Sequence record: PP400787
DNA from: Escherichia phage FL23
Direction: 5' to 3' (one strand)
Length of the DNA stretch: 64,000 bases
Each line of letters opens with the position of its first letter. Within the stretch, counting starts at the first letter, position 1. The notes beneath the pieces were generated by a model that ran no database searches, had not been told where the DNA came from, and was given only the letters and a program-made list of their open reading frames with translations. The position numbers and the translations under genes were made by a program. Below, piece by piece: positions 1 to 64,000 of the stretch.

Positions 1-1
1 T

Positions 2-91
2 CTACGCGATCTTTATATTGCGATGAACGAAGAAATGATAAAAGAGCTAAAACGTCAACTGAAGGTGATTCAATTTGGCCAGGGAAATTAA
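2..91 (+). CDS. 3' end of an upstream early ORF, 5'-truncated by the window edge (ends ...VIQFGQGN*)
   Basis: Open frame from position 2 to TAA at 89-91; synteny (arn.x region upstream of arn). Confidence 0.3.
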   Translation, partial: LRDLYIAMNEEMIKELKRQLKVIQFGQGN

Positions 92-293
92 TTCAAAATC
101 CGATTATTTTAACTCTCTCAATGATAAAGATAAAAATCTAATACGGCATTTTATTGTTGAGATGGGATATACCGATACACGCGATTTAAGAGAACATATA
201 TTTGAATGTGGTGTAGCTAAAAAGTTTTCATTCACATGCAAATGTTTAAGAGAGGTAATTCAGCACTATGAACAATTTAGTCGCAAAACATAA
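75..293 (+). CDS. hypothetical small protein; start uncertain (TTG at 75, alternative ATG at 162)
   Basis: ORF track; AAGG 9 nt upstream of TTG; no recognisable motif. Confidence 0.35.
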   Translation: MAREINSKSDYFNSLNDKDKNLIRHFIVEMGYTDTRDLREHIFECGVAKKFSFTCKCLREVIQHYEQFSRKT

Positions 294-376
294 TTTTAAT
301 AAAGCTTCTGTTCATAAGGATAAGAAGAAAGCGTTTAAAGAATCTAATCGCAAACAGAAACATAAGGGGAAGGTCT

Positions 377-655
377 ATGATTATTGATTCTCAATCCGTG
401 GTTCAATACACAATCAAAATTGATATTCTAGAAAAGCTATATAAGTTTCTACCAAACCTATACCATTCAATTGTTAATGAATTAGTTGAAGAACTACATC
501 TTGAGAATAATGATTTCTTAATTGGAACTTATAAAGACCTCTCAAAAGCAGGATATTTCTACGTAATTCCAGCTCCAGGAAAAAGTATTGATGATGTATT
601 AAAAACTATAATGATTTATGTCCATGATTATGAAATTGAAGATTATTTCGAATGA
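377..655 (+). CDS. arn: Arn-like anti-restriction protein (92 aa, acidic)
   Basis: 92-aa ORF next to asiA, sequence recognised as T4 Arn-like; SD AAGGGGA before ATG. Confidence 0.65.
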   Translation: MIIDSQSVVQYTIKIDILEKLYKFLPNLYHSIVNELVEELHLENNDFLIGTYKDLSKAGYFYVIPAPGKSIDDVLKTIMIYVHDYEIEDYFE

Positions 656-804
656 GTCATAATCTTGAAAAGGTAATCGAGCATAATGTAGCTCAGGAAC
701 GTAAGTCGTTCAAGGAATTCGTAGAAAAAATTTTTGAAGAAAATAACACAGACCAGTTTACAAATCAAGCGTCTGATGATATTATAACAAAGTCAACTAA
801 TTGA
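652..804 (+). CDS. small hypothetical ORF (50 aa) between arn and asiA
   Basis: ATG overlaps arn stop (ATGA); not in ORF track (below length cutoff). Confidence 0.35.
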   Translation: MSHNLEKVIEHNVAQERKSFKEFVEKIFEENNTDQFTNQASDDIITKSTN

Positions 805-816
805 GTGGTATAGTTA

Positions 817-1089
817 ATGAATAAAAACATTGATACAGTTCGTGAAATTATTACTGTTGCGTCTATTTTGATTAAATTTTCCAGAGAAGATATTGTTGAG
901 AATCGTGCTAATTTTATTGCATTTCTGAATGAGATTGGAGTAACGCATGAAGGTAGAAAATTAAATCAGAATTCATTCCGTAAAATTGTTTCTGAATTAA
1001 CTCAAGAAGATAAGAAAACCCTCATCGACGAATTCAACGAGGGTTTTGAGGGTGTATATCGATATCTAGAGATGTATACGAACAAATAA
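817..1089 (+). CDS. asiA: AsiA anti-sigma70 factor / MotA co-activator
   Basis: 90-aa protein MNKNIDTVREIITVASILIKF...EMYTNK recognised as T4 AsiA. Confidence 0.9.
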   Translation: MNKNIDTVREIITVASILIKFSREDIVENRANFIAFLNEIGVTHEGRKLNQNSFRKIVSELTQEDKKTLIDEFNEGFEGVYRYLEMYTNK

Positions 1090-1746
1090 TTATTTAGCCC
1101 TTCCTAATATTCTGGCCGCCTGAGCACATATTGATTCAAGGCGGTCATTACTTATATGATCATTTCTATACCAGTACATGGTTATCGTTCCAGCATAGAT
1201 ATTATCCAAATTAAAATATGGACAACTGTACATGTAGTTTATTTCGGGAGTAGGCTTTTTAGTTGGTAAAAAAGCAAATTTTGAGTTGGAATAATAATGA
1301 CGTCCATTTAAATGAACTGCATATTCATCCATAGTTTTATCAACAGGATATCCTCCAAGTGATTTTTCACTTATTGTTGAAGGTAATTTTCCTTCATATG
1401 CTATAATATCAACAAAATAGTTTAAGTTTTTAGGGCGGAAAGAATACACCGCACTAAAGTCTGCCTCAGATGATATATGAACTATCTGGAGTTGTTCCAG
1501 GGCGACAGATTCAAAGCGTGCATTTCTTTCCTTTTCAATAATTTCACTGTATGTTTCATACTTTGATTGCTTGTAGTACTCAAAGAAACTATCTCCCCTA
1601 TACCAAACAATCGCCATTATAAACAAAAGAATTACGACAGCTACCCGGGAAGCAAGAACTTTCCCGGTAGCGTTATCTTTGAACAAGCGATCTAGAACAC
1701 CAAACAGAATATCAGAGGGCGAAAATGATATTCTAGGTGCTGCCAT
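1090..1746 (-). CDS. t: holin t
   Basis: 218 aa, N-terminal MAAPRISFSPSDILFGVLDRLF and one TM segment; T4 holin; downstream of gene 38. Confidence 0.9.
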   Translation of the reverse strand: MAAPRISFSPSDILFGVLDRLFKDNATGKVLASRVAVVILLFIMAIVWYRGDSFFEYYKQSKYETYSEIIEKERNARFESVALEQLQIVHISSEADFSAVYSFRPKNLNYFVDIIAYEGKLPSTISEKSLGGYPVDKTMDEYAVHLNGRHYYSNSKFAFLPTKKPTPEINYMYSCPYFNLDNIYAGTITMYWYRNDHISNDRLESICAQAARILGRAK

Positions 1747-1776
1747 AGACCCTCCTTTTAAGGATATTTATTCAAA

Positions 1777-2553
1777 TTATACTCTTGGACCATATATTGC
1801 TCCAACATTTATCCACGTTGGAGCAGACCCTATAACAGCATAACCAGCAGCGCCGCCATTATATTCAGATCCTTGACCGCGAATATTGCATCTACCTCCC
1901 GCGGAACCTACTTCACCACCGTTTCCGCCGTTATAGATACCATTCACGGATCCTGAGCCAGGTGCAGAAATAGTACCACCAGTCGCGCCTGATTGCATAT
2001 CAATAGATCCGCCTGGCGCACCAAAAGGACGACCGCCACCGCCGCCAAAGGTCAATCTCATTTGTGAAAAAGGAGAATAATATCCGCCGCCACCGCCGCC
2101 GCCACCGCCTGCAATAGCTCCACCATTATTAATTCTTAGTCTCCCACCAATATCGTTTTGAATACAATGACCTCCAGCTGAGCCAGGACTATTGCTACCG
2201 CCATTCCCGCCACGACCATACATCGTTACGCCGTGTATATTTAACTGAACATATTCATTCGGTGTATCTCCGTACATGAAGAATAAAGGAACATCTTTAG
2301 AATATGATACTAAATCTCCAGTGATATTAAACACTATAGGTGCACTACCTGCCTCAAAACATCTATCTCGGAACCATTGACCATTGAAGTTATGGTCTGC
2401 TCCAAGCGTGTGAATTACTTCAACAGATCGACCTATCATATTACTCATCCAAAATGGAATTCCCATTCTCAATCTCTGCGCGGCACCACCCATCCAAGGG
2501 TCTCCAGTTTGTACCCTCGCAGACCATCCTACCCACGGTCCTTCAACTGCCAT
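1777..2553 (-). CDS. 38: gp38 receptor-recognising adhesin, glycine-rich (T2/T6 type rather than the T4 assembly-chaperone type)
   Basis: Poly-Gly tracts ([23 protein letters not shown]) typical of gp38 adhesin glycine-rich motifs; start at second ATG (2553) preceded by GGAGG; ORF track start 2583 probably too far upstream. Confidence 0.8.
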
Positions 2554-2565
2554 ATAAACCTCCAA

Positions 2566-2579
2566 GGGGCCGAAGCCCC
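2566..2579 (-). other. GGGGCUUCGGCCCC tetraloop hairpin in the 37/38 intercistronic region, immediately 5' of the gene 38 SD
   Basis: Plus strand ggggccgaagcccc; 5-bp GC stem with UUCG loop on the minus-strand mRNA. Confidence 0.7.
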
Positions 2580-2584
2580 TCATT

Positions 2585-5500
2585 TTATTTTAACAATGAT
2601 TTGACTAATTTTTTAAGCTCTTCAATCTCTGACTTAAGTTCCGCAATTTCTGTAGTATGTTCATTTATTGCAGCTGTATTTAAACCAATTACACCGTTAT
2701 AGTTCAAACGAAGTAAAGCTTCGCCATCAGGGTCACCTTCAACTAATTCTGGTAAAATAGCTTGAACTTCTTGGGCTATCAAACCGGCGTTAGGTTCCCA
2801 TTTCTGATTGCCTTCTTCGTCCGTTCCACGTTTCTGCATATAAGTGTAACCGTTAATTTTAGAAAGCTTCTGAGAAGCATTTTCAAATTTAACAAGGTCT
2901 TTTTTAACACGAATATCAGAACGGACATAAACATCACGGACAAACGTTGAATAACTATCATTTGCCTGAACGAGATGCCCATGAGAAACGATAGCTCTTC
3001 CAACTTCTGTCCAAAAAGCACCGGTTGAATCCCAAAGCCCAGGATGAGATTGATAGCCTGCTCCCCAGTTTGCAATATGTACACCATTGGCAACCATGTT
3101 AATTCGCCCATCACCACCATGAACTAATCCGGTATCATTATCACCAATAACAAGACATGGTCCAGTCCACGCCGGGTCACCACCGCCAGCCGATAATCTT
3201 GCTCCGGCTTTAACCATGTCAGGAACGTACATGTTTCCATTATAGTGGAATTCGAAGATAGCTTGTGGGTCGGAACCGTTTTCCTGATTACCTACACGAA
3301 TAATACCTTGTGCCCAGTTATTAGGAATGCGTCGCATACCAAAATCAACACCAGATACGTATCCTTCATTCGTAATAACAGATTTTCCTTTGATAATTGG
3401 ATAATAACTATCATTACCGACGTAGCCAAAATCCACAAATATCGGAGCTTCCTGGCGCCATTGATTTCCCCAATCGCCGGCCTGGTGACTGGTCCAGACA
3501 GAGCCATTAATAAAAAGTCGGTCCCTATTAAAATTAAAAGTGGCAGACCCTTCCGGGTTTAAAGCAATATCACCACCATTATTAACATATATGCCTGATC
3601 TATTTTGGAAACTATAAAACGATATGGCATTATCAGCACCACCATTACCTACATACCAGTTATCAACGCCTGCTTTTTGTCCTTTCAAATAGCCAGATTC
3701 GGTTGCCGCGCTATTAATAACGATGGCATCAGAGTTTGCATTAAGAGTTAAGCGACCTGTCAGCGTATCGCCTTCTTTTGAAACACGGCTATAGACAGCA
3801 CCAAGAAGATTGGTTATATCACCGGAAGAATTAAACGTTTTCCAGATATCAGACCAGATGTTACCATTGCGACCAATAGTAGCTTCACCACCACCAACCT
3901 GGACATTATCAGGGAAGTTAACAGTACCGTCTTGATTAAAACGAGACGTATGGCCTTGTGATCCATCTTCTTTCAGATGATGAATAACGAATGTACCCGA
4001 ATTAATTTCAGTACCTAAAGACCAAACGGCTTTACCGTTTAAAAACTTCTGTTTAACAATAGGATAATATTTGCTTACAGCATCATCATCGATTTCCTGG
4101 AAAATAGGAGCCGCTTGAACATATTGAATATCATAACCACCAGCGCCTGCGCCATGACCAGTAAATTTAATATAGCCGTTTGCTGCGAACGTATTGTAAC
4201 TTGATTGTAAATCTGGAATAGTAACTTTACCAGTATCTAAAGCCATACTAAACGGGCGAAGTGGACCGATATCACCATTTTTACCTTCACCATAAGCAGT
4301 TGGAATAATATGAAGACTTCCTTCTGAACGTCTAAAAATAGCTCCATAATCTGCATTCCAAATGCGAAGAGCATTCACTGCTCCAGATGAAATTTCGCCT
4401 GTTGTGTGAACTCCCCTATTTCCAGCAGTAACACCAGATGATTCAAATGAACCGTTAACGTTCATTTCTACTTCACCTGTTGTAAGTCTTTGAATATAGC
4501 TCATCCAACTAGTTGCATCAGAAATTTCCATGACATTTTTACGATTACCTACACTAGGATTAGTAAACGTATTACCCCAAACAGAAATTGTCATATTATC
4601 AACTGAACTACTACCAGTTGTGTTACCTCTAAACAACAGTGTAGAAGCATTATTTATACCATCGATATTAACAGAACCACCAATAACGTCAATATTACCA
4701 GGAGTAACTAACAAACCGCCATGAGTATTAATGTTTGTAGTACCCTTACCACGGAAATAGTGATGATAATTACCGCCTTGATAATATCCTAAAAGAGTCT
4801 GACCATCTCCAAACGCGTTATTATCGTGGTATGTCACTACAGTAGCAAGAGCATAATTTTCAGTTGGAGGAGTAGTTAAATCGGTTCCGTTAGTAGAATA
4901 TCCAGCTACAAATTTTCTTAGGCTAGTTGTTTCGCTTGGACTAAATAAAAACGTTTTTGTGCCATTGTTAACACTGAAATAATATCCGTCTTGATGCCAT
5001 TTAAATCCAGTATCATTATCTCCTAAAGCAATTGAGGACGTTCCTAATTCAGAATATCCTTTAGGGCCGCCTGGGGTGCCTATAGAAATAGAATGACCCG
5101 CTTTCAATCCACCGGACCATGTAAACGACCAAAGATAAGCGTCAAGTCCATCACCTGCATACCAAGTTATCCCATCATTGTCTTTAACCTCATGAAAAAT
5201 ACCTGCACCTACGGCATTACGCATGACACGAAGATGATTAATAGCAGTAGTGCTTTCAGATAATGGGGTGTTATTTGCTAATGAATAGATATCATAATCT
5301 CCTGCCTTCTTCCCGTTTGTAATAACTTTGTCGGTCAGAATTTGTGGAGACGAAATAGATTTCCATGCTGATACTTCAGGTGAAGTAAATAGGCCACTGC
5401 CTGAAAATGCATAAGTGCTTTCGCTACCAGCGGCGTAGTCTTGAACCCTGATATTAAGTACTTGTGTAGTTAAACCATCATTAGCCGGGGAATAAATGAT

Positions 5501-5896
5501 TCCACGTTCGCGACTATTGCCATCGAAAAAACGAACATGCGCTGTACCTGAACTTTTTGTAATAAGTTCTCCGCCTTCAGTCATAATCTGCCCAGCAGCA
5601 ATAATATCGCGAGTTACTCGAGCAATACCAGTTAAATTAAAATTACCAGTCTGAGTGAAGGTGCCATCTAAAGTATAATCGCCAGTTTGGTTATAATTGC
5701 CTGTATGAATAACATTCCCGTCAATACTACCGCCTTTAGCAAAACCCAGATCAATAATATTTCCTTGGTCATCTTTAGTAAAAAGTACACGGTCTTTTAA
5801 GTTTATAGCCAATTCACCTTCGGCTAATACTGAAGCGGCAGGACGTGCTCCTGCAGTTTTGCTTCTTTTAAATTGTATTTGTTTTAAAGTAGCCAT
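2585..5896 (-). CDS. 37: gp37 long tail fibre distal subunit with C-terminal coiled-coil/intramolecular-chaperone-like end
   Basis: 1103 aa; N-terminus [13 protein letters not shown]...[12 protein letters not shown] is gp37-like; C-terminus ...[21 protein letters not shown] rather than a T4-type His-box tip. Confidence 0.9.
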
Positions 5897-5904
5897 AAGT
5901 CCTC

Positions 5905-6561
5905 TTAATAATAGCCGAAATCTTGAACAGAATCCTTAATAACAATTTGATCAAATCGTGGAACATGTGAGGGTTGAGATGCAGGATTCTGTGAAAAAAG
6001 GTTTGGCGCAGTTAAATTTCCTGTCATAGTGTCTCCAGAGCGTAATACCCTAGAGTTTGCGTTTGCTGTAACAATATTTATTGCTCCATCAACATAATCT
6101 TTCCGCGTAAGGTCATAATTATTTACTGGTGATAACGAAGTTACACGGATTTGTGATGCTTCAATTACACCCTTTGAGCTAATATCTCCATTTCGCGTGT
6201 TAATTACTACAGTTCTACCTGCTGTTCCTTGTGATGATTTAAAACCAATACCATACCACGAAACAATATCCATATTTGTAGTATCATACGTGGCACTATC
6301 ACCAGGACCAGCAAAAATACCATTATCACCTGACCCTGCGCCAGGAACAGTCATTCCTTTATTAAAAATTACTTTATTTAAATAAGTACCACCATTAGCT
6401 TTAGAAACGAAATCGTTATCAGCAGCTTGCGGTTTATTGTATTCTGAATATATTTTAAATGATTTATAGAGTACATCGTCACCGGCTGGATTCAATGGAA
6501 AATTTCCTTGATGCCAAATGACAGAGCCTCCGGTTGTTGAACCTACTTTTAAATCAGCCAT
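5905..6561 (-). CDS. 36: gp36 long tail fibre distal connector
   Basis: 218 aa, position between 35 and 37, sequence recognised. Confidence 0.85.
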   Translation of the reverse strand: MADLKVGSTTGGSVIWHQGNFPLNPAGDDVLYKSFKIYSEYNKPQAADNDFVSKANGGTYLNKVIFNKGMTVPGAGSGDNGIFAGPGDSATYDTTNMDIVSWYGIGFKSSQGTAGRTVVINTRNGDISSKGVIEASQIRVTSLSPVNNYDLTRKDYVDGAINIVTANANSRVLRSGDTMTGNLTAPNLFSQNPASQPSHVPRFDQIVIKDSVQDFGYY

Positions 6562-6584
6562 TGTATGCCCCTTTATTTTAATAG

Positions 6585-6592
6585 TATTTATA
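6585..6592 (-). promoter_or_regulatory. late promoter TATAAATA for genes 36-37-38
   Basis: Plus strand tatttata, about 24 nt upstream of the gene 36 ATG. Confidence 0.6.
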
Positions 6593-6595
6593 AAG

Positions 6596-6618
6596 AAAAA
6601 GGGAACCCGAAGGCTCCC
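6596..6618 (-). terminator. hairpin GGGAGCCUUCGGGUUCCC plus U-run after gene 35
   Basis: Plus strand aaaaagggaacccgaaggctccc; stem with one G-U wobble, UUCG loop. Confidence 0.6.
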
Positions 6619-6623
6619 TCAAT

Positions 6624-7739
6624 TTAAACTTCTCTAAATTCTTGTCCAAACACTTTACCAGTTTTAGACGATGCTTGTGTAGGAAGTACCATTATATCTG
6701 GAGGTGAAGCAGATTCACAGACATAATTAACGCGAATACCGTTGACGCCAAATTCAGCAGGTTTTGAAATGCCGCCATTTCTTGATACTTCAGAAAAGCT
6801 TAAATTTCTCATGCCTCCTTGACCTGCTTGGGCAGTTCTTTGTGCATATATCGTAAATCCTACCGCATTTTCAGGAACAACTACATAGTCTTCCTTTAAT
6901 TCCCATGACCCAGCTTGACCAGTAAACTCAGCATGTGTTGAAGAAATATATCCATCCGATTCATTATAAAATCTAATGGATATATTCGTAGTTCCAAGAG
7001 CAAGTAAATCAGCATCAGCATATAGTTGTGCTTTAAGATAAAGAACATCGCCTGGAATTAAATTATAATCAGATAATTTACTTATAGCAGCTGAAGTTGG
7101 TAGACGCGCAATTTCGTTATTAGTTCCACCAACCGCTGACATAAACTGCTCAACGCTTTCATATGTTCTTCTTGGAAACCCGGTAGCTCCGACGTCTTCT
7201 AAACTGTCAAATACAACATCTAAAATAGTTTGATAATCATCCGTGCTTTTTCTGTTGCTCAGTTTAACATGCTCTAATGCGATAGCTCTTTTAGAAGAAG
7301 TGTAAAAAGCAGCATATGATACATCAAATCTTGACAATACAGAGTCAGATGGAAAAGCAGACGTTCCTGCTGTTCTTAACCAAGATACTACTTCAGGAGG
7401 AAAATTAACCTTTCCGCTAGTTAATATAGCAACAATTCTATTATTCGTCAAAGAATTCATGAAACTAACAAAAGCGGCTGATGTAGTATCATTTGAAGTA
7501 GAAAAAGCATATGACTTACTATCAACTAATGCTCCTGTAGAGGGATCAAAAACTCTTAAATGAAGACCTGCGCTAAATGTTTGATTTCCTACAGGATTAT
7601 CCTGAAATTTAACATATGGTCCTGCGGTAGAAAGCGGGCAAGAACCCGCTATACTTATTTTGTATCTTACTGAATTGCTTTCCGATAAAAATGGCGTTTG
7701 GACATATCCTTGTCCAAACTCTGCCATAAATTTTTCCAT
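6624..7739 (-). CDS. 35: gp35 long tail fibre hinge connector
   Basis: 371 aa, synteny 34-35-36. Confidence 0.85.
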   Translation of the reverse strand: MEKFMAEFGQGYVQTPFLSESNSVRYKISIAGSCPLSTAGPYVKFQDNPVGNQTFSAGLHLRVFDPSTGALVDSKSYAFSTSNDTTSAAFVSFMNSLTNNRIVAILTSGKVNFPPEVVSWLRTAGTSAFPSDSVLSRFDVSYAAFYTSSKRAIALEHVKLSNRKSTDDYQTILDVVFDSLEDVGATGFPRRTYESVEQFMSAVGGTNNEIARLPTSAAISKLSDYNLIPGDVLYLKAQLYADADLLALGTTNISIRFYNESDGYISSTHAEFTGQAGSWELKEDYVVVPENAVGFTIYAQRTAQAGQGGMRNLSFSEVSRNGGISKPAEFGVNGIRVNYVCESASPPDIMVLPTQASSKTGKVFGQEFREV

Positions 7740-7747
7740 AATACCTC

Positions 7748-10700
7748 TTATTCAACCCATTCAAATTTAACAGTTTTATTCACTGGGTCAGGAACAATGC
7801 GAACATTACCAATTCGTAAGAAATCACGAATAGTAAGATTCCCCATTATAGCATTATCAGATGGTAAAGCACCAATATCAGATGGCTGAGGAGGGTTACC
7901 CCCATCAAATACTTGAACAAAACTTGACCAAGAGTTTTTGGTTTTCTGCCATGTACGTGTCCAACGAGTGGTACGTGCTTCTGGTGTTGTTGGATAAGTA
8001 ATCCAATCTTGGTAAAGCGAATCAAGTGTGTTACCAAACTGAGTCAGTGTACCAGGAGATTTAACTTCTTCGCCACGTTCTAAGTATGGAAGTCCAGTCA
8101 CTTCATTAGTTTTTTCAACCATTTTAAAATAACCAGGGAACTGGTTATAAGTGGCTGAATCGTTAATATCGATTGACCAGAATCCTACTGTATCAGATGT
8201 TGGTGCGCGGGTGTATAAATCAGATGTTTTAGTACCCTGAGAACGAATTCTCGAGTTAACAGTTAAACCACCGCTGTTAATTGTTGCTCCACCTTTACTA
8301 ATGATAAGCCCTTCACCAATTGTAACTTGACCGGATTGATTATTAATTGATAATGGACGTAATCCATTAAATCCACCAAACTGATCACCGGCTGCAGTGA
8401 GCATAAAATAGGTGTCATTACCAGCATTACGAATAAAGAATCCGTAATTTCCATTTATTGCTCTAAAAGCATTTGCTGATTTACTGGTAAATTCTCCATT
8501 AGCAGTAACTGAATTACCAAATGTTGCAACGCCATTCGCATTCAATGAACCAGAAGCATTTACATCTATCGGCATTACAGTACCATTGATATTAAACAAT
8601 ATCTTTCCAGCTGTATTGCGCTGAGAATAAAAGTGATGAGATGTTTCATCACCAACTTCAAATACAGTAGAACGCGTTGAATCTGGTCTGCCACTAAACT
8701 GGTTTCCCCAAACTTTGATAGTCATCGTCTGCGCTGGGTTAGTTTCAGTTTGAGGTCCTTTCTCAAAAATCAGACGAGCTGCTGTTCCAGTTTTAGAAAT
8801 AGTTAATGTATTTACCGAAACTGAACCACCAAACGTAGCAGTACTAGATGATACAAGAGGGGCACTCAGATTCGTTTGTTGGGTTAAGGTTAGTGAACCA
8901 TTAACCGTCTGTGCAATATCCCTACGAATGAACTGAGATGAATCTAGACCATCCAATAAATTACTATCTACAGCTTTTGCTTTTAACGGCAGATAATTTG
9001 CTAATACACGGTTTAATTCATATGGTGATATTGCATAGCTATTTTTCTCATATGATTCTAATGGCTGTGTTGAACCTACCGTATCATTACCAACGAACGT
9101 AATTGAACTAGATGAAGTTTTAACAAAACCTCTTATCGCAGTAGTAGCTGCCCAGGTAGGTTCACTCTGCACAATCCATTTTAAATTTTTTGGAGATACA
9201 GCAGTATTTGCTGACGTTCCAGTCACAGTTTCAGACTGAGTTGCAACTTTAATAACGCCTTCCTGTGCTTCAGTAGATTTAGTACCTAAAAGCTTTTTAG
9301 GAGTTATTAGAACATTATCCAATGTTCCTGCAGCAGCTTCAACTTGTGTAGCTACACGAAGTGTACCACGCTGTGTCTCATTTGCTTCAAGAATATTAAG
9401 GGTATAATGGTCCCAGAGAGTTCCTGATTCAACTAATCCAGATAGAGCAACAACAGAAGTACGATCAGTACTATTAAATCTGGTTTTAATTTTTAATGGT
9501 GTAGAGATACGAGTATCGTCGACGCCTGCGTCGAATTCAACTTGCGTAGCAATTTCAGCTATACCACTTAAACTTTCAGTTGCTCTACGGTCATTTAAAG
9601 TTTTAGGAGTGACTGCACGAGTATAGTCAGTTCCTGTATTAACTTCACTTTGCGTAGCAATTTCAATTAAACCAATTCTTCCATCAGTTGATGTCTTTTT
9701 ATGTAACGTTTCTGGCGTTACAACAGCATTTGCCCATCCTTGCTGACTTTGTCCAGCAATTACTTCACTTTCAACTGCTAAAATTACTGCACCCTGTTGA
9801 GTAGGCGTAGCTTTATACTGATCCAAAGCTTTAGGTGAAACAACTAAATTATTAGTGTTTTTATTATAAACATTCGTACCATTTAATTCACGGCTAGAAG
9901 CTGGAGTAGCTCCTGCAGTAGATACAAAAGTTACAATACCAGATAATGATTCAGAACCTTGACGAGCTTGAAGCTTTTTAGGAGTGATGATTGTAGTATC
10001 ATCAGTACCTGCATTAGTTTCTTGCTGCGTAGCAATTTCAGCAACACCTCTACGAGTTTCTGTAGCAGTTCTTTCATTCAGCTTTTTAGGAGTAATGATA
10101 AGGTCATCTGCAAAAGAGAATGTGGTGTTCTGATTCACTTGAGCAGTAGTTGCTATTCTTGCAATACCTCTACGAGTTTCAGTAGCAGTACGATTAGCTA
10201 ACGTTTCTGGAGTAATTGCTAATTCTTTTTGTGGAGAATTTTCTAAATCGACATTAGCTTGAGCTTGTGTAGCTAAAGCAATTACGCCTAATCTTGCTCT
10301 AGTAGAATCATTTAAAGAATCTACTCTTTCTACAGTTGGAACGTTTTGCTGTACAACCCAGTATTTTCCATCAGAATCTTCTATATAAGCAAGTTGTAAA
10401 ACTGGAACATAATTAGTTTCGCCATTAAAAACTAATTCTTGGACTGTAACCCATTTAGTTTCAGGCGGATATTCTGAACGTTTTGGGAATTGCAGCAATT
10501 GAACTGAAGAAGCAATTTTATCTTCATCAGCAGCTTTGATTTTAACTGTTTGTCCTTTTCTCATGTAATTCATGGAAATTTTAACAGTATCACCAACAGA
10601 AATATCAGTCGGAAGCTGAAGCTCAATTGTCTGAGCTGTTCCGTTATTCGCACCAAATACCATAACTTCTTCATTTGGACGAATATTAGAATTAGTTGTT

Positions 10701-11617
10701 ATAATACGTAAACGCGCTTTACTATCCCCGTCAAACAATCTCCACAATTTCTCATTATCATCAAACATCAAGAAACCGTCAATCGTTGTACGGCCTTCAA
10801 TGGAATGAGTTCCAACTTCTTGTATTGAAGTCGTTTCATCGTATGTAGTAACAATTGTATGATAAAGCGGATTTAGTTTATCTAAATCGACGAAATTAAT
10901 AATATCGCCATGATTAGCAAATCTTGGAAGTTTAACATTAATTGGTGCAGCAGAAGTAAATCTACGCACGATAAAATCGTTGGATTGCGCTTGATAAGTA
11001 TTCGCTGGTGTTACAACTATAGCTTCTCTACTATAATCAGCAACATACATTTGCCACAGACGATTACTAAAAATTAAAACTAGCTGTGACTTTGGATGAG
11101 TCATTAGTACTGAACGTACCTGTTCACCTCTAAAGTTTACAATACTTTGCACTGGAGCTACAATTAAAACTTGGTTAACTCCAGGTTTTCCTCCAATATC
11201 TTGGAGAACGATAGTATCACCATCAATTGGAGAAGATGGTAAAGTAAACGTGATGTCATTTCCAGCTGCGGTGTTAACCGAAATTGCTTCACCCGATTTT
11301 AATTGATATGAACCAGATGAAACCGTAATCCAGTTAGCATCGGTACGTAATGCTCTCCAGCGTCCGCTATTAAAAGCTCCTGCTGGTTTTGGAATATCAT
11401 TTATAGCAGCCCAAAAGCGGTTATCATAAATGATTACAAAATCTTTTAAATATCCACGAGTTGGATCATATTGTTGAACTGTGTTTTCTTGAATTAAGTA
11501 ATCAACGTTAACACCGTCAGTTCCTACGGTACGATCAGCTAAAGCTACGTTGATTATTTTATCGCCACCTGCGTCCAGACCATCTTCTGCTCTGAACTTT
11601 CTTTTAATCTCGGCCAT
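7748..11617 (-). CDS. 34: gp34 long tail fibre proximal subunit
   Basis: 1289 aa; N-terminus MAEIKRKFRAEDGLDAGGDKIINVALADRTVGTDGVN; internal ~40-aa tandem repeats. Confidence 0.9.
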   Translation of the reverse strand: MAEIKRKFRAEDGLDAGGDKIINVALADRTVGTDGVNVDYLIQENTVQQYDPTRGYLKDFVIIYDNRFWAAINDIPKPAGAFNSGRWRALRTDANWITVSSGSYQLKSGEAISVNTAAGNDITFTLPSSPIDGDTIVLQDIGGKPGVNQVLIVAPVQSIVNFRGEQVRSVLMTHPKSQLVLIFSNRLWQMYVADYSREAIVVTPANTYQAQSNDFIVRRFTSAAPINVKLPRFANHGDIINFVDLDKLNPLYHTIVTTYDETTSIQEVGTHSIEGRTTIDGFLMFDDNEKLWRLFDGDSKARLRIITTNSNIRPNEEVMVFGANNGTAQTIELQLPTDISVGDTVKISMNYMRKGQTVKIKAADEDKIASSVQLLQFPKRSEYPPETKWVTVQELVFNGETNYVPVLQLAYIEDSDGKYWVVQQNVPTVERVDSLNDSTRARLGVIALATQAQANVDLENSPQKELAITPETLANRTATETRRGIARIATTAQVNQNTTFSFADDLIITPKKLNERTATETRRGVAEIATQQETNAGTDDTTIITPKKLQARQGSESLSGIVTFVSTAGATPASSRELNGTNVYNKNTNNLVVSPKALDQYKATPTQQGAVILAVESEVIAGQSQQGWANAVVTPETLHKKTSTDGRIGLIEIATQSEVNTGTDYTRAVTPKTLNDRRATESLSGIAEIATQVEFDAGVDDTRISTPLKIKTRFNSTDRTSVVALSGLVESGTLWDHYTLNILEANETQRGTLRVATQVEAAAGTLDNVLITPKKLLGTKSTEAQEGVIKVATQSETVTGTSANTAVSPKNLKWIVQSEPTWAATTAIRGFVKTSSSSITFVGNDTVGSTQPLESYEKNSYAISPYELNRVLANYLPLKAKAVDSNLLDGLDSSQFIRRDIAQTVNGSLTLTQQTNLSAPLVSSSTATFGGSVSVNTLTISKTGTAARLIFEKGPQTETNPAQTMTIKVWGNQFSGRPDSTRSTVFEVGDETSHHFYSQRNTAGKILFNINGTVMPIDVNASGSLNANGVATFGNSVTANGEFTSKSANAFRAINGNYGFFIRNAGNDTYFMLTAAGDQFGGFNGLRPLSINNQSGQVTIGEGLIISKGGATINSGGLTVNSRIRSQGTKTSDLYTRAPTSDTVGFWSIDINDSATYNQFPGYFKMVEKTNEVTGLPYLERGEEVKSPGTLTQFGNTLDSLYQDWITYPTTPEARTTRWTRTWQKTKNSWSSFVQVFDGGNPPQPSDIGALPSDNAIMGNLTIRDFLRIGNVRIVPDPVNKTVKFEWVE
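9250..10330 (-). repeat. in-frame tandem repeats within gene 34 (about six ITPxxLxxRTATETRRGxAxIAT units)
   Basis: Repeated DNA, e.g. cctctacgagtttctgtagcagt near 10041 and 10161; protein-level repeats. Confidence 0.6.
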
Positions 11618-11651
11618 TCTCCCGGGCTCCTATTGTGTTTTCAATAATAAG

Positions 11652-11659
11652 TATTTATA
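11652..11659 (-). promoter_or_regulatory. late promoter TATAAATA for gene 34
   Basis: Plus strand tatttata, 35 nt upstream of the gene 34 start. Confidence 0.6.
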
Positions 11660-11662
11660 CTT

Positions 11663-11692
11663 GTTTACTTTAAGATTTGGATGGTATATAAT
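11663..11692 (+). promoter_or_regulatory. early promoter for rnh (GTTTACT-N17-TATAAT)
   Basis: gtttact ttaagatttggatggta tataat. Confidence 0.55.
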
Positions 11693-11721
11693 AGAAATCT
11701 CACTAATTGAACGAGGTTCAT

Positions 11722-12639
11722 ATGGATTTAGAAATGATGCTGGATGAAGATTATAAAGAAGGAATTTGCTTTATTGACTTTAGTCAAATTGCGCTTTCAA
11801 CTGCTCTTGTAAACTTCCCAGATAAAGAAAAAATTAATTTATCAATGGTTCGTCATTTGATATTGAACTCAATTAAGTTTAATGTCAAAAAAGCAAAAAC
11901 GCTTGGATACACTAAAATTGTACTGTGTATTGATAATGCGAAATCTGGATATTGGCGTCGTGATTTCGCGTATTATTATAAGAAAAACCGCGGAAAAGCA
12001 CGAGAAGAATCTACTTGGGACTGGGAAGGTTATTTTGAATCCAGCCATAAAGTTATAGATGAATTGAAAGCTTATATGCCATACATTGTTATGGATATTG
12101 ATAAGTATGAAGCGGATGACCACATTGCTGTTCTTGTTAAAAAGTTCTCTTTAGAAGGACACAAGATTTTAATCATTTCATCGGATGGTGACTTTACACA
12201 GCTTCACAAATACCCAAATGTTAAGCAATGGTCGCCGATGCATAAGAAATGGGTTAAAATTAAAAGCGGTTCTGCTGAAATTGACTGTATGACTAAAATC
12301 CTTAAAGGCGACAAAAAGGATAACGTTGCTTCAGTTAAAGTACGATCTGACTTTTGGTTTACCAGAGTTGAAGGTGAACGAACTCCTTCAATGAAAACTT
12401 CAATCGTTGAAGCTATTGCTAATGACCGTGAGCAAGCTAAGGTGCTTCTCACTGAATCTGAATATAATCGTTATAAAGAAAATTTAGTTCTAATTGATTT
12501 TGATTATATTCCTGATAATATTGCTTCAAACATTGTGAATTACTATAATTCATATAAATTACCACCGCGTGGCAAAATTTATTCATATTTTGTAAAAGCG
12601 GGTCTTTCTAAATTAACTAATAGCATTAATGAATTTTGA
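11722..12639 (+). CDS. rnh: RNase H (5'-3' exonuclease / flap endonuclease)
   Basis: 305 aa from ATG 11722 (MDLEMMLDEDYKEG...); ORF track TTG start at 11707 rejected. Confidence 0.9.
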   Translation: MDLEMMLDEDYKEGICFIDFSQIALSTALVNFPDKEKINLSMVRHLILNSIKFNVKKAKTLGYTKIVLCIDNAKSGYWRRDFAYYYKKNRGKAREESTWDWEGYFESSHKVIDELKAYMPYIVMDIDKYEADDHIAVLVKKFSLEGHKILIISSDGDFTQLHKYPNVKQWSPMHKKWVKIKSGSAEIDCMTKILKGDKKDNVASVKVRSDFWFTRVEGERTPSMKTSIVEAIANDREQAKVLLTESEYNRYKENLVLIDFDYIPDNIASNIVNYYNSYKLPPRGKIYSYFVKAGLSKLTNSINEF

Positions 12640-12647
12640 GGTGAATA

Positions 12648-12917
12648 ATGGCTAAAAAAGAAATGGTTGAATTTGATGAAGCTATCCATGGCGAAGACTT
12701 GGCCAAATTTATCAAAGAAGCATCTGATCATAAACTGAAAATTTCCGGTTATAATGAACTGATTAAAGATATTCGAATTCGTGCCAAAGATGAACTTGGC
12801 GTTGATGGTAAGATGTTTAATCGTCTGTTAGCTTTGTATCATAAAGATAACCGTGATGTGTTTGAAGCTGAAACTGAAGAGGTAGTTGAACTTTATGACA
12901 CAGTTTTCTCTAAATGA
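12648..12917 (+). CDS. dsbA: DsbA, dsDNA-binding late transcription enhancer
   Basis: 89 aa, synteny rnh-dsbA-33. Confidence 0.75.
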   Translation: MAKKEMVEFDEAIHGEDLAKFIKEASDHKLKISGYNELIKDIRIRAKDELGVDGKMFNRLLALYHKDNRDVFEAETEEVVELYDTVFSK

Positions 12918-13233
12918 TATTCGTCCGGTCGATGAGACCGGTCTTTCAGAAAAAGAACTTTCAATTAAGAAAGAAAAAGATGAAATTGCAAAGCTTCTTG
13001 ACCGTCAAGAAAATGGATTTATTATTGAAAAAATGGTAGAAGAGTTTGGAATGAGTTATCTTGAAGCTACAACAGCATTCTTAGAAGAAAACTCTATTCC
13101 TGAAACTCAATTTGCTAAATTTATTCCTTCGGGTATAATTGAAAAAATTCAGTCAGAAGCTATTGACGAAAATCTTTTACGTCCTTCTGTTGTTCGTTGT
13201 GAAAAAACTAATACATTAGATTTTCTGCTATGA
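12895..13233 (+). CDS. 33: gp33 late transcription co-activator
   Basis: 112 aa from MTQFSLNDIRP; acidic C-terminal region. Confidence 0.8.
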   Translation: MTQFSLNDIRPVDETGLSEKELSIKKEKDEIAKLLDRQENGFIIEKMVEEFGMSYLEATTAFLEENSIPETQFAKFIPSGIIEKIQSEAIDENLLRPSVVRCEKTNTLDFLL

Positions 13234-13883
13234 TTAAACTCCGCATGCCTGCTGGTGGTGAAAGATACATTGATGGTAAATCAGTTTATAAATTATACTT
13301 AATGATAAAACAACATATGAATGGAAAGTATGATGTTATTAAGTATAATTGGTGCATGCGGGTGTCTGATGCCGCTTATCAAAAGCGAAGGGATAAGTAT
13401 TTTTTCCAGAAGTTATCAGAAAAATATAAATTAAAGGAACTTGCTTTAATTTTTATAAGTAATTTGGTTGCTAACCAAGATGCTTGGATTGGTGACATCT
13501 CTGACGCTGATGCACTTGTGTTTTATCGTGAATATATCGGACGCTTAAAGCAAATTAAATTTAAGTTTGAAGAAGATATTCGCAACATTTATTATTTTAG
13601 TAAAAAAGTTGAAGTTTCTGCTTTTAAAGAAATCTTTGAATATAATCCAAAGGTTCAGTCAAGTTATATTTTTAAACTTCTGCAATCGAACATAATTTCG
13701 TTTGAGACGTTTATCTTGCTTGATTCATTTTTAAATATAATTGATAAACATGATGAACAGACTGATAATTTAGTCTGGAATAATTATTCTATAAAGTTAA
13801 AGGCTTATAGAAAAATTTTAAATATTGATTCACAGAAAGCTAAAAATGTTTTCATTGAAACTGTGAAATCTTGCAAGTATTAA
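13230..13883 (+). CDS. 59: gp59 helicase loader
   Basis: 217 aa, MIKLRMPAGGERYIDGKSVYKLY...; upstream of gene 32. Confidence 0.85.
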   Translation: MIKLRMPAGGERYIDGKSVYKLYLMIKQHMNGKYDVIKYNWCMRVSDAAYQKRRDKYFFQKLSEKYKLKELALIFISNLVANQDAWIGDISDADALVFYREYIGRLKQIKFKFEEDIRNIYYFSKKVEVSAFKEIFEYNPKVQSSYIFKLLQSNIISFETFILLDSFLNIIDKHDEQTDNLVWNNYSIKLKAYRKILNIDSQKAKNVFIETVKSCKY

Positions 13884-13884
13884 T

Positions 13885-13908
13885 TGCTTATTATAAATAG
13901 ATTATAAT
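13885..13908 (+). promoter_or_regulatory. gene 32 promoters: MotA-box-like TGCTTAT, late TATAAATA (13893-13900) and TATAAT
   Basis: ttgcttattataaatagattataat. Confidence 0.5.
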
Positions 13909-13912
13909 TATC

Positions 13913-13982
13913 TCACTGACCAGCTATGAGGTCATACATCGTCATAGCACCAACTGTTAATTAAATTAAAAAGGAAATAAAA
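13913..13982 (+). promoter_or_regulatory. gene 32 translational operator: pseudoknot plus AU-rich unstructured gp32-binding leader
   Basis: ctcactgaccagctatgaggtcatacatcgtcatagcac followed by aactgttaattaaattaaaaaggaaataaaa and then the ATG. Confidence 0.75.
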
Positions 13983-14891
13983 ATGTTTAAACGTAAATCT
14001 ACTGCTGAACTCGCTGCACAAATGGCTAAACTAGCTGGAAATAAAGGTGGTTTTTCTTCTGAAGATAAAGGCGAGTGGAAACTGAAACTCGACAATGCGG
14101 GTAACGGTCAAGCAGTAATTCGTTTTCTTCCGTCTAAAAATGATGAACAAGCACCATTCGCAATTCTTGTAAATCATGGTTTCAAGAAAAATGGTAAATG
14201 GTATATTGAAAACTGTTCATCTACCCACGGTGATTACGATTCTTGCCCAGTATGTCAATACATCAGTAAAAATGATCTGTACAACACTGATAATAAAGAG
14301 TACAGCCTTGTTAAACGTAAAACTTCTTACTGGGCTAACATTCTTGTTGTAAAAGACCCGGCTGTTCCAGAAAACGAAGGTAAAGTATTTAAATACCGTT
14401 TCGGTAAGAAAATCTGGGATAAAATCAATGCAATGATTGCGGTTGATGTCGAAATGGGTGAAACTCCGGTTGATGTAACTTGTCCGTGGGAAGGTGCTAA
14501 CTTTGTACTGAAAGTTAAACAAGTTTCTGGTTTTAGTAACTACGATGAATCTAAATTCCTGAATCAATCTGCGATTCCAAACATTGACGATGAATCTTTC
14601 CAGAAAGAACTGTTCGAACAAATGGTTGACCTTTCTGAAATGACTTCTAAAGATAAATTCAAATCGTTTGAAGAACTGAGCACTAAATTCGGTCAAGTTA
14701 TGGGAACTGCTGCTATGGGCGGTGCCGCAGCAACTGCCGCTAAGAAAGCTGATAAAGTTGCTGATGATTTGGATGCATTTAATGTTGATGACTTCAAAAC
14801 AAAAACTGAAGATGATTTTATGAGCTCAAGCTCTGGCAGTTCATCTAGTGCTGATGACACGGACCTGGATGACCTTTTGAATGACCTTTAA
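13983..14891 (+). CDS. 32: gp32 single-stranded DNA-binding protein
   Basis: 302 aa; [37 protein letters not shown]; acidic C-terminus. Confidence 0.95.
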
Positions 14892-14913
14892 CGGATTATA
14901 TTACTAATTAATT

Positions 14914-14938
14914 GGGGACCCTAGAGGTCCCCTTTTTT
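14914..14938 (+). terminator. rho-independent terminator after gene 32
   Basis: ggggacc-ctaga-ggtcccc followed by tttttt. Confidence 0.85.
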
Positions 14939-14964
14939 ATTTTAAAAAATTTTTTCACAAAACA

Positions 14965-14994
14965 GTTTACATACCACAAGGACTGTGGTACTAT
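14965..14994 (+). promoter_or_regulatory. early promoter with spacer stem-loop (GTTTACA-N17-TACTAT)
   Basis: gtttaca taccacaaggactgtgg tactat; ccaca/tgtgg hairpin in spacer. Confidence 0.5.
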
Positions 14995-15037
14995 ACAACT
15001 ATCGGCAATACTGCTGATGATTAAAGAGGAAAACAAT

Positions 15038-15265
15038 ATGGCTAAAGTTGATATTGACATCGTTGATTTTGAATATATTGAAGAAATTATTCGTAATCGT
15101 TATCCTGAACTTAGTATCACAAGCGTACAAGATTCTAAGTTTTGGAGTATTCAAATCGTTATTGAAGGTCCTCTTGAAGACCTCACCCGCTTTATGGCTA
15201 ATGAATATTGTGATGGCATGGATTCTGAAGACGCAGAATTTTACATGGGATTGATTGAACAATAA
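15038..15265 (+). CDS. hypothetical early protein (frd.3-like, 75 aa)
   Basis: ATG 15038 preceded by AAAGAGGA; ORF track start 14912 rejected. Confidence 0.55.
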
Positions 15266-15308
15266 TTATCAAGGGGCTATTAAGCCCCTATCAAAATGAG
15301 GAAACGTA

Positions 15309-15689
15309 ATGTATATTGGCAAAAAGTATGAACTTGTTCCAAGACTTATTGATACATTTATTAATTATAGCCCACGTTCTAATTCATCAATCGTTAAAGC
15401 TATTCGAGATAATGGCGGATGGTTTGAAGTTAAAGAAGTTTCCGTCGCTAATGGATATAAAGCAGTAAAACACATTGAATGCGCAAATGGAAAGCATTTT
15501 TACCTCAAAGATAGACTTTTAGAAATTTGCGAAGATGAATTTCATTGTTTTCGTGAGTATAAAGAACCGACTTCTGAAGAAGATGAAGTCAAAGACAAGG
15601 TTTCTGGCGTAACAAAAATTCACTGCATTGTTGACGAAAACAATGTAGATGAAATCATTGAACTTTTGCAAAAAACTTTCAAAAAGTAG
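15309..15689 (+). CDS. hypothetical early protein (frd.2-like, 126 aa)
   Basis: ATG with GAGGA SD. Confidence 0.55.
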   Translation: MYIGKKYELVPRLIDTFINYSPRSNSSIVKAIRDNGGWFEVKEVSVANGYKAVKHIECANGKHFYLKDRLLEICEDEFHCFREYKEPTSEEDEVKDKVSGVTKIHCIVDENNVDEIIELLQKTFKK

Positions 15690-15724
15690 TTTACAGTAGG
15701 GTAGTAGTGTGATGCTATTACCCT
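15689..15724 (+). promoter_or_regulatory. early promoter -35 GTTTACA with overlapping stem-loop (agggta/taccct)
   Basis: gtttacagtagggtagtagtgtgatgctattaccct. Confidence 0.4.
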
Positions 15725-15748
15725 ATCAAAACTAATGGAGAAAAGAAA

Positions 15749-15817
15749 ATGTTCGCACCTTATATTATGGCAGCAGTTATGTTGGTCTGTTTATATCTTT
15801 TGATTAAAGCTTGCTAA
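15749..15817 (+). CDS. 22-aa hydrophobic peptide ORF (MFAPYIMAAVMLVCLYLLIKAC)
   Basis: GGAG SD 10 nt upstream; single predicted TM helix; below ORF-track cutoff. Confidence 0.3.
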   Translation: MFAPYIMAAVMLVCLYLLIKAC

Positions 15818-15827
15818 GGAGAATAAA

Positions 15828-16070
15828 ATGAGATTACAACGCCAGAGCATCAAAGATTCAGAAGTTAGAGGTAAATGGTATTTTAATATCATCGGTAAAG
15901 ATTCTGAACTTGTTGAAAAAGCTGAACACCTTTTACGCGATATGGGATGGGAAGATGAATGTGATAGATGCCCTCTTTATGAGGATGGAGAAAGCGCAGG
16001 ATTCTGGATTTATCATTCTGACGTTGATCAGTTTAAAGCTGATTGGAAAATTGTGAAAAAGTCTATTTGA
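15828..16070 (+). CDS. hypothetical protein (80 aa)
   Basis: ATG with AGGAGA SD; no recognised domain. Confidence 0.5.
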   Translation: MRLQRQSIKDSEVRGKWYFNIIGKDSELVEKAEHLLRDMGWEDECDRCPLYEDGESAGFWIYHSDVDQFKADWKIVKKSI

Positions 16071-16080
16071 GGAAAATATT

Positions 16081-16413
16081 ATGTCTGACATTCATGTAAC
16101 TGGAATTTCACAAGTAAATATTCGCTGCCAATTTAAAACTGTACCCGGGGTGACTCATATTACTTTATCACACGACCCATATTCTCGTGGAAGACAGTTA
16201 ACTGGTGTAATTAAGTTTTTCGGTGGAATTGGTGGTAATGAATTTACTATAGGCGATGAAGAAATTGTTGGCTGTAAATTAAAAGTTCAGAAAGGCGTGT
16301 TAGAACTTTTTAGTGATGAAGTTTTTGATGAAATCTCACGGGCAGTTAACAAAGGAATGTTAACGTTAATTAAAATGATTAAAGCTAGCGGATATGTTCC
16401 TGATCCTTTTTAA
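16081..16413 (+). CDS. hypothetical protein (110 aa)
   Basis: ATG with GAGGA SD; no recognised domain. Confidence 0.5.
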   Translation: MSDIHVTGISQVNIRCQFKTVPGVTHITLSHDPYSRGRQLTGVIKFFGGIGGNEFTIGDEEIVGCKLKVQKGVLELFSDEVFDEISRAVNKGMLTLIKMIKASGYVPDPF

Positions 16414-16424
16414 TAGGAGATAAT

Positions 16425-17251
<827 letters not shown>

Positions 17252-17271
17252 AATAACGCGTGGCGGAAAAT

Positions 17272-17619
17272 ATGAATTTTAATTATTACCCTATTCTATT
17301 AGAAAAAGACATGAAACAGCCAAAATGGCAAGGTCCTCAGTTTATTAAAGGTGTCTATCAATTAGTAGTTCCTAAAGACAAGATTTATAGCAGTTGTTTC
17401 ACTGAATCCGCTTGCAGTATTTTCGGTAATAGTTCTCCGTATTGGAATTTTGACATAAAGCTGGATAGAAATATCGATATTTGGTTGAAAGCTATGGATA
17501 TTGGTAATATCACGTTTGATGAGAATAATTATCATATTATTGGTCGCTTTTCCAAACGCGGTAAAGAATTATATTTCACGCCTGAAATTGAGAGAAAATT
17601 TGATGCTAAACCGTATTGA
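17272..17619 (+). CDS. hypothetical protein (115 aa) in an insertion between frd and td
   Basis: ATG 17272 (ORF track GTG 17260); no recognised domain. Confidence 0.5.
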   Translation: MNFNYYPILLEKDMKQPKWQGPQFIKGVYQLVVPKDKIYSSCFTESACSIFGNSSPYWNFDIKLDRNIDIWLKAMDIGNITFDENNYHIIGRFSKRGKELYFTPEIERKFDAKPY

Positions 17620-17663
17620 TTATTAGCTTCATAAAATGTATTATAATTTATATAAGGTACTAA

Positions 17664-18212
17664 ATGAAACAATACCAAGATTTAATTAAAGACATTTTTG
17701 AAAATGGTTATGAAACCGATGACCGAACAGGCACAGGAACAATTGCTTTGTTCGGTACTAAATTGCGTTGGGATTTAACTAAAGGTTTTCCTGCAGTAAC
17801 AACTAAGAAGCTCGCCTGGAAAGCTTGCATTGCTGAGCTGCTTTGGTTTTTATCGGGAAGCACAAATGTCAATGATTTGCGATTAATTCAACATGATTCG
17901 TTAATCCAAGGCAAAACAGTTTGGGATGAAAATTACGAAAATCAAGCAAAAGATTTAGGATACCATAGCGGTGAACTTGGTCCAATTTATGGAAAACAGT
18001 GGCGTGATTTTGGTGGTGTAGACCAAATTATAGAAGTTATTGATCGTATTAAAAAATTGCCAAATGATAGGCGTCAAATTGTTTCAGCATGGAATCCAGC
18101 TGAACTCAAGCAGATGGCATTACCGCCTTGTCATATGTTCTATCAGTTTAATGTGCGTAATGGATACCTTGACCTTCAGTGGTATCAACGATCAGTAGAT
18201 GTTTTCTTGGGT
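17664..18212 (+). CDS. td: thymidylate synthase, exon 1 (183 codons)
   Basis: MKQYQDLIKDIFENGYETDDRTGTGT...; exon ends ...gttttcttgggt, intron starts taattgaggcctgag. Confidence 0.9.
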
Positions 18213-19228
18213 TAATTGAGGCCTGAGTATAAGGTGACTTATACTTGTAATCTATCTAAACGGGGAACCTCTCTAGTAGACAATCCCGTGCTAAATTGTA
18301 GGACTGCCCTTTAATAAATACTTCTATATTTAAAGAGGTATTTATGAAAAGCGGAATTTATCAGATTAAAAATACTTTAAACAATAAAGTATATGTAGGA
18401 AGTGCTAAAGATTTTGAAAAGAGATGGAAGAGGCATTTTAAAGATTTAGAAAAAGGATGCCATTCTTCTATAAAGCTTCAGAGGTCTTTTAACAAACATG
18501 GTAATGTGTTTGAATGTTCTATTTTGGAAGAAATTCCATATGAGAAAGATTTGATTATTGAACGAGAAAATTTTTGGATTAAAGAGCTTAATTCTAAAAT
18601 TAATGGATACAATATTGCTGATGCAACGTTTGGTGATACATGTTCTACGCATCCATTAAAAGAAGAAATTATTAAGAAACGTTCTGAAACTGTTAAAGCT
18701 AAGATGCTTAAACTTGGACCTGATGGTCGGAAAGCTCTTTACAGTAAACCCGGAAGTAAAAACGGGCGTTGGAATCCAGAAACCCATAAGTTTTGTAAGT
18801 GCGGTGTTCGCATACAAACTTCTGCTTATACTTGTAGTAAATGCAGAAATCGTTCAGGTGAAAATAATTCATTCTTTAATCATAAGCATTCAGACATAAC
18901 TAAATCTAAAATATCAGAAAAGATGAAAGGTAAAAAGCCTAGTAATATTAAAAAGATTTCATGTGATGGGGTTATTTTTGATTGTGCAGCAGATGCAGCT
19001 AGACATTTTAAAATTTCGTCTGGATTAGTTACTTATCGTGTAAAATCTGATAAATGGAATTGGTTCTACATAAATGCCTAACGACTATCCCTTTGGGGAG
19101 TAGGGTCAAGTGACTCGAAACGATAGACAACTTGCTTTAACAAGTTGGAGATATAGTCTGATCTGCATGGTGACATGCAGCTGGATATAATTCCGGGGTA
19201 AGATTAACGACCTTATCTGAACATAATG
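18213..19228 (+). mobile_element. group I self-splicing intron in td (1016 nt) carrying I-TevI
   Basis: P1/IGS gcctgag pairs with exon end cttgggt; core motifs gtagggtcaagtgactcgaaa and atatagtctgatctgcat; ends ...ctgaacataatg. Confidence 0.9.
18344..19081 (+). CDS. I-TevI: I-TevI GIY-YIG homing endonuclease (intron ORF)
   Basis: 245 aa; GIYQIKNTLNNKVYVGSAKDFEKRWKRH; C-terminal Zn finger and DNA-binding domain. Confidence 0.9.
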   Translation: MKSGIYQIKNTLNNKVYVGSAKDFEKRWKRHFKDLEKGCHSSIKLQRSFNKHGNVFECSILEEIPYEKDLIIERENFWIKELNSKINGYNIADATFGDTCSTHPLKEEIIKKRSETVKAKMLKLGPDGRKALYSKPGSKNGRWNPETHKFCKCGVRIQTSAYTCSKCRNRSGENNSFFNHKHSDITKSKISEKMKGKKPSNIKKISCDGVIFDCAADAARHFKISSGLVTYRVKSDKWNWFYINA

Positions 19229-19540
19229 CTTCCATTTAATATTGCATCATATGCTGCGTTAGTTCATATTGTAGCTAAGATGTGTAATCTTATCCCAGGA
19301 GATTTGATATTTTCTGGTGGTAATACTCATATCTATATGAATCACGTAGAACAATGTAAAGAAATTTTACGTCGTGAGCCTAAAGAACTGTGCGAACTTA
19401 AAATTGATTGGCCTATAGAGTTTGAAAATTGTGACACCGAAACACAGCTTTACTGGTTAACTGAATACATGAAACCGAAAGATTTTATCCTTGAAAATTA
19501 TGAATCGCATCCGGCAATTAAAGGGAAAATGGCAATATGA
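19229..19540 (+). CDS. td: thymidylate synthase, exon 2 (103 codons; spliced product 286 aa)
   Basis: In-frame continuation [21 protein letters not shown]...; frame verified across junction. Confidence 0.9.
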
Positions 19541-19800
19541 TTTTACGATTTAAAGATACTTCTGGCGTTGTTCTTTTTACACTTCCTAACCCAAGCGAGT
19601 TAGAAGTTCCAGGACCAGAACAGCCTATTATCATTTATGGTAAAAAATATTATACTCATAAAATGACTCGTGAGTATTTTGATAATAAAATTTCCACAGT
19701 TAAAACTTCTTCAGATTGTTACTATGATATTACTGTATTAACGGAAAAACAATATGACGAATTATCAACGCGCGGGCCGTCTATGCCAGGTAGTGAATAA
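19537..19800 (+). CDS. hypothetical protein (87 aa) between td and nrdA
   Basis: ATGA overlap with td stop. Confidence 0.5.
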
Positions 19801-20080
19801 ATATAAATCCGACTTTGATGTTAATATTCACCGTGGTACATTTTGGGGAAATTACGTCGGTAAAGATGCTGGCAGCCGGGAGGCTGCCATTGAATTATTC
19901 AAAAAAGATTTTATACGTCGAATTAAATCCGGAGAAATAACTAAAGCACATTTAGAGCCTTTACGTGGAATGAGGCTAGGATGCACATGTAAACCAAAGC
20001 CGTGTCATGGTGATATAATAGCTCATATAGTTAACCGATTGTTTAAAGACGATTTTCAAGTTGAGGACTTATGCAATTAA
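19754..20080 (+). CDS. DUF4326-like protein (C-terminal [12 protein letters not shown] signature)
   Basis: Motif recognition: WGNY... and L.C.C.P..CHGD; overlaps upstream ORF by 47 nt. Confidence 0.5.
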
Positions 20081-21504
20081 TTAATGTTATCAAAAGTAGT
20101 GGTGTTTCTCAGAGCTTTGACCCGCAAAAAATTATTAAAGTTTTATCTTGGGCAGCTGAGGGAACATCAGTAGATCCTTATGAATTATATGAAAATATTA
20201 AATCATATCTCCGTGATGGAATGACCACTGATGATATTCAGACTATTGTCATTAAGGCCGCTGCGAATTCTATTTCGGTTGAAGAACCTGATTATCAATA
20301 TGTAGCTGCACGCTGTTTAATGTTTGCTCTTCGTAAGCATGTTTATGGGCAGTATGAACCACGTTCATTTATTGACCATATTTCTTACTGTGTAAATGAA
20401 GGTAAATATGACCCTGAATTATTGTCAAAATATTCAGCAGAAGAAATTACATTTTTAGAATCAAAAATTAAGCACGAACGGGATATGGAATTTACTTATT
20501 CCGGGGCGATGCAATTAAAAGAAAAATATCTAGTTAAAGATAAAACCACTGGTCAAATTTATGAAACTCCGCAGTTTGCATTTATGACTATTGGAATGGC
20601 ACTGCATCAAGATGAACCTGTTGACAGATTAAAACATGTTATTCGTTTTTATGAAGCAGTATCTACTCGACAGATTTCACTGCCAACTCCTATTATGGCT
20701 GGTTGCCGTACTCCAACTCGACAGTTTAGTTCATGCGTTGTTATTGAAGCAGGTGATTCGCTGAAGTCTATCAATAAGGCTTCTGCTTCAATTGTTGAGT
20801 ATATTTCTAAACGAGCTGGAATTGGCATTAACGTTGGTATGATTCGTGCTGAAGGTTCTAAGATTGGCACAGGTGAAGTGCGTCATACTGGCGTTATTCC
20901 TTTTTGGAAACATTTTCAGACTGCTGTTAAATCATGCTCACAGGGTGGAATTCGTGGCGGCGCTGCTACTGCTTATTATCCTATTTGGCATTTGGAAGTT
21001 GAAAATCTTCTCGTTTTGAAAAATAACAAAGGCGTAGAAGAAAACCGTATCCGTCATATGGATTATGGCGTCCAGCTGAATGATTTGATGATGGAACGTT
21101 TTGGAAAGAACGACTACATCACTTTGTTCAGTCCACATGAAATGGGTGGCGAACTTTATTATTCTTATTTTAAAGACCAAGACCGTTTCCGTGAATTGTA
21201 CGAAGCAGCAGAAAAAGACCCTAATATTCGTAAAAAGCGTATTAAAGCTCGTGAACTATTTGAATTGCTCATGACTGAACGTTCAGGAACAGCAAGGATT
21301 TATGTACAGTTCATTGATAATACGAATAACTATACTCCGTTTATTCGTGAAAAGGCGCCTATTCGTCAGAGTAACTTGTGCTGTGAAATTGCTATTCCAA
21401 CAAATGATGTGAATAGCCAACAAACCCGTTTAATCAAAATTAAGAAGTCGGATGTAGCTAAGTTTTATGAAGCTAATCCTGGCGGTATAATTCAAAGCAA
21501 ATAA
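20071..21504 (+). CDS. nrdA: ribonucleotide reductase large subunit, N-terminal piece (nrdA-a)
   Basis: ATP-cone; FSSCVVIE (Cys225 equivalent); SNLCCEIAIPT (Asn/Cys/Glu active site); then 28 non-conserved codons to stop. Confidence 0.85.
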   Translation: MQLINVIKSSGVSQSFDPQKIIKVLSWAAEGTSVDPYELYENIKSYLRDGMTTDDIQTIVIKAAANSISVEEPDYQYVAARCLMFALRKHVYGQYEPRSFIDHISYCVNEGKYDPELLSKYSAEEITFLESKIKHERDMEFTYSGAMQLKEKYLVKDKTTGQIYETPQFAFMTIGMALHQDEPVDRLKHVIRFYEAVSTRQISLPTPIMAGCRTPTRQFSSCVVIEAGDSLKSINKASASIVEYISKRAGIGINVGMIRAEGSKIGTGEVRHTGVIPFWKHFQTAVKSCSQGGIRGGAATAYYPIWHLEVENLLVLKNNKGVEENRIRHMDYGVQLNDLMMERFGKNDYITLFSPHEMGGELYYSYFKDQDRFRELYEAAEKDPNIRKKRIKARELFELLMTERSGTARIYVQFIDNTNNYTPFIREKAPIRQSNLCCEIAIPTNDVNSQQTRLIKIKKSDVAKFYEANPGGIIQSK

Positions 21505-21549
21505 AGTACACAGACCGTTAATAAATAATCCATAACAAGAGGAAAAGTT

Positions 21550-22260
21550 ATGGATTATTTTAAAATTTACAATAACCTTATTTCTAAAGCTAAGAATAGA
21601 AAATTAGATTGCTATACCGAATCACACCATATTATACCTCTGTGTATTGGTGGTTCTGATACAAAGGAAAACCTGGTAGATTTGACACCAGAAGAGCATT
21701 ACATAGCTCATCAATTATTAGTAAAGATATATCCAGATAATCATAAATTGATATTTGCCGCTAATATGATGTGTGTTTATTCTAAAGATAATATTGAACG
21801 AAAGAACACCAATAAACGCCATGGGTGGCTTAGAAGAAAATTGGCTATTTCTGTATCTGAAAATAATAAAGGCAAACCAGCTTGGAACAAAGGTATTCCT
21901 ATGTCTCCAGAAGTTAAATCTCGACTTCAAACATCTTGGGTGTTTACATTTCCGGATGGTCATGAGGAAATTCATCGAGGTCTTAACGAATTTTGTAAAG
22001 AGCATAATTTAAATCCATCTGCAATGTCAGCCGTTTGTAAAGGTAAACGGTCGCATCACAAAGGATTTAAGTGTAAGAAATTGGATAAGATTTCAGAGCT
22101 TGATAATTTAGTTTTCGTCAGTAAACCTCATCCAAAGGGATTAAAACCCCATAACTTAATTGCTGTAAAAATAAACGGTATAGAATATCAATCAATACAT
22201 CGAGCATCTAAAGCTTTAGGAATTACTAGAAAAAAGGTAGAAGAATTAAATGAATATTGA
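21550..22260 (+). CDS. HNH homing endonuclease inserted within nrdA (MobE-like)
   Basis: CYTESHHIIPLCIGGSDTKENLVDLTPEEHYIAH HNH motif; SD GAGGA; stop overlaps nrdA-b start. Confidence 0.8.
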   Translation: MDYFKIYNNLISKAKNRKLDCYTESHHIIPLCIGGSDTKENLVDLTPEEHYIAHQLLVKIYPDNHKLIFAANMMCVYSKDNIERKNTNKRHGWLRRKLAISVSENNKGKPAWNKGIPMSPEVKSRLQTSWVFTFPDGHEEIHRGLNEFCKEHNLNPSAMSAVCKGKRSHHKGFKCKKLDKISELDNLVFVSKPHPKGLKPHNLIAVKINGIEYQSIHRASKALGITRKKVEELNEY

Positions 22261-23239
22261 TTATGAATTTGTAGATGAATTTTACGAAGATGATGAGTAT
22301 ACTACAATAAAAGTTATTGAAAACAAGGGAGAAGTGGGGCTTTGTACTCTCTCTGCATTCGTACTAGATAATTTTGACTGGCAAGACCAAGATAAAATTA
22401 ATGAATTGGCAGAAGTTCAAGTTCGTGCTCTTGATAATCTTTTGGATTACCAAGGATATCCAGTTCCTGAAGCAGAAAAAGCTAAAAAGCGTCGTAACCT
22501 TGGTGTAGGTGTTACTAACTATGCAGCTTGGCTGGCAAGTAACTTTGCTTCTTATGAAGATGCTAACGATTTAACACATGAACTATTTGAGAGATTACAG
22601 TATGGACTCATTAAAGCATCCATTAAGCTCGCCAAAGAAAAAGGACCTTGCGAATATTATTCAGACACTCGTTGGTCTCGAGGCGAACTACCTATCGACT
22701 GGTACAATAAAAAGATTGACCAAATCGCAGCTCCAAAATACGTTTGTGACTGGTCGTCGCTGCGGGAAGACCTTAAGCTCTTTGGCATCCGTAATAGCAC
22801 ATTATCAGCACTTATGCCATGTGAGTCATCTTCCCAAGTTTCTAACAGTACAAACGGTATCGAGCCTCCACGTGGACCGGTAAGTGTTAAAGAATCAAAA
22901 GAGGGTTCATTTAATCAAGTTGTTCCGAATATTGAGCATAACATAGACCTTTACGACTATACATGGAAATTAGCTAAGAAAGGTAATAAACCTTATCTTA
23001 CGCAGGTAGCTATTATGCTGAAATGGGTATGTCAATCGGCTTCAGCGAATACATATTATGACCCACAGATTTTTCCAAAAGGAAAGGTTCCAATGTCAAT
23101 AATGATTGATGATATGCTATACGGATGGTATTATGGCATTAAAAATTTCTATTATCATAATACCCGCGATGGTTCTGGTACTGATGATTATGAAATAGAA
23201 ACTCCAAAAGCAGATGATTGTTCATCCTGTAAATTATGA
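22250..23239 (+). CDS. nrdA: ribonucleotide reductase large subunit, C-terminal piece (nrdA-b)
   Basis: Own ATG; resumes at GLCTLSAF (second active-site Cys) and runs to the C-terminal DDCSSCKL redox tail. Confidence 0.85.
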   Translation: MNIDYEFVDEFYEDDEYTTIKVIENKGEVGLCTLSAFVLDNFDWQDQDKINELAEVQVRALDNLLDYQGYPVPEAEKAKKRRNLGVGVTNYAAWLASNFASYEDANDLTHELFERLQYGLIKASIKLAKEKGPCEYYSDTRWSRGELPIDWYNKKIDQIAAPKYVCDWSSLREDLKLFGIRNSTLSALMPCESSSQVSNSTNGIEPPRGPVSVKESKEGSFNQVVPNIEHNIDLYDYTWKLAKKGNKPYLTQVAIMLKWVCQSASANTYYDPQIFPKGKVPMSIMIDDMLYGWYYGIKNFYYHNTRDGSGTDDYEIETPKADDCSSCKL

Positions 23240-24848
23240 TATAATTACCACAAGGATGTGGTTAACTAAGAATAACGCTATGTTTGATAATATATACAAA
23301 AACGGAAAGTTTCTTCCATTTGGAGAAGAAAAACTTAAATCTAGACTAACAGAAGAAGATAAAGCTCTTCTAACTGATGGAATAGATTTTAAGCTCAATG
23401 TGTTCCAAATTATGGAAGGCATTGACATTAACGATCTAAAATGTGCAGTTTGTGGAAATTTCATTTCTCTGAAAACGGCAAAGAAACGTGTATTTCCAGC
23501 AACATGTAGTAAATCCTGCGCAGGGATATTTTTCGCGGATAAGAGAATTCAAAGCCGTGATACAAATTTTGGCGGAAAAGAAAAATATAAAAAATATTTG
23601 TCTGAACTTCAACGCAAAAATTCTTTAGAAAAATATGGAACAACTCATCAAAAAATTTCAAGAAATAAAAATAGAAAAACTTTAATTGAACGATATGGGG
23701 TAACGCATAATTCACAATTAGAAAGTGTGAAAGAAGCGAGAAAAGTTATAGAAAACGGTAAATCAGTTGATATTCTGAATTCTAGAAAATCTCGCGAAAA
23801 ATCTAAGAAGACTAAATTAAATTGGACTGAAGAATATAAGGCATCGTTATATTCATCTATAGGAAAATCTATTAAAAATAACGGTCATATTAATCATGAT
23901 ATACTAGATAAAATCAATTACAAAATTTCTATAGAAGAACTACAACAATTAGCAAATTGTTCTCGGATGACGGCTTATAGAGCTCTTTCATCCAAAGGAC
24001 TAATTGACGTTCATTATACTCAAAGTTCTATAGAGCAATTCATTTTAGATCTAGGATTTGATTGCGTAGAAACTAGAAAAATTATTCCTCCGTATGAATT
24101 AGATATTTACATTCCTGAGAAAAAATTGGCTATAGAATACGATGGAATTTATTGGCATTCTAGCGGGTCAAAGGAAACAGATAAAATTAAAGAAACTTAT
24201 CATTTGATGAAGACAGAGATGTGTGAAGCACAAGGAATTCAATTACTTCACATCTTCGAAAATGAATGGATTGATGATACAAAAAGAGAGATCTGGAAAT
24301 CCATTATAAAGCATAAATTAGGATTATCAGAAAGAATACCAGCCCGAAAATGCAAAGCGCGTTTTGTTAATAAGGATGAGGCAAAAGAATTTATTAATAA
24401 GAATCATCTTCAAGGATTTTGCTCGGGAGCTCATACGTATAAAGGACTTTATTACAATAATGAGTTAGTTCAAATTATTTCTATCGGTAAATCTAGATAT
24501 AGCTCAGGTGATGAACTTTTAAGGATGTGTTCAAAATTAGGGATTTGTGTTGTAGGAGGAGCCTCAAAATTATTAAAAGGAATTAATTGTCTATCTTATG
24601 GCAATCGAAGATGGTGCAGTACATTATCAAATGTTTATGACTCTGTCATGGAATTTAGTCATATCTCTGAGCCGTGTTATTGGTATGTCGATAAAGGAGA
24701 GGTATTTCACCGCTCGAGCTATATGAAACATAAGCTTAAAAACAAGCTTAAAAATTATGATGATACAATAACTGAAGTAGAAAATTGTTATGCAAATGGT
24801 CTTAGAAGAATCTGGGACTGTGGAAATTTAGTTTACAGGACAAAATAA
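23214..24848 (+). CDS. large multi-domain putative nuclease (Zn ribbon, repeated YG(T/V)TH motifs, Vsr/DUF559-like core, C-terminal domain)
   Basis: CAVCGN...CSKSC; EKYGTTHQ/ERYGVTHNSQ repeats; LAIEYDGIYWH...LLHIFENEW; start ambiguous (23214, 23256 or 23280). Confidence 0.55.
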   Translation: MIVHPVNYDIITTRMWLTKNNAMFDNIYKNGKFLPFGEEKLKSRLTEEDKALLTDGIDFKLNVFQIMEGIDINDLKCAVCGNFISLKTAKKRVFPATCSKSCAGIFFADKRIQSRDTNFGGKEKYKKYLSELQRKNSLEKYGTTHQKISRNKNRKTLIERYGVTHNSQLESVKEARKVIENGKSVDILNSRKSREKSKKTKLNWTEEYKASLYSSIGKSIKNNGHINHDILDKINYKISIEELQQLANCSRMTAYRALSSKGLIDVHYTQSSIEQFILDLGFDCVETRKIIPPYELDIYIPEKKLAIEYDGIYWHSSGSKETDKIKETYHLMKTEMCEAQGIQLLHIFENEWIDDTKREIWKSIIKHKLGLSERIPARKCKARFVNKDEAKEFINKNHLQGFCSGAHTYKGLYYNNELVQIISIGKSRYSSGDELLRMCSKLGICVVGGASKLLKGINCLSYGNRRWCSTLSNVYDSVMEFSHISEPCYWYVDKGEVFHRSSYMKHKLKNKLKNYDDTITEVENCYANGLRRIWDCGNLVYRTK

Positions 24849-25523
24849 TGAGTACAGTTTTTAATACTAAACAGGTCGATGTTTTAAAAGAACCTATGTT
24901 TTTTGGTTCAGGTCTTGGTATTGCGCGTTATGATATTCAACGGCATCGAGTATTTGAAGAACTTATTGAACGTCAGCTCTCGTTTTTCTGGCGTCCTGAA
25001 GAAGTAAACTTGATGATGGATGCTGCACAGTTTAATAAGCTTCCTCAGTATCAACAAAATATTTTTACTAATAATCTGAAGTATCAATCATTACTTGATA
25101 GTATTCAAGGTCGTGCGCCGTCTGCTGTACTTATGCCATTGCTTTCAGACCCAAGCCTTGATACATGGGTTGCTACATGGACTTTTAGTGAAACTATTCA
25201 CAGTCGTTCATATACTCATATCATGCGAAATCTTTATACTGATCCGTCAAAGGTATTTGATGAGATTGTATTAGATGAAGCTATTATGAAACGTGCTGAA
25301 TCTATCGGTCGTTATTATGATGATGTTCTGACTAAAACCCGTGAATGGGAAAATGCTAAAGAATTTGTAGAACTAGCTAAAGAATCTCCTGATGCCGACT
25401 TTCGTTTAAACCGAGCTATTAAACAAGAAGCCGAAGCTAAACGTGCTTTAATGAAATCTCTTTACCTCTGTTTGCACGTTATTAATGCCTTAGAAGCTAT
25501 TCGTTTTTATGTATCTTTTGCGT
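24848..25523 (+). CDS. nrdB: ribonucleotide reductase small subunit, exon 1
   Basis: LKEPMFFG...RYD...QLSFFWRPEEV...WAFSETIHSRSYTHI...FYVSFA; 5' splice site inferred after gcgt (P1 gcgu/gcgc). Confidence 0.8.
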
Positions 25524-26115
25524 AAAATGCGCCTTTAAACGGTAACGTTTATCGAAAACTCCTTTAATTGCTGGAAAGTCCTTTATAGGAAAACTAGCAG
25601 CCAAGGTTTTGCTTGCACCTTTAATTAGTATAATATGATTATACTTTTAAGAGGATGCACAATTGAACTATAGAAAAATTTGGATAGATGCTAACGGACC
25701 TACCTAAAGATTCTGATGGAAGACCATAAGAAAAGAACATCAGCAAAAACATTAGAAATGGTTAAGAATGGGACCCATCCTGCACAAAAAGAAATCACAT
25801 GTGATTTCTGCGGTCACATTGGTAAAGGTCCTGGATTTTATCTAAAACATAATGACAGATGTAAATTAAATCCAAATAGAATTCAATTGAATTGTCCATA
25901 TTGTGATAAGAAAGATTTATCACCATCAACATATAAACGATGGCACGGCGACAATTGCAAAGCAAGGTTCAACGACTAGTCTTCGGACGTAGGGTCAAGC
26001 GACTCGAAATGGGGAGAATCCCTCTGGGATTGTGATATAGTCTGGTCTGCATAGTAATATGTAGCAGTTCATAAGAGAACGGGTTGAGAATTAGCGAGCT
26101 CAATCGAACATAACG
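25524..26115 (+). mobile_element. group I intron in nrdB (about 592 nt; boundaries inferred, +/- a few nt)
   Basis: Core motifs gtagggtcaagcgactcgaaa and atatagtctggtctgcat shared with the td intron; splice restores FYVSFA-C-TFNF...MEGNAKIM. Confidence 0.75.
25716..25979 (+). CDS. intron ORF, likely a truncated I-TevIII-like endonuclease remnant (Zn-finger region only, 87 aa)
   Basis: CDFCGH...CPYCDK...WHGDNCKARF; no complete HNH/GIY-YIG catalytic motif seen. Confidence 0.55.
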   Translation: MEDHKKRTSAKTLEMVKNGTHPAQKEITCDFCGHIGKGPGFYLKHNDRCKLNPNRIQLNCPYCDKKDLSPSTYKRWHGDNCKARFND

Positions 26116-26618
26116 GTACCTTTAACTTCCATAAAAACATGGAAATCATGGAAGGTAATGCCAAGATTATGAAGTTCATTGCACGTGATGAGCAGCTTCA
26201 TCTTAAAGGTACACAATATATTATTCGTCAACTTCAATCTGGTACTGATGGCGATGAATGGGTTAAAATTGCTCAAGAGTGCGAGCAAGAAGCAGTTGAT
26301 ATTTTCATGGAAGTTAACCGCCAAGAAAAAGATTGGGCAGTTCATTTATTTAAAGATGGCGATGTTCCTGGATTAAATACAAATAGCATGTGGAGCTTTA
26401 TTGATTACTTAACTGTATCTCGTATGAAACAGTGTGGTCTTCCATGCCCAATTACCGATGCTCCGGTTAAACACCCATATCCTTGGATTCGTGAATATCT
26501 TAATTCTGATAATGTTCAATCCGCGCCACAAGAAGTAGAACTGTCATCTTACCTTGTTGCGCAGATTGATAATGATGTTGATGATAAAGTTATGATGAGT
26601 TTTAAAAAATACTTTTAA
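26116..26618 (+). CDS. nrdB: ribonucleotide reductase small subunit, exon 2
   Basis: ...MEGNAKIMKFIARDEQLHLKGTQ...SSYLVAQID; aligns with class Ia NrdB C-terminus. Confidence 0.8.
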
Positions 26619-26622
26619 GGAG

Positions 26623-26644
26623 TGGGCCGCAAGGCCCATTTTAT
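26623..26644 (+). terminator. terminator-like hairpin after nrdB
   Basis: gggcc-gcaa-ggccc followed by attttatt. Confidence 0.6.
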
Positions 26645-26645
26645 T

Positions 26646-28233
<1,588 letters not shown>

Positions 28234-28236
28234 GCT

Positions 28237-28290
28237 GTTTACAAGTCCCTCGTGTTGTGTTATAGTAGTCTTACTGACATAACATGAGGA
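28237..28290 (+). repeat. 54-bp early-promoter/leader cassette, copy A (identical to 42394-42447)
   Basis: gtttacaagtccctcgtgttgtgttatagtagtcttactgacataacatgagga; -35 GTTTACA, 17-nt spacer, -10 TATAGT, SD GAGGA. Confidence 0.8.
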
Positions 28291-28297
28291 CTTTATG

Positions 28298-28801
28298 ATG
28301 GATTTACAACTTATTACTACTGAAATGGTCGTTGAAGCATACGGTGATACTACAGATGGGATTTCTGTATTCAAAGGAAATCGTCGAGTTGGATATATCA
28401 CCGATCTTAAGAAAGATTTAGCTAAGCAAGTCAAGCGGAAAACGACCATTAAAGAATATCGAAATCGTCGTCTTGAGCAAGCCCGTGATATGCTTCCTGA
28501 TGCGGTTGAAGAGATGAAAGTCTTTTTAGAAAATCAACTCGCTAAGTATGAGTGCGAAGTATTCATTAATCAGACTCAACCCAATGTTCATATCAATAGC
28601 TGCAAATGCTACATTATTGTTAATCCTTTGACGGGAAAGCATCGTCTTGGAATTAGTAATCCAAATCGTAGTGCATCGGATATGGCAGAAGATGTTGAGG
28701 CATGCTTTAAAATTTCTAAATCTCCAGCTGAACATCATATTTTAATTAACGGTCTTTCTCAAGACGATATTATAGAGGTTATTAAAACTTTATGCAATTA
28801 A
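28298..28801 (+). CDS. alc: Alc (blocks host transcription on cytosine-containing DNA)
   Basis: 167 aa, position between rnlA and pseT, sequence recognised. Confidence 0.75.
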   Translation: MDLQLITTEMVVEAYGDTTDGISVFKGNRRVGYITDLKKDLAKQVKRKTTIKEYRNRRLEQARDMLPDAVEEMKVFLENQLAKYECEVFINQTQPNVHINSCKCYIIVNPLTGKHRLGISNPNRSASDMAEDVEACFKISKSPAEHHILINGLSQDDIIEVIKTLCN

Positions 28802-29145
28802 GTAATACAACAGCTGGATTGCTATTACTTGTAATAGCATTTGGCGGAACATCTATTATTTTAAAAAATAAGGTAGAAAGATTAGAAACATCAGTTACTG
28901 AAATTACAAAAACGGCCAATGAAAACGCCTTAGCATTAAATAATTTGCGAATTCAGTATAATTATATTGATGCGATGAATAATAAAAATCGTGAGGCAAT
29001 TGCTGCTATTGAGCGTGAAAATGAAAAACTGCGCAAAGACGCAAAGAAGGCGGATGTGGTGGCTCATAAGCCAGGATTGGTTGAAAAACAAATCAACAAC
29101 TCCTTCAACAAGTTCGCAGAAGACATCCAGGACCTTTCTAAATGA
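28792..29145 (+). CDS. hypothetical membrane protein (pseT.3-like; N-terminal TM segment)
   Basis: LLLLVIAFGGTSIIL hydrophobic segment followed by coiled-coil-like region. Confidence 0.5.
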   Translation: MQLSNTTAGLLLLVIAFGGTSIILKNKVERLETSVTEITKTANENALALNNLRIQYNYIDAMNNKNREAIAAIERENEKLRKDAKKADVVAHKPGLVEKQINNSFNKFAEDIQDLSK

Positions 29146-29441
29146 TTAAACTATCAGCAGTAATATTATCTATTGGTCTTCTAGTTGGTTGTTCGACAAA
29201 GCCTCTAGAAGTAAAGAAAGAAACAGTTCATCCTAATTGGCCAGTACAAATAAAGTCATACGATGAAGCTAAACTATCCTGGCAAGTTAAAGTTATTGAT
29301 GGTAAAGCTTGGGTCGGTATGCCATTTGAAGATTCCCAGGAATTTCGCATTTGGCTTAATGATGTAAAACGATATGTACATGATCAGAAAACTATGATAT
29401 GTTATTATCGTCAAGAGTTAAAAGAGGATAAATGCAAATGA
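29142..29441 (+). CDS. putative lipoprotein (pseT.2-like)
   Basis: Signal peptide with lipobox LLVGC. Confidence 0.5.
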   Translation: MIKLSAVILSIGLLVGCSTKPLEVKKETVHPNWPVQIKSYDEAKLSWQVKVIDGKAWVGMPFEDSQEFRIWLNDVKRYVHDQKTMICYYRQELKEDKCK

Positions 29442-29662
29442 TTTCATGGCATCAATTTGAACATCTCAAAGGATTGATTTATGAATCCGAGATGGCTGCA
29501 ATGATTTATGGACGCCAGATTCAACGGTTAGAATCTTTACCTCCAACTAATGATGTTTTATTAGCTCAATCTCGGGCTAATCTTAAAAATGAATACCAAA
29601 ATAAGTGGGGTAAAGCATCTAAAGACCTGCATGATTATATTCAATCATTGGTTGAGAAATAA
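29432..29662 (+). CDS. hypothetical protein (76 aa)
   Basis: ORF with ATG, translational coupling to neighbours. Confidence 0.45.
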   Translation: MQMISWHQFEHLKGLIYESEMAAMIYGRQIQRLESLPPTNDVLLAQSRANLKNEYQNKWGKASKDLHDYIQSLVEK

Positions 29663-29665
29663 TAA

Positions 29666-30890
<1,225 letters not shown>

Positions 30891-30891
<1 letters not shown>

Positions 30892-31088
30892 TGGCTTTGC
30901 ATCATGAAACTTGGGCTATTGTTATTGTAAATAGCGGTTTAGTTGGTACTAGTAATGGTCAATTTTGTGATTTCACTAGTGAAATCAGAGCTTGGGAGGA
31001 ATGTCTTAAATTAAGAGAAAAGAATCCCGATGTTGAACTAACAGTAAAGAAAACTAAACTGCCTTTACCGTGGAAAACTTATGAATAA
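30891..31088 (+). CDS. hypothetical protein (65 aa)
   Basis: ORF, ATGG overlap with pseT stop. Confidence 0.45.
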
Positions 31089-31281
31089 TCTAGAAAAGAT
31101 TTATCGTCTTTGTGATAAAATTGAAAAAGAAAAGAAATATCTATTTTGTTTATGGCCTATTGTTGACGGAAGAGTAGGCCTAGATGTTCTTGATTATGAA
31201 ACAGAAGACAAAGTAGATGGTTCAACTTTTGATAACGCTTTGGATGTTATTGATTGGCTCGAAGAAAATTATGTGAGGTAA
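31081..31281 (+). CDS. hypothetical protein (66 aa)
   Basis: ORF with ATG. Confidence 0.45.
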   Translation: MNNLEKIYRLCDKIEKEKKYLFCLWPIVDGRVGLDVLDYETEDKVDGSTFDNALDVIDWLEENYVR

Positions 31282-31283
31282 AT

Positions 31284-31559
31284 ATGTTTCCGACTTACTC
31301 TAAAATCGTAGAAGTAGTGTTTAGCCAAATTATCGCTAATAACATGTTTGAAAAGCTTGATAATGCAGCTGAACTTCGAATCCACGCTCAAGTGACTCAT
31401 GTATTGAATACTTTGCTTCCAGACCAGGTGGATTCTGTTGCCATCACGTTGTATCCAGGTTCCGCGCATATCATTGTTGTATTCGGTCTTGATGCTGAGC
31501 TAGTCATCAAAGGCGATATTCGCTTTGAATCACAGACATCAGAATTCAAAGCAATTTAA
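31284..31559 (+). CDS. hypothetical protein (91 aa)
   Basis: ATG 31284 preferred over upstream ORF-track start. Confidence 0.45.
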   Translation: MFPTYSKIVEVVFSQIIANNMFEKLDNAAELRIHAQVTHVLNTLLPDQVDSVAITLYPGSAHIIVVFGLDAELVIKGDIRFESQTSEFKAI

Positions 31560-31561
31560 TA

Positions 31562-31600
31562 GTTTACTTTACGGTAGAGTTGTGATATTATAGCTCTACC
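31562..31600 (+). promoter_or_regulatory. early promoter with stem-loop (GTTTACT-N17-TATTAT; ggtagag/ctctacc)
   Basis: agtttactttacggtagagttgtgatattatagctctacc. Confidence 0.5.
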
Positions 31601-31621
31601 AAAACAAACGAGGAAATTGAA

Positions 31622-32149
31622 ATGAGCGAATGGTTTGAAGAAGATAAGGTTTATCGCTTTAAAACTGGGTATAAAGATATTTTTAATGAAACTTGCGGGG
31701 CTAATAAACGAATTGCCCAGTTTATTGGGGAAAATTCATTTAAAGTAAAAATAGATCCTGCGAAAAATGTTATTAGCATTAAACGCGAAATTGATGACTG
31801 CTGGTATAAAGCTGTTGATGTAATGGGCGAATCTTATAAAGTTAGCCCGTTATTTTCAATTGCTTATATGTTAGAATATTCTTTTTTCGAAGAAGTTCAA
31901 AAAGATGATTCTGTCAGTAAATTTGAAATTAAAGCTGATAAAGAAATTAAGTGGAAAGTAGTAGGTATTACTGGTTGTATGTTTTATATCTATGCTCAAA
32001 CTGATACGAAGGAAGAAGCTAAAAAGAAAGCTCTAGAATATCTTGAAGAGTATGAAGAAGGTCCGGTAATGATTACTCAAGATGCTGAATTAGTTTCTGT
32101 CAAATTAGTTAAAAACGTTGAAAGTAAGGAGCTGGGATCAACATGCTAA
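31622..32149 (+). CDS. hypothetical protein (175 aa)
   Basis: ORF with GAGGA SD. Confidence 0.5.
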   Translation: MSEWFEEDKVYRFKTGYKDIFNETCGANKRIAQFIGENSFKVKIDPAKNVISIKREIDDCWYKAVDVMGESYKVSPLFSIAYMLEYSFFEEVQKDDSVSKFEIKADKEIKWKVVGITGCMFYIYAQTDTKEEAKKKALEYLEEYEEGPVMITQDAELVSVKLVKNVESKELGSTC

Positions 32150-32379
32150 GTGAAAAACCAATTACTGTTAAAGAATTCCAAGAAAAAGTTAAGCTATTTG
32201 CGCAGGAATTGGTAAATAAGGTTTCTGAACGATTTCCTGAAACATCGGTTCGTGTTATTACCGAAACTCCTCGTTCAGTATTAGTAATTGTGAATCCAGG
32301 TGATGGCGATCAAATATCGCATCTTAAATTAGATTTTGATGGATTAGTTGAAGCACAAAGGGTGTATGGCGTACTATGA
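32143..32379 (+). CDS. hypothetical protein (78 aa)
   Basis: ORF, overlaps neighbours. Confidence 0.45.
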   Translation: MLSEKPITVKEFQEKVKLFAQELVNKVSERFPETSVRVITETPRSVLVIVNPGDGDQISHLKLDFDGLVEAQRVYGVL

Positions 32380-32714
32380 TGAATTTAACTGATATAATTG
32401 ATAATTGTCTTGAAAATGATACTGGCGATCATAGAGCGCTTGATTCTGAAACAGCAAAGTTCATTAGAATAACTTTAATGAATGATACTCTGGTGAATAG
32501 TATTCATCCTTCTGTGTATGATGCTATTATTGTGACGAAGTATCCAGTTGAGCTTCACAAAAAGATGACTGGCGCAGTTTTTATTGATAAGAAAAACCGC
32601 TTTAAAGATGGGCTGAATATAATTACTTCTGTTGTTAAAAGTATAACTAAACTTCGTCACGAAATTTATCGTGTTGAAACTGCTAAATCTGCTTATCTGG
32701 TGATTATGAAATGA
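32376..32714 (+). CDS. hypothetical protein (112 aa)
   Basis: ORF, overlaps neighbours. Confidence 0.45.
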   Translation: MMNLTDIIDNCLENDTGDHRALDSETAKFIRITLMNDTLVNSIHPSVYDAIIVTKYPVELHKKMTGAVFIDKKNRFKDGLNIITSVVKSITKLRHEIYRVETAKSAYLVIMK

Positions 32715-33292
32715 AAGCGAGTACAGTACTTCAAATTGCATATTTAGTATCACAGGAATCAAAATGTTGCTCCTGGAAGGTAGGAGCAGTAATTGAAAAG
32801 AATGGACGTATTATTTCTACTGGGTATAATGGTTCACCCGCAGGGGGTGTGAACTGTTGTGATTATGCTGCTGAGCAAGGTTGGTTGCTAAATAAACCTA
32901 AACATACTATCATTCAAGGTCATAAGCCTGAATGTGTATCATTTGGTTCAACTGATCGTTTTGTCTTGGCGAAAGAACACCGCAGCGCTCACTCGGAATG
33001 GTCATCTAAAAATGAAATTCATGCTGAACTAAATGCAATTTTGTTTGCTGCACGAAATGGTTCTTCTATTGAAGGTGCTACTATGTATGTAACACTTTCT
33101 CCTTGCCCAGATTGCGCAAAAGCGATAGCTCAATCTGGTATTAAAAAGCTGGTTTATTGTGAAACATACGACAAAAATAAACCTGGTTGGGATGATATTC
33201 TGCGAAATGCAGGTATTGAAGTGTTTAATGTTCCTAAGAAAAACTTGAATAAGTTAAATTGGGAAAATATCAACGAATTCTGCGGTGAATAA
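32711..33292 (+). CDS. cd: dCMP deaminase
   Basis: 193 aa; HAE...PCPDC zinc-binding cytidine/dCMP deaminase motifs. Confidence 0.9.
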   Translation: MKASTVLQIAYLVSQESKCCSWKVGAVIEKNGRIISTGYNGSPAGGVNCCDYAAEQGWLLNKPKHTIIQGHKPECVSFGSTDRFVLAKEHRSAHSEWSSKNEIHAELNAILFAARNGSSIEGATMYVTLSPCPDCAKAIAQSGIKKLVYCETYDKNKPGWDDILRNAGIEVFNVPKKNLNKLNWENINEFCGE

Positions 33293-33528
33293 TGAAATTT
33301 CGTTTGGTAAAGCTCACAGCAATTAGTTCTTATTCTAACGAGAACATCTCATTTGCTGTAGAGTATAAGAAATATTTTTTCTCTAAATGGAAACAGTATT
33401 ATAAAACTGACTGGACTAGTATTGATAGACCATATAGTTGGAAATCTGATTTAGAAAAATGTCAAAAATTACTTTCCACCCTTAAAGAACGTGGAACAAC
33501 TCATATTAAAACTGTAATAGGTAAATAA
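33292..33528 (+). CDS. hypothetical protein (78 aa)
   Basis: ORF, ATGA coupling to cd. Confidence 0.45.
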   Translation: MKFRLVKLTAISSYSNENISFAVEYKKYFFSKWKQYYKTDWTSIDRPYSWKSDLEKCQKLLSTLKERGTTHIKTVIGK

Positions 33529-33837
33529 ATGAAACTAACAACTGAGCAGAAAGTAGCAATTCGTGAAATTTTGAAAACTAAATTGTCCATGGGTGTTTCA
33601 AACGTAGTTTTTGAAAAGTCTGATGGTACTATTCGTACTATGAAAGGTACTCGTGATGCAGACTTTATGCCAACCATGCAAACTGGTAAATTGACTGAAT
33701 CTACTCGGAAAGAATCTACGGATATGATTCCAGTATTTGATGTTGAACTTGGCGCTTGGCGAGGTTTTTCTATTGACAAATTGATTTCTGTTAATGGTAT
33801 GAAAGTTGAGCATTTGCTCCAATTTATTGGTAAATAA
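33529..33837 (+). CDS. hypothetical protein (102 aa)
   Basis: ORF. Confidence 0.45.
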   Translation: MKLTTEQKVAIREILKTKLSMGVSNVVFEKSDGTIRTMKGTRDADFMPTMQTGKLTESTRKESTDMIPVFDVELGAWRGFSIDKLISVNGMKVEHLLQFIGK

Positions 33838-33894
33838 ATGCTTTAAGAATTATTTGTTAATATTAATTTATCTGTTAACAAAAAAGGAAAAACG

Positions 33895-34230
33895 ATGTCT
33901 GAAGTACAACAGCTACCAATTCGTGCTGTCGGTGAATATGTTATTTTAGTTTCTGAACCTGCACAAGCCGGTGATGAAGAAGTTACAGAATCAGGACTTA
34001 TTATTGGTAAACGTGTTCAAGGTGAAGTTCCTGAACTGTGTGTAGTTCACTCTGTTGGTCCTGATGTTCCTGAAGGTTTCTGCGAAGTTGGTGATTTGAC
34101 TTCTCTTCCAGTTGGTCAAATTCGAAATGTTCCGCATCCTTTTGTAGCTCTGGGTCTTAAGCAGCCAAAAGAAATTAAACAAAAATTCGTTACCTGTCAC
34201 TATAAAGCTATTCCGTGTCTTTATAAGTGA
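33895..34230 (+). CDS. 31: gp31 co-chaperonin (GroES analogue for capsid folding)
   Basis: 111 aa; [22 protein letters not shown]... Confidence 0.9.
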
Positions 34231-34238
34231 TATAAATA
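34231..34238 (+). promoter_or_regulatory. candidate late promoter TATAAATA upstream of rIII
   Basis: gtgatataaataataat. Confidence 0.35.
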
Positions 34239-34377
34239 ATAATATGAATTGGGTGTCGGAATAATAAGTTAACCGAACAATTCTATGTGGTAGTCTACAA
34301 CTGAGAGATCTGTCGAAAGAAGATGAAATTCAGAAGAACGTGACTACCGAGTTTTAATCTCTAACGAGAATTTTTAA

Positions 34378-34626
34378 ATGATTAAACAATTACAACACGC
34401 TCTTGAACTGCAACGAAACGCATGGAATAATGGTCACGAAAACTATGGCGCATCTATTGATGTTGAAGCCGAAGCTCTTGAAATCCTGCGTTATTTCAAA
34501 CATCTGAATCCTGCTCAAACTGCATTAGCTGCTGAGCTTCAGGAAAAAGATGAACTTAAATATGCTAAGCCTCTGGCTTCTGCTGCACGAAAAGCAGTTC
34601 GTCACTTTGTGGTAACACTGAAGTAA
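34378..34626 (+). CDS. rIII: RIII lysis-inhibition accessory protein
   Basis: 82 aa; MIKQLQHALELQRNAWNNGHENYG... Confidence 0.85.
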   Translation: MIKQLQHALELQRNAWNNGHENYGASIDVEAEALEILRYFKHLNPAQTALAAELQEKDELKYAKPLASAARKAVRHFVVTLK

Positions 34627-34865
34627 TTTACTGGAGATTCACTGCCTTAGTGTGAGCTAAAATCGAGGAGCCGTCGAACTGTCTGATTAATGATTTGCGA
34701 ATCATTATAGTTTTAAGACCCCGGCAGTTTTACGGTGTACCTCTTGAATGTTACTATCATGCGTCAGAAAAGTGTTATCTGTGTAAGTCTTGGTGGTATG
34801 ATGACGAGGTTTATGGTTATCCTGTCGGTAAATATTCAAAACCTATGTTCCCCTTGAGGGCTTGC

Positions 34866-34900
34866 GCAGGCAATGCCAATAAGTCCTGCATTTTCATTTA
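34866..34900 (+). terminator. terminator-like hairpin plus U-rich tail at the end of an ORF-free segment
   Basis: gcagg...cctgc followed by attttcattt. Confidence 0.4.
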
Positions 34901-34914
34901 AAAGAGAATTTATA

Positions 34915-35091
34915 ATGGCAAAACAAGCTAAAGCAAAGAAAGCAGTTGAAAAGAAAGTTGGTGATTCTAAACGCGCTGGCTACAAGCGTGGGTCGAACTC
35001 TCGTATCAATCAAACTGTTGAGAAGATCATGCGCCGAGCACGTGCGGTTCTTCGAGATGATGCTTCTCGTTTTGGTAAGCAGAAAGCATAA
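34915..35091 (+). CDS. small basic lysine-rich protein (30.9-like, 58 aa)
   Basis: ATG 34915 with AAAGAGA SD; MAKQAKAKKAVEKKVGDSKRAGYKRG. Confidence 0.5.
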   Translation: MAKQAKAKKAVEKKVGDSKRAGYKRGSNSRINQTVEKIMRRARAVLRDDASRFGKQKA

Positions 35092-35095
35092 GTTG

Positions 35096-35126
35096 AGGAC
35101 TCCTTCGGGAGTCCTTTTTTATTTTC
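35096..35126 (+). terminator. rho-independent terminator (UUCG loop)
   Basis: aggactcc-ttcg-ggagtcct followed by ttttttatttt. Confidence 0.85.
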
Positions 35127-35144
35127 CAAAGATTGCATAAAGTT

Positions 35145-35174
35145 GTTTACAGTACGGTTCCTTTGTGATAGTAT
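35145..35174 (+). promoter_or_regulatory. early promoter (GTTTACA-N17-TAGTAT)
   Basis: gtttaca gtacggttcctttgtga tagtat. Confidence 0.5.
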
Positions 35175-35201
35175 TATCTTACACAAACAAAGGAGAATAA
35201 A

Positions 35202-35534
35202 ATGAAAACGATTAATCTGAACGCTGCAGTTAAAACTAAATGCTTCAATGGTAAATATAATGAAACTATGTGGTTCTTAATGGCAGTTGAAGGTGATATT
35301 ATTGAAGTAGAAACAACAGAAGGTATGGGAACAGATTTCACCTTTACAATTCAAGTTCATAATTTCTTTACTGGTTGGATTTATGAATTGAATAAAGTAA
35401 TCGTTGGAAAAATTGAACAAAATGAATTAGGTGAATGGTATTATGTTACAGCTCGCCAACGTGCCGAACGCTTAATTGAGAAGATGAAAAAAGTTGGTAA
35501 ACTTGACATGCAGCATTGGAAAGTAGTAAAATAA
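35202..35534 (+). CDS. hypothetical protein (110 aa)
   Basis: ORF with AGGAGA SD. Confidence 0.5.
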   Translation: MKTINLNAAVKTKCFNGKYNETMWFLMAVEGDIIEVETTEGMGTDFTFTIQVHNFFTGWIYELNKVIVGKIEQNELGEWYYVTARQRAERLIEKMKKVGKLDMQHWKVVK

Positions 35535-35536
35535 TT

Positions 35537-35575
35537 GTTTACTTTTGTACAGGACATGATATTATATACCTGTAC
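35537..35575 (+). promoter_or_regulatory. early promoter with stem-loop (GTTTACT...; gtacagg/cctgtac)
   Basis: gtttacttttgtacaggacatgatattatatacctgtac. Confidence 0.5.
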
Positions 35576-35601
35576 CGCAATTAAACATCTTGGAGAATAA
35601 A

Positions 35602-35967
35602 ATGAACTACATTAACTTTGAACGTAAATATGTTTCTAATGGTATTGCAGGTTCTATTGATACCATCTGCCTTTGGAAACATCAAAATGGATCAGTATGC
35701 GAAATCGAACAGTATATGACTCCTAACTACGTTTATATGCGATTTGAAAACGGTATCACGGTTTCAATCACGATGGAAGGTTCCAACTTTAAAATCGCTC
35801 TGGATGATGATTTCCGTCAACGTGATTTAGGGACTCATCCTTGCTGGAATGGTGCTAATCGTAAACTCTTAGTTAAAACTTGGATTCGTCATATTCTGAG
35901 TAACAAAGCTAAACCTGAGCACTTGGAAGCAATCTTTGATGTAGTTCTTAACGAATTTGATATTTAA
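35602..35967 (+). CDS. hypothetical protein (121 aa)
   Basis: ATG 35602 with GGAGAA SD; ORF track TTG 35590 rejected. Confidence 0.5.
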   Translation: MNYINFERKYVSNGIAGSIDTICLWKHQNGSVCEIEQYMTPNYVYMRFENGITVSITMEGSNFKIALDDDFRQRDLGTHPCWNGANRKLLVKTWIRHILSNKAKPEHLEAIFDVVLNEFDI

Positions 35968-35977
35968 AATAAATGAG

Positions 35978-35991
35978 GGGCTTCGGCCCCT
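35978..35991 (+). other. GGGGCUUCGGCCCC tetraloop hairpin between a stop codon and the next SD
   Basis: taaatgaggggcttcggcccctattgaggaaaatattatg. Confidence 0.7.
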
Positions 35992-36006
35992 ATTGAGGAA
36001 AATATT

Positions 36007-36294
36007 ATGTTTATGACTACTTATTTTGATACCCGCAAAAATTTCTGTGAAGTTGTTTTCTCAAAGGCACCTAAAGACCTTCCTGCACATTTGCAACCTA
36101 CTAGCGAATCGATTAAAAACTACGTTGATGTGGTTTGTCCTTTAGAGTTCCGTACTGTAAATGGGCGTGATACTTTAGCTATCACTAAACTCAATCGCGA
36201 AATTGACATTGACCCTTCAATTGCGCGCGAAATTAATATCTCTGATATTGGCGGCGGTAATGTTAAATCGCACGGTTTTCAGATGAGGTTCTAA
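36007..36294 (+). CDS. hypothetical protein (95 aa)
   Basis: ORF with GAGGA SD. Confidence 0.5.
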   Translation: MFMTTYFDTRKNFCEVVFSKAPKDLPAHLQPTSESIKNYVDVVCPLEFRTVNGRDTLAITKLNREIDIDPSIAREINISDIGGGNVKSHGFQMRF

Positions 36295-36491
36295 TGAAAT
36301 TCTTTTTAGGTCAAACTGTTGAATTAAAGGGAGTTGGTATACCTGGATTAATTTCTAAGGTTCTACCTCCATTTAAATGGAGTGGTATTCAAATAAAAGA
36401 GGCTTATATTGTTTCCTGGGTAGATGGAAATGAAGACCTTCGTATGGGTGATGAATTATCTCCTATCTACGGATTAAAGGAATTAGTATGA
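36294..36491 (+). CDS. hypothetical protein (65 aa)
   Basis: ORF, coupled to neighbours. Confidence 0.45.
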   Translation: MKFFLGQTVELKGVGIPGLISKVLPPFKWSGIQIKEAYIVSWVDGNEDLRMGDELSPIYGLKELV

Positions 36492-36694
36492 ATATAATTA
36501 ATAAGATTTTTGGAATTCAGTACATTAAGGTCACATATAAAGTAACAGATAAAAATCCATATACTGATGAACGTGAAGAACCACGAGTTGAGTCTATTAT
36601 ATTAGAAAAGGACCCTAACTGGCCAGTTGAATTTCGTCTACCAAACTATGGTCATTGGGCTGATGTTGAAATTATAAGCATTGAAAATGTCTGA
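36488..36694 (+). CDS. hypothetical protein (68 aa)
   Basis: ORF, coupled to neighbours. Confidence 0.45.
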   Translation: MNIINKIFGIQYIKVTYKVTDKNPYTDEREEPRVESIILEKDPNWPVEFRLPNYGHWADVEIISIENV

Positions 36695-37145
36695 GTTAGA
36701 GATTAGAAGCAATTTTAGGTGGCCATCATGTGCATTAAGTAATTTCGCCCATTGGCCTTTCGTTATGGATGGTATTCAATTTGGAGGTCTTGAAGGATTC
36801 CTCCAAGGATGCAAGGTGAAAAATGTTGAACAACAACGTCGTATATTTGGGTTATCCGGGCTTGCCGCCCAACAAGCTGGAAGGTCTTATGCAAGAGCTC
36901 AGGACCGCGGAACCCTCTTCTGGCTTGGAGTTCCATTTTCAAGATACTCCCCAGCGTGGAAAGAATTATACACAAATGCATATTTTGAAGCAGCGATCCA
37001 AAACAGAGGCTTTCGCGATGCATTACAAGCCTCGAAAGGAAAAGTTTTGAAGCACAGCATGGCTAGTGGTCTAACAAAAGATGATACAATACTAACCGAA
37101 GCTGAATTTATTGATGTGTTAAACCTATTAAGAGACTCTCTATGA
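36687..37145 (+). CDS. NADAR / YbiA-like (DUF1768) domain protein
   Basis: ALSNFAHWPFVMDGIQFGGLEGFLQGCKV resembles the YbiA core (FSNFAAWPIKVDGKTW...SEHYFQAQKF); locally elevated GC. Confidence 0.65.
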   Translation: MSELEIRSNFRWPSCALSNFAHWPFVMDGIQFGGLEGFLQGCKVKNVEQQRRIFGLSGLAAQQAGRSYARAQDRGTLFWLGVPFSRYSPAWKELYTNAYFEAAIQNRGFRDALQASKGKVLKHSMASGLTKDDTILTEAEFIDVLNLLRDSL

Positions 37146-37978
37146 AGCCTACTATTTTAACTGATATTGATGGAGTATGTTTAAGCTGGCAATCAGGCCT
37201 TCCTTATTTTGCTCAGAAATATAATCTTCCGTTAGAACATATTTTAAAAATGATCCAAGATGAAAAATTTATTTCTCCAGGTAAACTCTTTAACTGCGAT
37301 GAAGAACTTGGTGTCAAGTTAATTGAAAAATACAATCGTTCAGATTTTATTCGTTACTTGTCTCCATATAAAGATGCTCTGTGTGTAATTAACAAATTAA
37401 AAGAAGATTATAATTTTGTTGCTGTTACAGCATTGGGTGATTCTATTGACGCTCTGCTGAATCGTCAATTTAATTTGAATGCTCTTTTTCCTGGTGCCTT
37501 CTCAGAAGTAATGATGTGTGGTCACGATTCTTCAAAAGAAGAGTTGTTCAAAAAGGCAAAAGAGAAATATAACGTAATTTGTTATATCGACGATCTCGCT
37601 CACCACTGTGATCATGCGAGTGAAATATTAAGTGTTCCTGTTTATTGGATGGCTCGAGGGGAGCGTGACAATATTCCAAAAACTGCTCAGCGAGTTTATA
37701 CATGGAATGATGTAGAGAATAAGCTTTTTTCGCCGAAGGAAAATAAAGAAAGTTTTGATCGTGAAAAAGCTATAAAAGATGCAATCGAGAAGATGATTAA
37801 AAACGATTCTTTTCCTTGGAACACTACCTGGAGAACTCCTGGATTTAATCCTTATAATCTATATCATCCATATCAGACGCATCCGTTTCAGACATGGAAC
37901 TATATTAAACCCGGTGGCATAGAGTATTTGTATAATAGACCTACTTGTGGTGATAATATTTTCCAAGGAGCATTTTAA
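37142..37978 (+). CDS. HAD-superfamily hydrolase-like protein with C-terminal extension (30.2-like)
   Basis: N-terminal LTDIDGV (HAD motif I DxDG); 278 aa. Confidence 0.5.
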   Translation: MKPTILTDIDGVCLSWQSGLPYFAQKYNLPLEHILKMIQDEKFISPGKLFNCDEELGVKLIEKYNRSDFIRYLSPYKDALCVINKLKEDYNFVAVTALGDSIDALLNRQFNLNALFPGAFSEVMMCGHDSSKEELFKKAKEKYNVICYIDDLAHHCDHASEILSVPVYWMARGERDNIPKTAQRVYTWNDVENKLFSPKENKESFDREKAIKDAIEKMIKNDSFPWNTTWRTPGFNPYNLYHPYQTHPFQTWNYIKPGGIEYLYNRPTCGDNIFQGAF

Positions 37979-38247
37979 TGTTTGTTGTTCACACTATTTA
38001 TGAAAATGAAGGTAATACTACACGTGATTACGGTCACGTAAATCAATTTTTTAGATGCAATCCAGAATTCCGAGCTCAAAAAGACGAACGAATTTTTAAA
38101 AAATGCGTAGAGCAAGGTTTCATTTATATCAAGCACTGGATGCAAGGAAATAAAGTTAGAACCACATATCATAAGTCTTTGACTGAGCTTAATGATGAAT
38201 TGATTTATAATAGAGCTGTAAACCAAACTCTGAAGGATGAACAATGA
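37978..38247 (+). CDS. hypothetical protein (89 aa)
   Basis: ORF, ATGA-type coupling. Confidence 0.45.
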   Translation: MFVVHTIYENEGNTTRDYGHVNQFFRCNPEFRAQKDERIFKKCVEQGFIYIKHWMQGNKVRTTYHKSLTELNDELIYNRAVNQTLKDEQ

Positions 38248-39707
38248 TTCTTAAAATTCTGAACGAAATAGCATCTATTGGTTCAACTAAGCAGAAGCAA
38301 GCAATTCTTGAAAAGAATAAAGATAATGAATTGCTTAAACGAGTATATCGTCTGACTTATTCTCGTGGGCTGCAGTATTATATCAAGAAATGGCCTAAAC
38401 CTGGTATTGCTACCCAGAGTTTTGGAATGTTGACTCTTACCGATATGCTTGACTTCATTGAATTCACATTAGCTACTCGGAAATTGACTGGAAATGCAGC
38501 AATTGAGGAATTAACTGGATATATCACCGATGGTAAAAAAGATGATGTTGAAGTTTTGCGTCGAGTGATGATGCGAGACCTTGAATGTGGTGCTTCAGTA
38601 TCTATTGCAAACAAAGTTTGGCCAGGTTTAATTCCTGAACAACCTCAAATGCTTGCAAGTTCTTATGATGAAAAAGGCATTAATAGGAATATCAAATTTC
38701 CAGCTTTTGCCCAGTTAAAAGCTGATGGAGCTCGGTGCTTTGCCGAAGTCAGAGGTGATGAATTAGATGATGTTCGTCTTTTATCACGAGCCGGTAATGA
38801 ATATCTAGGATTAGATCTTCTTAAGGAAGAATTAATCAAAATGACCGCTGAAGCTCGCCAGATTCATCCAGAAGGTGTGTTAATTGATGGCGAATTGGTA
38901 TACCATGAGCAAGTTAAAAAGGAGCCAGAAGGCCTAGATTTTCTTTTTGATGCTCATCCTGAAAACAGTAAAGTTAAAGACTTCACAGAAGTAGCTGAAT
39001 CACGTACTGCTTCTAATGGAATCGCTAATAAATCTTTAAAGGGAACCATTTCCGAAAAAGAAGCACAATGCATGAAGTTTCAGGTCTGGGATTATGTACC
39101 GTTGGTAGAAATATACGGTCTTCCTGCATTTCGTTTGAAATATGATGTACGTTTTTCTAAACTAGAACAAATGACATCTGGATATGATAAAGTAATTTTA
39201 ATTGAAAACCAGGTAGTAAATAACCTAGATGAAGCTAAGGTAATTTATAAAAAGTATATTGACCAAGGTCTTGAAGGTATTATTCTCAAAAATATCGATG
39301 GATTATGGGAAAATGCTCGTTCAAAAAATCTCTATAAATTTAAAGAAGTAATTGATGTTGATTTAAAAATTGTAGGAATTTATCCTCACCGTAAAGACCC
39401 TACTAAAGCAGGTGGATTTATTCTTGAGTCAGAGTGTGGAAAAATTAAAGTAAATGCTGGTTCAGGCTTAAAAGATAAAGCCGGTGTAAAATCACATGAA
39501 CTTGACCGTACTCGCATTATGGAAAACCAAAATTATTATATTGGAAAAATTCTAGAGTGCGAATGCAACGGTTGGTTAAAATCTGATGGCCGCACTGATT
39601 ACGTTAAATTATTTCTTCCGATTGCGATTCGTTTACGTGAAGATAAAACTAAAGCTAATACATTCGAAGATGTATTTGGTGATTTTCATGAGGTAACTGG
39701 TTTATGA
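38244..39707 (+). CDS. 30: ATP-dependent DNA ligase
   Basis: 487 aa; MILKILNEIASIGSTKQKQAILEKN; KADG adenylation motif. Confidence 0.9.
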   Translation: MILKILNEIASIGSTKQKQAILEKNKDNELLKRVYRLTYSRGLQYYIKKWPKPGIATQSFGMLTLTDMLDFIEFTLATRKLTGNAAIEELTGYITDGKKDDVEVLRRVMMRDLECGASVSIANKVWPGLIPEQPQMLASSYDEKGINRNIKFPAFAQLKADGARCFAEVRGDELDDVRLLSRAGNEYLGLDLLKEELIKMTAEARQIHPEGVLIDGELVYHEQVKKEPEGLDFLFDAHPENSKVKDFTEVAESRTASNGIANKSLKGTISEKEAQCMKFQVWDYVPLVEIYGLPAFRLKYDVRFSKLEQMTSGYDKVILIENQVVNNLDEAKVIYKKYIDQGLEGIILKNIDGLWENARSKNLYKFKEVIDVDLKIVGIYPHRKDPTKAGGFILESECGKIKVNAGSGLKDKAGVKSHELDRTRIMENQNYYIGKILECECNGWLKSDGRTDYVKLFLPIAIRLREDKTKANTFEDVFGDFHEVTGL

Positions 39708-39892
39708 AAGCTTACTTAGAAACAATTGTCGTGGCTCAAAAAGAAGGTGGAGATGTTTCTACTTCTGTATCACAAATCATGATTGAATTTATAGATGCAT
39801 ACGCTTATAATAAATTCACAGAAACATTTGATGCCTATGAAAAAGGTCCAAAGTTTGAAATATATCGTACTCTCTTACCACTAGATTATTAA
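39704..39892 (+). CDS. hypothetical protein (62 aa)
   Basis: ATGA overlap with ligase stop. Confidence 0.4.
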   Translation: MKAYLETIVVAQKEGGDVSTSVSQIMIEFIDAYAYNKFTETFDAYEKGPKFEIYRTLLPLDY

Positions 39893-39913
39893 AGGCCTTC
39901 GGGCCTTTAATTT
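39891..39913 (+). terminator. rho-independent terminator (UUCG loop)
   Basis: aaaggcc-ttcg-ggccttt followed by aatttt. Confidence 0.75.
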
Positions 39914-39921
39914 TATAAATA
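39914..39921 (+). promoter_or_regulatory. late promoter TATAAATA for alt
   Basis: ttttataaatag, about 20 nt upstream of the alt ATG. Confidence 0.6.
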
Positions 39922-39941
39922 GAATAAACACTAGAGAGGAT

Positions 39942-42032
39942 ATGATGGAACTAATTACAGAATTATTTGACGAAGATACTACTCTTCCGATTACAAACTT
40001 AAATCCAAAGAAGAAAATACCACAAATTTTTTCAGTTCATGTTGATGATGCAATTGAACAACCAGGCTTTCGTTTATGTACCTATACATCTGGAGGTGAT
40101 ACTAATCGCGATTTAAAGATGGGCGATAAAATGATGCATATTGTTCCTTTTACATTAACTGCTAAAGGTTCAATTGCCAAATTAAAAGGTCTTGGTCCAA
40201 GCCCAATTAATTATATCAATTCAGTTTTTACTGTTGCAATGCAAACAATGCGTCAGTATAAAATTGATGCCTGCATGCTTCGTATTCTTAAGTCTAAAAC
40301 CGCTGGTCAAGCTCGACAAATTCAAGTTATTGCTGATAGACTTATCCGTAGTCGTTCAGGGGGCAGATACGTCCTTCTTAAGGAACTCTGGGATTATGAT
40401 AAAAAGTACGCATATATTCTTATACATCGCAAAAATGTATCACTGGAAGACATTCCGGGAGTTCCGGAAATTAGTACCGAGCTCTTTACTAAAGTTGAAT
40501 CGAAGGTCGGTGATGTTTATATCAATAAAGATACTGGAGCTCAAGTAACTAAAAATGAGGCAATTGCAGCATCTATTGCGCAAGAAAATGATAAACGTTC
40601 TGATCAAGCTGTAATCGTTAAAGTTAAAATTTCCCGTAGAGCAATTGCACAAAGCCAGTCATTGGAATCTTCTAGATTTGAAAGTGAATTATTCCAGAAG
40701 TATGAATCTACCGCAGCTAATTTCAATAAACCTGCTACCGCTCCTTTAATTCCCGAAGCAGAAGAAATGAAGCTTGGAATTAATTCATTAGCTTCTAAAA
40801 CTAAGGCAGCAAAAATTATTGCCGAAGGAACTGCGAATGAACTTCACTATGACTATAAATTCTTTTCAAAAAGTGAGGTTGATGAAGTTTCTGAAAAAAT
40901 TAAAGATGTAATTCTTAATGCGATTAAAAATGAACCAACTACTTCAATAAAATGTTTAGAGAAATACGCAGCAGCTGTTAATCAACTCTTTGAAGAATAT
41001 AAAGATAATTGGCTTGATAAACATAATAAAACTCGTAAAGGGCAGACAGATGAAGTCTGGGGAGAAATAACTAAAAATGCCTGGAATGCAGCAAAAACTA
41101 AATTCCTCAAACGAATGATTTATAGTTTTTCTGGAATTGGTGCAGGCCCAATGATTGATATTACTATTGCCCGTGATGGTTCTAAATATACTCCATCGCA
41201 AAAGCGCGGTATTAGAGAGTATTGTGGTTCAGGATATACAGACATTAATAATCTTCTTTTAGGTCGTTACAATCCAGAACGATATGATGTAATGAGTGAA
41301 AAAGAAATTGAATCTGCTATAAATAATTTAGATTCAGCTTTTGAAAATGGTGACCGCATACCGGAAGGCATTACAGTTTATCGTGCTCAAAGTATGACTG
41401 CTCCTATATACGAAGCACTAGTTAAAAATAAAGTGTTCTATTTCAGAAATTTTGTATCTACTTCTTTAACTCCTATCATTTTTGGACGTTTTGGAATTAC
41501 ACATGCTGGTATTGGTCTTTTAGAACCAGAAGCTCGTAATGAATTAACAGTTGATAAAAATGAAGAAGGAATAACTATTAATCCAAACGAAATAAGAGCG
41601 TATAAAGAAAATCCTGAATACGTTAAAGTTCAAATAGGATGGGCAATTGATGGAGCTCATAAAGTTAATGTTGTATATCCAGGAAGTCTCGGAATAGCAA
41701 CAGAAGCTGAAGTTATTCTACCGCGCGGACTGATGGTCAAAGTTAATAAAATAACTGATGCTTCTAATAATGACGGAACAACATCTAACAATACAAAACT
41801 CATTCAAGCTGAAGTTATGACCACAGAAGAACTCACCGAATCGGTAATCTATGACGGAGACCATTTAATGGAAACTGGTGAATTGGTTACAATGACAGGT
41901 GATATAGAAGATAGAGTTGACTTTGCATCATTTGTTTCATCAAATGTTAAACAGAAAGTAGAATCATCTCTTGGAATTATTGCGTCTTGCATAGATATTA
42001 CAAACATGCCTTACAAGTTCGTTCAAGGATAA
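39942..42032 (+). CDS. alt: Alt, virion-packaged ADP-ribosyltransferase
   Basis: 696 aa; N-terminal MELITELFD capsid-targeting-like region; ART R-S-E motifs (YRAQ, FVSTSL); late promoter. Confidence 0.8.
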   Translation: MMELITELFDEDTTLPITNLNPKKKIPQIFSVHVDDAIEQPGFRLCTYTSGGDTNRDLKMGDKMMHIVPFTLTAKGSIAKLKGLGPSPINYINSVFTVAMQTMRQYKIDACMLRILKSKTAGQARQIQVIADRLIRSRSGGRYVLLKELWDYDKKYAYILIHRKNVSLEDIPGVPEISTELFTKVESKVGDVYINKDTGAQVTKNEAIAASIAQENDKRSDQAVIVKVKISRRAIAQSQSLESSRFESELFQKYESTAANFNKPATAPLIPEAEEMKLGINSLASKTKAAKIIAEGTANELHYDYKFFSKSEVDEVSEKIKDVILNAIKNEPTTSIKCLEKYAAAVNQLFEEYKDNWLDKHNKTRKGQTDEVWGEITKNAWNAAKTKFLKRMIYSFSGIGAGPMIDITIARDGSKYTPSQKRGIREYCGSGYTDINNLLLGRYNPERYDVMSEKEIESAINNLDSAFENGDRIPEGITVYRAQSMTAPIYEALVKNKVFYFRNFVSTSLTPIIFGRFGITHAGIGLLEPEARNELTVDKNEEGITINPNEIRAYKENPEYVKVQIGWAIDGAHKVNVVYPGSLGIATEAEVILPRGLMVKVNKITDASNNDGTTSNNTKLIQAEVMTTEELTESVIYDGDHLMETGELVTMTGDIEDRVDFASFVSSNVKQKVESSLGIIASCIDITNMPYKFVQG

Positions 42033-42035
42033 ATC

Positions 42036-42422
42036 ATGGAACTTATTACAGAATTATTTGACGGCGCTTCGGCGCCGGTTGTTAACTTAAATCCTAAGCA
42101 TAAAATACCACAAATTTTTGCTATCCAAGCCGGCGAAGAAAGCGTGCTTCCTGGATTTAGATTTTGTACATATACCTCTGGTGGTGATACAAATAAAAAC
42201 GTTAAGCCAGGCGATAAAATGATGCATATCGTAATGATAGGCGTCAACGAGAAATTATCGCTGGTTAAGCTTAGAAACTTGGGTGGAAATCCAATTGGCG
42301 TCATTAATGCGGTTTTTGATACTGCTCTTCAAACAATGAAGCAGTATAAAATTGACGCATGCCTATTCCGCGTACTAAAAAGTTCAAAATGTAGTTTACA
42401 AGTCCCTCGTGTTGTGTTATAG
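42036..42422 (+). CDS. truncated Alt N-terminal paralog (128 aa)
   Basis: MELITELFDG...LPGFRFCTYTSGGDTN...MMHIV...KQYKIDAC parallels Alt residues 1-125; ORF ends inside repeat copy B. Confidence 0.55.
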   Translation: MELITELFDGASAPVVNLNPKHKIPQIFAIQAGEESVLPGFRFCTYTSGGDTNKNVKPGDKMMHIVMIGVNEKLSLVKLRNLGGNPIGVINAVFDTALQTMKQYKIDACLFRVLKSSKCSLQVPRVVL

Positions 42423-42447
42423 TAGTCTTACTGACATAACATGAGGA
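42394..42447 (+). repeat. 54-bp early-promoter/leader cassette, copy B (identical to 28237-28290)
   Basis: Exact 54/54 match found by eye; flanks differ. Confidence 0.8.
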
Positions 42448-42454
42448 ACACAAA

Positions 42455-42745
42455 ATGAAATCTTCTTTGCGCTTTTTAGGTCAAGAACTTGTAGTTGAAG
42501 GCGTTATTCCTGCTGATAATGCTTTTAACGAAGCAGTTTATGATGAATTTATCAAAATTTTCGGAACAGATAAAAAGTTTGGAATTTTTCCTTCTAAAAA
42601 TTTTTCAAAGCCAGAACAGACTGAAAGTATTTTTCAGGGTGTAGTAACAGGTAAATTTGAGTCAGAAGCTCCTGTAAAAATTGAAGTTTATATTGAAGAC
42701 GGTTTAGTTGCTTCAGTTGCTGCTTTCATTTCATTCCGTAAATAA
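42455..42745 (+). CDS. hypothetical protein (96 aa) expressed from cassette copy B
   Basis: ATG 8 nt after the cassette SD. Confidence 0.5.
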   Translation: MKSSLRFLGQELVVEGVIPADNAFNEAVYDEFIKIFGTDKKFGIFPSKNFSKPEQTESIFQGVVTGKFESEAPVKIEVYIEDGLVASVAAFISFRK

Positions 42746-42751
42746 AAATAT

Positions 42752-42769
42752 GGGGACCGAAAGGTCCCC
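42752..42769. terminator. bidirectional terminator hairpin (GAAA loop) between convergent ORF and gene 54
   Basis: ggggacc-gaaa-ggtcccc with A/T runs on both sides. Confidence 0.7.
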
Positions 42770-42773
42770 ATTG

Positions 42774-43739
42774 TTATATTGCTCCTAATATTTTACTTTG
42801 CGAATTGACAATTCCTGTCATGGTATTAATGTTTGAAATGCTTCCAGCAGTTCCCCCTAATCTACTGAGTCGTGAAAGCGAATTAGATAGTCCAGTAACG
42901 CCTCCGCTATTTCCGAGAACGCTTTGAATACCATTTATAGCAGCAGATTCAAGCCATTCAAGCGCAGCTTGCCTATCAACTGCTCCAGCCTGCATCACTC
43001 TATACGCAAAAGTAACGTCAAATGTAGTTATTTGGTTATCTCCATCATATGATAACTCAGGAGCGCTCACTGATATTGGAATGCATCCGGTGAACATCAC
43101 CGCAGTATGAGGCAATCCATTACGAGAATGAAGATTAACTTGGATATCCGCCTCAACATCTTGCGGCAGAGCACGCAATCCAGTTACTGGGTCTTGAACA
43201 GCATTAACCCAGTCTTGCATTGCACGATAGTTACAAGCTTCTGAATCCATTCTAAATGAAATAACCAAAGGGTCTAATTCTCTCCCAGTTATACGAATAT
43301 TAGGGGAATTATAGTTCCAGTCAGTTTCATAAGATAATCTATTCTCTGGCATTTTTACAGAATATATCATCAATCCAGATGAGTTATATGCCATGTTAAA
43401 GAAGTCAATTAAATATGTACCAACTGTAAATGAGCCTAATAAACTCTGGACAGTACGTTGACTCATGGCACCAATAAGATATTTACTGACTCCTGATTTT
43501 CTTATTAGTTTTTGTGTGCCAGCTGTAATTAGCGTGGTAATTCCCTGATTAATATCACCTTGAGTTAATCCTAACCAATTTGAATTTAGGCCCAAGTTAT
43601 TATAAGAAAAGTTGCTAATTGAACTTATCAACGAAGAGCTTTTAGTTGATGGAGTTGTCGCAAAAACGCAGCTAAACATATTATTACGTTGGAAATCTGC
43701 GTTTATTGCTTGATTATTAAATTCCTCTAAAGAATACAT
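42774..43739 (-). CDS. 54: gp54 baseplate tail-tube initiator
   Basis: 321 aa; MYSLEEFNNQAINADFQRNNMF. Confidence 0.9.
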   Translation of the reverse strand: MYSLEEFNNQAINADFQRNNMFSCVFATTPSTKSSSLISSISNFSYNNLGLNSNWLGLTQGDINQGITTLITAGTQKLIRKSGVSKYLIGAMSQRTVQSLLGSFTVGTYLIDFFNMAYNSSGLMIYSVKMPENRLSYETDWNYNSPNIRITGRELDPLVISFRMDSEACNYRAMQDWVNAVQDPVTGLRALPQDVEADIQVNLHSRNGLPHTAVMFTGCIPISVSAPELSYDGDNQITTFDVTFAYRVMQAGAVDRQAALEWLESAAINGIQSVLGNSGGVTGLSNSLSRLSRLGGTAGSISNINTMTGIVNSQSKILGAI

Positions 43740-44833
43740 TAAAAAGTCCCCGCATATAAAGAAGCACGGTTTAACGTGATAATTTCTCTCATAGTAATCT
43801 CGAGAGTAAATGTACTAGGGAGGTTTGGAGCAATAGCTAATCCGTTAAAGTTACCATTAGGTGTTTTATCAAATCTGATGCTCTGGATTTGGCATGGACC
43901 AAATATTTCCGTTTTTCCATCAAACTTAGATGTTGCACCAAAGTTTTTCACCATCCAAACTGTCGGGTTTGAAACTACTAGAACGTTGGTTAAACTCGAT
44001 GTCATTTTCTCAAATAGTGTTTTATTTTTAGCTGCGTCTTCCGGAGATAAAGGTTCAATTAACGTAGAACGATACCAATCATCTAAATACCCCTTTATTT
44101 CAGCAGCATATTGAGATTTACCCGTTTCACCATAAGAAAAATAGTTAAAATATTGATAGATATTAATAATAGCCATTAAATCTTCTGTTGAACGTGGAGT
44201 CAAATCCCATGTAAACACTTTAGTTCTATTTTCAGCACCACCATACATACTTCTGGCTGTCGTATAAATCTGTTCATTATTATCAGCCATTATACCTTGT
44301 GTTATACTTTCCAACGCCCCAAATACTGCAGTTGAAGCAATATTACTTAGCACACCAGTAGCAGTACCTCCGCCTCTACTGATGAGGCTTTCTTGAACAT
44401 CATTAAATCTATGTGATGATGTATCAACATCAGATTTAGATCTCGGTAAAAGAATGTTTGCGATAGGAGATTTACTTATTGTTCCTGAATTATTATTTGA
44501 TATTAATCCATTTGATAGTTTTGATACTGTACTACTAATAGTGTTTCTAGCTGTACGTAAAATACTCGAAGATGAAGAAGAGTAGTTAGATCTCATCGAT
44601 CTAAGACTTCCAGAATCCCTAGATGACATATTGTATGCAGTAAATAATAATCCATTCTTATATAGATCTGTTACCTGGAAGTCCCCTGTAGTGTCATTAC
44701 CACTAGCACGCCCAGTTGGAAACTGGGCTGTGTATGTTTTAGTTCCTACTTCTGATTTAGTGCTCTGTCCGGCTGAAATTTTCTCACCGGACTTTTTAAT
44801 TAAATCAGCAGTTATTTCTTTAACAATTGCCAT
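43739..44833 (-). CDS. 48: gp48 baseplate / tail tube junction protein
   Basis: 364 aa, synteny 29-48-54. Confidence 0.9.
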   Translation of the reverse strand: MAIVKEITADLIKKSGEKISAGQSTKSEVGTKTYTAQFPTGRASGNDTTGDFQVTDLYKNGLLFTAYNMSSRDSGSLRSMRSNYSSSSSSILRTARNTISSTVSKLSNGLISNNNSGTISKSPIANILLPRSKSDVDTSSHRFNDVQESLISRGGGTATGVLSNIASTAVFGALESITQGIMADNNEQIYTTARSMYGGAENRTKVFTWDLTPRSTEDLMAIINIYQYFNYFSYGETGKSQYAAEIKGYLDDWYRSTLIEPLSPEDAAKNKTLFEKMTSSLTNVLVVSNPTVWMVKNFGATSKFDGKTEIFGPCQIQSIRFDKTPNGNFNGLAIAPNLPSTFTLEITMREIITLNRASLYAGTF

Positions 44834-44841
44834 ATTATTCC

Positions 44842-46614
44842 TTAATTAACTCCAGTCGCATCAAATACACCAGGAGCAGTCGTGCTCGTTACGGGTGTCA
44901 TATTATGAACGACAGTATTTTTCTTAATAACATTATTAGTATTATTGATTGAAGGAGATGCTTGTTGAACAGGAGCTTGCTGTGCTTTGTTCTTTTCAAT
45001 CACCTGGACTTGTTTCGCTTCTGGTGATTTAGCAGAAGTTTCAGGTTTGGCATTAGGCTGATTTTTCTTGAGCTCTTGATAAGTAGCATCAATTTTAGAA
45101 AATCTAGCAGCAAGTTCTTTTTTAACTGCCGGTGAATTATTTAAATCCGGGTCATCCATCCGTTTTTTAAGGTCTTCATAGGCAGCTTCAACTGATTTAA
45201 CCGTTGAGTCTTTACTCATATCAGCTGAATCGGCATATTGTTCAAAACGATTCATAGCAGCACGAGCTTCATTAGCTTTCATTAAAGCAATTTTAGCTTC
45301 TTCCGGAGAAAGTTGCTTTAATTTTTCTTCTTCCTCTGCTCTCTCTTCATCAGTCGTTAGTGCTTCTTTATTATCAACACCACGAATCCAGTTAGATGCG
45401 CGAGTTTTCCAGTTCGCAATTTTGTCTAATCCTTTCGCTATAGGCCCAAGATCTCCGTTCATTCTTTTGTATTGATAATTTGCAACTTTTTCTTGATCTT
45501 CTTTGCTAAGAGAAGCATTTGTAGTATTTTGGAAATTTTCCAGTGCTCTTCCTTCTACTTCATCAGCAGTGTCTTTCATGCCAGGAATGACTCGAAGAAT
45601 TGCAGCAGATAATTTAGCCATACCTAATTGAATAAGCTCTCCTAAATTAAAAAGAACCTTTCCAAGCCCTTCTACAATAGCTACCGTCAAACCACCCCAA
45701 TCTCCAGCTTCCCAGAACTTTTTAATTCCATCGATAGAACTAAAGATGCTCTGTAATAAAGGACCCCATGTTCCGGTTTCGCTAGAGAATTTAGTAAAGT
45801 CAGTATTAAATAAATCCCAGGCTTTTGAAAATTTATCTGACCAATATTTAAAGTGAACCATCAGCAGATCTATTCCAACAACAACAGCCAATATCATTGC
45901 AGTCATTTTAGCAGCTTCAATAGCAGCACTGACGGTGTACTTAAATAACATGCTTGATATTTTATCACTAATTGAAATGGATTTCTTAAATCCAAAATCA
46001 ACAGTCTTTGTTAATTTATCTAAAGCTTGAGATAATTTTAAGTTAAATGCTTCTTTTTTCTGTTTTTCTTCTGGCGATTCTTGTTTGGGTTCAACTGGCC
46101 GAGGGGTAGGGAAAAAATCAGCGTCAGGATCATTATTAACTGCTTCAGGAGTCGGTAATAAAGGACCCACAGATTCGGCAGTATCATCCTCAACGACTTT
46201 AACAGGAATAGCGCTTTCAACAGTGGCTAAACTAGTTCCAGTCTGTTGAATTCCAGCTGTCTGGATTTTTTGCTCTAGTAAACTTGTTAATTTATCTAAT
46301 TTGCTTCCGAGTGATTCACCGATTTCTTTATTAATATTGTTGCCAATTTCGACAGTTTCAGCAATTAACTCAGAACCGGCAGTAGTATCACTCACTGCGC
46401 TTTCTACGTTACCAATTGCTCCAACTATTTCATTCGATTTTTCTTCGACAGTTTGAGCTATTAATTCAGAAGCAGCTTGAGCATCATCCAATTTCGTAGA
46501 TATATCATTAAGTCCAGATAAAGTGTTAGAAGCGGATTTAGCCGCTTCCTGTGTCGGTTTATTATCTGAAATAACTTTTCTACGCATCGTTTGCATTTCT
46601 TGTGGCTTTTTCAT
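44842..46614 (-). CDS. 29: gp29 tape measure / baseplate hub protein
   Basis: 590 aa. Confidence 0.9.
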   Translation of the reverse strand: MKKPQEMQTMRRKVISDNKPTQEAAKSASNTLSGLNDISTKLDDAQAASELIAQTVEEKSNEIVGAIGNVESAVSDTTAGSELIAETVEIGNNINKEIGESLGSKLDKLTSLLEQKIQTAGIQQTGTSLATVESAIPVKVVEDDTAESVGPLLPTPEAVNNDPDADFFPTPRPVEPKQESPEEKQKKEAFNLKLSQALDKLTKTVDFGFKKSISISDKISSMLFKYTVSAAIEAAKMTAMILAVVVGIDLLMVHFKYWSDKFSKAWDLFNTDFTKFSSETGTWGPLLQSIFSSIDGIKKFWEAGDWGGLTVAIVEGLGKVLFNLGELIQLGMAKLSAAILRVIPGMKDTADEVEGRALENFQNTTNASLSKEDQEKVANYQYKRMNGDLGPIAKGLDKIANWKTRASNWIRGVDNKEALTTDEERAEEEEKLKQLSPEEAKIALMKANEARAAMNRFEQYADSADMSKDSTVKSVEAAYEDLKKRMDDPDLNNSPAVKKELAARFSKIDATYQELKKNQPNAKPETSAKSPEAKQVQVIEKNKAQQAPVQQASPSINNTNNVIKKNTVVHNMTPVTSTTAPGVFDATGVN

Positions 46615-47144
46615 TCAAATAATCCAATAATATTGCCAATTCCAGTTATTGGACCATTAGGGCCAGGAATTGCTAAAGTTGTAAAAATATCATTTGCCCA
46701 TTTTAAAACGAATGCTGGCATCTCAAGAAAATTAATTTCTTTAACTTCATCATTGACCTTAAGCAAGCATTTAGATAACATATCGCTCACCGTTAAAAAT
46801 TGTTCAAATTTTCCAGGAGGTCTAAAATAAAATGTATTTCCTTGGTATTGAAATTCTAATCTTTGGCATACATAAACATCATTAATGTCATAAGTATAGC
46901 CATCTATTTCTTTACGAGATTTAATCTTTCCATTAAATTCCAATAAATGAATAGAAACGAAATCAACTTCTGCCGGTGATAAATTCGGACAAATAGAATC
47001 AATAAGAAGTTTTAAATTTTCATCAGGACCTTTAACATCCTTTAAAATGTTATAATGTTTAAGACCCATTTTAGGAATAGAAACTTCTTTATTACTTATT
47101 GGAAGAACTACTTTCTTCAGTGGTAGTATCAGATTTAAATTCAT
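46611..47144 (-). CDS. 28: gp28 baseplate hub distal subunit
   Basis: 177 aa; overlaps the gene 27 3' end by 53 nt. Confidence 0.8.
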
Positions 47145-48264
47145 TTTTAACCTTAACTGGGTCTATTGTTTCCAGTTTCGTTGCATTAGTGAACATATAT
47201 AGATGAGTTACTGAATTATTATTGGATAATTCATGGATAACTTCATCAACGTAAAATTCTGTTTTAAATTGGTTTTTACTATCATTAAAAATAATTTTAA
47301 CACCAGGAGTCAAGTTAAAATTACCGACAGTAGAACATTTAGCATAGCCGTCATATTGTGCCATAGTTTGAAGACGAATAGCTTCTTCATATCCATTCCT
47401 ATAAGTCATTTCAGAATAAGCACCTGACCTTGACACCACAATAGAGTTTTCACCCTTTCCTGTAGTAATCATTGGCAGTGAAGAATCTAAAAATGAATGA
47501 GCATAGATAGTAGCATTTTTCATTGGGTCACGTTTGTGAGGATTCGATTTAGTCAACCAAACAAAATCATATGCTAATGGATATTTTAATTCTTGGACAA
47601 ATTGACCTATTAAAGATGGCTCACCGGCAATCATTGGATATGGTTCTTGATTTATCATCATATCATAGTCCATCATGTTAACTCCCATGATGTCTTGCCA
47701 TACAAATACAAATTTGTCGCTTCCTACAGCTAGAGCAACTTCTCTTACATATGACAAATAATTTTCAAATGTACTAGTCCATGGAATATCAGGAACATAA
47801 GCATTTATAGCATTTATTGCTGGAGTTAATAATGTGCGGTCTTGATAAATGACGCCAAGCATTTCTTTTATAGATTCACCTGCATCAGGGAAAAATGGTC
47901 GACCAAATTTAAGATTTTCTATAGAATGAATAGTTCCCAATTCAATAGCAATGATGTTATCACCTTTTGAATCTACTGACACAGAAAAATGCTTACATCC
48001 ATAAATTCGTGTTTTAACATTATTAATATCATTTGCATTAGCTACAGAAATCTGAATTATTTCATTTCCATCCATTTTTGTATGGATGTTTTTAGAATCA
48101 TAAAACTGCAGCATTCCTTCATTTCGGCCATAAAGAGAATCCCGCATAGTTAATGTAGTAATAGTAGCAGCTAATTCAACAAATCTATTATTACTCCAAG
48201 CGTCGTAGCTATCAAATAATTTAACGCTGAGATTTGGATATCCGGGGCGTTGCAACATACTCAT
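47092..48264 (-). CDS. 27: gp27 baseplate hub
   Basis: 390 aa. Confidence 0.85.
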
Positions 48265-49013
48265 TATTGTTTATCCTTCTCAATCAGTTTTAATACGAAT
48301 CCGCGCTCAGCAGGAATCATTTTCATTATTGAATTTAAGCTATAATTACTTTTTACGAGTGTGTGATTAATTTGATAAAAAGTAAATATCTCATCTGGGT
48401 TAACTAATAGCTTAAACACGTCTACTATATCAGTGTATTTTTTAATGTACTTATTACAGCATGACATATGTAGAGTTAAATTAATAGGATTCATTGCATC
48501 GAGAATTTTTTCTAATGTTTCTATCTCGATGGCATCAACAAGTTCTATTTGACTGGACTCGCTAATTTCCTTCCAATCATACCAAATTTCATCTACTTGA
48601 ACAGAATGAATATTTTCAGTAATCATCTTTGCTTTATTTTCATAAAACTCAGAAGGAAACTTTAATTTAATTTTAACATTAGCTACATCAAAAACAGGTT
48701 CCTTTAATTCTTTTTGATATATTTCAAATGGAACTGTCTTTTCTTTTTTACATTTTGGACATACGAATGTGACTGGTACTTTAGTTTTACCTATTGACCC
48801 TACAAATACCTGCAAAAATATAAATGGTTGCCAAGTCTTCGGATAGTCTCCAAAATAATCATCAATTAAATCAGTAATTATTTCTTTTTGTTCTTGTGGT
48901 GACCGATGTTCTATATCGTTTCGAACTAACAAAAAATCTCGATAATCTTCTACCGTAAATGGTTTAAAACGATGAACACCATCTGGTAATTTACAACGAA
49001 TAATGTTTGCCAT
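48264..49013 (-). CDS. 51: gp51 baseplate hub assembly catalyst
   Basis: 249 aa. Confidence 0.85.
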
Positions 49014-49030
49014 AGATGCTCCTTTTATTC

Positions 49031-49042
49031 TATTTATAAATA
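49031..49042. promoter_or_regulatory. divergent overlapping late promoters (TATTTATAAATA) for gene 51 (minus) and gene 26 (plus)
   Basis: TATAAATA readable on both strands within 12 bp. Confidence 0.6.
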
Positions 49043-49063
49043 TGATAAATAAAGGAGCTAAAT

Positions 49064-49690
49064 ATGTATGAATACAAATTTGATGTGAGAGTTGGTTCTA
49101 AAATAATCAATTGTCGCGCATTCACGCTTAAAGAATATCTAGAACTTATTACTGCCAAAAATAATGGTTCCGTAGAAGTAATTGTTAAAAAGCTAATCAA
49201 AGACTGCACAAATGCAAAAGATTTAAACCGTCAAGAATCAGAACTATTGTTAATTCATTTATGGGCACATTCTCTCGGTGAAGTTAATCACGAAAACTCC
49301 TGGAAGTGCACCTGTGGAACTGAAATACCAACCCATATAAATCTATTACATACACAAATAGATGCACCAGAAGACCTCTGGTATACACTAGGTGACATTA
49401 AAATTAAATTCCGATACCCTAAAATTTTTGATGATAAAAATATAGCCCACATGATAGTATCATGCATAGAAACGATTCATGCTAACGGGGAAAGCATTCC
49501 AGTTGAAGACTTAAATGAAAAAGAACTGGAAGATTTATACTCTATCATCACAGAGTCAGATATTGTAGCTATAAAAGATATGCTTTTAAAGCCTACTGTT
49601 TATTTGGCTGTTCCAATTAAGTGTCCAGAGTGTGGAAAAACTCACGCTCATGTAATAAGAGGACTCAAAGAATTCTTTGAGTTACTATAA
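49064..49690 (+). CDS. 26: gp26 baseplate hub subunit
   Basis: 208 aa. Confidence 0.85.
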
Positions 49691-50088
49691 TGGCAAATAT
49701 TAATAAGCTTTATTCTGACATCGACCCAGAAATGAAAATGGACTGGGACAAAGACGTTTCCAGATCTCTTGGATTAAGGTCAATTAAAAATAGCCTTTTA
49801 GGAATTATTACAACCAGAAAAGGTTCAAGACCGTTTGACCCTGAATTTGGATGTGATTTATCAGATCAGCTTTTTGAAAATATGACTCCTCTTACTGCTG
49901 ATACGGTTGAGCGTAACATCGAAAGCGCAGTAAGAAACTATGAGCCACGTATTGATAAATTAGCAGTTAATGTAATACCGGTTTATGATGATTATACTCT
50001 GATAGTAGAAATACGCTTTTCGGTCATCGATAACCCCGATGATATTGAGCAGATAAAACTGCAATTGGCTTCCAGTAATAGGGTATAA
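49690..50088 (+). CDS. 25: gp25 baseplate wedge (sheath initiator)
   Basis: 132 aa. Confidence 0.85.
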   Translation: MANINKLYSDIDPEMKMDWDKDVSRSLGLRSIKNSLLGIITTRKGSRPFDPEFGCDLSDQLFENMTPLTADTVERNIESAVRNYEPRIDKLAVNVIPVYDDYTLIVEIRFSVIDNPDDIEQIKLQLASSNRV

Positions 50089-50114
50089 TGCTTCACGTTA
50101 AAACGTGGTATAAT
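50089..50114 (+). promoter_or_regulatory. MotA-dependent middle promoter of uvsY (TGCTTCA box + TATAAT); likely core of the uvsY replication origin
   Basis: atgcttca cgttaaaacgtgg tataat. Confidence 0.6.
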
Positions 50115-50154
50115 GAATCTAAGTCCATCCAATAACAATTGAATAGAGAACAAT

Positions 50155-50568
50155 ATGAGATTAGAAGATCTTCAAGAAGAATTGAAGAAAGATGTGTTTA
50201 TAGATTCGACTAAATTACAGTATGAAGCAGCTAATAATGTGATGTTATATAGTAAATGGCTTAATAAGCATTCAAGTATTAAAAAGGAAATGCTTAGAAT
50301 TGATGCACAGAAAAAAGTTGCTCTTAAAGCAAGATTAGACTACTACTCGGGACGAGGAGATGGTGATGAATTTAGTATGGATCGTTATGAGAAGTCAGAA
50401 ATGAAGACAGTTCTATCAGCTGATAAGGATGTTTTAAAGGTTGATACTTCATTACAATATTGGGGAATTTTATTAGATTTTTGTAGCGGAGCTCTTGATG
50501 CTATTAAATCACGTGGATTTGCTATTAAGCATATTCAAGACATGCGGGCATTTGAGGCTGGAAAATAA
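50155..50568 (+). CDS. uvsY: UvsY recombination mediator
   Basis: 137 aa; MRLEDLQEELKKDVFIDSTKLQYEAANN. Confidence 0.9.
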   Translation: MRLEDLQEELKKDVFIDSTKLQYEAANNVMLYSKWLNKHSSIKKEMLRIDAQKKVALKARLDYYSGRGDGDEFSMDRYEKSEMKTVLSADKDVLKVDTSLQYWGILLDFCSGALDAIKSRGFAIKHIQDMRAFEAGK

Positions 50569-50795
50569 TGAGATATAGCATTGATGACGCTTTTAATTAT
50601 GAAGAAGAATTTGAAACTGAGATTCAATTCTTAATGAAAAAGTATAATCTTAAGCGTCAGGATATTCGTATCCTGGCCGATCACCCGTGCGGTGAAGATG
50701 TCCTTTATATTAAAGGAAAATTTGCCGGATATCTTGATGAATATTTTTATTCTAAAGATATGGGCATTGATATGCATATGAGAGATATGGGGTAA
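50568..50795 (+). CDS. hypothetical protein (75 aa)
   Basis: ATGA overlap with uvsY stop. Confidence 0.5.
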   Translation: MRYSIDDAFNYEEEFETEIQFLMKKYNLKRQDIRILADHPCGEDVLYIKGKFAGYLDEYFYSKDMGIDMHMRDMG

Positions 50796-50797
50796 AT

Positions 50798-50890
50798 ATG
50801 ACAAATTATAAAGAAGTATTTAGACTTTTAGCAGAAATGGAAGCATGTTTAAAGCGTGTACAAGAAATGCGTTTTAAGATGGGGTTATAA
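50798..50890 (+). CDS. 30-aa small ORF (MTNYKEVFRLLAEMEACLKRVQEMRFKMGL)
   Basis: Tightly coupled to upstream ORF; below ORF-track cutoff. Confidence 0.3.
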   Translation: MTNYKEVFRLLAEMEACLKRVQEMRFKMGL

Positions 50891-50922
50891 ATAGATATAT
50901 ATATAATTCAGAGGAGACAATC

Positions 50923-51090
50923 ATGTCAGATAAGATTTGTGTTGTCTGTAAAACTCCAATCGATTCTGCATTGGTTGTTGAAACAGACAAAGGTCCTGTA
51001 CATCCTGGGCCTTGCTATAATTACATTAAAGAACTACCAGTTTCAGAAAGTTCGGAAGAACAATTAAATGAAACACAACTTTTGCTATAG
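50923..51090 (+). CDS. 55-aa CxxC...PC small protein (zinc-ribbon-like)
   Basis: GAGGAG SD; MSDKICVVCKTPIDS...HPGPCYNY. Confidence 0.4.
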   Translation: MSDKICVVCKTPIDSALVVETDKGPVHPGPCYNYIKELPVSESSEEQLNETQLLL

Positions 51091-51106
51091 TGTGACCTTT
51101 AGTCTA

Positions 51107-51136
51107 TAGTTTTGGCCCTTCCTTTTTGGTTGGGCC
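51107..51136 (+). terminator. terminator-like hairpin plus T-run
   Basis: ggccc...gggcc followed by ttttttaattt. Confidence 0.45.
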
Positions 51137-51145
51137 TTTTTTAAT

Positions 51146-51376
51146 TTAAAAGCTTTCTTCTACTTCATCGTCTGAATCTTCTAATTCAGCTCTTTTTCCT
51201 GCCAAAGCATCTCTCACAGAGATGTCATCAGTATCTTTTAATTCAGTTTCTTTAACTCTTTTCTTATAATAAGCTTCAAGTTCTTCTAAACCTTCTAATG
51301 TTTGACAAGAGGCAATTTTACCCATAAATTCATCAATAGAAGCTTCATAAAGAAATTGTTTAAATTCTAGTAACAT
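51146..51376 (-). CDS. uvsW.1: UvsW.1 (76 aa, acidic C-terminus)
   Basis: ATG at 51376 with GGAG SD; ORF track TTG start 51388 rejected. Confidence 0.65.
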   Translation of the reverse strand: MLLEFKQFLYEASIDEFMGKIASCQTLEGLEELEAYYKKRVKETELKDTDDISVRDALAGKRAELEDSDDEVEESF

Positions 51377-51387
51377 CTTTTTCTCCA

Positions 51388-51403
51388 AAGGGCCGAAGCC
51401 CTT
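51388..51403 (-). other. AAGGGCUUCGGCCCUU hairpin between the uvsW stop and the uvsW.1 SD
   Basis: Plus strand aagggccgaagccctt. Confidence 0.6.
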
Positions 51404-52910
51404 ATAAATTAACTGTTTTCATTACGTAATTAAATTTTTCATCTGCGTAGCGCTGAATACGATCAATGCCGTGTTTTAAAAGATAGTTCAAATGAACGTA
51501 TTTCTTTTTCGTATTAGCAGATTTTGGCTTGACGCCTGCGTCATCTATAAGATCCCAGACTGTTGCAATTGTTTTAGAACCATGTTTACGTAATACGCGA
51601 CCTATTGTTTGCAATACAATAATTTTAGATTTAACACCGTGTGCTAAAACAACGTGATGCAGATTTTTAACTGAAATACCAGTAGAAAATACACCATAAC
51701 TAGCTACTATAATTATTCCTTTACCGTTTTCAGCTAAGGTTTTCATTATATTGCGGGTTTCGGTATCAACTTCCCCTGATACGTAATAAACTTTATCGTA
51801 TTCATTTTTAATTAAATCGAAAATAGCTTTACCGTGCGATACGTGTTTAAACATGACAAAAGCGTTTTCATCTTTTTGTGCAAGCTTAATAGCCAATTTA
51901 GCGATCCATTTATTTCTTTTACTAAGCCCCGTAATAATTTTTATTTCTTCTTGATAAGTTTTTCCCTTTAATTTAGTAGTGAACTCATCGGGATAGCGAA
52001 GAAAAATACTATTAATTTTTAGCTCAGTTACTTGTCCATCTTCCATTAACTTAGAAGTCGTTACTGGCTTAAATATTTCACCAAACATTCCAACATACTG
52101 CATGATATTGGCTTTGCCATCACGTAATGAACCAGACAAACCGAATTTGAACATGCAGTTATTTAAACCTGATATGATAGATGAAATACTTTTTCCTGTA
52201 GCAAGATGACATTCATCATTCATCATCATTCCAAACTGTGAGAACCATTCTTTCGGTTGTTTTACTACAGTTTGCCATGTACCAACAACGACTGGTGCAT
52301 CATTTTTATATTTATCATCTTTTGATGCTCCGCCACCAATTTTCTTTATCATTGCATGACTGAATAAACGATAGTCAACGAAGTCATCAGCCATCTGAGT
52401 TGTCAGAGCAGTTGTTGGAACAATGATAAGAATTTTACCTTCATAATTTTCCAAATAATATCGCGCAAGCAAAGCTTGAATTAACGATTTACCAGCGGAT
52501 GTTGGAAGATTAAGAATTCTACGACGATTAACTAATCCTTCGAACACTGCATCTTTTTGATACCAGTGTGGTTCAATTCTTTTATTTCCTGAATAGATTT
52601 CTAATTTAGAAAGCCATTCATCAAAATCTTTTCTTGATAATTCTTCTTTTTCGTTAATTTGTGGGTCAATCCAGGCTTTATAGCCAAAGTTATCACAGAA
52701 CTTTTTAATTTGCCCGACTAAGCCGAATGGAAGAAGACGATTATAATCTAACAGACGGATTCGTCCATCCCAGTTGCCATATCTGAAGCGAGGGTTAAAT
52801 CTATATCCATCGGCCTCAAACGAAAAGAAATCTCTTAATTCGTGGAACGTGCTCTCTTCACAATCGATGCGTACATGACTGAAGTCGTGAAAATGTACTT
52901 TAATATCCAT
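51402..52910 (-). CDS. uvsW: UvsW SF2 helicase
   Basis: 502 aa; Walker A PTSAGKS; DECH box. Confidence 0.9.
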   Translation of the reverse strand: MDIKVHFHDFSHVRIDCEESTFHELRDFFSFEADGYRFNPRFRYGNWDGRIRLLDYNRLLPFGLVGQIKKFCDNFGYKAWIDPQINEKEELSRKDFDEWLSKLEIYSGNKRIEPHWYQKDAVFEGLVNRRRILNLPTSAGKSLIQALLARYYLENYEGKILIIVPTTALTTQMADDFVDYRLFSHAMIKKIGGGASKDDKYKNDAPVVVGTWQTVVKQPKEWFSQFGMMMNDECHLATGKSISSIISGLNNCMFKFGLSGSLRDGKANIMQYVGMFGEIFKPVTTSKLMEDGQVTELKINSIFLRYPDEFTTKLKGKTYQEEIKIITGLSKRNKWIAKLAIKLAQKDENAFVMFKHVSHGKAIFDLIKNEYDKVYYVSGEVDTETRNIMKTLAENGKGIIIVASYGVFSTGISVKNLHHVVLAHGVKSKIIVLQTIGRVLRKHGSKTIATVWDLIDDAGVKPKSANTKKKYVHLNYLLKHGIDRIQRYADEKFNYVMKTVNL

Positions 52911-52912
52911 AA

Positions 52913-53530
52913 TTATGCCTTACTAAATTTGCCTTTAGAATCTCTTTTCATGAGACGACCTTTAATAAATCCGTCGGGAATAATACCGTCTGGTTGTATT
53001 AATTTATTTATTGCGCCATTATTGACCCAAAAAGTTCCTGTGGTAGTCGGTTTGACTTTACATCCTTTTCTGGACTTTCTATTAGGATGAACCATCCCTT
53101 TTACAAATCCTTCTGGAACAAGTTCTCCAGGCTTAATAAAAATATTTTTAGTTCCATTAGTGTAACAAGTTGTACCTAATACCGTGCCCGGTGAGTTTTC
53201 AAATCTCTTAGCGGAAGATTCTTTCATCTTTGCTATAACCTCTGTAGTCATAACAATTCCACCAATTCCGCCAGGTTTCATATTATAATAATTTTTGCTT
53301 TTTATTATTTCAGAAGTTATAATTTCTTCTTCATACATGTACGCTTCTTCGGAAGTTTTAAACTCTTTTAGTATTGTTCTAGAGAAATTGTTTTCACCAT
53401 ATTTCTTTATGGCCTGCTGAATTGCCTTACCGGAACCAAGGTAACCATCATTCAAGTCATCAGTAGAGTGTTTTCCTATATACTTTTTACCATTTATTAG
53501 ATTTGTTGTTTCATATACAAAGTGGTACAT
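52913..53530 (-). CDS. segD: GIY-YIG homing endonuclease (Seg-like, likely segD)
   Basis: HFVYETTNLINGKKYIGKH; duplicated C-terminal NGxxNxxIxPGExxPEGFxKG motif. Confidence 0.7.
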   Translation of the reverse strand: MYHFVYETTNLINGKKYIGKHSTDDLNDGYLGSGKAIQQAIKKYGENNFSRTILKEFKTSEEAYMYEEEIITSEIIKSKNYYNMKPGGIGGIVMTTEVIAKMKESSAKRFENSPGTVLGTTCYTNGTKNIFIKPGELVPEGFVKGMVHPNRKSRKGCKVKPTTTGTFWVNNGAINKLIQPDGIIPDGFIKGRLMKRDSKGKFSKA

Positions 53531-53579
53531 ACTATTTTCCGAGTAATAAATATATCTATATTTATACTGAGGAAATATT

Positions 53580-54260
53580 ATGATAGATAAAGATTATATT
53601 GCAGAGCTGAAGGCTCTTGATGATAATAAAGAAGCTAAAGCTAAATTAGCTGAATATGCTGAACAGTTTGGTATAAAGGTCAAAAAGAATAAATCTTTTG
53701 ATAATATCGTTGTTGATATTGAAGAAGCCCTCCAGAAGCTCGCTAGTGAACCTATGCCAGAGACTGATGGGTTATCTATTAAAGACTTAATTGATGCTGC
53801 TGATGCCGCAGAGGGATTAAAATATGACGATGAAGAAGTCAATCCAGAAGCAGCACTTTTGATTGATTCTCCGGTTAAATCTGACATTAAAATTGAAGTA
53901 GTAGAAACGGATAAAATTCCTGAAAATACCGATGTTTTGATTGAAGATACTCCTTTTGTTGAAGAAAAATTCGAGCAGGCTGTAGCTGAGATTATTGAAT
54001 CTGAAAAGCCGTCTGTATTTACTCTTCCGGAAAACTTTAGTCCGAATCTTCAGCTGATTGGAAAAAATCCAGGATTCTGCACCGTTCCTTGGTGGATTTA
54101 CCAGTGGATTGCTGAAACTCCGGATTGGAAATCTCACCCAACTAGTTTTGAGCATGCGTCAGCACACCAAACTTTATTTAGCTTAATTTATTACATTAAC
54201 CGTGACGGATCAGTTTTAATTCGTGAAACACGCAATTCTTCTTTCGTAACATTAAAATAA
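53580..54260 (+). CDS. inh: Inh, inhibitor of prohead protease gp21
   Basis: 226 aa, acidic; synteny upstream of hoc. Confidence 0.6.
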   Translation: MIDKDYIAELKALDDNKEAKAKLAEYAEQFGIKVKKNKSFDNIVVDIEEALQKLASEPMPETDGLSIKDLIDAADAAEGLKYDDEEVNPEAALLIDSPVKSDIKIEVVETDKIPENTDVLIEDTPFVEEKFEQAVAEIIESEKPSVFTLPENFSPNLQLIGKNPGFCTVPWWIYQWIAETPDWKSHPTSFEHASAHQTLFSLIYYINRDGSVLIRETRNSSFVTLK

Positions 54261-54269
54261 GGATAACTT

Positions 54270-55400
54270 ATGACTTTTACAGTTGATATAACTCCTAAAA
54301 CACCTACTGGAGTTATAGATCAGACTCAGCAGTTTACTGCTACACCCAGTGGTCAAACTGGAGATGGACCTATTACATATGCTTGGAGCGTAGATGATGT
54401 TCCGCAAGATGGAACTGAAGCAACTTTTAGTTATGTACTAAAAGGACCTGCTGGTCAAAAGACTATTAAAGTAGTTGCAACAAACACAGTTCCAGATACT
54501 GATGCTGAAACAGCAGAAGCTACTACAACTATCACAGTTCAAAACAAGACACAGACAACTACCTTAGCTGTAACTCCTGCTAGTCCTGCTGCTGGAGTAA
54601 TTGGAACCCCAGTTCAATTTACTGCTGCCTTAGCTTCTCAACCATCAGGCGCATCTGCTACGTATCAGTGGCATGTAGATGGTTCTCCTGTGAGCGAAGC
54701 AACTAGTGCTACATTCAATTACACTCCTACTACAAGCGGAGTTAAAAAAATTAAGTGTGTAGCTCAAGTAACCGCGGCAGATTATGATGCACTGAGCGTT
54801 ACTTCTAATGAAGTATCACTGACTGTTAATAAGAAGACAATGAATCCACAGGTTACATTGACTCCTCCTTCTATTAATGTTCAGCAAGATGCTTCGGCTA
54901 CATTTACTGCTAATGTTACTGGCGCACCTGAGGCAGCACAAATTACTTACTCGTGGAAGAAAGATTCTTCTCCTGTAGAAGGGTCAACTAACGTATATAC
55001 TGTCGATACCTCATCTGTTGGAAGTCAAACTATTGAAGTTACTGCAACTGTTACCGCTACTGATTATGATAGCAAAACTATCGCAGCAGAAGGTCAAGTT
55101 CAGGTAACTGATAAAGTTGCTCCGGAACCAGAAGGTGAATTACCTTATGTTCATCCTCTTCCACATCGTACTTCAGCTTATATCTGGTGCGGTTGGTGGG
55201 TTATGGATGAAATCCAAAAAATGACTGAAGAAGGTAAAGACTGGAAAACTGACGACCCAGACAGTAAATACTACCTGCATCGTTACACTCTTCAGAAGAT
55301 GATGAAAGACTATCCAGAAGTTGATGTTCAAGAATCACGCAATGGATACATCATTCATAAAACTGCTTTAGAAACTGGTATCATCTATACCTATCCATAA
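54270..55400 (+). CDS. hoc: Hoc, highly immunogenic outer capsid protein (Ig-like repeats)
   Basis: 376 aa; repeated T/S/V-rich Ig-like modules; C-terminal capsid-binding domain. Confidence 0.85.
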   Translation: MTFTVDITPKTPTGVIDQTQQFTATPSGQTGDGPITYAWSVDDVPQDGTEATFSYVLKGPAGQKTIKVVATNTVPDTDAETAEATTTITVQNKTQTTTLAVTPASPAAGVIGTPVQFTAALASQPSGASATYQWHVDGSPVSEATSATFNYTPTTSGVKKIKCVAQVTAADYDALSVTSNEVSLTVNKKTMNPQVTLTPPSINVQQDASATFTANVTGAPEAAQITYSWKKDSSPVEGSTNVYTVDTSSVGSQTIEVTATVTATDYDSKTIAAEGQVQVTDKVAPEPEGELPYVHPLPHRTSAYIWCGWWVMDEIQKMTEEGKDWKTDDPDSKYYLHRYTLQKMMKDYPEVDVQESRNGYIIHKTALETGIIYTYP

Positions 55401-55406
55401 TCATAA

Positions 55407-55431
55407 GGGGCTTCGGCCCCTTTCTTCATTT
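55407..55431 (+). terminator. rho-independent terminator (UUCG loop) after hoc
   Basis: ggggc-ttcg-gcccc followed by tttcttcatttt. Confidence 0.8.
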
Positions 55432-55489
55432 TGAAAGCACACAAAACACAATCAGAAAATGATGTATATAATGGCACCAACTCGATAAC

Positions 55490-55687
55490 ATGAGATTGAT
55501 TATGAGAACTGAGGTTGTGGTGTTTACTCTTCATGAGTCTGGAAAGTCATTCATTGAAATTGCTCGTGAATTAAACTTACAGGCGAAAGAAGTGGCTGTA
55601 TTATGGGCTCGAGCTATGACTGCTAAGAATAAATTTGAAACTCGAGAAAAAGTTGTCTATAGAAAAAGACATATTAATAAAAGGTGA
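55490..55687 (+). CDS. hypothetical protein (65 aa, possible HTH)
   Basis: ORF with ATG. Confidence 0.45.
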   Translation: MRLIMRTEVVVFTLHESGKSFIEIARELNLQAKEVAVLWARAMTAKNKFETREKVVYRKRHINKR

Positions 55688-55690
55688 AAA

Positions 55691-55969
55691 ATGGAACAGT
55701 ATGATCTTTATGAAAATGAATCTTTTGCTAATCGATTACGCGAAAAAGCACTTAAAAGTAAACAGTTTAAACTAGAGTGTTTTATTAAAGATTTTTCGGA
55801 ACTTGCTAATAAAGCAGCTGAACAAGGTAAAACATATTTTAGTTATTATTGTACTGCTCGCGATAAATTGATTACTGAAGAAATTGGTGATTGGCTGAGA
55901 AAAGAAGGATTTAGCTTTAAAGTCAATAGTGATCAGCGTGATGGTGATTGGTTAGAAATTACATTTTGA
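55691..55969 (+). CDS. hypothetical protein (92 aa)
   Basis: ORF with ATG. Confidence 0.45.
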   Translation: MEQYDLYENESFANRLREKALKSKQFKLECFIKDFSELANKAAEQGKTYFSYYCTARDKLITEEIGDWLRKEGFSFKVNSDQRDGDWLEITF

Positions 55970-55978
55970 GGATTAATT

Positions 55979-56983
55979 ATGTTTAAAAAGTATAGCAGTC
56001 TTGAAAATCATTACAACTCTAAATTTATTGAAAAACTTTATAGCTTGGGATTGACTGGTGGGGAGTGGGTAGCTCGTGAAAAGATTCACGGCACAAATTT
56101 CTCATTGATTATTGAGCGTGATAAAGTAACTTGCGCTAAACGCACTGGTCCTATTCTTCCTGCTGAAGATTTCTTTGGGTATGAAATTATTTTGAAGAAT
56201 TACTCTGATTCCATTAAAGCAGTACAAGATATTATGGAAACTTCAGCGGTTGTATCTTATCAAGTTTTTGGCGAATTCGCTGGACCTGGCATTCAGAAGA
56301 ATGTCGATTATGGCGATAAAGATTTTTATGTATTTGACATTATTGTTACTACAGAAAGTGGTGATGTGACTTATGTCGATGATTATATGATGGAATCATT
56401 CTGCAATACATTTAAATTTAAAATGGCTCCACTTTTAGGTCGCGGTAAATTTGAAGAACTTATTAAATTGCCAAATGATTTAGATTCTGTCGTCCAGGAT
56501 TATAATTTTACGGTAGACCATGCTGGATTAGTTGATGCAAATAAATGCGTTTGGAATGCTGAAGTAAAAGGCGAAGTATTTACCGCTGAAGGATATGTAT
56601 TGAAACCTTGTTATCCTTCTTGGATGCCTAATGGCAATCGCGTAGCTATCAAATGCAAGAACTCTAAATTTAGTGAAAAGAAAAAGTCTGATAAGCCTAT
56701 TAAAGCTAAAGTTGAACTGTCAGAAGCTGATAACAAATTGGTTGGAATTTTAGCTTGTTACGTTACACTGAACCGAGTAAATAACGTTATTTCTAAAATT
56801 GGTGAAATTGGTCCAAAAGATTTTGGAAAGGTGATGGGGCTAACTGTTCAAGATATTTTGGAAGAAACTTCTCGTGAAGGTATTACTCTAACTCAAGCGG
56901 ATAATCCTTCTTTGATTAAGAAGGAATTAGTTAAAATGGTACAAGATGTACTTCGTCCGGCTTGGATTGAATTGGTAAGTTAA
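55979..56983 (+). CDS. rnlB: RNA ligase 2
   Basis: 334 aa; motif I KIHGTN. Confidence 0.9.
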
Positions 56984-56990
56984 ATAAAAA

Positions 56991-57017
56991 GGGACCTTTC
57001 GGTCCCTTTGTTTTATT
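56991..57017. terminator. bidirectional terminator between rnlB and gene 24
   Basis: gggacc-tttc-ggtccc flanked by A-run and T-run. Confidence 0.75.
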
Positions 57018-58296
57018 CATCAATGATAATTTTTGGTAGCTTAACACCTAATAAAACAGACAAATCTGAACGACCCGCCATTTTATCCATATCTCCACCA
57101 TCAATTACTCTTGCTTCTTTTTCATCTTTTGCTACAGTGTAAGGATTTGCAGATAAAGCATATCTAACTAATAAACCGATAGATGGCTGCAAACTTTCTG
57201 GATCAACTACAACTTTAAATGCACCTACATGTTCAGGGTCATCTAAGTCAAGACCTTCTGTATACGGAGCATAGAAAATTGATCCAACAATTTCTTTTTC
57301 ACCAATATTTTCTACTACGCCAACGATTACATAATCTAATGGACTGTTGGTATCGCAATAAAGCGGTAAACCATTAGCTAAGAACCCGTAGGCATTTTGT
57401 GAAAGATATTTGTCATCTTCTGGTTTATGTTTTAACCAACCTGATGCAGCAAGAATCGCAGCGGCACGAGCTGAAGCAACACAGAACGTTGCTGTATAAG
57501 TTGATTCTTTTTGGATATGTGAAACCATTTCACATACCATTCGATATAATGAACGACCCGCTTCAGGTGCAGATGCATAACTCAAATCAATGAATCCAGT
57601 ATCAGTAATTCCTGTAACTTTATAACGTTTTGATACTGTAATCAAAGACTGCAGAATATCTTTATTGATTTCATCTGCCATTTCGGTTGCAAGCAAATCT
57701 TCCAAGAAATTAGGAGCATCGAATCCATTTGCTTCTAAATCTTGTGCTAATTCAACTGTAATGCCAGTTTTAAGTTTACGAGATTTAACTGCGGTTTGCC
57801 ATTTATTAATCTGGAATCTAGCATCCGCAATTTCACTATCAGAGCTTTCAAATTTGCTTGTTACTGCAGCATCAGAAAATAGACGAACCTTTAAAAGAAC
57901 GATTGCAATCTGAAGAGCTAATTCTAAATCGCTTTCTTCAATATCAGCAAATGGTGTATCTTCTAATACTTTATAAACGATATTATTATATTTGAATAAA
58001 TCGCCTTTATTGAGAGTTAATTTAGACTCTTCTGTTAATTCTGTGATTTGTTCTCGGTCTACATACCCAGCTTCGCCAGCGTAAGTAGCACCAGTTTTAA
58101 ATGTAAATTCGTTATCTGGGTTAAGGTATTTGATACCATAAAAAGCAGCAACAGGTTGATTAGTTCTTTGCGTTGCTACAATGTCAGAATATATTAATTT
58201 AGTGGTAGCGCGAGTCAAAGCAACGAGATTTGGGCGACCGATTGAGTTGCTATTCGTTGTGGTTGATTCGCGCAGAAGTTCGTTGATTTTAGCCAT
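57013..58296 (-). CDS. 24: gp24 capsid vertex protein
   Basis: 427 aa, gp23 paralog. Confidence 0.9.
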   Translation of the reverse strand: MAKINELLRESTTTNSNSIGRPNLVALTRATTKLIYSDIVATQRTNQPVAAFYGIKYLNPDNEFTFKTGATYAGEAGYVDREQITELTEESKLTLNKGDLFKYNNIVYKVLEDTPFADIEESDLELALQIAIVLLKVRLFSDAAVTSKFESSDSEIADARFQINKWQTAVKSRKLKTGITVELAQDLEANGFDAPNFLEDLLATEMADEINKDILQSLITVSKRYKVTGITDTGFIDLSYASAPEAGRSLYRMVCEMVSHIQKESTYTATFCVASARAAAILAASGWLKHKPEDDKYLSQNAYGFLANGLPLYCDTNSPLDYVIVGVVENIGEKEIVGSIFYAPYTEGLDLDDPEHVGAFKVVVDPESLQPSIGLLVRYALSANPYTVAKDEKEARVIDGGDMDKMAGRSDLSVLLGVKLPKIIIDE

Positions 58297-58323
58297 TGCG
58301 CTTTCCTTTTGGTTTATATGATT

Positions 58324-58331
58324 TATTTATA
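58324..58331 (-). promoter_or_regulatory. late promoter TATAAATA for gene 24
   Basis: Plus strand tatttata. Confidence 0.6.
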
Positions 58332-58335
58332 CCAT

Positions 58336-58364
58336 AAAAACAACTAAAGGGACCCGAAGGTCCC
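58336..58364 (-). terminator. terminator after gene 23 (GGGACCUUCGGGUCCC plus U-run)
   Basis: Plus strand aaaaacaactaaagggacccgaaggtccc. Confidence 0.8.
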
Positions 58365-58379
58365 TTAAATCGTCAAAGA

Positions 58380-59945
58380 TTAGATACCTTTAACATATAC
58401 ACGTCTAAAGTAAGCGTTCTTACCAAGGCTATTCAGAATAGAAGGCATACCGCTCTGGATGCGAGAAGCCGGAGCCTGAGCAGCGGATTCTGCAAATGGG
58501 TTGATACCGATACCGTAACGAGTTTTGAATCCCATTACCGGTTGGAAGTTCTTCGGATCGGAACCACGCAGCGGAGTCAGAGCTACATATGGAGCATAGT
58601 AAATACCAGCATCCATTTCGTTAGGACCTTTATAACCTACAGTGAAATAATCCTGTTTAGCATACTGGTCGATATATACACGGTATTTACCACCCAGAAC
58701 ACCAGCAAATACTGACTTGGTAGTATCAGTGTTAAAGCCAGTAGCCAGACCTTGTGCAGCATAAGAAATGCCGGTATCAACTGAAGCCAGAACGTTAACT
58801 ACGTTACGGGAAGCGATAATGAAGTTACCTTCGCCGCGACCAGTCTGACGAGCAATTTCAACTGCTTCTTTGTCAATCTGGAACAACAGAGCTTTAAAGG
58901 ATTCACCTGCCCAGCGAGCACCACGAATATCGATTGGGTCCTGGAAGTCAAATACACCAGCTTTAGAACCCGGAGTCAGGGTCATACCAGATTTACCAAC
59001 CTGAGCGGAGTAGTTAATCCAATCAACAACTTCGCGGTTGATTTCCAGCATAATTTCGGTAGCCAGAATACCAGACAGTTCAGCATCAGCATCCATACCG
59101 TGAACAGCGCGAAGGTCTTGTGCTAATTCAATAGAGTAAGCAGCTTTCAGCTGACGAGATTTAGCTTCGATAACTTGCTTATCGATACGGAAGCCCATTT
59201 CATTCCATGGGTTATCGGTAGAACCATTGAAACCTTCCTGGAGTTCAGCGATAGAAGTAGCCATACCTTCAGCGATTTCTACCAGTACACCAGCTTCCAT
59301 TTGTTTCTTAATTTCAGCATCTAATTTAGCTGCGTCAGATGCACTAGTATCAATTTGCTTAACTTCTGTAGCTTGCAGATATACAGTACCAGTGTCCTGG
59401 AAGAAGTGGGTGTAAATAGTTCCAACTTCAAGAGTATCACTTGCTTTCAAAGCAGCGAATTTCTTAGCAGCACCCTGACCAGAGAACATTGCATCTGGAC
59501 CATACATTGGGTGGAATGCTTCTTTAGCACCGGCAGCGATCGGATCTTTACCATATACCGCGCGGAGTGCGAATACCTGACCGGTTGGGCTGTTCATCGG
59601 CTGAACACCACAAATATCGAAAGCAATCAGGTTAGGAATAGCACGACGTACCATACCCATAACAGCCGGGCCAATCTGGGTTACTGCGCCAGAAGTCTGA
59701 CCTGCAGCGATGTTGGTAGCATTGTAACCGTGGTCACCACCAATTTCAGCTTCTGTTAAGAAAGAACCGAATGCCTGAGCAATTTTTTCGTCTTTATATT
59801 CCGGAGCTGTCTGGAAATCTTTTTCCTGGTTTTCAAAGATTTTAGCGATAATCGCTTGTTTGCTATTAGCAATTTCCGGTAAACCTTCACCTTCCAGTAA
59901 TGGCTTCCATTTGTTCAAAAGTTCAGCTTTAGTTTTGATAGTCAT
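58380..59945 (-). CDS. 23: gp23 major capsid protein
   Basis: 521 aa; MTIKTKAELLNKWKPLLEGEG... Confidence 0.95.
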   Translation of the reverse strand: MTIKTKAELLNKWKPLLEGEGLPEIANSKQAIIAKIFENQEKDFQTAPEYKDEKIAQAFGSFLTEAEIGGDHGYNATNIAAGQTSGAVTQIGPAVMGMVRRAIPNLIAFDICGVQPMNSPTGQVFALRAVYGKDPIAAGAKEAFHPMYGPDAMFSGQGAAKKFAALKASDTLEVGTIYTHFFQDTGTVYLQATEVKQIDTSASDAAKLDAEIKKQMEAGVLVEIAEGMATSIAELQEGFNGSTDNPWNEMGFRIDKQVIEAKSRQLKAAYSIELAQDLRAVHGMDADAELSGILATEIMLEINREVVDWINYSAQVGKSGMTLTPGSKAGVFDFQDPIDIRGARWAGESFKALLFQIDKEAVEIARQTGRGEGNFIIASRNVVNVLASVDTGISYAAQGLATGFNTDTTKSVFAGVLGGKYRVYIDQYAKQDYFTVGYKGPNEMDAGIYYAPYVALTPLRGSDPKNFQPVMGFKTRYGIGINPFAESAAQAPASRIQSGMPSILNSLGKNAYFRRVYVKGI

Positions 59946-59963
59946 TTGTGTTAACCTTTAAAA

Positions 59964-60773
59964 TTAGAAACGAGATGCGACTTTCGCATATACACTTACA
60001 ATATCTTCTGCACCCTGTGCAGCTTTATCTTCTACAGCTTCAGTGACGAAATTCAGTCCGGCTGCTTCAGTATCAGGAGTATTTATACTCTCAGTAATAG
60101 TGCTTTCATCTTTATTAGATTTCTTCACCATTTCTACGATTGCACTCAATTTACTTGAGAATGCATCTGAATAATCCATACCTTCGACCAGAGCAGAGAC
60201 TTTTTCTTTTTGAGACTCAGTCAGATCTTTAGTACTTTCGCTCAATGCCACTTCACGCTGCACATAATTGATATATGCGTCACGCTTATTGAGTTCTTCG
60301 AACAGACGAGCTGATTCTTCTTTATGTTCTTGCAGCTCTTCTTCCATTTCAGCTACAACATCAACTGATTCTTCTGGAACAACAACGTTGTGTTCAATGA
60401 AGAGCTCTTTCAATCCACCAAGCATGGATTCAAACAGTTCGGCTTTGATACCTTTATCTACTGCTAATTTATTTTCAGTGAGCCATTCTTTTGCAAGATG
60501 GTCAAGGAATTTAGAAGCTTGCTCAGCGATTTTCTTCTCAGCTTTTTCTTCTGCTTCTTCTTTATTTTTTTCTACTTCTTCTTCTGCTTTTTCAGCAATT
60601 TTAGCGATATGAGATTCAGCTAATTTAACGGCGTGCTGCTTGACGGTAGCTTCGAATACAGTGCCGAAAGTTTCTTTTGCTTCCGGAGAAATATTAACTG
60701 ATTCGAAAATACTATCAAGAGCAACGGAAGCATCAATTTTCTGCGCTTCGGCAATCAGTTGTTCTTTAAGCAT
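59964..60773 (-). CDS. 22: gp22 prohead core scaffold
   Basis: 269 aa, Ala/Glu/Lys-rich coiled coil. Confidence 0.9.
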   Translation of the reverse strand: MLKEQLIAEAQKIDASVALDSIFESVNISPEAKETFGTVFEATVKQHAVKLAESHIAKIAEKAEEEVEKNKEEAEEKAEKKIAEQASKFLDHLAKEWLTENKLAVDKGIKAELFESMLGGLKELFIEHNVVVPEESVDVVAEMEEELQEHKEESARLFEELNKRDAYINYVQREVALSESTKDLTESQKEKVSALVEGMDYSDAFSSKLSAIVEMVKKSNKDESTITESINTPDTEAAGLNFVTEAVEDKAAQGAEDIVSVYAKVASRF

Positions 60774-60800
60774 TTTGTAGTCCTGTTGTTTAGATAATAA

Positions 60801-60808
60801 TATTTATA
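60801..60808 (-). promoter_or_regulatory. late promoter TATAAATA for gene 22, overlapping the gene 21 stop
   Basis: Plus strand tatttata. Confidence 0.6.
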
Positions 60809-61442
60809 ACGCTTTTTTCATGGCCTCTGCGAGAGCCATATAGGCGTCATCGGCACTTGTATCGGCTTCCGCCGTCTGTGATTCGGTAATTTCCTTAGGA
60901 GTTACCCATGCATCTGGAGCACTTGGACCCCATACTGCATCAACACCTACAGTTAATTTGAATCCTTCGTTTACGATACGATAACCTTTATTTGTGTCAG
61001 TCAATGAACCTAATCCACGAGAAGAAACTCCTGGAATCCATCCGGCACGAATATTAGCTGCTAATTTATCTCCAGGACCATGGTCACCTTCAATAACACG
61101 AGCTCGTCCGTATACGTCATTTCCTTTCCACCACATATCTTCTATAATGATAGCGGCTTGCATCGGGTCAACATTAGCGCGTGGAGGATGATTTAATTCT
61201 CCGAGAGCTTGTTTAGTTAAAACTTGCTCATTAATATAGTCTTTTACCGCTTTTTCTAATATACGTTTTGGATAAAGACGTTTATTTCTATTGACGACTT
61301 CCGCTTGCATGAATATTCCTTCGATGTATAAACCAGGTTTTAAACCTAAGTCTTTTCCATCATGAGATTCAAGCATTGGTACGCCATCAATAATTTCGCC
61401 AGGTTGACCCCAAGTTTCAATTAGTAATTGGGGTTCATTCAT
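60804..61442 (-). CDS. 21: gp21 prohead protease
   Basis: 212 aa; [30 protein letters not shown]. Confidence 0.9.
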   Translation of the reverse strand: MNEPQLLIETWGQPGEIIDGVPMLESHDGKDLGLKPGLYIEGIFMQAEVVNRNKRLYPKRILEKAVKDYINEQVLTKQALGELNHPPRANVDPMQAAIIIEDMWWKGNDVYGRARVIEGDHGPGDKLAANIRAGWIPGVSSRGLGSLTDTNKGYRIVNEGFKLTVGVDAVWGPSAPDAWVTPKEITESQTAEADTSADDAYMALAEAMKKAL

Positions 61443-61867
61443 TAGCTTAATCCTAATGCTTTACGGCGTTTAAGAGCTTTTTTACGCTTACGCTGAGCAC
61501 GAGATTGACCTGCTGGATTGGCAATCTTCGTTTTGGTAGCTTTACGAGCAATTTGTCTACGTTTTGCTTTAGACAACCCGGTAGTTTGAAATGCATTACG
61601 TTCGCGGGTTTTGCGATCTTTAGTGCGAGTAATTTCACCACGGGCAGAAACATGTTTAACGATAAATTCATTTAACGGCATATTTTCATTAATAGAAGCT
61701 AATGCAACCGCTAAATCAGTTTCATCATCAAGCATATTCTCGACAATTGTATTTATATCGTCTTTATTTAAAGCGGAAGACAATTCGTCAAAGCGACCCT
61801 GTGCTTCAGGAATAAGTGCTTCGACATTCTCGAGAACTAATTCATGAGTTTCAGGGATCAGAAGCAT
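61442..61867 (-). CDS. 68: gp68 prohead core protein
   Basis: 141 aa, basic C-terminus; synteny 20-67-68-21. Confidence 0.75.
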
Positions 61868-62105
61868 TATTCATCATCCTCGTCTTCGTCAGAGTCTTTG
61901 TCTTTTTTGTCGTCTTTATCATCACTATCTTCGTCTTCGTCATCATCCTCGTCATCAGGTTCTTCACCTTCGATTAAGAAATTACGAGCGATAGCGATTT
62001 TTTCTTCTTTAATTAAATCAGTCGTTCTTGCAGCCATGGCTTCAGCAAATAATTTACGAGCGGCTACGAGGTCGTTTGATTTAATAGCTTCAATTAAACC
62101 TTCCA

Positions 62106-62106
<1 letters not shown>
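61867..62106 (-). CDS. 67: gp67 prohead core protein (highly acidic C-terminus)
   Basis: 79 aa; [32 protein letters not shown]. Confidence 0.75.
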
Positions 62107-63731
<1,625 letters not shown>

Positions 63732-63763
63732 TTAAGCAGGATGGGGATTTCTCCCCATTCATT

Positions 63764-64000
63764 TTATTCCCAATAATCGAGAGCAAGAGTTACTTCAAAG
63801 GTTTGGATTTCATTGTTTGAATCCCAATCTAATTGAAGTTCACCCACGTTAGTAGGCCACAGACCTTTAATTTCAATTTCTTTTGTTACTGTTTTAGCAT
63901 CACGAGCATATTGACGAACAATAGCGCTCTTTTTATACTCTGCAGGTTTTCCACCAGTAATTTCGTTTCCTTGACCAGCAGCAATGCTTTGCCAATCAAC
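63764..64000 (-). CDS. 19: gp19 tail tube protein, C-terminal part (N-terminus beyond window end)
   Basis: Open minus-strand frame to window edge ending ...FEVTLALDYWE*; synteny upstream of gene 20. Confidence 0.65.
   Translation of the reverse strand, partial: VDWQSIAAGQGNEITGGKPAEYKKSAIVRQYARDAKTVTKEIEIKGLWPTNVGELQLDWDSNNEIQTFEVTLALDYWE

Follow-up and report, generated by a model that had tools for sequence, protein, structure and literature searches.

It was in the T4 family to which the hairpins analysed here belong that the cUUCGg tetraloop was first seen to be exceptionally stable. Intercistronic hairpins that stabilise mRNA are said to include the REP elements of E. coli malE-malF, attributed to Newbury et al. 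in 1987, and the stem-loops of the Rhodobacter puf operon, attributed to Belasco, Klug and Cohen. Passages of PMC8948821 describe CUUCGG hairpins as abundant in the intergenic regions of T4 and link them to several processes, including RNA stability (Tuerk 1988, Gorski 1985). According to a part of PMC3014915, T4 gene 38 has a split ribosome-binding site, in which a hairpin shortens the distance between SD and AUG from 22 to 5 nt (Nivinskas et al. 1999). PeSLs, which are composites of a terminator and an early promoter, are located in the hyperplastic regions of T4-like phages (PMC2839356, PMC4122927).

In this study, we analysed a window of 64,000 nt from Escherichia phage FL23 (PP400787), in which three GC-clamped UUCG hairpins are located between the stop codon of one gene and the SD of the next. 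These three sites, together with a fourth in the frd.3/frd.2 gap, fall into a known T4 class, the intercistronic hairpins of C(UUCG)G type, which was described in 1988. As to their role, we give about an even chance to the proposal that each hairpin acts in the sense RNA to favour the upstream cistron, either as a block to 3' exonucleases or as a leaky attenuator.

Hairpins at three stop-SD junctions

The window belongs to a T4-like myovirus (Tequatrovirus), as indicated by a 2-kb piece showing 100% identity to Escherichia phage FL44 and approximately 97% identity to T4. Its plus strand corresponds to the minus strand of T4 and aligned with T4T from 161,980 down to 100,866, the gene 37/38 segment being divergent, and gene names were transferred from the annotated T4T record. 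Eight GC-clamped UUCG hairpins (stem of at least 5 bp with at least four G-C pairs) were detected in the window, compared with 0.01 expected per shuffle, and UUCG was by far the most frequent tetraloop on GC-clamped stems. Together with a copy between genes 35 and 36 that contains a G-U pair, these make up nine GC-rich UUCG hairpins, and in all of these (9/9) the sense strand of the neighbouring genes had UUCG, never CGAA. The 12-mer GGGCTTCGGCCC occurred four times, at 2567-2578(-), 35978-35989(+), 51390-51401(-) and 55408-55419(+), and was absent from 100 dinucleotide shuffles. An Rfam scan of the whole 64-kb window gave no family at gathering score.

The initial annotation had placed the same GC-clamped UUCG hairpin in three intercistronic gaps, directly 5' of the downstream SD. 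Direct reading and a pattern search confirmed the three sites, and a gap of 1-3 nt between hairpin and SD was found at each of them. The 14-mer GGGGCTTCGGCCCC was located at 2566-2579(-), as annotated, and at 35977-35990(+), where the annotated position, 35978-35991, was off by one. The hairpins started 0-8 nt past the stop codon, and the spacing between SD and AUG was 5-7 nt (Table 1). The 16-mer stem-loops had a predicted energy of approximately -11 kcal/mol (nearest-neighbour prediction) and were present in both the MFE and the centroid folds of 58-nt contexts. The frd.3/frd.2 site, overlooked in the initial annotation, has the same design and the same stem with a hexaloop, and is followed by the SD GAGGAAA without a T-run.

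Table 1. Positions in the FL23 window of the junction hairpins, of the junctions themselves and of the terminator-type copies
Feature	Position	Strand	Context
Hairpin AGGGGC-UUCG-GCCCCU	35976-35991 (core 14-mer 35977-35990)	+	Gap between early genes 30.7 and 30.6
30.7/30.6 junction	35965-36009	+	TAA 35965-35967, 8 nt, hairpin, AUU, SD GAGGA 35995-35999, 7 nt, AUG 36007-36009
Hairpin AGGGGC-UUCG-GCCCCU	2565-2580 (core 2566-2579)	-	Gap from distal tail-fibre gene 37 to T2-type adhesin gene 38
37/38 junction	2551-2587	-	TAA 2587-2585, 4 nt, hairpin, U, SD GGAGG 2563-2559, 5 nt, AUG 2553-2551
Hairpin AAGGGC-UUCG-GCCCUU	51388-51403	-	uvsW/uvsW.1 gap; stem base overlaps uvsW stop 51404-51402
uvsW/uvsW.1 junction	51374-51404	-	TAA 51404-51402, hairpin, U, SD GGAG 51386-51383, 6 nt, AUG 51376-51374
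Fourth site of the same design, AGGGGC-UAUUAA-GCCCCU	15272-15289	+	frd.3/frd.2 gap
Terminator-type copy AAGGGGC-UUCG-GCCCCUU, T-rich tail	55405-55422	+	After hoc; tail score 3.41
UUCG hairpin and UUUUAUUUU, terminator	35095-35116	+	After gene 30.9; tail score 5.08; annotated terminator in phage Lutter
UUCG hairpin, T-rich tail	39888-39911	+	Upstream of alt; followed by late-promoter consensus TATAAATA at 39914-39921
UUCG hairpin, T-rich tail	58347-58366	-	Downstream of major capsid gene 23
UUCG hairpin (one G-U pair) and T-run	6599-6620	-	Genes 35/36; followed by late promoter TATAAATA at 6592-6585

Termination and read-through at the junctions

The weighted sense T-tail score at the three sites was 2.25-2.42, equal to the window background of 2.29 (sd 0.67), and none of the three junction hairpins was called in a terminator scan of the sense strand. 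In comparison, the terminators of the window scored 3.2-5.8. The initial annotation had thus rightly described the three sites as lacking a U-tract and as other than canonical intrinsic terminators. It had also called several copies with U-tracts terminators; these scored 3.2-5.1, in agreement with that reading, and the copy at 35095-35116 is annotated accordingly in phage Lutter. A GC-rich UUCG hairpin should therefore not always be annotated as a terminator.

The late-promoter consensus TATAAATA was found neither between 4651 and the start of gene 38 nor between uvsW and uvsW.1, and since genes 38 and uvsW.1 have no such consensus of their own, read-through of the hairpin is required. Between 30.7 and 30.6, no promoter is annotated in phage Lutter, and genes 30.8 to 30.4 fall into a single temporal class in the published T4 omics data, as far as Tables S2/S4 of PMC9697503 are concerned. 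On sequence grounds, full termination at the three sites would be excluded. No sense-strand terminator was found after uvsW.1, so the hairpin is the one strong structure that uvsW RNA has on its 3' side.

We also considered, and set aside, an adjacent promoter whose transcript would begin with the hairpin. A -10-like TAAAAT is located 6-7 nt upstream at two sites, but matches to the -35 element and the MotA box were poor, a late consensus was lacking, and phage Lutter has no promoter annotated there. On the plus strand beside 35976-35991, no promoter-like site was found. On the minus strand beside 2565-2580, the sole promoter-like match was weak (9/12) and inside the codons of gene 37, and none is annotated in phage Lutter.

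Partial termination requires separate consideration. A hairpin followed by 1-3 U might stop a fraction of the polymerases, resulting in attenuation and not in RNA stabilisation. The stem is indeed always followed by 1-3 U, and identical hairpins with T-runs are terminators elsewhere in the window. Moreover, many stop-hairpin-start copies of other phages carry 3-4 U displaced by 2-3 nt (among the matches listed), so that some of those copies may be leaky terminators. At the window sites, however, the sense tails were at background and escaped the scan, the purine-rich SD interrupts the U-tract at once, and the downstream genes have no promoter consensus of their own, so termination could be partial at most. 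We consider leaky intrinsic termination unlikely as the explanation of the three sites.

The opposite strand offers another possibility, namely that the hairpins terminate antisense transcription and so keep early-mode transcription out of late genes, or the reverse. On the opposite strand, CAUUUUAUUUU or CAUUUAUUUU comes after two of the hairpins, and the scan called 2565-2580(+) and 35991-35976(-) terminator-like. In the relatives, the antisense tails averaged 3.2-3.3, close to 3.22, the 90th percentile of background values across the window. The corresponding tails in the window, however, were 2.64 and 2.78, within 1 sd of the baseline set by the A-rich surroundings of stop codons (2.61, sd 0.79), and an antisense T-run was lacking from the uvsW copy (2.14) and likewise from the T4 37/38 copy (2.32). 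In addition, it is only as sense RNA that the loops are of the special UUCG and GAAA kinds, and the bias in orientation across phages strongly favours the sense strand. These observations make antisense termination highly improbable, and our preferred reading remains that of an element acting in the sense RNA.

Conservation and rearrangement in relatives

The 30.7/30.6 hairpin was present at the same place in all 13 IMG/VR relatives and in T4T. Its stem changes from AGGGGC/GCCCCU to GGAGGC/GCCUCC in relatives, which involves two double-compensated pairs, and its loop varies among UUCG, UUUG, UUCA and GAAA, the last being found in three phages. GAAA represents the other classic class of extra-stable tetraloops. 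Among relatives with a T2-type gene 38, all 13 (13/13) carried a G-C hairpin in the 37/38 gap, its stem separated from GGAG by 0-5 nt, and the hairpin was kept even where the C-terminus of gp37 was of another type. Its variants included the stems GGGGC, GGGCC and GGGGGC, and the loops UUCG, UUAG, CUCG, AUU and AAC. The distinct variants were aligned with the stems anchored on the loop by a script and fitted by hand to the structure; in this alignment, 97% of the cells were paired and four pairs were changed on both sides, a result matched by none of 500 shuffles. The compensatory stem changes and the UUCG-to-GAAA loop swaps indicate selection on RNA structure, and the pattern points to the structure of the sense-strand RNA, not the sequence, as its target.

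In contrast to these two hairpins, the uvsW/uvsW.1 hairpin was found only in close Tequatrovirus relatives and was absent from eight more distant T4-like phages, in which the uvsW stop codon abuts or overlaps the SD. Judged by this distribution, it is a lineage-specific (Tequatrovirus) insertion of approximately 16 nt. The distant phages without the hairpin indicate that it is not required for the expression or coupling of uvsW.1, and any benefit that it confers would be modest or lineage-specific. The initial annotation had proposed roles other than termination, in mRNA processing or stability or in translational coupling or decoupling. The background T-tails, the read-through and the selection on RNA structure support a role other than termination, but the dispensability of the uvsW hairpin in distant T4-like phages speaks against a need for it in coupling.

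Comparison with T4T showed a base-identical uvsW/uvsW.1 copy and a UUCA loop at 30.7/30.6. At 37/38, T4T carries an identical hairpin despite unrelated flanking genes, with the SD GGAG upstream of the hairpin, giving the order SD-hairpin-AUG. The hairpin thus persists across types of fibre/adhesin cassette, with the SD on opposite sides in T4-type and T2-type gene 38 loci. A small ORF that would start at ATG 2583, in the frame of gene 38, and cross the hairpin was rejected, as its ATG is missing in relatives. In one relative, designated L005, genes 30.8 and 30.7 are deleted, and the hairpin, weakened to 4 bp, remains with gene 30.6; the endpoint of the deletion is at the 5' arm of the hairpin (a single case).

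Such rearrangements raise the question of a function at the level of DNA, in which identical 16-nt hairpins would serve, like PeSLs, as microhomology for deletions and for the exchange of cassettes, namely the tips of gene 37 and the two types of gene 38. At 37/38, 16-17 nt of hairpin are common to T4T and the window while both flanks are unrelated, other 37/38 gaps diverge just upstream of the stem, and the L005 deletion ends at the 5' arm. The 37/38 gap of the window also matches the 30.7/30.6 gap of T4T over 22+7 nt, but the AT-rich flank in common contains stop codons, and chance could account for it. PeSL stem-loops have been proposed as shuffling sites in T4-like phages (PMC4122927); no promoter is attached to the present hairpins, unlike PeSLs. 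The compensatory changes and loop swaps reflect selection on RNA structure and not on DNA identity, and the strong sense-strand bias is unexpected for a DNA element. A recombination linker is therefore a very improbable explanation of these hairpins.

A combination of both functions is a speculative and quite improbable extension. The 37/38 hairpin would then have stayed in place as an anchor in the tail-fibre locus while the fibre tip and the two unrelated kinds of gene 38 were swapped around it, the SD changing sides, and the identical copies scattered in the genome would supply microhomology for ectopic conversion and cassette exchange, so that a stability element doubles as a recombination joint. 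If true, this joint would shape the evolution of host range.

Upstream and downstream genes, and the role of the hairpins

The exact 14-mer GGGGCTTCGGCCCC was detected in at least 120 unrelated viral contigs (IMG/VR), with 124 occurrences among the matches listed. A stop-hairpin-start arrangement without a T-run was observed in 61 of these 124 listed occurrences, and a T-rich tail in 49. An ORF of at least 90 aa ended no more than 35 nt upstream in the UUCG orientation in 99 of the 124 listed occurrences, compared with 16 in the CGAA orientation; coding on both flanks was found for 84 and 6 of them, respectively. With respect to the upstream proteins, major head proteins accounted for 12-13 of 40 non-redundant cases among the matches listed (approximately 10 PHROG families), an enrichment to be read with the caveat that short IMG/VR contigs are themselves enriched in hallmark genes. 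Further upstream proteins among these 40 were tail fibre (two), major tail (one), scaffold (one) and Hsp20 (one). In 16-17 of the 18 cases with an assigned function among the matches listed, the upstream gene encoded a major head or other virion protein, whereas none of the 10 downstream partners examined was a major head protein. The hairpin design therefore tracks a highly expressed upstream gene, which fits an element favouring the upstream message. The window offers a parallel, in that hairpins of this kind come directly after gene 23 (major capsid), hoc and gene 37. The occurrence of the same design after major capsid genes in many unrelated phages, like the persistence of the hairpin across fibre/adhesin cassettes, may bear on how protein ratios are set within long phage transcripts.

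The position of the hairpin 1-3 nt 5' of the SD might instead suggest help for the translation of the downstream gene, for example by insulating the ribosome-binding site from long-range pairing, by giving the 30S subunit a platform for standby or stacking, or by shortening the effective distance between stop codon and SD for re-initiation. A hairpin-to-SD distance of 0-5 nt at the three sites and in all relatives with the hairpin agrees with such help; the very short gaps, however, make this proximity almost unavoidable. In L005, the hairpin stays with 30.6 after the loss of the upstream genes. The window also contains the known split ribosome-binding site of gene 25 (49662-49683), and a similar arrangement is located ahead of denA (26619-26642). 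At the T4 37/38 junction, the hairpin between SD and AUG is needed for efficient translation of gene 38, as stated in a section of PMC3014915. This published role means that one copy, at least, works for the downstream cistron as well. A hairpin located between SD and start, as in a split site, was found in T4T 37/38 but at none of the three window sites. Because the SD of the window is 3' of the 37/38 hairpin, with a spacing of 5 nt, bridging is unnecessary and cannot be the role of the hairpin there.

When the hairpin was deleted in silico, the energy predicted for opening the ribosome-binding site rose or fell by less than approximately 2 kcal/mol and was thus about the same with and without the hairpin. 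Sequestration of the SD by the hairpin was rejected, since the SD was outside the stem in both the MFE and the centroid folds and the opening energies were no higher than with the deletion; unmasking of the ribosome-binding site was rejected as well, no consistent gain being observed in silico. Distant T4-like phages, moreover, express uvsW.1 from an SD overlapping the stop codon, without a hairpin, and what the design goes with in unrelated phages is the kind of gene upstream, one for a major head protein, and not the kind downstream (among the matches listed). As a general role, help for downstream translation is rather unlikely; such help is possible, above all at 37/38.

RegB cleavage was also tried as a common explanation and rejected, as the sole early-gene site, that of 30.6, has UGAGGAAAA and no GGAG/GGAU. 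Late mRNAs are reported to be RegB-resistant, and RegB cleaves GGAG/U in early SDs, according to passages of PMC3014915.

The preferred reading, an element favouring the upstream cistron, would operate as follows. Without a U-tract after the stem, RNA polymerase would mostly read through, and a very stable, self-contained stem-loop just past the stop codon would form a boundary in the polycistronic mRNA. The 3'-to-5' exonucleases PNPase, RNase II and RNase R, entering from downstream ends or cleavage sites, would stall at the hairpin, and a minority of polymerases might also stop there. The message of the upstream cistron (gene 37, 30.7 or uvsW) would thereby outlive or outnumber that of the downstream one. 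The next SD would be close because the genome is compact, the hairpin neither masking nor clearly unmasking it. We infer both the block to exonucleases and the resulting difference in expression. To our knowledge, there is no need for an excess of 30.7 over 30.6 or of uvsW over uvsW.1. For 37/38, the initial annotation had proposed that the hairpin tunes the adhesin relative to the fibre. This is plausible and fits the hairpins following abundant structural genes, and an effect on the gp37:gp38 ratio may plausibly be expected. The decay of T4 mRNA is driven by host 3' exonucleases together with RNase E, as described in part of PMC3014915. In the literature searched, we found no usable maps of T4 transcript 3' ends and no specific function for the U-tract-less copies at the three sites.

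The relation of these hairpins to known systems can be summarized as follows. With PeSLs, they share the repeated occurrence of intergenic stem-loops in T4-like genomes, and they may sometimes mark the boundaries of indels, as in the single L005 deletion and the 37/38 island of identity between T4T and the window; in contrast to PeSLs, they have no promoter attached to them, and late or core regions contain two of the sites. With intrinsic terminators, they share the G-C-rich hairpin, and sister copies with T-runs (hoc, 30.9, gene 23 and 35/36) are terminators; the three sites differ in having no sense U-tract and in the dependence of the downstream genes on read-through. Of the split ribosome-binding sites of T4 genes 38 and 25, that of gene 38 is formed by this very hairpin, at the corresponding 37/38 junction and adjoining the SD, but the order in the window is hairpin-SD-AUG, with a normal 5-nt spacing at the T2-type gene 38, and that in T4 is SD-hairpin-AUG.

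The REP and puf elements reportedly have the architecture observed here, in which a cistron of a polycistronic mRNA is closely followed, on its 3' side, by a stable hairpin that lacks a U-tract. For those elements, a block to 3' exonucleases and higher upstream than downstream expression have been proposed, and the match of the present hairpins is one of architecture, known from sequence. They are also smaller, 16 nt compared with approximately 35 nt or multi-hairpin arrays, and are not a dispersed repeat family of the host. The closest match is to the C(UUCG)G hairpins of T4 (Tuerk et al. 1988, PNAS 85:1364), with which the present hairpins share the C-UUCG-G motif, the G-C-rich arms, the phage group and the intergenic location on the sense strand, and from which they show no essential difference, the frd.3/frd.2 site being a member with a hexaloop.

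Stop-hairpin-SD sites and copies elsewhere

Besides the GC-clamped UUCG copies, the hairpin in the frd.3/frd.2 gap is a fourth stop-hairpin-SD site in the window (see the table for positions). Its stem is as in the UUCG copies, no T-run is present and the SD GAGGAAA comes next, while its loop reads UAUUAA in the window versus UAUCAA in the annotated T4 record (T4T). On the antisense strand of two UUCG copies, 2565-2580(+) and 35976-35991(-), the hairpin is followed by CAUUU(U)AUUUU, and both were flagged as terminator-like in the terminator scan; these tails were ordinary once corrected for the baseline of T-tails next to stop codons in the window. Downstream of alt, the hairpin within the short alt.-1 remnant ORF may be a functional 3' hairpin of the alt mRNA rather than coding sequence.

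Hairpin features identified in the window
Position	Strand	Location	Sequence
15272-15289	+	frd.3/frd.2 gap	AGGGGC-UAUUAA-GCCCCU
26619-26642	+	before denA	GGAG-UGGGCC-GCAA-GGCCCA-UUUUAUU-AUG
42062-42077	+	30-45 nt past alt stop codon	CGGCGC-UUCG-GCGCCG
49662-49683	+	26/25 junction	GACUCAAAGAAUUCUUUGAGUU, preceded by AGAGGA and followed by ACUAUA-AUG
51090-51145	-/+	convergent gap after uvsW.1	GGCCC-(13 nt)-GGGCC

In the relative L005 (positions 380-610), genes 30.8 and 30.7 are absent, and the 30.9 terminator and early promoter are fused to a weakened (4-bp) hairpin copy, which lies immediately 5' of the 30.6 SD. The exact 14-mer GGGGCTTCGGCCCC was also detected in many unrelated phages (at least 120 IMG/VR contigs, L045-L164). 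Among the matches listed, about half of the copies had the stop-hairpin-start arrangement without a T-run, most often directly after the major head protein gene.

The 37/38 junction

The sequence UUAAAAUAAAAUGAGGGGCUUC is common to window positions 2565-2593(-), at the 37/38 junction, and the T4T 30.7/30.6 gap (about 1470-1500 of L001), two unrelated junctions that match over 22 nt, one mismatch and then 7 nt. Other phages carry AAUAAUAAGAGGGGC at 37/38 in place of the version in the window. The match has two candidate origins: ectopic conversion from one hairpin copy to another, or coincidence in a sequence rich in A-T and stop codons. Reading from an ATG at 2583(-) across the hairpin (2551-2583) stays in the frame of gene 38, and the ORF listing accordingly has an ORF of 268 aa here. 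This ATG was not found in relatives at the 37/38 gap and is therefore probably incidental, and it could be a source of gene-caller error.

The uvsW region and breaks in alignment to T4

In both T4T and the window, a stop codon lies at the base of the hairpin between uvsW and uvsW.1. The T4 reference annotation used in PMC9697503 (Table S2) gives uvsW as a single ORF, 112677-114440, crossing the hairpin into uvsW.1; expression tables that rely on this older annotation therefore treat the two genes as one. In the relatives L018 and L021 (520-585), the uvsW 3' end is wholly unlike that of the window until about 18 nt before the hairpin, which may reflect a different C-terminus or the insertion of an element. 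With a T-run on the + strand only, the hairpin in the convergent gap would give a one-way terminator serving uvsY.-2 and not the uvsW unit. A T4T stretch of about 620 bp that lies between genes 59 and 32 (segG) is absent from the window at 13884-13920, and alignment is also broken around segD and segE, near 58311-58369 and 50784-50897.

SD-hairpin-AUG leaders of denA and gene 25

Upstream of denA, whose product begins MKEIAT, 23 nt separate the SD from the AUG, a GNRA hairpin lies within that interval, and the upstream sequence is identical in T4T. Because of this spacing and intervening hairpin, the denA leader looks like a split ribosome-binding site (SD-hairpin-AUG) of the gene 38 or gene 25 type. 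The hairpin at the 26/25 junction matches the split ribosome-binding site of gene 25 described in published work.

What the first reader, a model, noticed from the sequence alone, without database searches (positions are those of the whole stretch)
36687..37978. GC-rich NADAR (YbiA-like) ORF next to a HAD-like hydrolase: candidate ADP-ribose-processing or anti-DarT module
ORF 36687-37145 has the YbiA/NADAR core (ALSNFAHWPFVMDGIQFGGLEGFLQGCKV versus E. coli YbiA FSNFAAWPIKVDGKTW...SEHYFQAQKF) and is visibly more GC-rich than its neighbours, suggesting horizontal acquisition. NADAR enzymes have been reported to reverse guanine ADP-ribosylation of DNA by DarT-type toxins, so a phage copy could counter DarTG-type defence. 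The next ORF (37142-37978) begins with a HAD motif I (LTDIDGV), and the ADP-ribosyltransferase alt lies 3 kb downstream.
Basis: partly seen in the sequence, partly recalled or inferred. Interest (0 to 1): 0.7.

Follow-up and report, generated by a model that had tools for sequence, protein, structure and literature searches.

The report
Known T4 anti-DarT enzyme AdfN (gp30.3)
The flagged gene is the T4-type phage gene 30.3, already shown by experiment to encode AdfN, which strips ADP-ribose off phage DNA to defeat the bacterial DarTG1 defence; the neighbouring HAD-type phosphatase gene is real but travels with the DNA ligase gene, not with AdfN.

Summary

The "module" part of the idea is not supported:
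- Its homologues sit directly upstream of the DNA ligase gene in 61 of 61 loci.
- An AdfN homologue lies within 6 kb in only 28 of those 61 loci. Only 19 of 80 AdfN loci have a 30.2 homologue nearby.
- A published T4 transposon screen on DarTG1 depletes 30.3 (log2FC -7.25). It leaves 30.2 (-0.12) and alt (-0.01) unaffected.

The GC excess is real but modest: 42.3% against 35.3%, z about 2.

The parts
36687..37145 (+). Gene 30.3 = adfN (anti-DarT factor NADAR), 152 aa, intact allele
36792..36794 (+). Codon GAA for catalytic Glu36
   Evidence: Read from the sequence. Invariant in 42 homologues. Aligns to YbiA E48. E36A abolishes AdfN function in T4.
36813..36815 (+). Codon AAG for catalytic Lys43
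   Evidence: Read from the sequence. At least 90% conserved. Aligns to YbiA K55. K43A abolishes function in T4.
37053..37055 (+). Codon CAC for His123, the phage-NADAR substitute for the last-strand Glu/Asp
   Evidence: Invariant in 42 homologues. The literature states that phage NADARs (gp30.3 proteins) carry His where YbiA has Glu and DarT1-linked NADARs have Asp.
37142..37978 (+). Gene 30.2: HAD-superfamily phosphatase (catalytic domain plus C1 cap in residues about 1-195), with a variable, largely disordered C-terminal tail. Not part of the AdfN mechanism.
36488..36694 (+). Gene 30.4 (68 aa); its stop overlaps the adfN start by 8 nt
   Evidence: It is the second significant hit in the T4 DarTG1 transposon screen (log2FC -1.79, adjusted p 0.014), most simply explained as a polar effect on 30.3.
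38244..39707 (+). Gene 30, ATP-dependent DNA ligase: the conserved downstream partner of gene 30.2
   Evidence: T4 annotation. A ligase homologue lies downstream of 30.2 in 61/61 loci, within 400 nt in 60/61.
39942..42032 (+). alt, packaged ADP-ribosyltransferase (context only)
   Evidence: 71% identical to T4 Alt. The ends are near-identical and the centre is diverged. No fitness effect under DarTG1 in T4.

Best explanation
ORF 36687-37145 is an intact orthologue of T4 gene 30.3/adfN. It encodes a stand-alone NADAR-fold DNA ADP-ribosylglycohydrolase.

Mechanism: when the phage infects a cell carrying DarTG1, the DarT1 toxin ADP-ribosylates guanines in phage DNA and blocks replication. AdfN, made with the early and middle genes, hydrolyses the guanine-ADP-ribose N-glycosidic bond using Glu36, Lys43 and His123. 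This restores the DNA and allows replication. It acts alone; it does not bind DarT1 and needs neither gene 30.2 nor alt.

What is shown here: identity to T4 AdfN, intactness, conservation of the catalytic residues, and the NADAR fold. What is shown in the literature for T4: the enzymatic activity and the anti-DarTG1 phenotype. What is inferred: transfer of that function to this phage, at 98% identity.

The adjacent gene 30.2 is a separate HAD phosphatase. It is most probably a nucleotide (dNMP-type) phosphatase, its gene order is tied to the DNA ligase gene, and its physiological substrate is unknown.
For: - Identity: PF08010 at 1.7e-69. 149/152 residues identical to T4 gp30.3, full length, so without the RB69-type truncation.
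- Conserved residues: S18, N19, F20, E36, G37, F38, Q40, H123, T134, T137 and R149 are invariant in 42 homologues; K43 is at least 90% conserved.
- Sequence link to NADAR: the family profile hits YbiA at E=0.003 with E36 and K43 on YbiA E48 and K55. 18/42 family members hit PF08719, best 1.5e-7.
- Literature on T4 AdfN: deletion sensitises T4 and T2 by about 4 logs. Ectopic AdfN rescues RB69. E36A and K43A are dead. Purified protein removes ADP-ribose from DNA. A two-hybrid assay shows no DarT1 binding. In vitro activity is reported independently.
- Independent transposon screen: 30.3 has log2FC -7.25 with adjusted p 0 under DarTG1.
- Stand-alone nature: no neighbour is conserved across 66 distant AdfN loci.
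Against: - The window protein itself gives no PF08719 hit at E<=1, no PDB sequence hit by phmmer and no PADLOC or NCBIfam hit. Assignment to NADAR therefore rests on fold, transitive profile hits and the literature.
- No experiment exists for this particular phage. It differs from T4 AdfN at Q22H, K107R and I125M. All three are variable positions, and M125 is the family consensus.
- AdfN does not rescue uninfected E. coli from DarT1, so an unidentified phage-specific requirement remains. This could be hydroxymethylated DNA or a cofactor.
Confidence: 0.93

Rival explanations
1. The NADAR, the HAD hydrolase and possibly alt form one functional ADP-ribose-processing or anti-DarT module. For example, the HAD enzyme might dispose of the released ADP-ribose or a phosphorylated derivative.
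For: The two ORFs overlap in ATGA and are co-directional. They are adjacent in all close T4 relatives. The HAD enzyme has a small-molecule type C1 cap. alt lies 2.8 kb downstream.
Against: - Only 19/80 AdfN loci have a 30.2 homologue within 6 kb.
- Only 28/61 30.2 loci have AdfN within 6 kb, whereas 61/61 have the ligase gene directly downstream.
- At least nine genome-sized contigs carry both genes more than 50 kb apart (coordinates).
- In T4, insertions in 30.2 (log2FC -0.12) and alt (-0.01) are neutral under DarTG1.
- Purified AdfN works alone in vitro.
Confidence: 0.05
2. The NADAR acts mainly on soluble substrates rather than on DNA. Candidates are ADP-ribose-derived immune signals or reactive riboflavin intermediates, as for YbiA.
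Against: T4 AdfN removes ADP-ribose from DNA in vitro. Its loss gives a specific 4-log DarTG1 phenotype. The last-strand residue is His rather than the YbiA-type Glu.
Confidence: 0.05
3. The raised GC content marks a recent horizontal acquisition of the gene by this phage lineage.
For: The ORF is 42.3% GC against an ORF mean of 35.3% (z 1.95), and GC3 is also raised. Published phylogeny places AdfN nearest to bacterial DarG1-type NADARs, which suggests co-option from bacteria at some time.
Against: - The gene is at the same position in hundreds of Tequatrovirus and related records (loci L002-L013).
- AdfN genes are about 41.6% GC in 80 loci regardless of flank GC. The difference from flanks is only +1.0 point in 66 distant loci.
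- Two other ORFs in the window are more GC-rich.
Confidence: 0.1

Closest known systems
T4 AdfN (gp30.3), anti-DarT factor NADAR (Johannesman, Carlson & LeRoux, PMC11257639)
   Same: Same gene at the same map position (30.4 - 30.3 - 30.2 - 30.1 - 30 - alt.1 - alt). 98% identical, same length, with E36, K43, H123 and the C-terminal helix all present.
   Different: Three conservative or variable-site substitutions: Q22H, K107R, I125M. No experiment has been done on this phage.
DarG1 / DarT1-associated NADAR antitoxins (E. coli C7, Geobacter lovleyi 8bat)
   Different: AdfN has no N-terminal extension. It has His instead of Asp in the last strand. It is not encoded next to a DarT. It cannot neutralise DarT1 in uninfected cells.
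E. coli YbiA (2b3w) and Phytophthora NADAR (8bau), PF08719
   Different: Only 19-21% identity. The window protein does not reach PF08719 at E<=1. The C-terminal D..WG motif of YbiA is absent. YbiA has a housekeeping role in riboflavin metabolism.
5'(3')-deoxyribonucleotidases, NT5C family (2jao, 6g2n, 3bwv) - for gene 30.2
   Different: At most 21% identity. The window protein has no Pfam hit. It carries an extra variable tail of about 80 residues. No activity data exist and no paper in the library mentions gp30.2.

Membership tests
NADAR superfamily (YbiA-like fold, PF08719) | Alpha+beta NADAR fold | tested here: met
NADAR superfamily (YbiA-like fold, PF08719) | N-terminal SNF motif followed by the catalytic Glu and Lys (E..FQ..K) | tested here: met
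   S18, N19, F20, E36, G37, F38 and Q40 are invariant and K43 is at least 90% conserved. They align to YbiA S30 N31 F32 ... E48 ... K55.
NADAR superfamily (YbiA-like fold, PF08719) | Charged or catalytic residue in the last strand (Glu in YbiA, Asp in BC4488/DarG1, His in phage NADARs) | tested here: met
   H123 is invariant in 42 homologues. The rule is stated in PMC11125620 and PMC11543638.
NADAR superfamily (YbiA-like fold, PF08719) | Significant match of the protein itself to the PF08719 HMM | tested here: not met
   No PF08719 hit at E<=1 for the window protein. However, 18/42 family members hit it, best 1.5e-7.
NADAR superfamily (YbiA-like fold, PF08719) | Hydrolysis of guanine-ADP-ribose | not testable with these tools
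   Shown for the 98%-identical T4 protein in vitro.
AdfN / Phage_30_3 (PF08010) | Match above the PF08010 gathering score | tested here: met
   232.4 bits against a cut-off of 36, E=1.7e-69.
AdfN / Phage_30_3 (PF08010) | Full-length allele with the C-terminal helix, unlike the non-functional RB69 frameshift allele | tested here: met
   152 aa, aligned end to end with T4. Helix 138-151 is present in the model. The RB69 defect is described.
AdfN / Phage_30_3 (PF08010) | Confers resistance to DarTG1 | not testable with these tools
   Shown for T4 and T2 and in the T4 transposon screen.
HAD superfamily phosphatases (gene 30.2) | Rossmannoid HAD core fold | tested here: met
HAD superfamily phosphatases (gene 30.2) | Catalytic motifs I (DxD), II (S/T), III (K) and IV (DD) | tested here: met
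   D8, D10, G11 and K132 are invariant; T96, D150 and D151 are at least 90% conserved in 39 homologues.
HAD superfamily phosphatases (gene 30.2) | Match to a Pfam HAD model | tested here: not met
   The window protein has no Pfam hit at E<=1. Homologues hit weakly: PF00702 12/39 (best 3.5e-4), PF06941 7/39, PF13419 6/39.
NT5C 5'(3')-deoxyribonucleotidases (gene 30.2) | Sequence or profile membership and nucleotidase activity | tested here: inconclusive
   Profile hit to 2jao at E=0.014, covering only motif I through motif II. PF06941 is hit by 7/39 members, best E-value 1.2e-4. Activity was not tested.
   19/80 and 28/61 loci, against 61/61 for 30.2 with the ligase gene.
   Read from a published supplementary table rather than computed here. 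T4 Data S6 gives 30.2 log2FC -0.12 (adjusted p 1) against 30.3 -7.25 (adjusted p 0).

The most novel reading that the evidence does not exclude
The unstudied gene 30.2 may encode a capped HAD phosphatase that is a functional partner of the T4-type DNA ligase. Its homologues lie directly upstream of the ligase gene in 61/61 loci, over 42-98% identity and several host genera, while the genes further upstream vary. It could be a nucleotide or DNA-end phosphatase serving nick repair or nucleotide economy.

A second, weaker reading concerns gp30.4, the other significant hit in the T4 DarTG1 screen. It might be a phage cofactor that explains why AdfN works only during T-even infection, rather than showing a polar effect.
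Probability: 0.2. Interest if true: 0.45.

Novelty: already known. Interest (0 to 1): 0.12.

Why it matters
But gp30.3/AdfN has been identified bioinformatically, assayed in vitro, characterised genetically and confirmed by transposon sequencing, so this locus adds only another near-identical allele. The one piece not in the literature searched is that the adjacent HAD phosphatase gene 30.2 tracks the DNA ligase gene rather than the NADAR. This corrects the proposed "module" and points to an untested ligase-linked function.

Tried and rejected
- Direct hmmscan of the ORF against Pfam found PF08010 but not PF08719.
- phmmer of both proteins against PDB sequences gave only chance hits.
- NCBIfam and PADLOC gave nothing for either protein.
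- PHROGs placed both proteins in families of unknown function. gp30.2 had a weak hit to a polynucleotide kinase phrog (E=0.0025), which I did not pursue beyond noting that T4 Pnk also has a HAD phosphatase domain.
- The promoter and terminator scan gave no more sites than shuffled sequence: 33 found against 34.1 expected. I did not use it to define a transcription unit.
- A literature search for gp30.2 found no paper.
- Clustering the neighbours of AdfN in 80 loci found no neighbour conserved among distant loci.
- I tested whether the GC excess signals recent transfer and rejected it.
- I tested the T4-annotated internal out-of-frame ORF 30.3'. It stays open among close relatives but its ATG is often lost.
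- The third homologous-protein search, the representative-library search and the third fold search were not used, because the question was settled.

Full report
**What the window is.** A 3-kb stretch around the finding is 100% identical to Escherichia phage FL44. It is 97-98% identical to many Tequatrovirus genomes: 669 phage records match, and 490 cover at least 80% of the query. The T4 reference annotation gives the local gene order as 31, rIII, 30.9 ... 30.4, 30.3, 30.2, 30.1, 30 (DNA ligase), alt.1, alt. The window's ORFs reproduce this order on the + strand.

**Checking the observation.**
- ORF 36687-37145 (ATG start, 152 aa) and ORF 37142-37978 (278 aa) are as described. They overlap in the sequence ATGA. 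The upstream gene 30.4 overlaps the start of 30.3 by 8 nt.
- The quoted peptide is residues 16-44.
- The ORF is 42.3% GC. The mean over 88 ORFs in the window is 35.3% (sd 3.6), which gives z=1.95. It is the third highest ORF and lies at the 94.5th percentile of 459-bp windows. GC3 is 32.7% against 24.8%. The "visibly more GC-rich" remark is therefore true but moderate.
- alt begins 2.8 kb downstream.

**What ORF 36687-37145 is.**
- It matches Pfam PF08010 (Phage_30_3) at E=1.7e-69. It does not match PF08719 (NADAR), even at E<=1.
- It is 149/152 identical to T4 gp30.3 over its full length.
- In an alignment of 42 homologues down to 35% identity, S18, N19, F20, E36, G37, F38, Q40, H123, T134, T137 and R149 are invariant. 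K43 is at least 90% conserved.
- An AlphaFold2 model built on that alignment has mean pLDDT 93.9.
- At sequence level the family profile finds YbiA at E=0.003, placing E36 and K43 on YbiA E48 and K55.
- 18 of the 42 family members reach PF08719 on their own, best 1.5e-7.
Fold evidence and transitive profile evidence overturn that result.

**What is already known.**
- Schuller et al. 2023 established that NADARs reverse guanine ADP-ribosylation. They noted that phage NADARs carry His where YbiA has the catalytic Glu and DarT1-linked NADARs have Asp.
- A 2024 study named these phage NADARs gp30.3 proteins. It showed that the T4 protein hydrolyses guanine-ADP-ribose in vitro but does not protect uninfected cells from DarT1.
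- Johannesman, Carlson and LeRoux mapped DarTG1 resistance of T-even phages to gene 30.3 by phage crosses and renamed it adfN. Their results:
  - Deletion sensitises T4 and T2 by about four logs.
  - Ectopic AdfN rescues RB69.
  - E36A and K43A are inactive.
  - Purified AdfN removes ADP-ribose from DNA.
  - AdfN does not bind DarT1.
  - RB69 is sensitive because a frameshift removes the last 15 residues.
- An independent transposon screen of T4 (HIDEN-SEQ) found 30.3 depleted under DarTG1, with log2FC -7.25 and adjusted p 0.
- The copy in this window is full length and keeps E36, K43, H123 and the C-terminal helix. It is therefore an intact adfN allele. Transfer of function rests on 98% identity and is an inference; no experiment exists for this phage.

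**The HAD neighbour (gene 30.2).**
- The protein has no Pfam, NCBIfam or PDB sequence hit on its own.
- In 39 homologues, D8, D10 and G11 (motif I) and K132 (motif III) are invariant. T96 (motif II) and D150-D151 (motif IV) are at least 90% conserved.
- The model is confident over residues 1-190 and disordered after about residue 228.
- Helices between motif I and motif II (residues 16-86) form a C1-type cap. By established knowledge of the HAD superfamily, this usually goes with small-molecule substrates.
- The family profile's only meaningful PDB sequence hit is 5'(3')-deoxyribonucleotidase 2jao (E=0.014). That alignment includes DGVL..W.SGL against DGVLADFESGL.
- 7/39 members weakly hit PF06941 (NT5C).
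- From my recollection of the mitochondrial deoxyribonucleotidase structure (not tested here), the invariant W16 falls at the position of the Phe that stacks on the base.
- My best inference is a nucleotide monophosphatase of unknown physiological substrate.
- T4 30.2 is non-essential on K-12, with 72/72 sites hit.
- No paper in the library mentions gp30.2.

**Is it a module?** Three lines of evidence say no.
- From the AdfN side: I fetched 80 AdfN-family loci from viral contigs and searched them with profiles of both families. Only 19 have a 30.2 homologue within 6 kb. Most of those are close T4 relatives.
- From the 30.2 side: in 61 loci, a DNA ligase homologue lies downstream in 61/61, and within 400 nt in 60/61. 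At most the small gene 30.1 sits between them. AdfN is within 6 kb in 28/61 loci and directly adjacent in 19/61.
- Within single genomes: at least nine genome-sized contigs carry both genes more than 50 kb apart (coordinates).
- Clustering all same-strand neighbours of AdfN found no neighbour conserved among the 66 distant loci. This is consistent with AdfN being a stand-alone enzyme.
- Experimentally, the T4 DarTG1 screen lists only two significant genes, 30.3 and the upstream overlapping 30.4. Gene 30.2 (log2FC -0.12, adjusted p 1) and alt (-0.01) are neutral.
- The HAD gene therefore tracks the ligase gene, not the NADAR. The module idea is not supported.

**Horizontal acquisition.** AdfN genes average 41.6% GC in all 80 loci. 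They exceed their flanks by 3.5 points in the 14 close relatives and by only 1.0 point in the 66 distant loci. The excess here reflects a family-typical composition sitting in a low-GC genome, not a recent arrival. An ancient co-option from DarG1-like bacterial NADARs, as the published phylogeny suggests, remains plausible.

**Verdict.** The core interpretation is correct but already published and experimentally proven. The added claims (HAD and alt partnership, GC as a transfer signal) are not supported. Novelty: already known. The only new point is the strict 30.2-ligase synteny, which suggests an untested ligase-linked role for a conserved HAD phosphatase.

Noticed in passing
window 37142-37978 and 38244-39707; loci L082-L142: Homologues of the HAD phosphatase gene 30.2 lie immediately upstream of the DNA ligase gene in 61/61 viral loci (60/61 within 400 nt), across 42-98% identity. 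The genes further upstream vary. No paper in the library mentions gp30.2.
   Followed up: partly
window 36488-36694 (gene 30.4): In the published T4 DarTG1 transposon screen, 30.4 is the only significant gene besides 30.3 (log2FC -1.79, adjusted p 0.014). Its stop overlaps the adfN start by 8 nt, so polarity is the simplest explanation. A cofactor role is not excluded. Homologues were found only in close relatives (13 loci, none distant).
   Followed up: partly
window 36823-37050 (+), inside adfN in another frame: This 75-codon out-of-frame ORF is the one T4 annotates as 30.3'. The frame stays open in most relatives at 85% identity or more. However, the ATG is replaced in 7 of the 9 relatives examined, one relative has a stop, and the frame is not open to that length in any of the nine distant homologues checked (longest 66 codons). 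3.4% of codon shuffles give an equally long open frame.
   Followed up: yes
window 39942-42032 (alt): Alt is mosaic relative to T4. Residues 1-245 and about 590-696 are nearly identical to T4. The central part, which includes the region of the ADP-ribosyltransferase domain, is strongly diverged with indels. Overall identity is 71%. This suggests recombination with a different alt allele.
   Followed up: no
window 37742-37975 (C-terminal tail of gp30.2, residues about 200-278): The tail is variable, aromatic- and Pro-rich, predicted disordered, and absent from many homologues of about 200 aa. Many long homologues nevertheless share a short motif near the end (GIEYL.N.PTA). It might be a protein-interaction peptide.
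   Followed up: no
window 35095-35116 and 35503-35532 (+): A terminator-like hairpin (9-bp stem followed by a T run) lies after 30.9. A near-consensus sigma-70 site (TTGACA-18-TAAAAT, 11/12 matches) lies upstream of 30.7. Together they might bound the transcription unit containing 30.7 through 30. The number of promoter-like sites in the region does not exceed the shuffled expectation.
   Followed up: no
window 1777-2583 (-) and 58380-59945 (-): Two ORFs are more GC-rich than adfN (47.5% and 44.6% GC; z 3.4 and 2.6 relative to the window's ORFs). I did not examine them.
   Followed up: no

Follow-up and report, generated by a model that had tools for sequence, protein, structure and literature searches.

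The open reading frame of 128 codons that lies directly downstream of alt in Escherichia phage FL23 is very likely the remnant of alt.-2, a second tandem paralog of alt that was cut by a 1699-bp deletion, and we judge its product to be neither under selection nor needed for any function. The stretch of DNA analysed here, called the window, is the 64,000-nucleotide sequence of record PP400787, and all coordinates refer to it unless another locus is named. We regard the remnant (the stub) as a little-eroded pseudogene which is probably expressed, and whose frame would not yet have acquired a disabling mutation in the window.

The existence of such a remnant is already known from the annotation of T4 and from Nolan et al. 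2006 (PMC1524935), where T4 alt.-1 and alt.-2 are listed as paralogous duplications of alt. The GenBank note of T4T states that [quoted passage not shown], and the record of Yersinia phage fPS-2 labels its own version "similar to N-terminal of ... Alt; putative pseudogene".

The truncated paralog downstream of alt

Over 41800-42800 the identity is 100% to the Tequatrovirus Escherichia phage FL44 (PP400790.1) and 96.5% to T4. The + strand carries gene 30, alt.1, alt, the stub and alt.-3 in this order, followed by genes 54, 48 and 29 on the - strand; this placement of the stub, with alt before it and alt.-3 and then genes 54, 48 and 29 after it, agrees with T4T. The features of this neighbourhood are the following.

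38244-39707, + strand: gene 30, DNA ligase
39704-39892, + strand: alt.1
39891-39908: hairpin and T-run, read by eye as the terminator of alt.1; the terminator scan did not flag it
39914-39921, + strand: TATAAATA, in agreement with the late-promoter consensus of T4, located after the alt.1 hairpin and 20 nt before alt
39942-42032, + strand: alt, 696 aa, the intact paralog, an ADP-ribosyltransferase packaged in the phage head (PF03496, phrog_802; annotation of T4T and FL44)
42025-42029, + strand: AAGGA, Shine-Dalgarno sequence of the stub, 6 nt before its ATG; the same signal is used by full-length alt.-2
42036-42422, + strand: stub open reading frame, 128 aa, equivalent to T4 alt.-1 plus alt.-2 as one frame
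42036-42383, + strand: part homologous to alt.-2, codons 1-116, whose amino acid sequence is 100% identical to Alt.-2 of RB27, RB3, EC.W13-3 and T2
42455-42745, + strand: alt.-3 (DUF5498), 96 aa, the gene served by the cassette described below (PF17602, E 3e-63; T4T annotation)
42750-42771, both strands: terminator-like hairpin between alt.-3 and gene 54, found by the scan and annotated as a bidirectional terminator in fPS-2

The stub begins with an ATG situated 3 nt past the stop codon of alt (TAA, 42030-42032), exactly where the first-pass annotation had placed it. The span given there, 42036-42447, was right in its start and wrong in its end, 42447 being the end of the repeated cassette and the reading frame closing at 42422. 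The same annotation had recognized the product as a truncated paralog of Alt, and BLASTP against the window's own Alt confirms this with 71 identities over 117 positions (61%, E 2e-48), in an alignment that covers stub residues 1-116 and Alt residues 2-118 and lies far above chance. Residues 1-117 also match positions 2-120 of the 674 positions of the phrog_802 (Alt-like) profile (E 5e-51). The absence of the ADP-ribosyltransferase (ART) domain, likewise claimed from the letters, holds as well: the Pfam search gave no match in the 128-aa product and located PF03496 (ADPrib_exo_Tox) at residues 379-628 of Alt and 416-620 of RB51 Alt.-2. Lacking this domain, the stub cannot be an ADP-ribosyltransferase.

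In a wider search for homologues of the N-terminal region, 65 representative proteins matched; 51 of them are 563-712 aa long and match at their N-terminus, the others being mostly fragments of 36-229 aa. A word-indexed protein search returned three short matches for the stub and three for Alt residues 1-120. A protein identical to the 128-aa product is among the deposited sequences of phage FL23. Fragments of the N-terminal region of Alt carry a precomputed Pfam match, PF26846.1, and a newer Pfam family therefore seems to cover this region. A PDB sequence search with Alt gave only weak matches to the ART domain (binary toxin components) and none for the N-terminal region.

At the stub's exact position, a full-length alt.-2 of 685 aa is found in RB51, RB3, EC.W13-3, RB27, T2, IME340 and pSs-1 (at 2601-4658 of the extracted RB27 locus, with equivalents in T2, RB3 and RB51), and all seven sampled copies are uninterrupted. 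It is under the name alt.-2 that the RB51 and RB3 records describe this gene, whose product possesses the ART domain and is 41% identical to Alt over its whole length; T4 is without a full-length Alt.-2, and our literature searches turned up no functional study of the protein. The stub shares the start codon, the ribosome-binding site and the position of the full-length gene of T2, RB3, RB27 and RB51, but it lacks residues 117-685, the ART domain included. Its residues 1-116 are 99-100% identical to those of the full-length homologues, and the stretch containing the Shine-Dalgarno sequence is identical in the alignment of the sampled full-length and deleted forms, with the sole exception of HMD-9, which has one substitution in the first alignment column, upstream of the Shine-Dalgarno sequence itself.

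The full-length form is also the common one. With the 118 homologous residues as query, tblastn retrieved 379 records at identities of at least 99%, and the matches inspected all fall at the beginning of full-length genes of 685 aa. When the stub DNA was used as a 425-nt query, 499 records matched, of which approximately 90 span the deletion junction and approximately 400 match only the first 348 nt; as this is the pattern of the seven full-length loci checked, about 400 records would be in the full-length state.

A deletion between 9-bp direct repeats and the resident cassette

The origin of the stub can be read from its junction. Five of the seven full-length alleles (RB51, RB3, RB27, T2 and pSs-1) carry the 9-mer CTAAAAAGT in two copies within alt.-2, one at gene position 340 and the other, 1699 bp further on, at 2039; in EC.W13-3 and IME340 the left copy has a G, so that the pair is not exact. 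The window retains a single copy, with alt.-2 codons 1-116 on its left and the last 11 nt of alt.-2 on its right.

42375-42383, + strand: CTAAAAAGT, sole remaining copy of the 9-bp direct repeat at the junction
42384-42394, + strand: 3' end of the ancestral alt.-2 (11 nt) with the former stop codon TAG at 42392-42394; the stub reads these letters in another frame, as ...SKC

When 1699 bp were removed in silico between the two RB27 copies, the resulting sequence differed from the window (42036-42514) by 5 mismatches in 479 nt, all of them synonymous, and the predicted 128-aa protein was identical. A 1699-bp deletion between the 9-bp repeats has taken out everything of alt.-2 between codon 117 and a point 11 nt short of the gene end. 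From the anatomy of this junction, slipped mispairing or illegitimate recombination at the short repeat would have caused the loss. Since 1699 is not a multiple of 3 (the remainder is 1), the frame skips the ancestral TAG and ends 28 nt later in the promoter of alt.-3; it is only because the deletion shifts the frame by +1 that the stub enters the cassette at all.

This cassette is a perfect 54-nt direct repeat, none being expected in shuffled sequences, and its copy B contains a predicted hairpin.

28237-28290, + strand: cassette copy A, exact, between rnlA and alc
42394-42447, + strand: cassette copy B, with the predicted early promoter of alt.-3, the 5' leader and the Shine-Dalgarno sequence GAGGA (42443-42447)
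42402-42449, + strand: predicted RNA hairpin of 20 bp in the cassette (-23 kcal/mol, z-score -4.67; a fold equalled by none of 200 shuffles)

The alt.-3 promoter is predicted with a -35 hexamer TTTACA (42395-42400), a 17-nt spacer containing TG and a -10 hexamer TATAGT (42418-42423). The end of the stub is indeed read from copy B, as the first-pass annotation had seen, with codons 120-128 and the stop TAG (42420-42422) in the cassette and the stop lying within the -10 hexamer.

It had further been proposed that the cassette replaced the rest of a duplicated alt gene. This proposal is refuted by the phages with full-length alt.-2 (RB27, EC.W13-3, RB51 and others), which already have the same cassette at the same place, and again by the endpoints of the deletion, both inside the alt.-2 coding sequence with the right one 11 nt upstream of the cassette. 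In RB27 and EC.W13-3 the 54 nt are exact and overlap the end of the alt.-2 stop codon by a single base, the first of the cassette; RB51 has one mismatch, and in T4T the cassette is present without mismatch between rnlA and alc and with one mismatch before alt.-3. Because it follows the alt.-2 stop in full-length phages, the cassette is best read as the resident early promoter and leader of alt.-3, into which the stub merely runs. In the window the element is identical before alc and before alt.-3 and serves the two genes. The supplement of PMC9697503 puts T4 alt.-3 in the early class for RNA as well as protein, and T4 mutants with a C-terminal extension of Alt.-3 escape the CmdTAC defence by blocking the degradation of CmdA (bioRxiv 10.1101/2024.02.24.581662). 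A DNA repeat shared by the start of alt.-3 with an open reading frame of 65 aa at 36294 was considered and rejected, as it is weak and not significant at the protein level (E 0.055).

The layout of the cassette is that of the PeSLs (Arbiol et al. 2010, PMC2839356; Comeau et al. 2014, PMC4122927): an upstream stop codon, a sigma-70-type early promoter, a stem-loop over the -10 box, and the Shine-Dalgarno sequence and start of the next gene. It is also repeated in the genome, in two exact copies, and by layout and repetition would count as a PeSL cassette. PeSL-mediated rearrangements are recombinations between two PeSLs, and the deletion that made the stub differs from them: neither endpoint falls within a cassette, the second copy of which lies at a distance of 14 kb. 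A PeSL-mediated deletion or replacement is ruled out, the endpoints being the 9-bp repeat within alt.-2 and the cassette being intact and in place in full-length phages. To judge by these endpoints, the event is a microhomology deletion and not a PeSL-PeSL exchange.

The same junction underlies the two small genes of T4. The first-pass annotation had suggested an alignment with the alt-adjacent open reading frames of T4 and its relatives, and this alignment identifies the stub as the remnant that T4 carries as alt.-1 plus alt.-2, in unsplit form. The family of the 61-aa T4 Alt.-1 (phrog_23015) matches stub residues 1-56 and that of the 67-aa T4 Alt.-2 (phrog_15247) residues 62-128. The T4 genes (UniProt P39495 and P39494; PHROG 23015 and 15247) occupy the same locus between alt and alt.-3, and have the same deletion junction and the same out-of-frame C-terminal tail, ...SSKCSLQVPRVVL, ending in the -10 box of alt.-3; in the alignment, the junction (CTAAAAAGT followed by TCAAAATGTAG) is identical in T4T and in the window. 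They differ by a 1-nt deletion in the A-run of codon 54, whereas the window keeps the full A-run and a single frame of 128 codons. That T4 lists two small open reading frames is thus due to the same junction and a later 1-nt frameshift, and the window, by this alignment, carries a rare allele that has undergone the deletion and precedes the T4-type frameshift.

Decay of the stub among deletion-type phages

We aligned 18 deletion-type loci, chosen for their spread of identity among the approximately 90, with 7 full-length loci of the approximately 400. The junction is common to all 18, F25 having an extra 1-nt deletion in the A-run of the junction. The state of the frame in these loci is as follows.

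Open 128-aa frame (3 of 18): FL44 (100% identical to the window at 41800-42800), AV121, N2
Nonsense mutation at E6 (GAA to TAA) only (6 of 18): fPS-2, EC128, AV119, FL12, fPS-90, 215Ecol030PP
-1 frameshift in the A-run of codon 54 only, the T4 lesion (5 of 18): T4T, an IMG/VR contig, G8, F25, HMD-9
Both the E6 nonsense mutation and the codon 54 frameshift (4 of 18): slur08, ACG-C40, pSe_SNUABM_01, PD112

The frame is consequently broken in 15 of the 18 loci, by the E6 nonsense mutation in a total of 10 and by the codon 54 frameshift in a total of 9, and PD112 and F25 each have one further 1-nt deletion (-1). The kinds of variants point in the same direction: the variants present in the full-length alleles are 28 synonymous and 2 nonsynonymous, and the variants private to the deleted alleles comprise 8 synonymous, 7 nonsynonymous, 1 nonsense and 3 indel changes (Fisher's exact p = 1.3e-4), "private" being defined on the 7 full-length alleles, so that some of these variants may occur in other full-length alleles. 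Among the options left by the first-pass annotation, "simply a decaying duplicate" is the one favoured by this breakage of 15 out of 18 deleted copies against 7 intact full-length copies out of 7, and by the excess of protein-altering variants. The window's own allele is intact, with no amino acid change from full-length Alt.-2 over 116 residues, and the decay is accordingly deduced from the relatives and is not visible in the window itself. The ratio of nonsynonymous to synonymous divergence between the paralogs, also proposed as a check, was computed between alt and the stub (dN 0.32, dS 1.56); this divergence reflects the old history of the full-length genes and not that of the stub.

Among protein sequences at large, the unbroken form is clearly a minority. 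In a collection of 15 billion proteins, the exact 128-aa protein is present on 4 contigs (phages FL44 and FL23), T4 Alt.-1 on 188 and T4 Alt.-2 on 178, the T4 counts being inflated by laboratory stocks of T4, which leaves the conclusion unchanged. On the alleles of the nonsense type, gene callers draw open reading frames of 92 aa, which occur on approximately 30 contigs of the same collection.

The stub DNA of the window (42036-42383) is 98.6% identical to the full-length alt.-2 of RB27, versus 95% to the T4 stub, and deleted and full-length alleles share haplotype blocks. Recombination of deleted with full-length alleles would account for these identities, and so would a deletion that recurred at the 9-bp repeat.

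Public annotation of the locus is inconsistent across AV121, AV119, fPS-90, F25 and HMD-9. Several records give the name "RNA polymerase-ADP-ribosyltransferase" to the stub or to fragments of it (61-128 aa) despite the lack of a catalytic domain, and the HMD-9 record labels alt.-3 "tail length tape-measure protein".

Expression of the stub and possible roles

The stub is very probably present on the alt mRNA, to judge from the late-promoter motif upstream of alt and from the first terminator-like site of the + strand downstream of alt, which the terminator scan places at 42750-42771, beyond alt.-3. The late-promoter consensus of T4 to which TATAAATA corresponds is that of Nolan 2006 (PMC1524935). 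With the ribosome-binding site of alt.-2 kept and no terminator between alt and the stub, the latter would probably be co-transcribed with alt and translated, giving an N-terminal fragment of Alt.-2 with an out-of-frame tail of 11 residues. The expression signals being good, the protein is probably made, and a protein that is made could have effects.

In the T4 time course, the supplement of PMC9697503 classes alt.-1 and alt.-2 RNA as "middle", like alt. Its proteome table gives zero intensity for Alt.-1 in 24 of 24 samples, and Alt.-2 is not found among the proteins listed there; Alt is quantified in the same table and rises late, and Alt.-3 is quantified and abundant from early times. This suggests that the T4 stub products are unstable or scarce, for a proteome which concerns the split pieces of 61 and 67 aa and not the 128-aa product.

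Could the unbroken stub nevertheless be more than debris? It might supply a late-made free Alt.-2 module that enters the prohead, or its translation might open the hairpin and unmask the ribosome-binding site of alt.-3 on a late read-through mRNA. From the sequence features at hand, we consider it unlikely that either is the case.

The second of these roles concerns the predicted hairpin, also contained in copy A, whose 5' arm is formed by the promoter spacer and the -10 box and whose 3' arm pairs the Shine-Dalgarno sequence GAGGA. Transcripts starting at the cassette's own promoter would be devoid of the 5' arm and would have a free ribosome-binding site, and in transcripts reading through from alt the hairpin would be complete and would mask the alt.-3 ribosome-binding site. 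T4 controls the translation of some of its genes, for example gene e (lysozyme), by hairpins that differ between transcripts. Ribosomes ending in the 5' arm, at the stub stop (42420-42422), would open the hairpin and couple late translation of alt.-3 to the alt mRNA; the predicted stability of the structure, the pairing of CCUC with GAGGA, the position of the stub stop 28 nt deeper into the hairpin than the ancestral alt.-2 stop, and the fact that the alt.-2 piece of T4 ends at this same stop all agree with such a coupling. However, the E6 nonsense alleles would abolish most of the translation through the stub and yet are frequent (10 of 18 loci), alt.-3 belongs to the early genes, has a promoter of its own and is abundant from early times, and the alignment, inspected by eye, holds no covariation for the hairpin, only two one-sided changes from G-U to A-U. 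Because the codon 6 nonsense alleles are so common, we consider it very unlikely that cis-regulation of alt.-3 is a selected function of the stub.

The first role would make the 128-aa product a functional stand-alone module that keeps the part of Alt and Alt.-2 directing them to the prohead core, and that is packaged and competes with Alt or is injected as a small effector. In the head core, Alt is present at approximately 40 copies, and the prohead protease shortens it by a small peptide at the N-terminus (PMC9958956). The stub has kept its start codon and Shine-Dalgarno sequence, would be co-transcribed with alt, whose product is made late and packaged (PMC9697503), and begins with the same nine residues as Alt, MELITELFD.

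Some indication that the N-terminal region may act as a unit comes from the Yersinia phage PST (NC_027404.1), which has a single chimeric alt gene (1160-3220 of the extracted locus) with residues 1 to approximately 100 that are 100% identical to the window's Alt and a remainder that is 95-100% identical to RB27 Alt.-2. With PST the locus would have a third state, produced by unequal recombination of the tandem paralogs with loss of the Alt body instead of Alt.-2, and the chimera suggests that the first 100 or so residues can serve either enzyme body as an interchangeable module. This is compatible with a shared N-terminal module and says nothing on a free fragment.

Against a packaged module stand the frame itself, broken in 15 of 18 deletion-type relatives and at codon 6 in 10 of them, the excess of protein-altering changes on the deleted alleles, and the T4 proteome, where neither Alt.-1 nor Alt.-2 is quantified among the proteins listed (PMC9697503); the widespread breakage argues against a selected role. 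Furthermore, the alignment of Alt and Alt.-2 runs unbroken through residue 237 or so, and residue 116 is no evident domain boundary. A boundary at residues 112-117, where matches in distant homologues end, was rejected, these ends being imposed by a query whose homology stops at 116. The structure model (AlphaFold2, alignment of 5 sequences, mean pLDDT 55) is of low confidence. As for targeting, Alt resembles the IPII/IPIII system in being a head-core protein with a cleaved N-terminal peptide, and the stub keeps the first nine residues of Alt; the capsid-targeting sequence (CTS) of the T4 internal proteins IPII and IPIII, an N-terminal stretch of approximately 10 aa that directs packaging before the prohead protease cleaves, is however not conserved in other core proteins according to a review (PMC9958956), and the stub cannot be filed as CTS-bearing. 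We thus hold a packaged module to be highly improbable, and the head-packaged decoy envisaged by the first-pass annotation is unsupported.

That the stub could be an artefact of assembly or sequencing, produced by the collapse of a full-length second alt gene, is next to impossible, with the junction spanned by approximately 90 public records and present in 18 of the 18 loci aligned, T4 included, its carriers comprising several independent T4 sequences, two IMG/VR contigs and isolates from Denmark, Poland, China, South Korea and Canada.

In conclusion, the stub very likely represents what is left of alt.-2 after the 1699-bp deletion, and it should not carry the ADP-ribosyltransferase annotation that it has in several GenBank records. 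What the present analysis adds to the earlier descriptions is that the cassette replaced nothing and that the deletion maps to a 9-bp direct repeat and measures 1699 bp; as a discovery this has little weight. Were the hairpin-opening role to be true, the stub would provide a late expression of Alt.-3 that is absent from the phages with full-length alt.-2. Close relatives display three states of the locus, namely tandem alt and alt.-2, alt and the stub, and the single alt::alt.-2 chimera of PST, and Alt.-2 emerges as a paralog that most relatives of T4 have kept and that T4 has lost. The locus is, in this respect, a tidy natural example of the loss or merging of the tandem paralogs of an injected enzyme.
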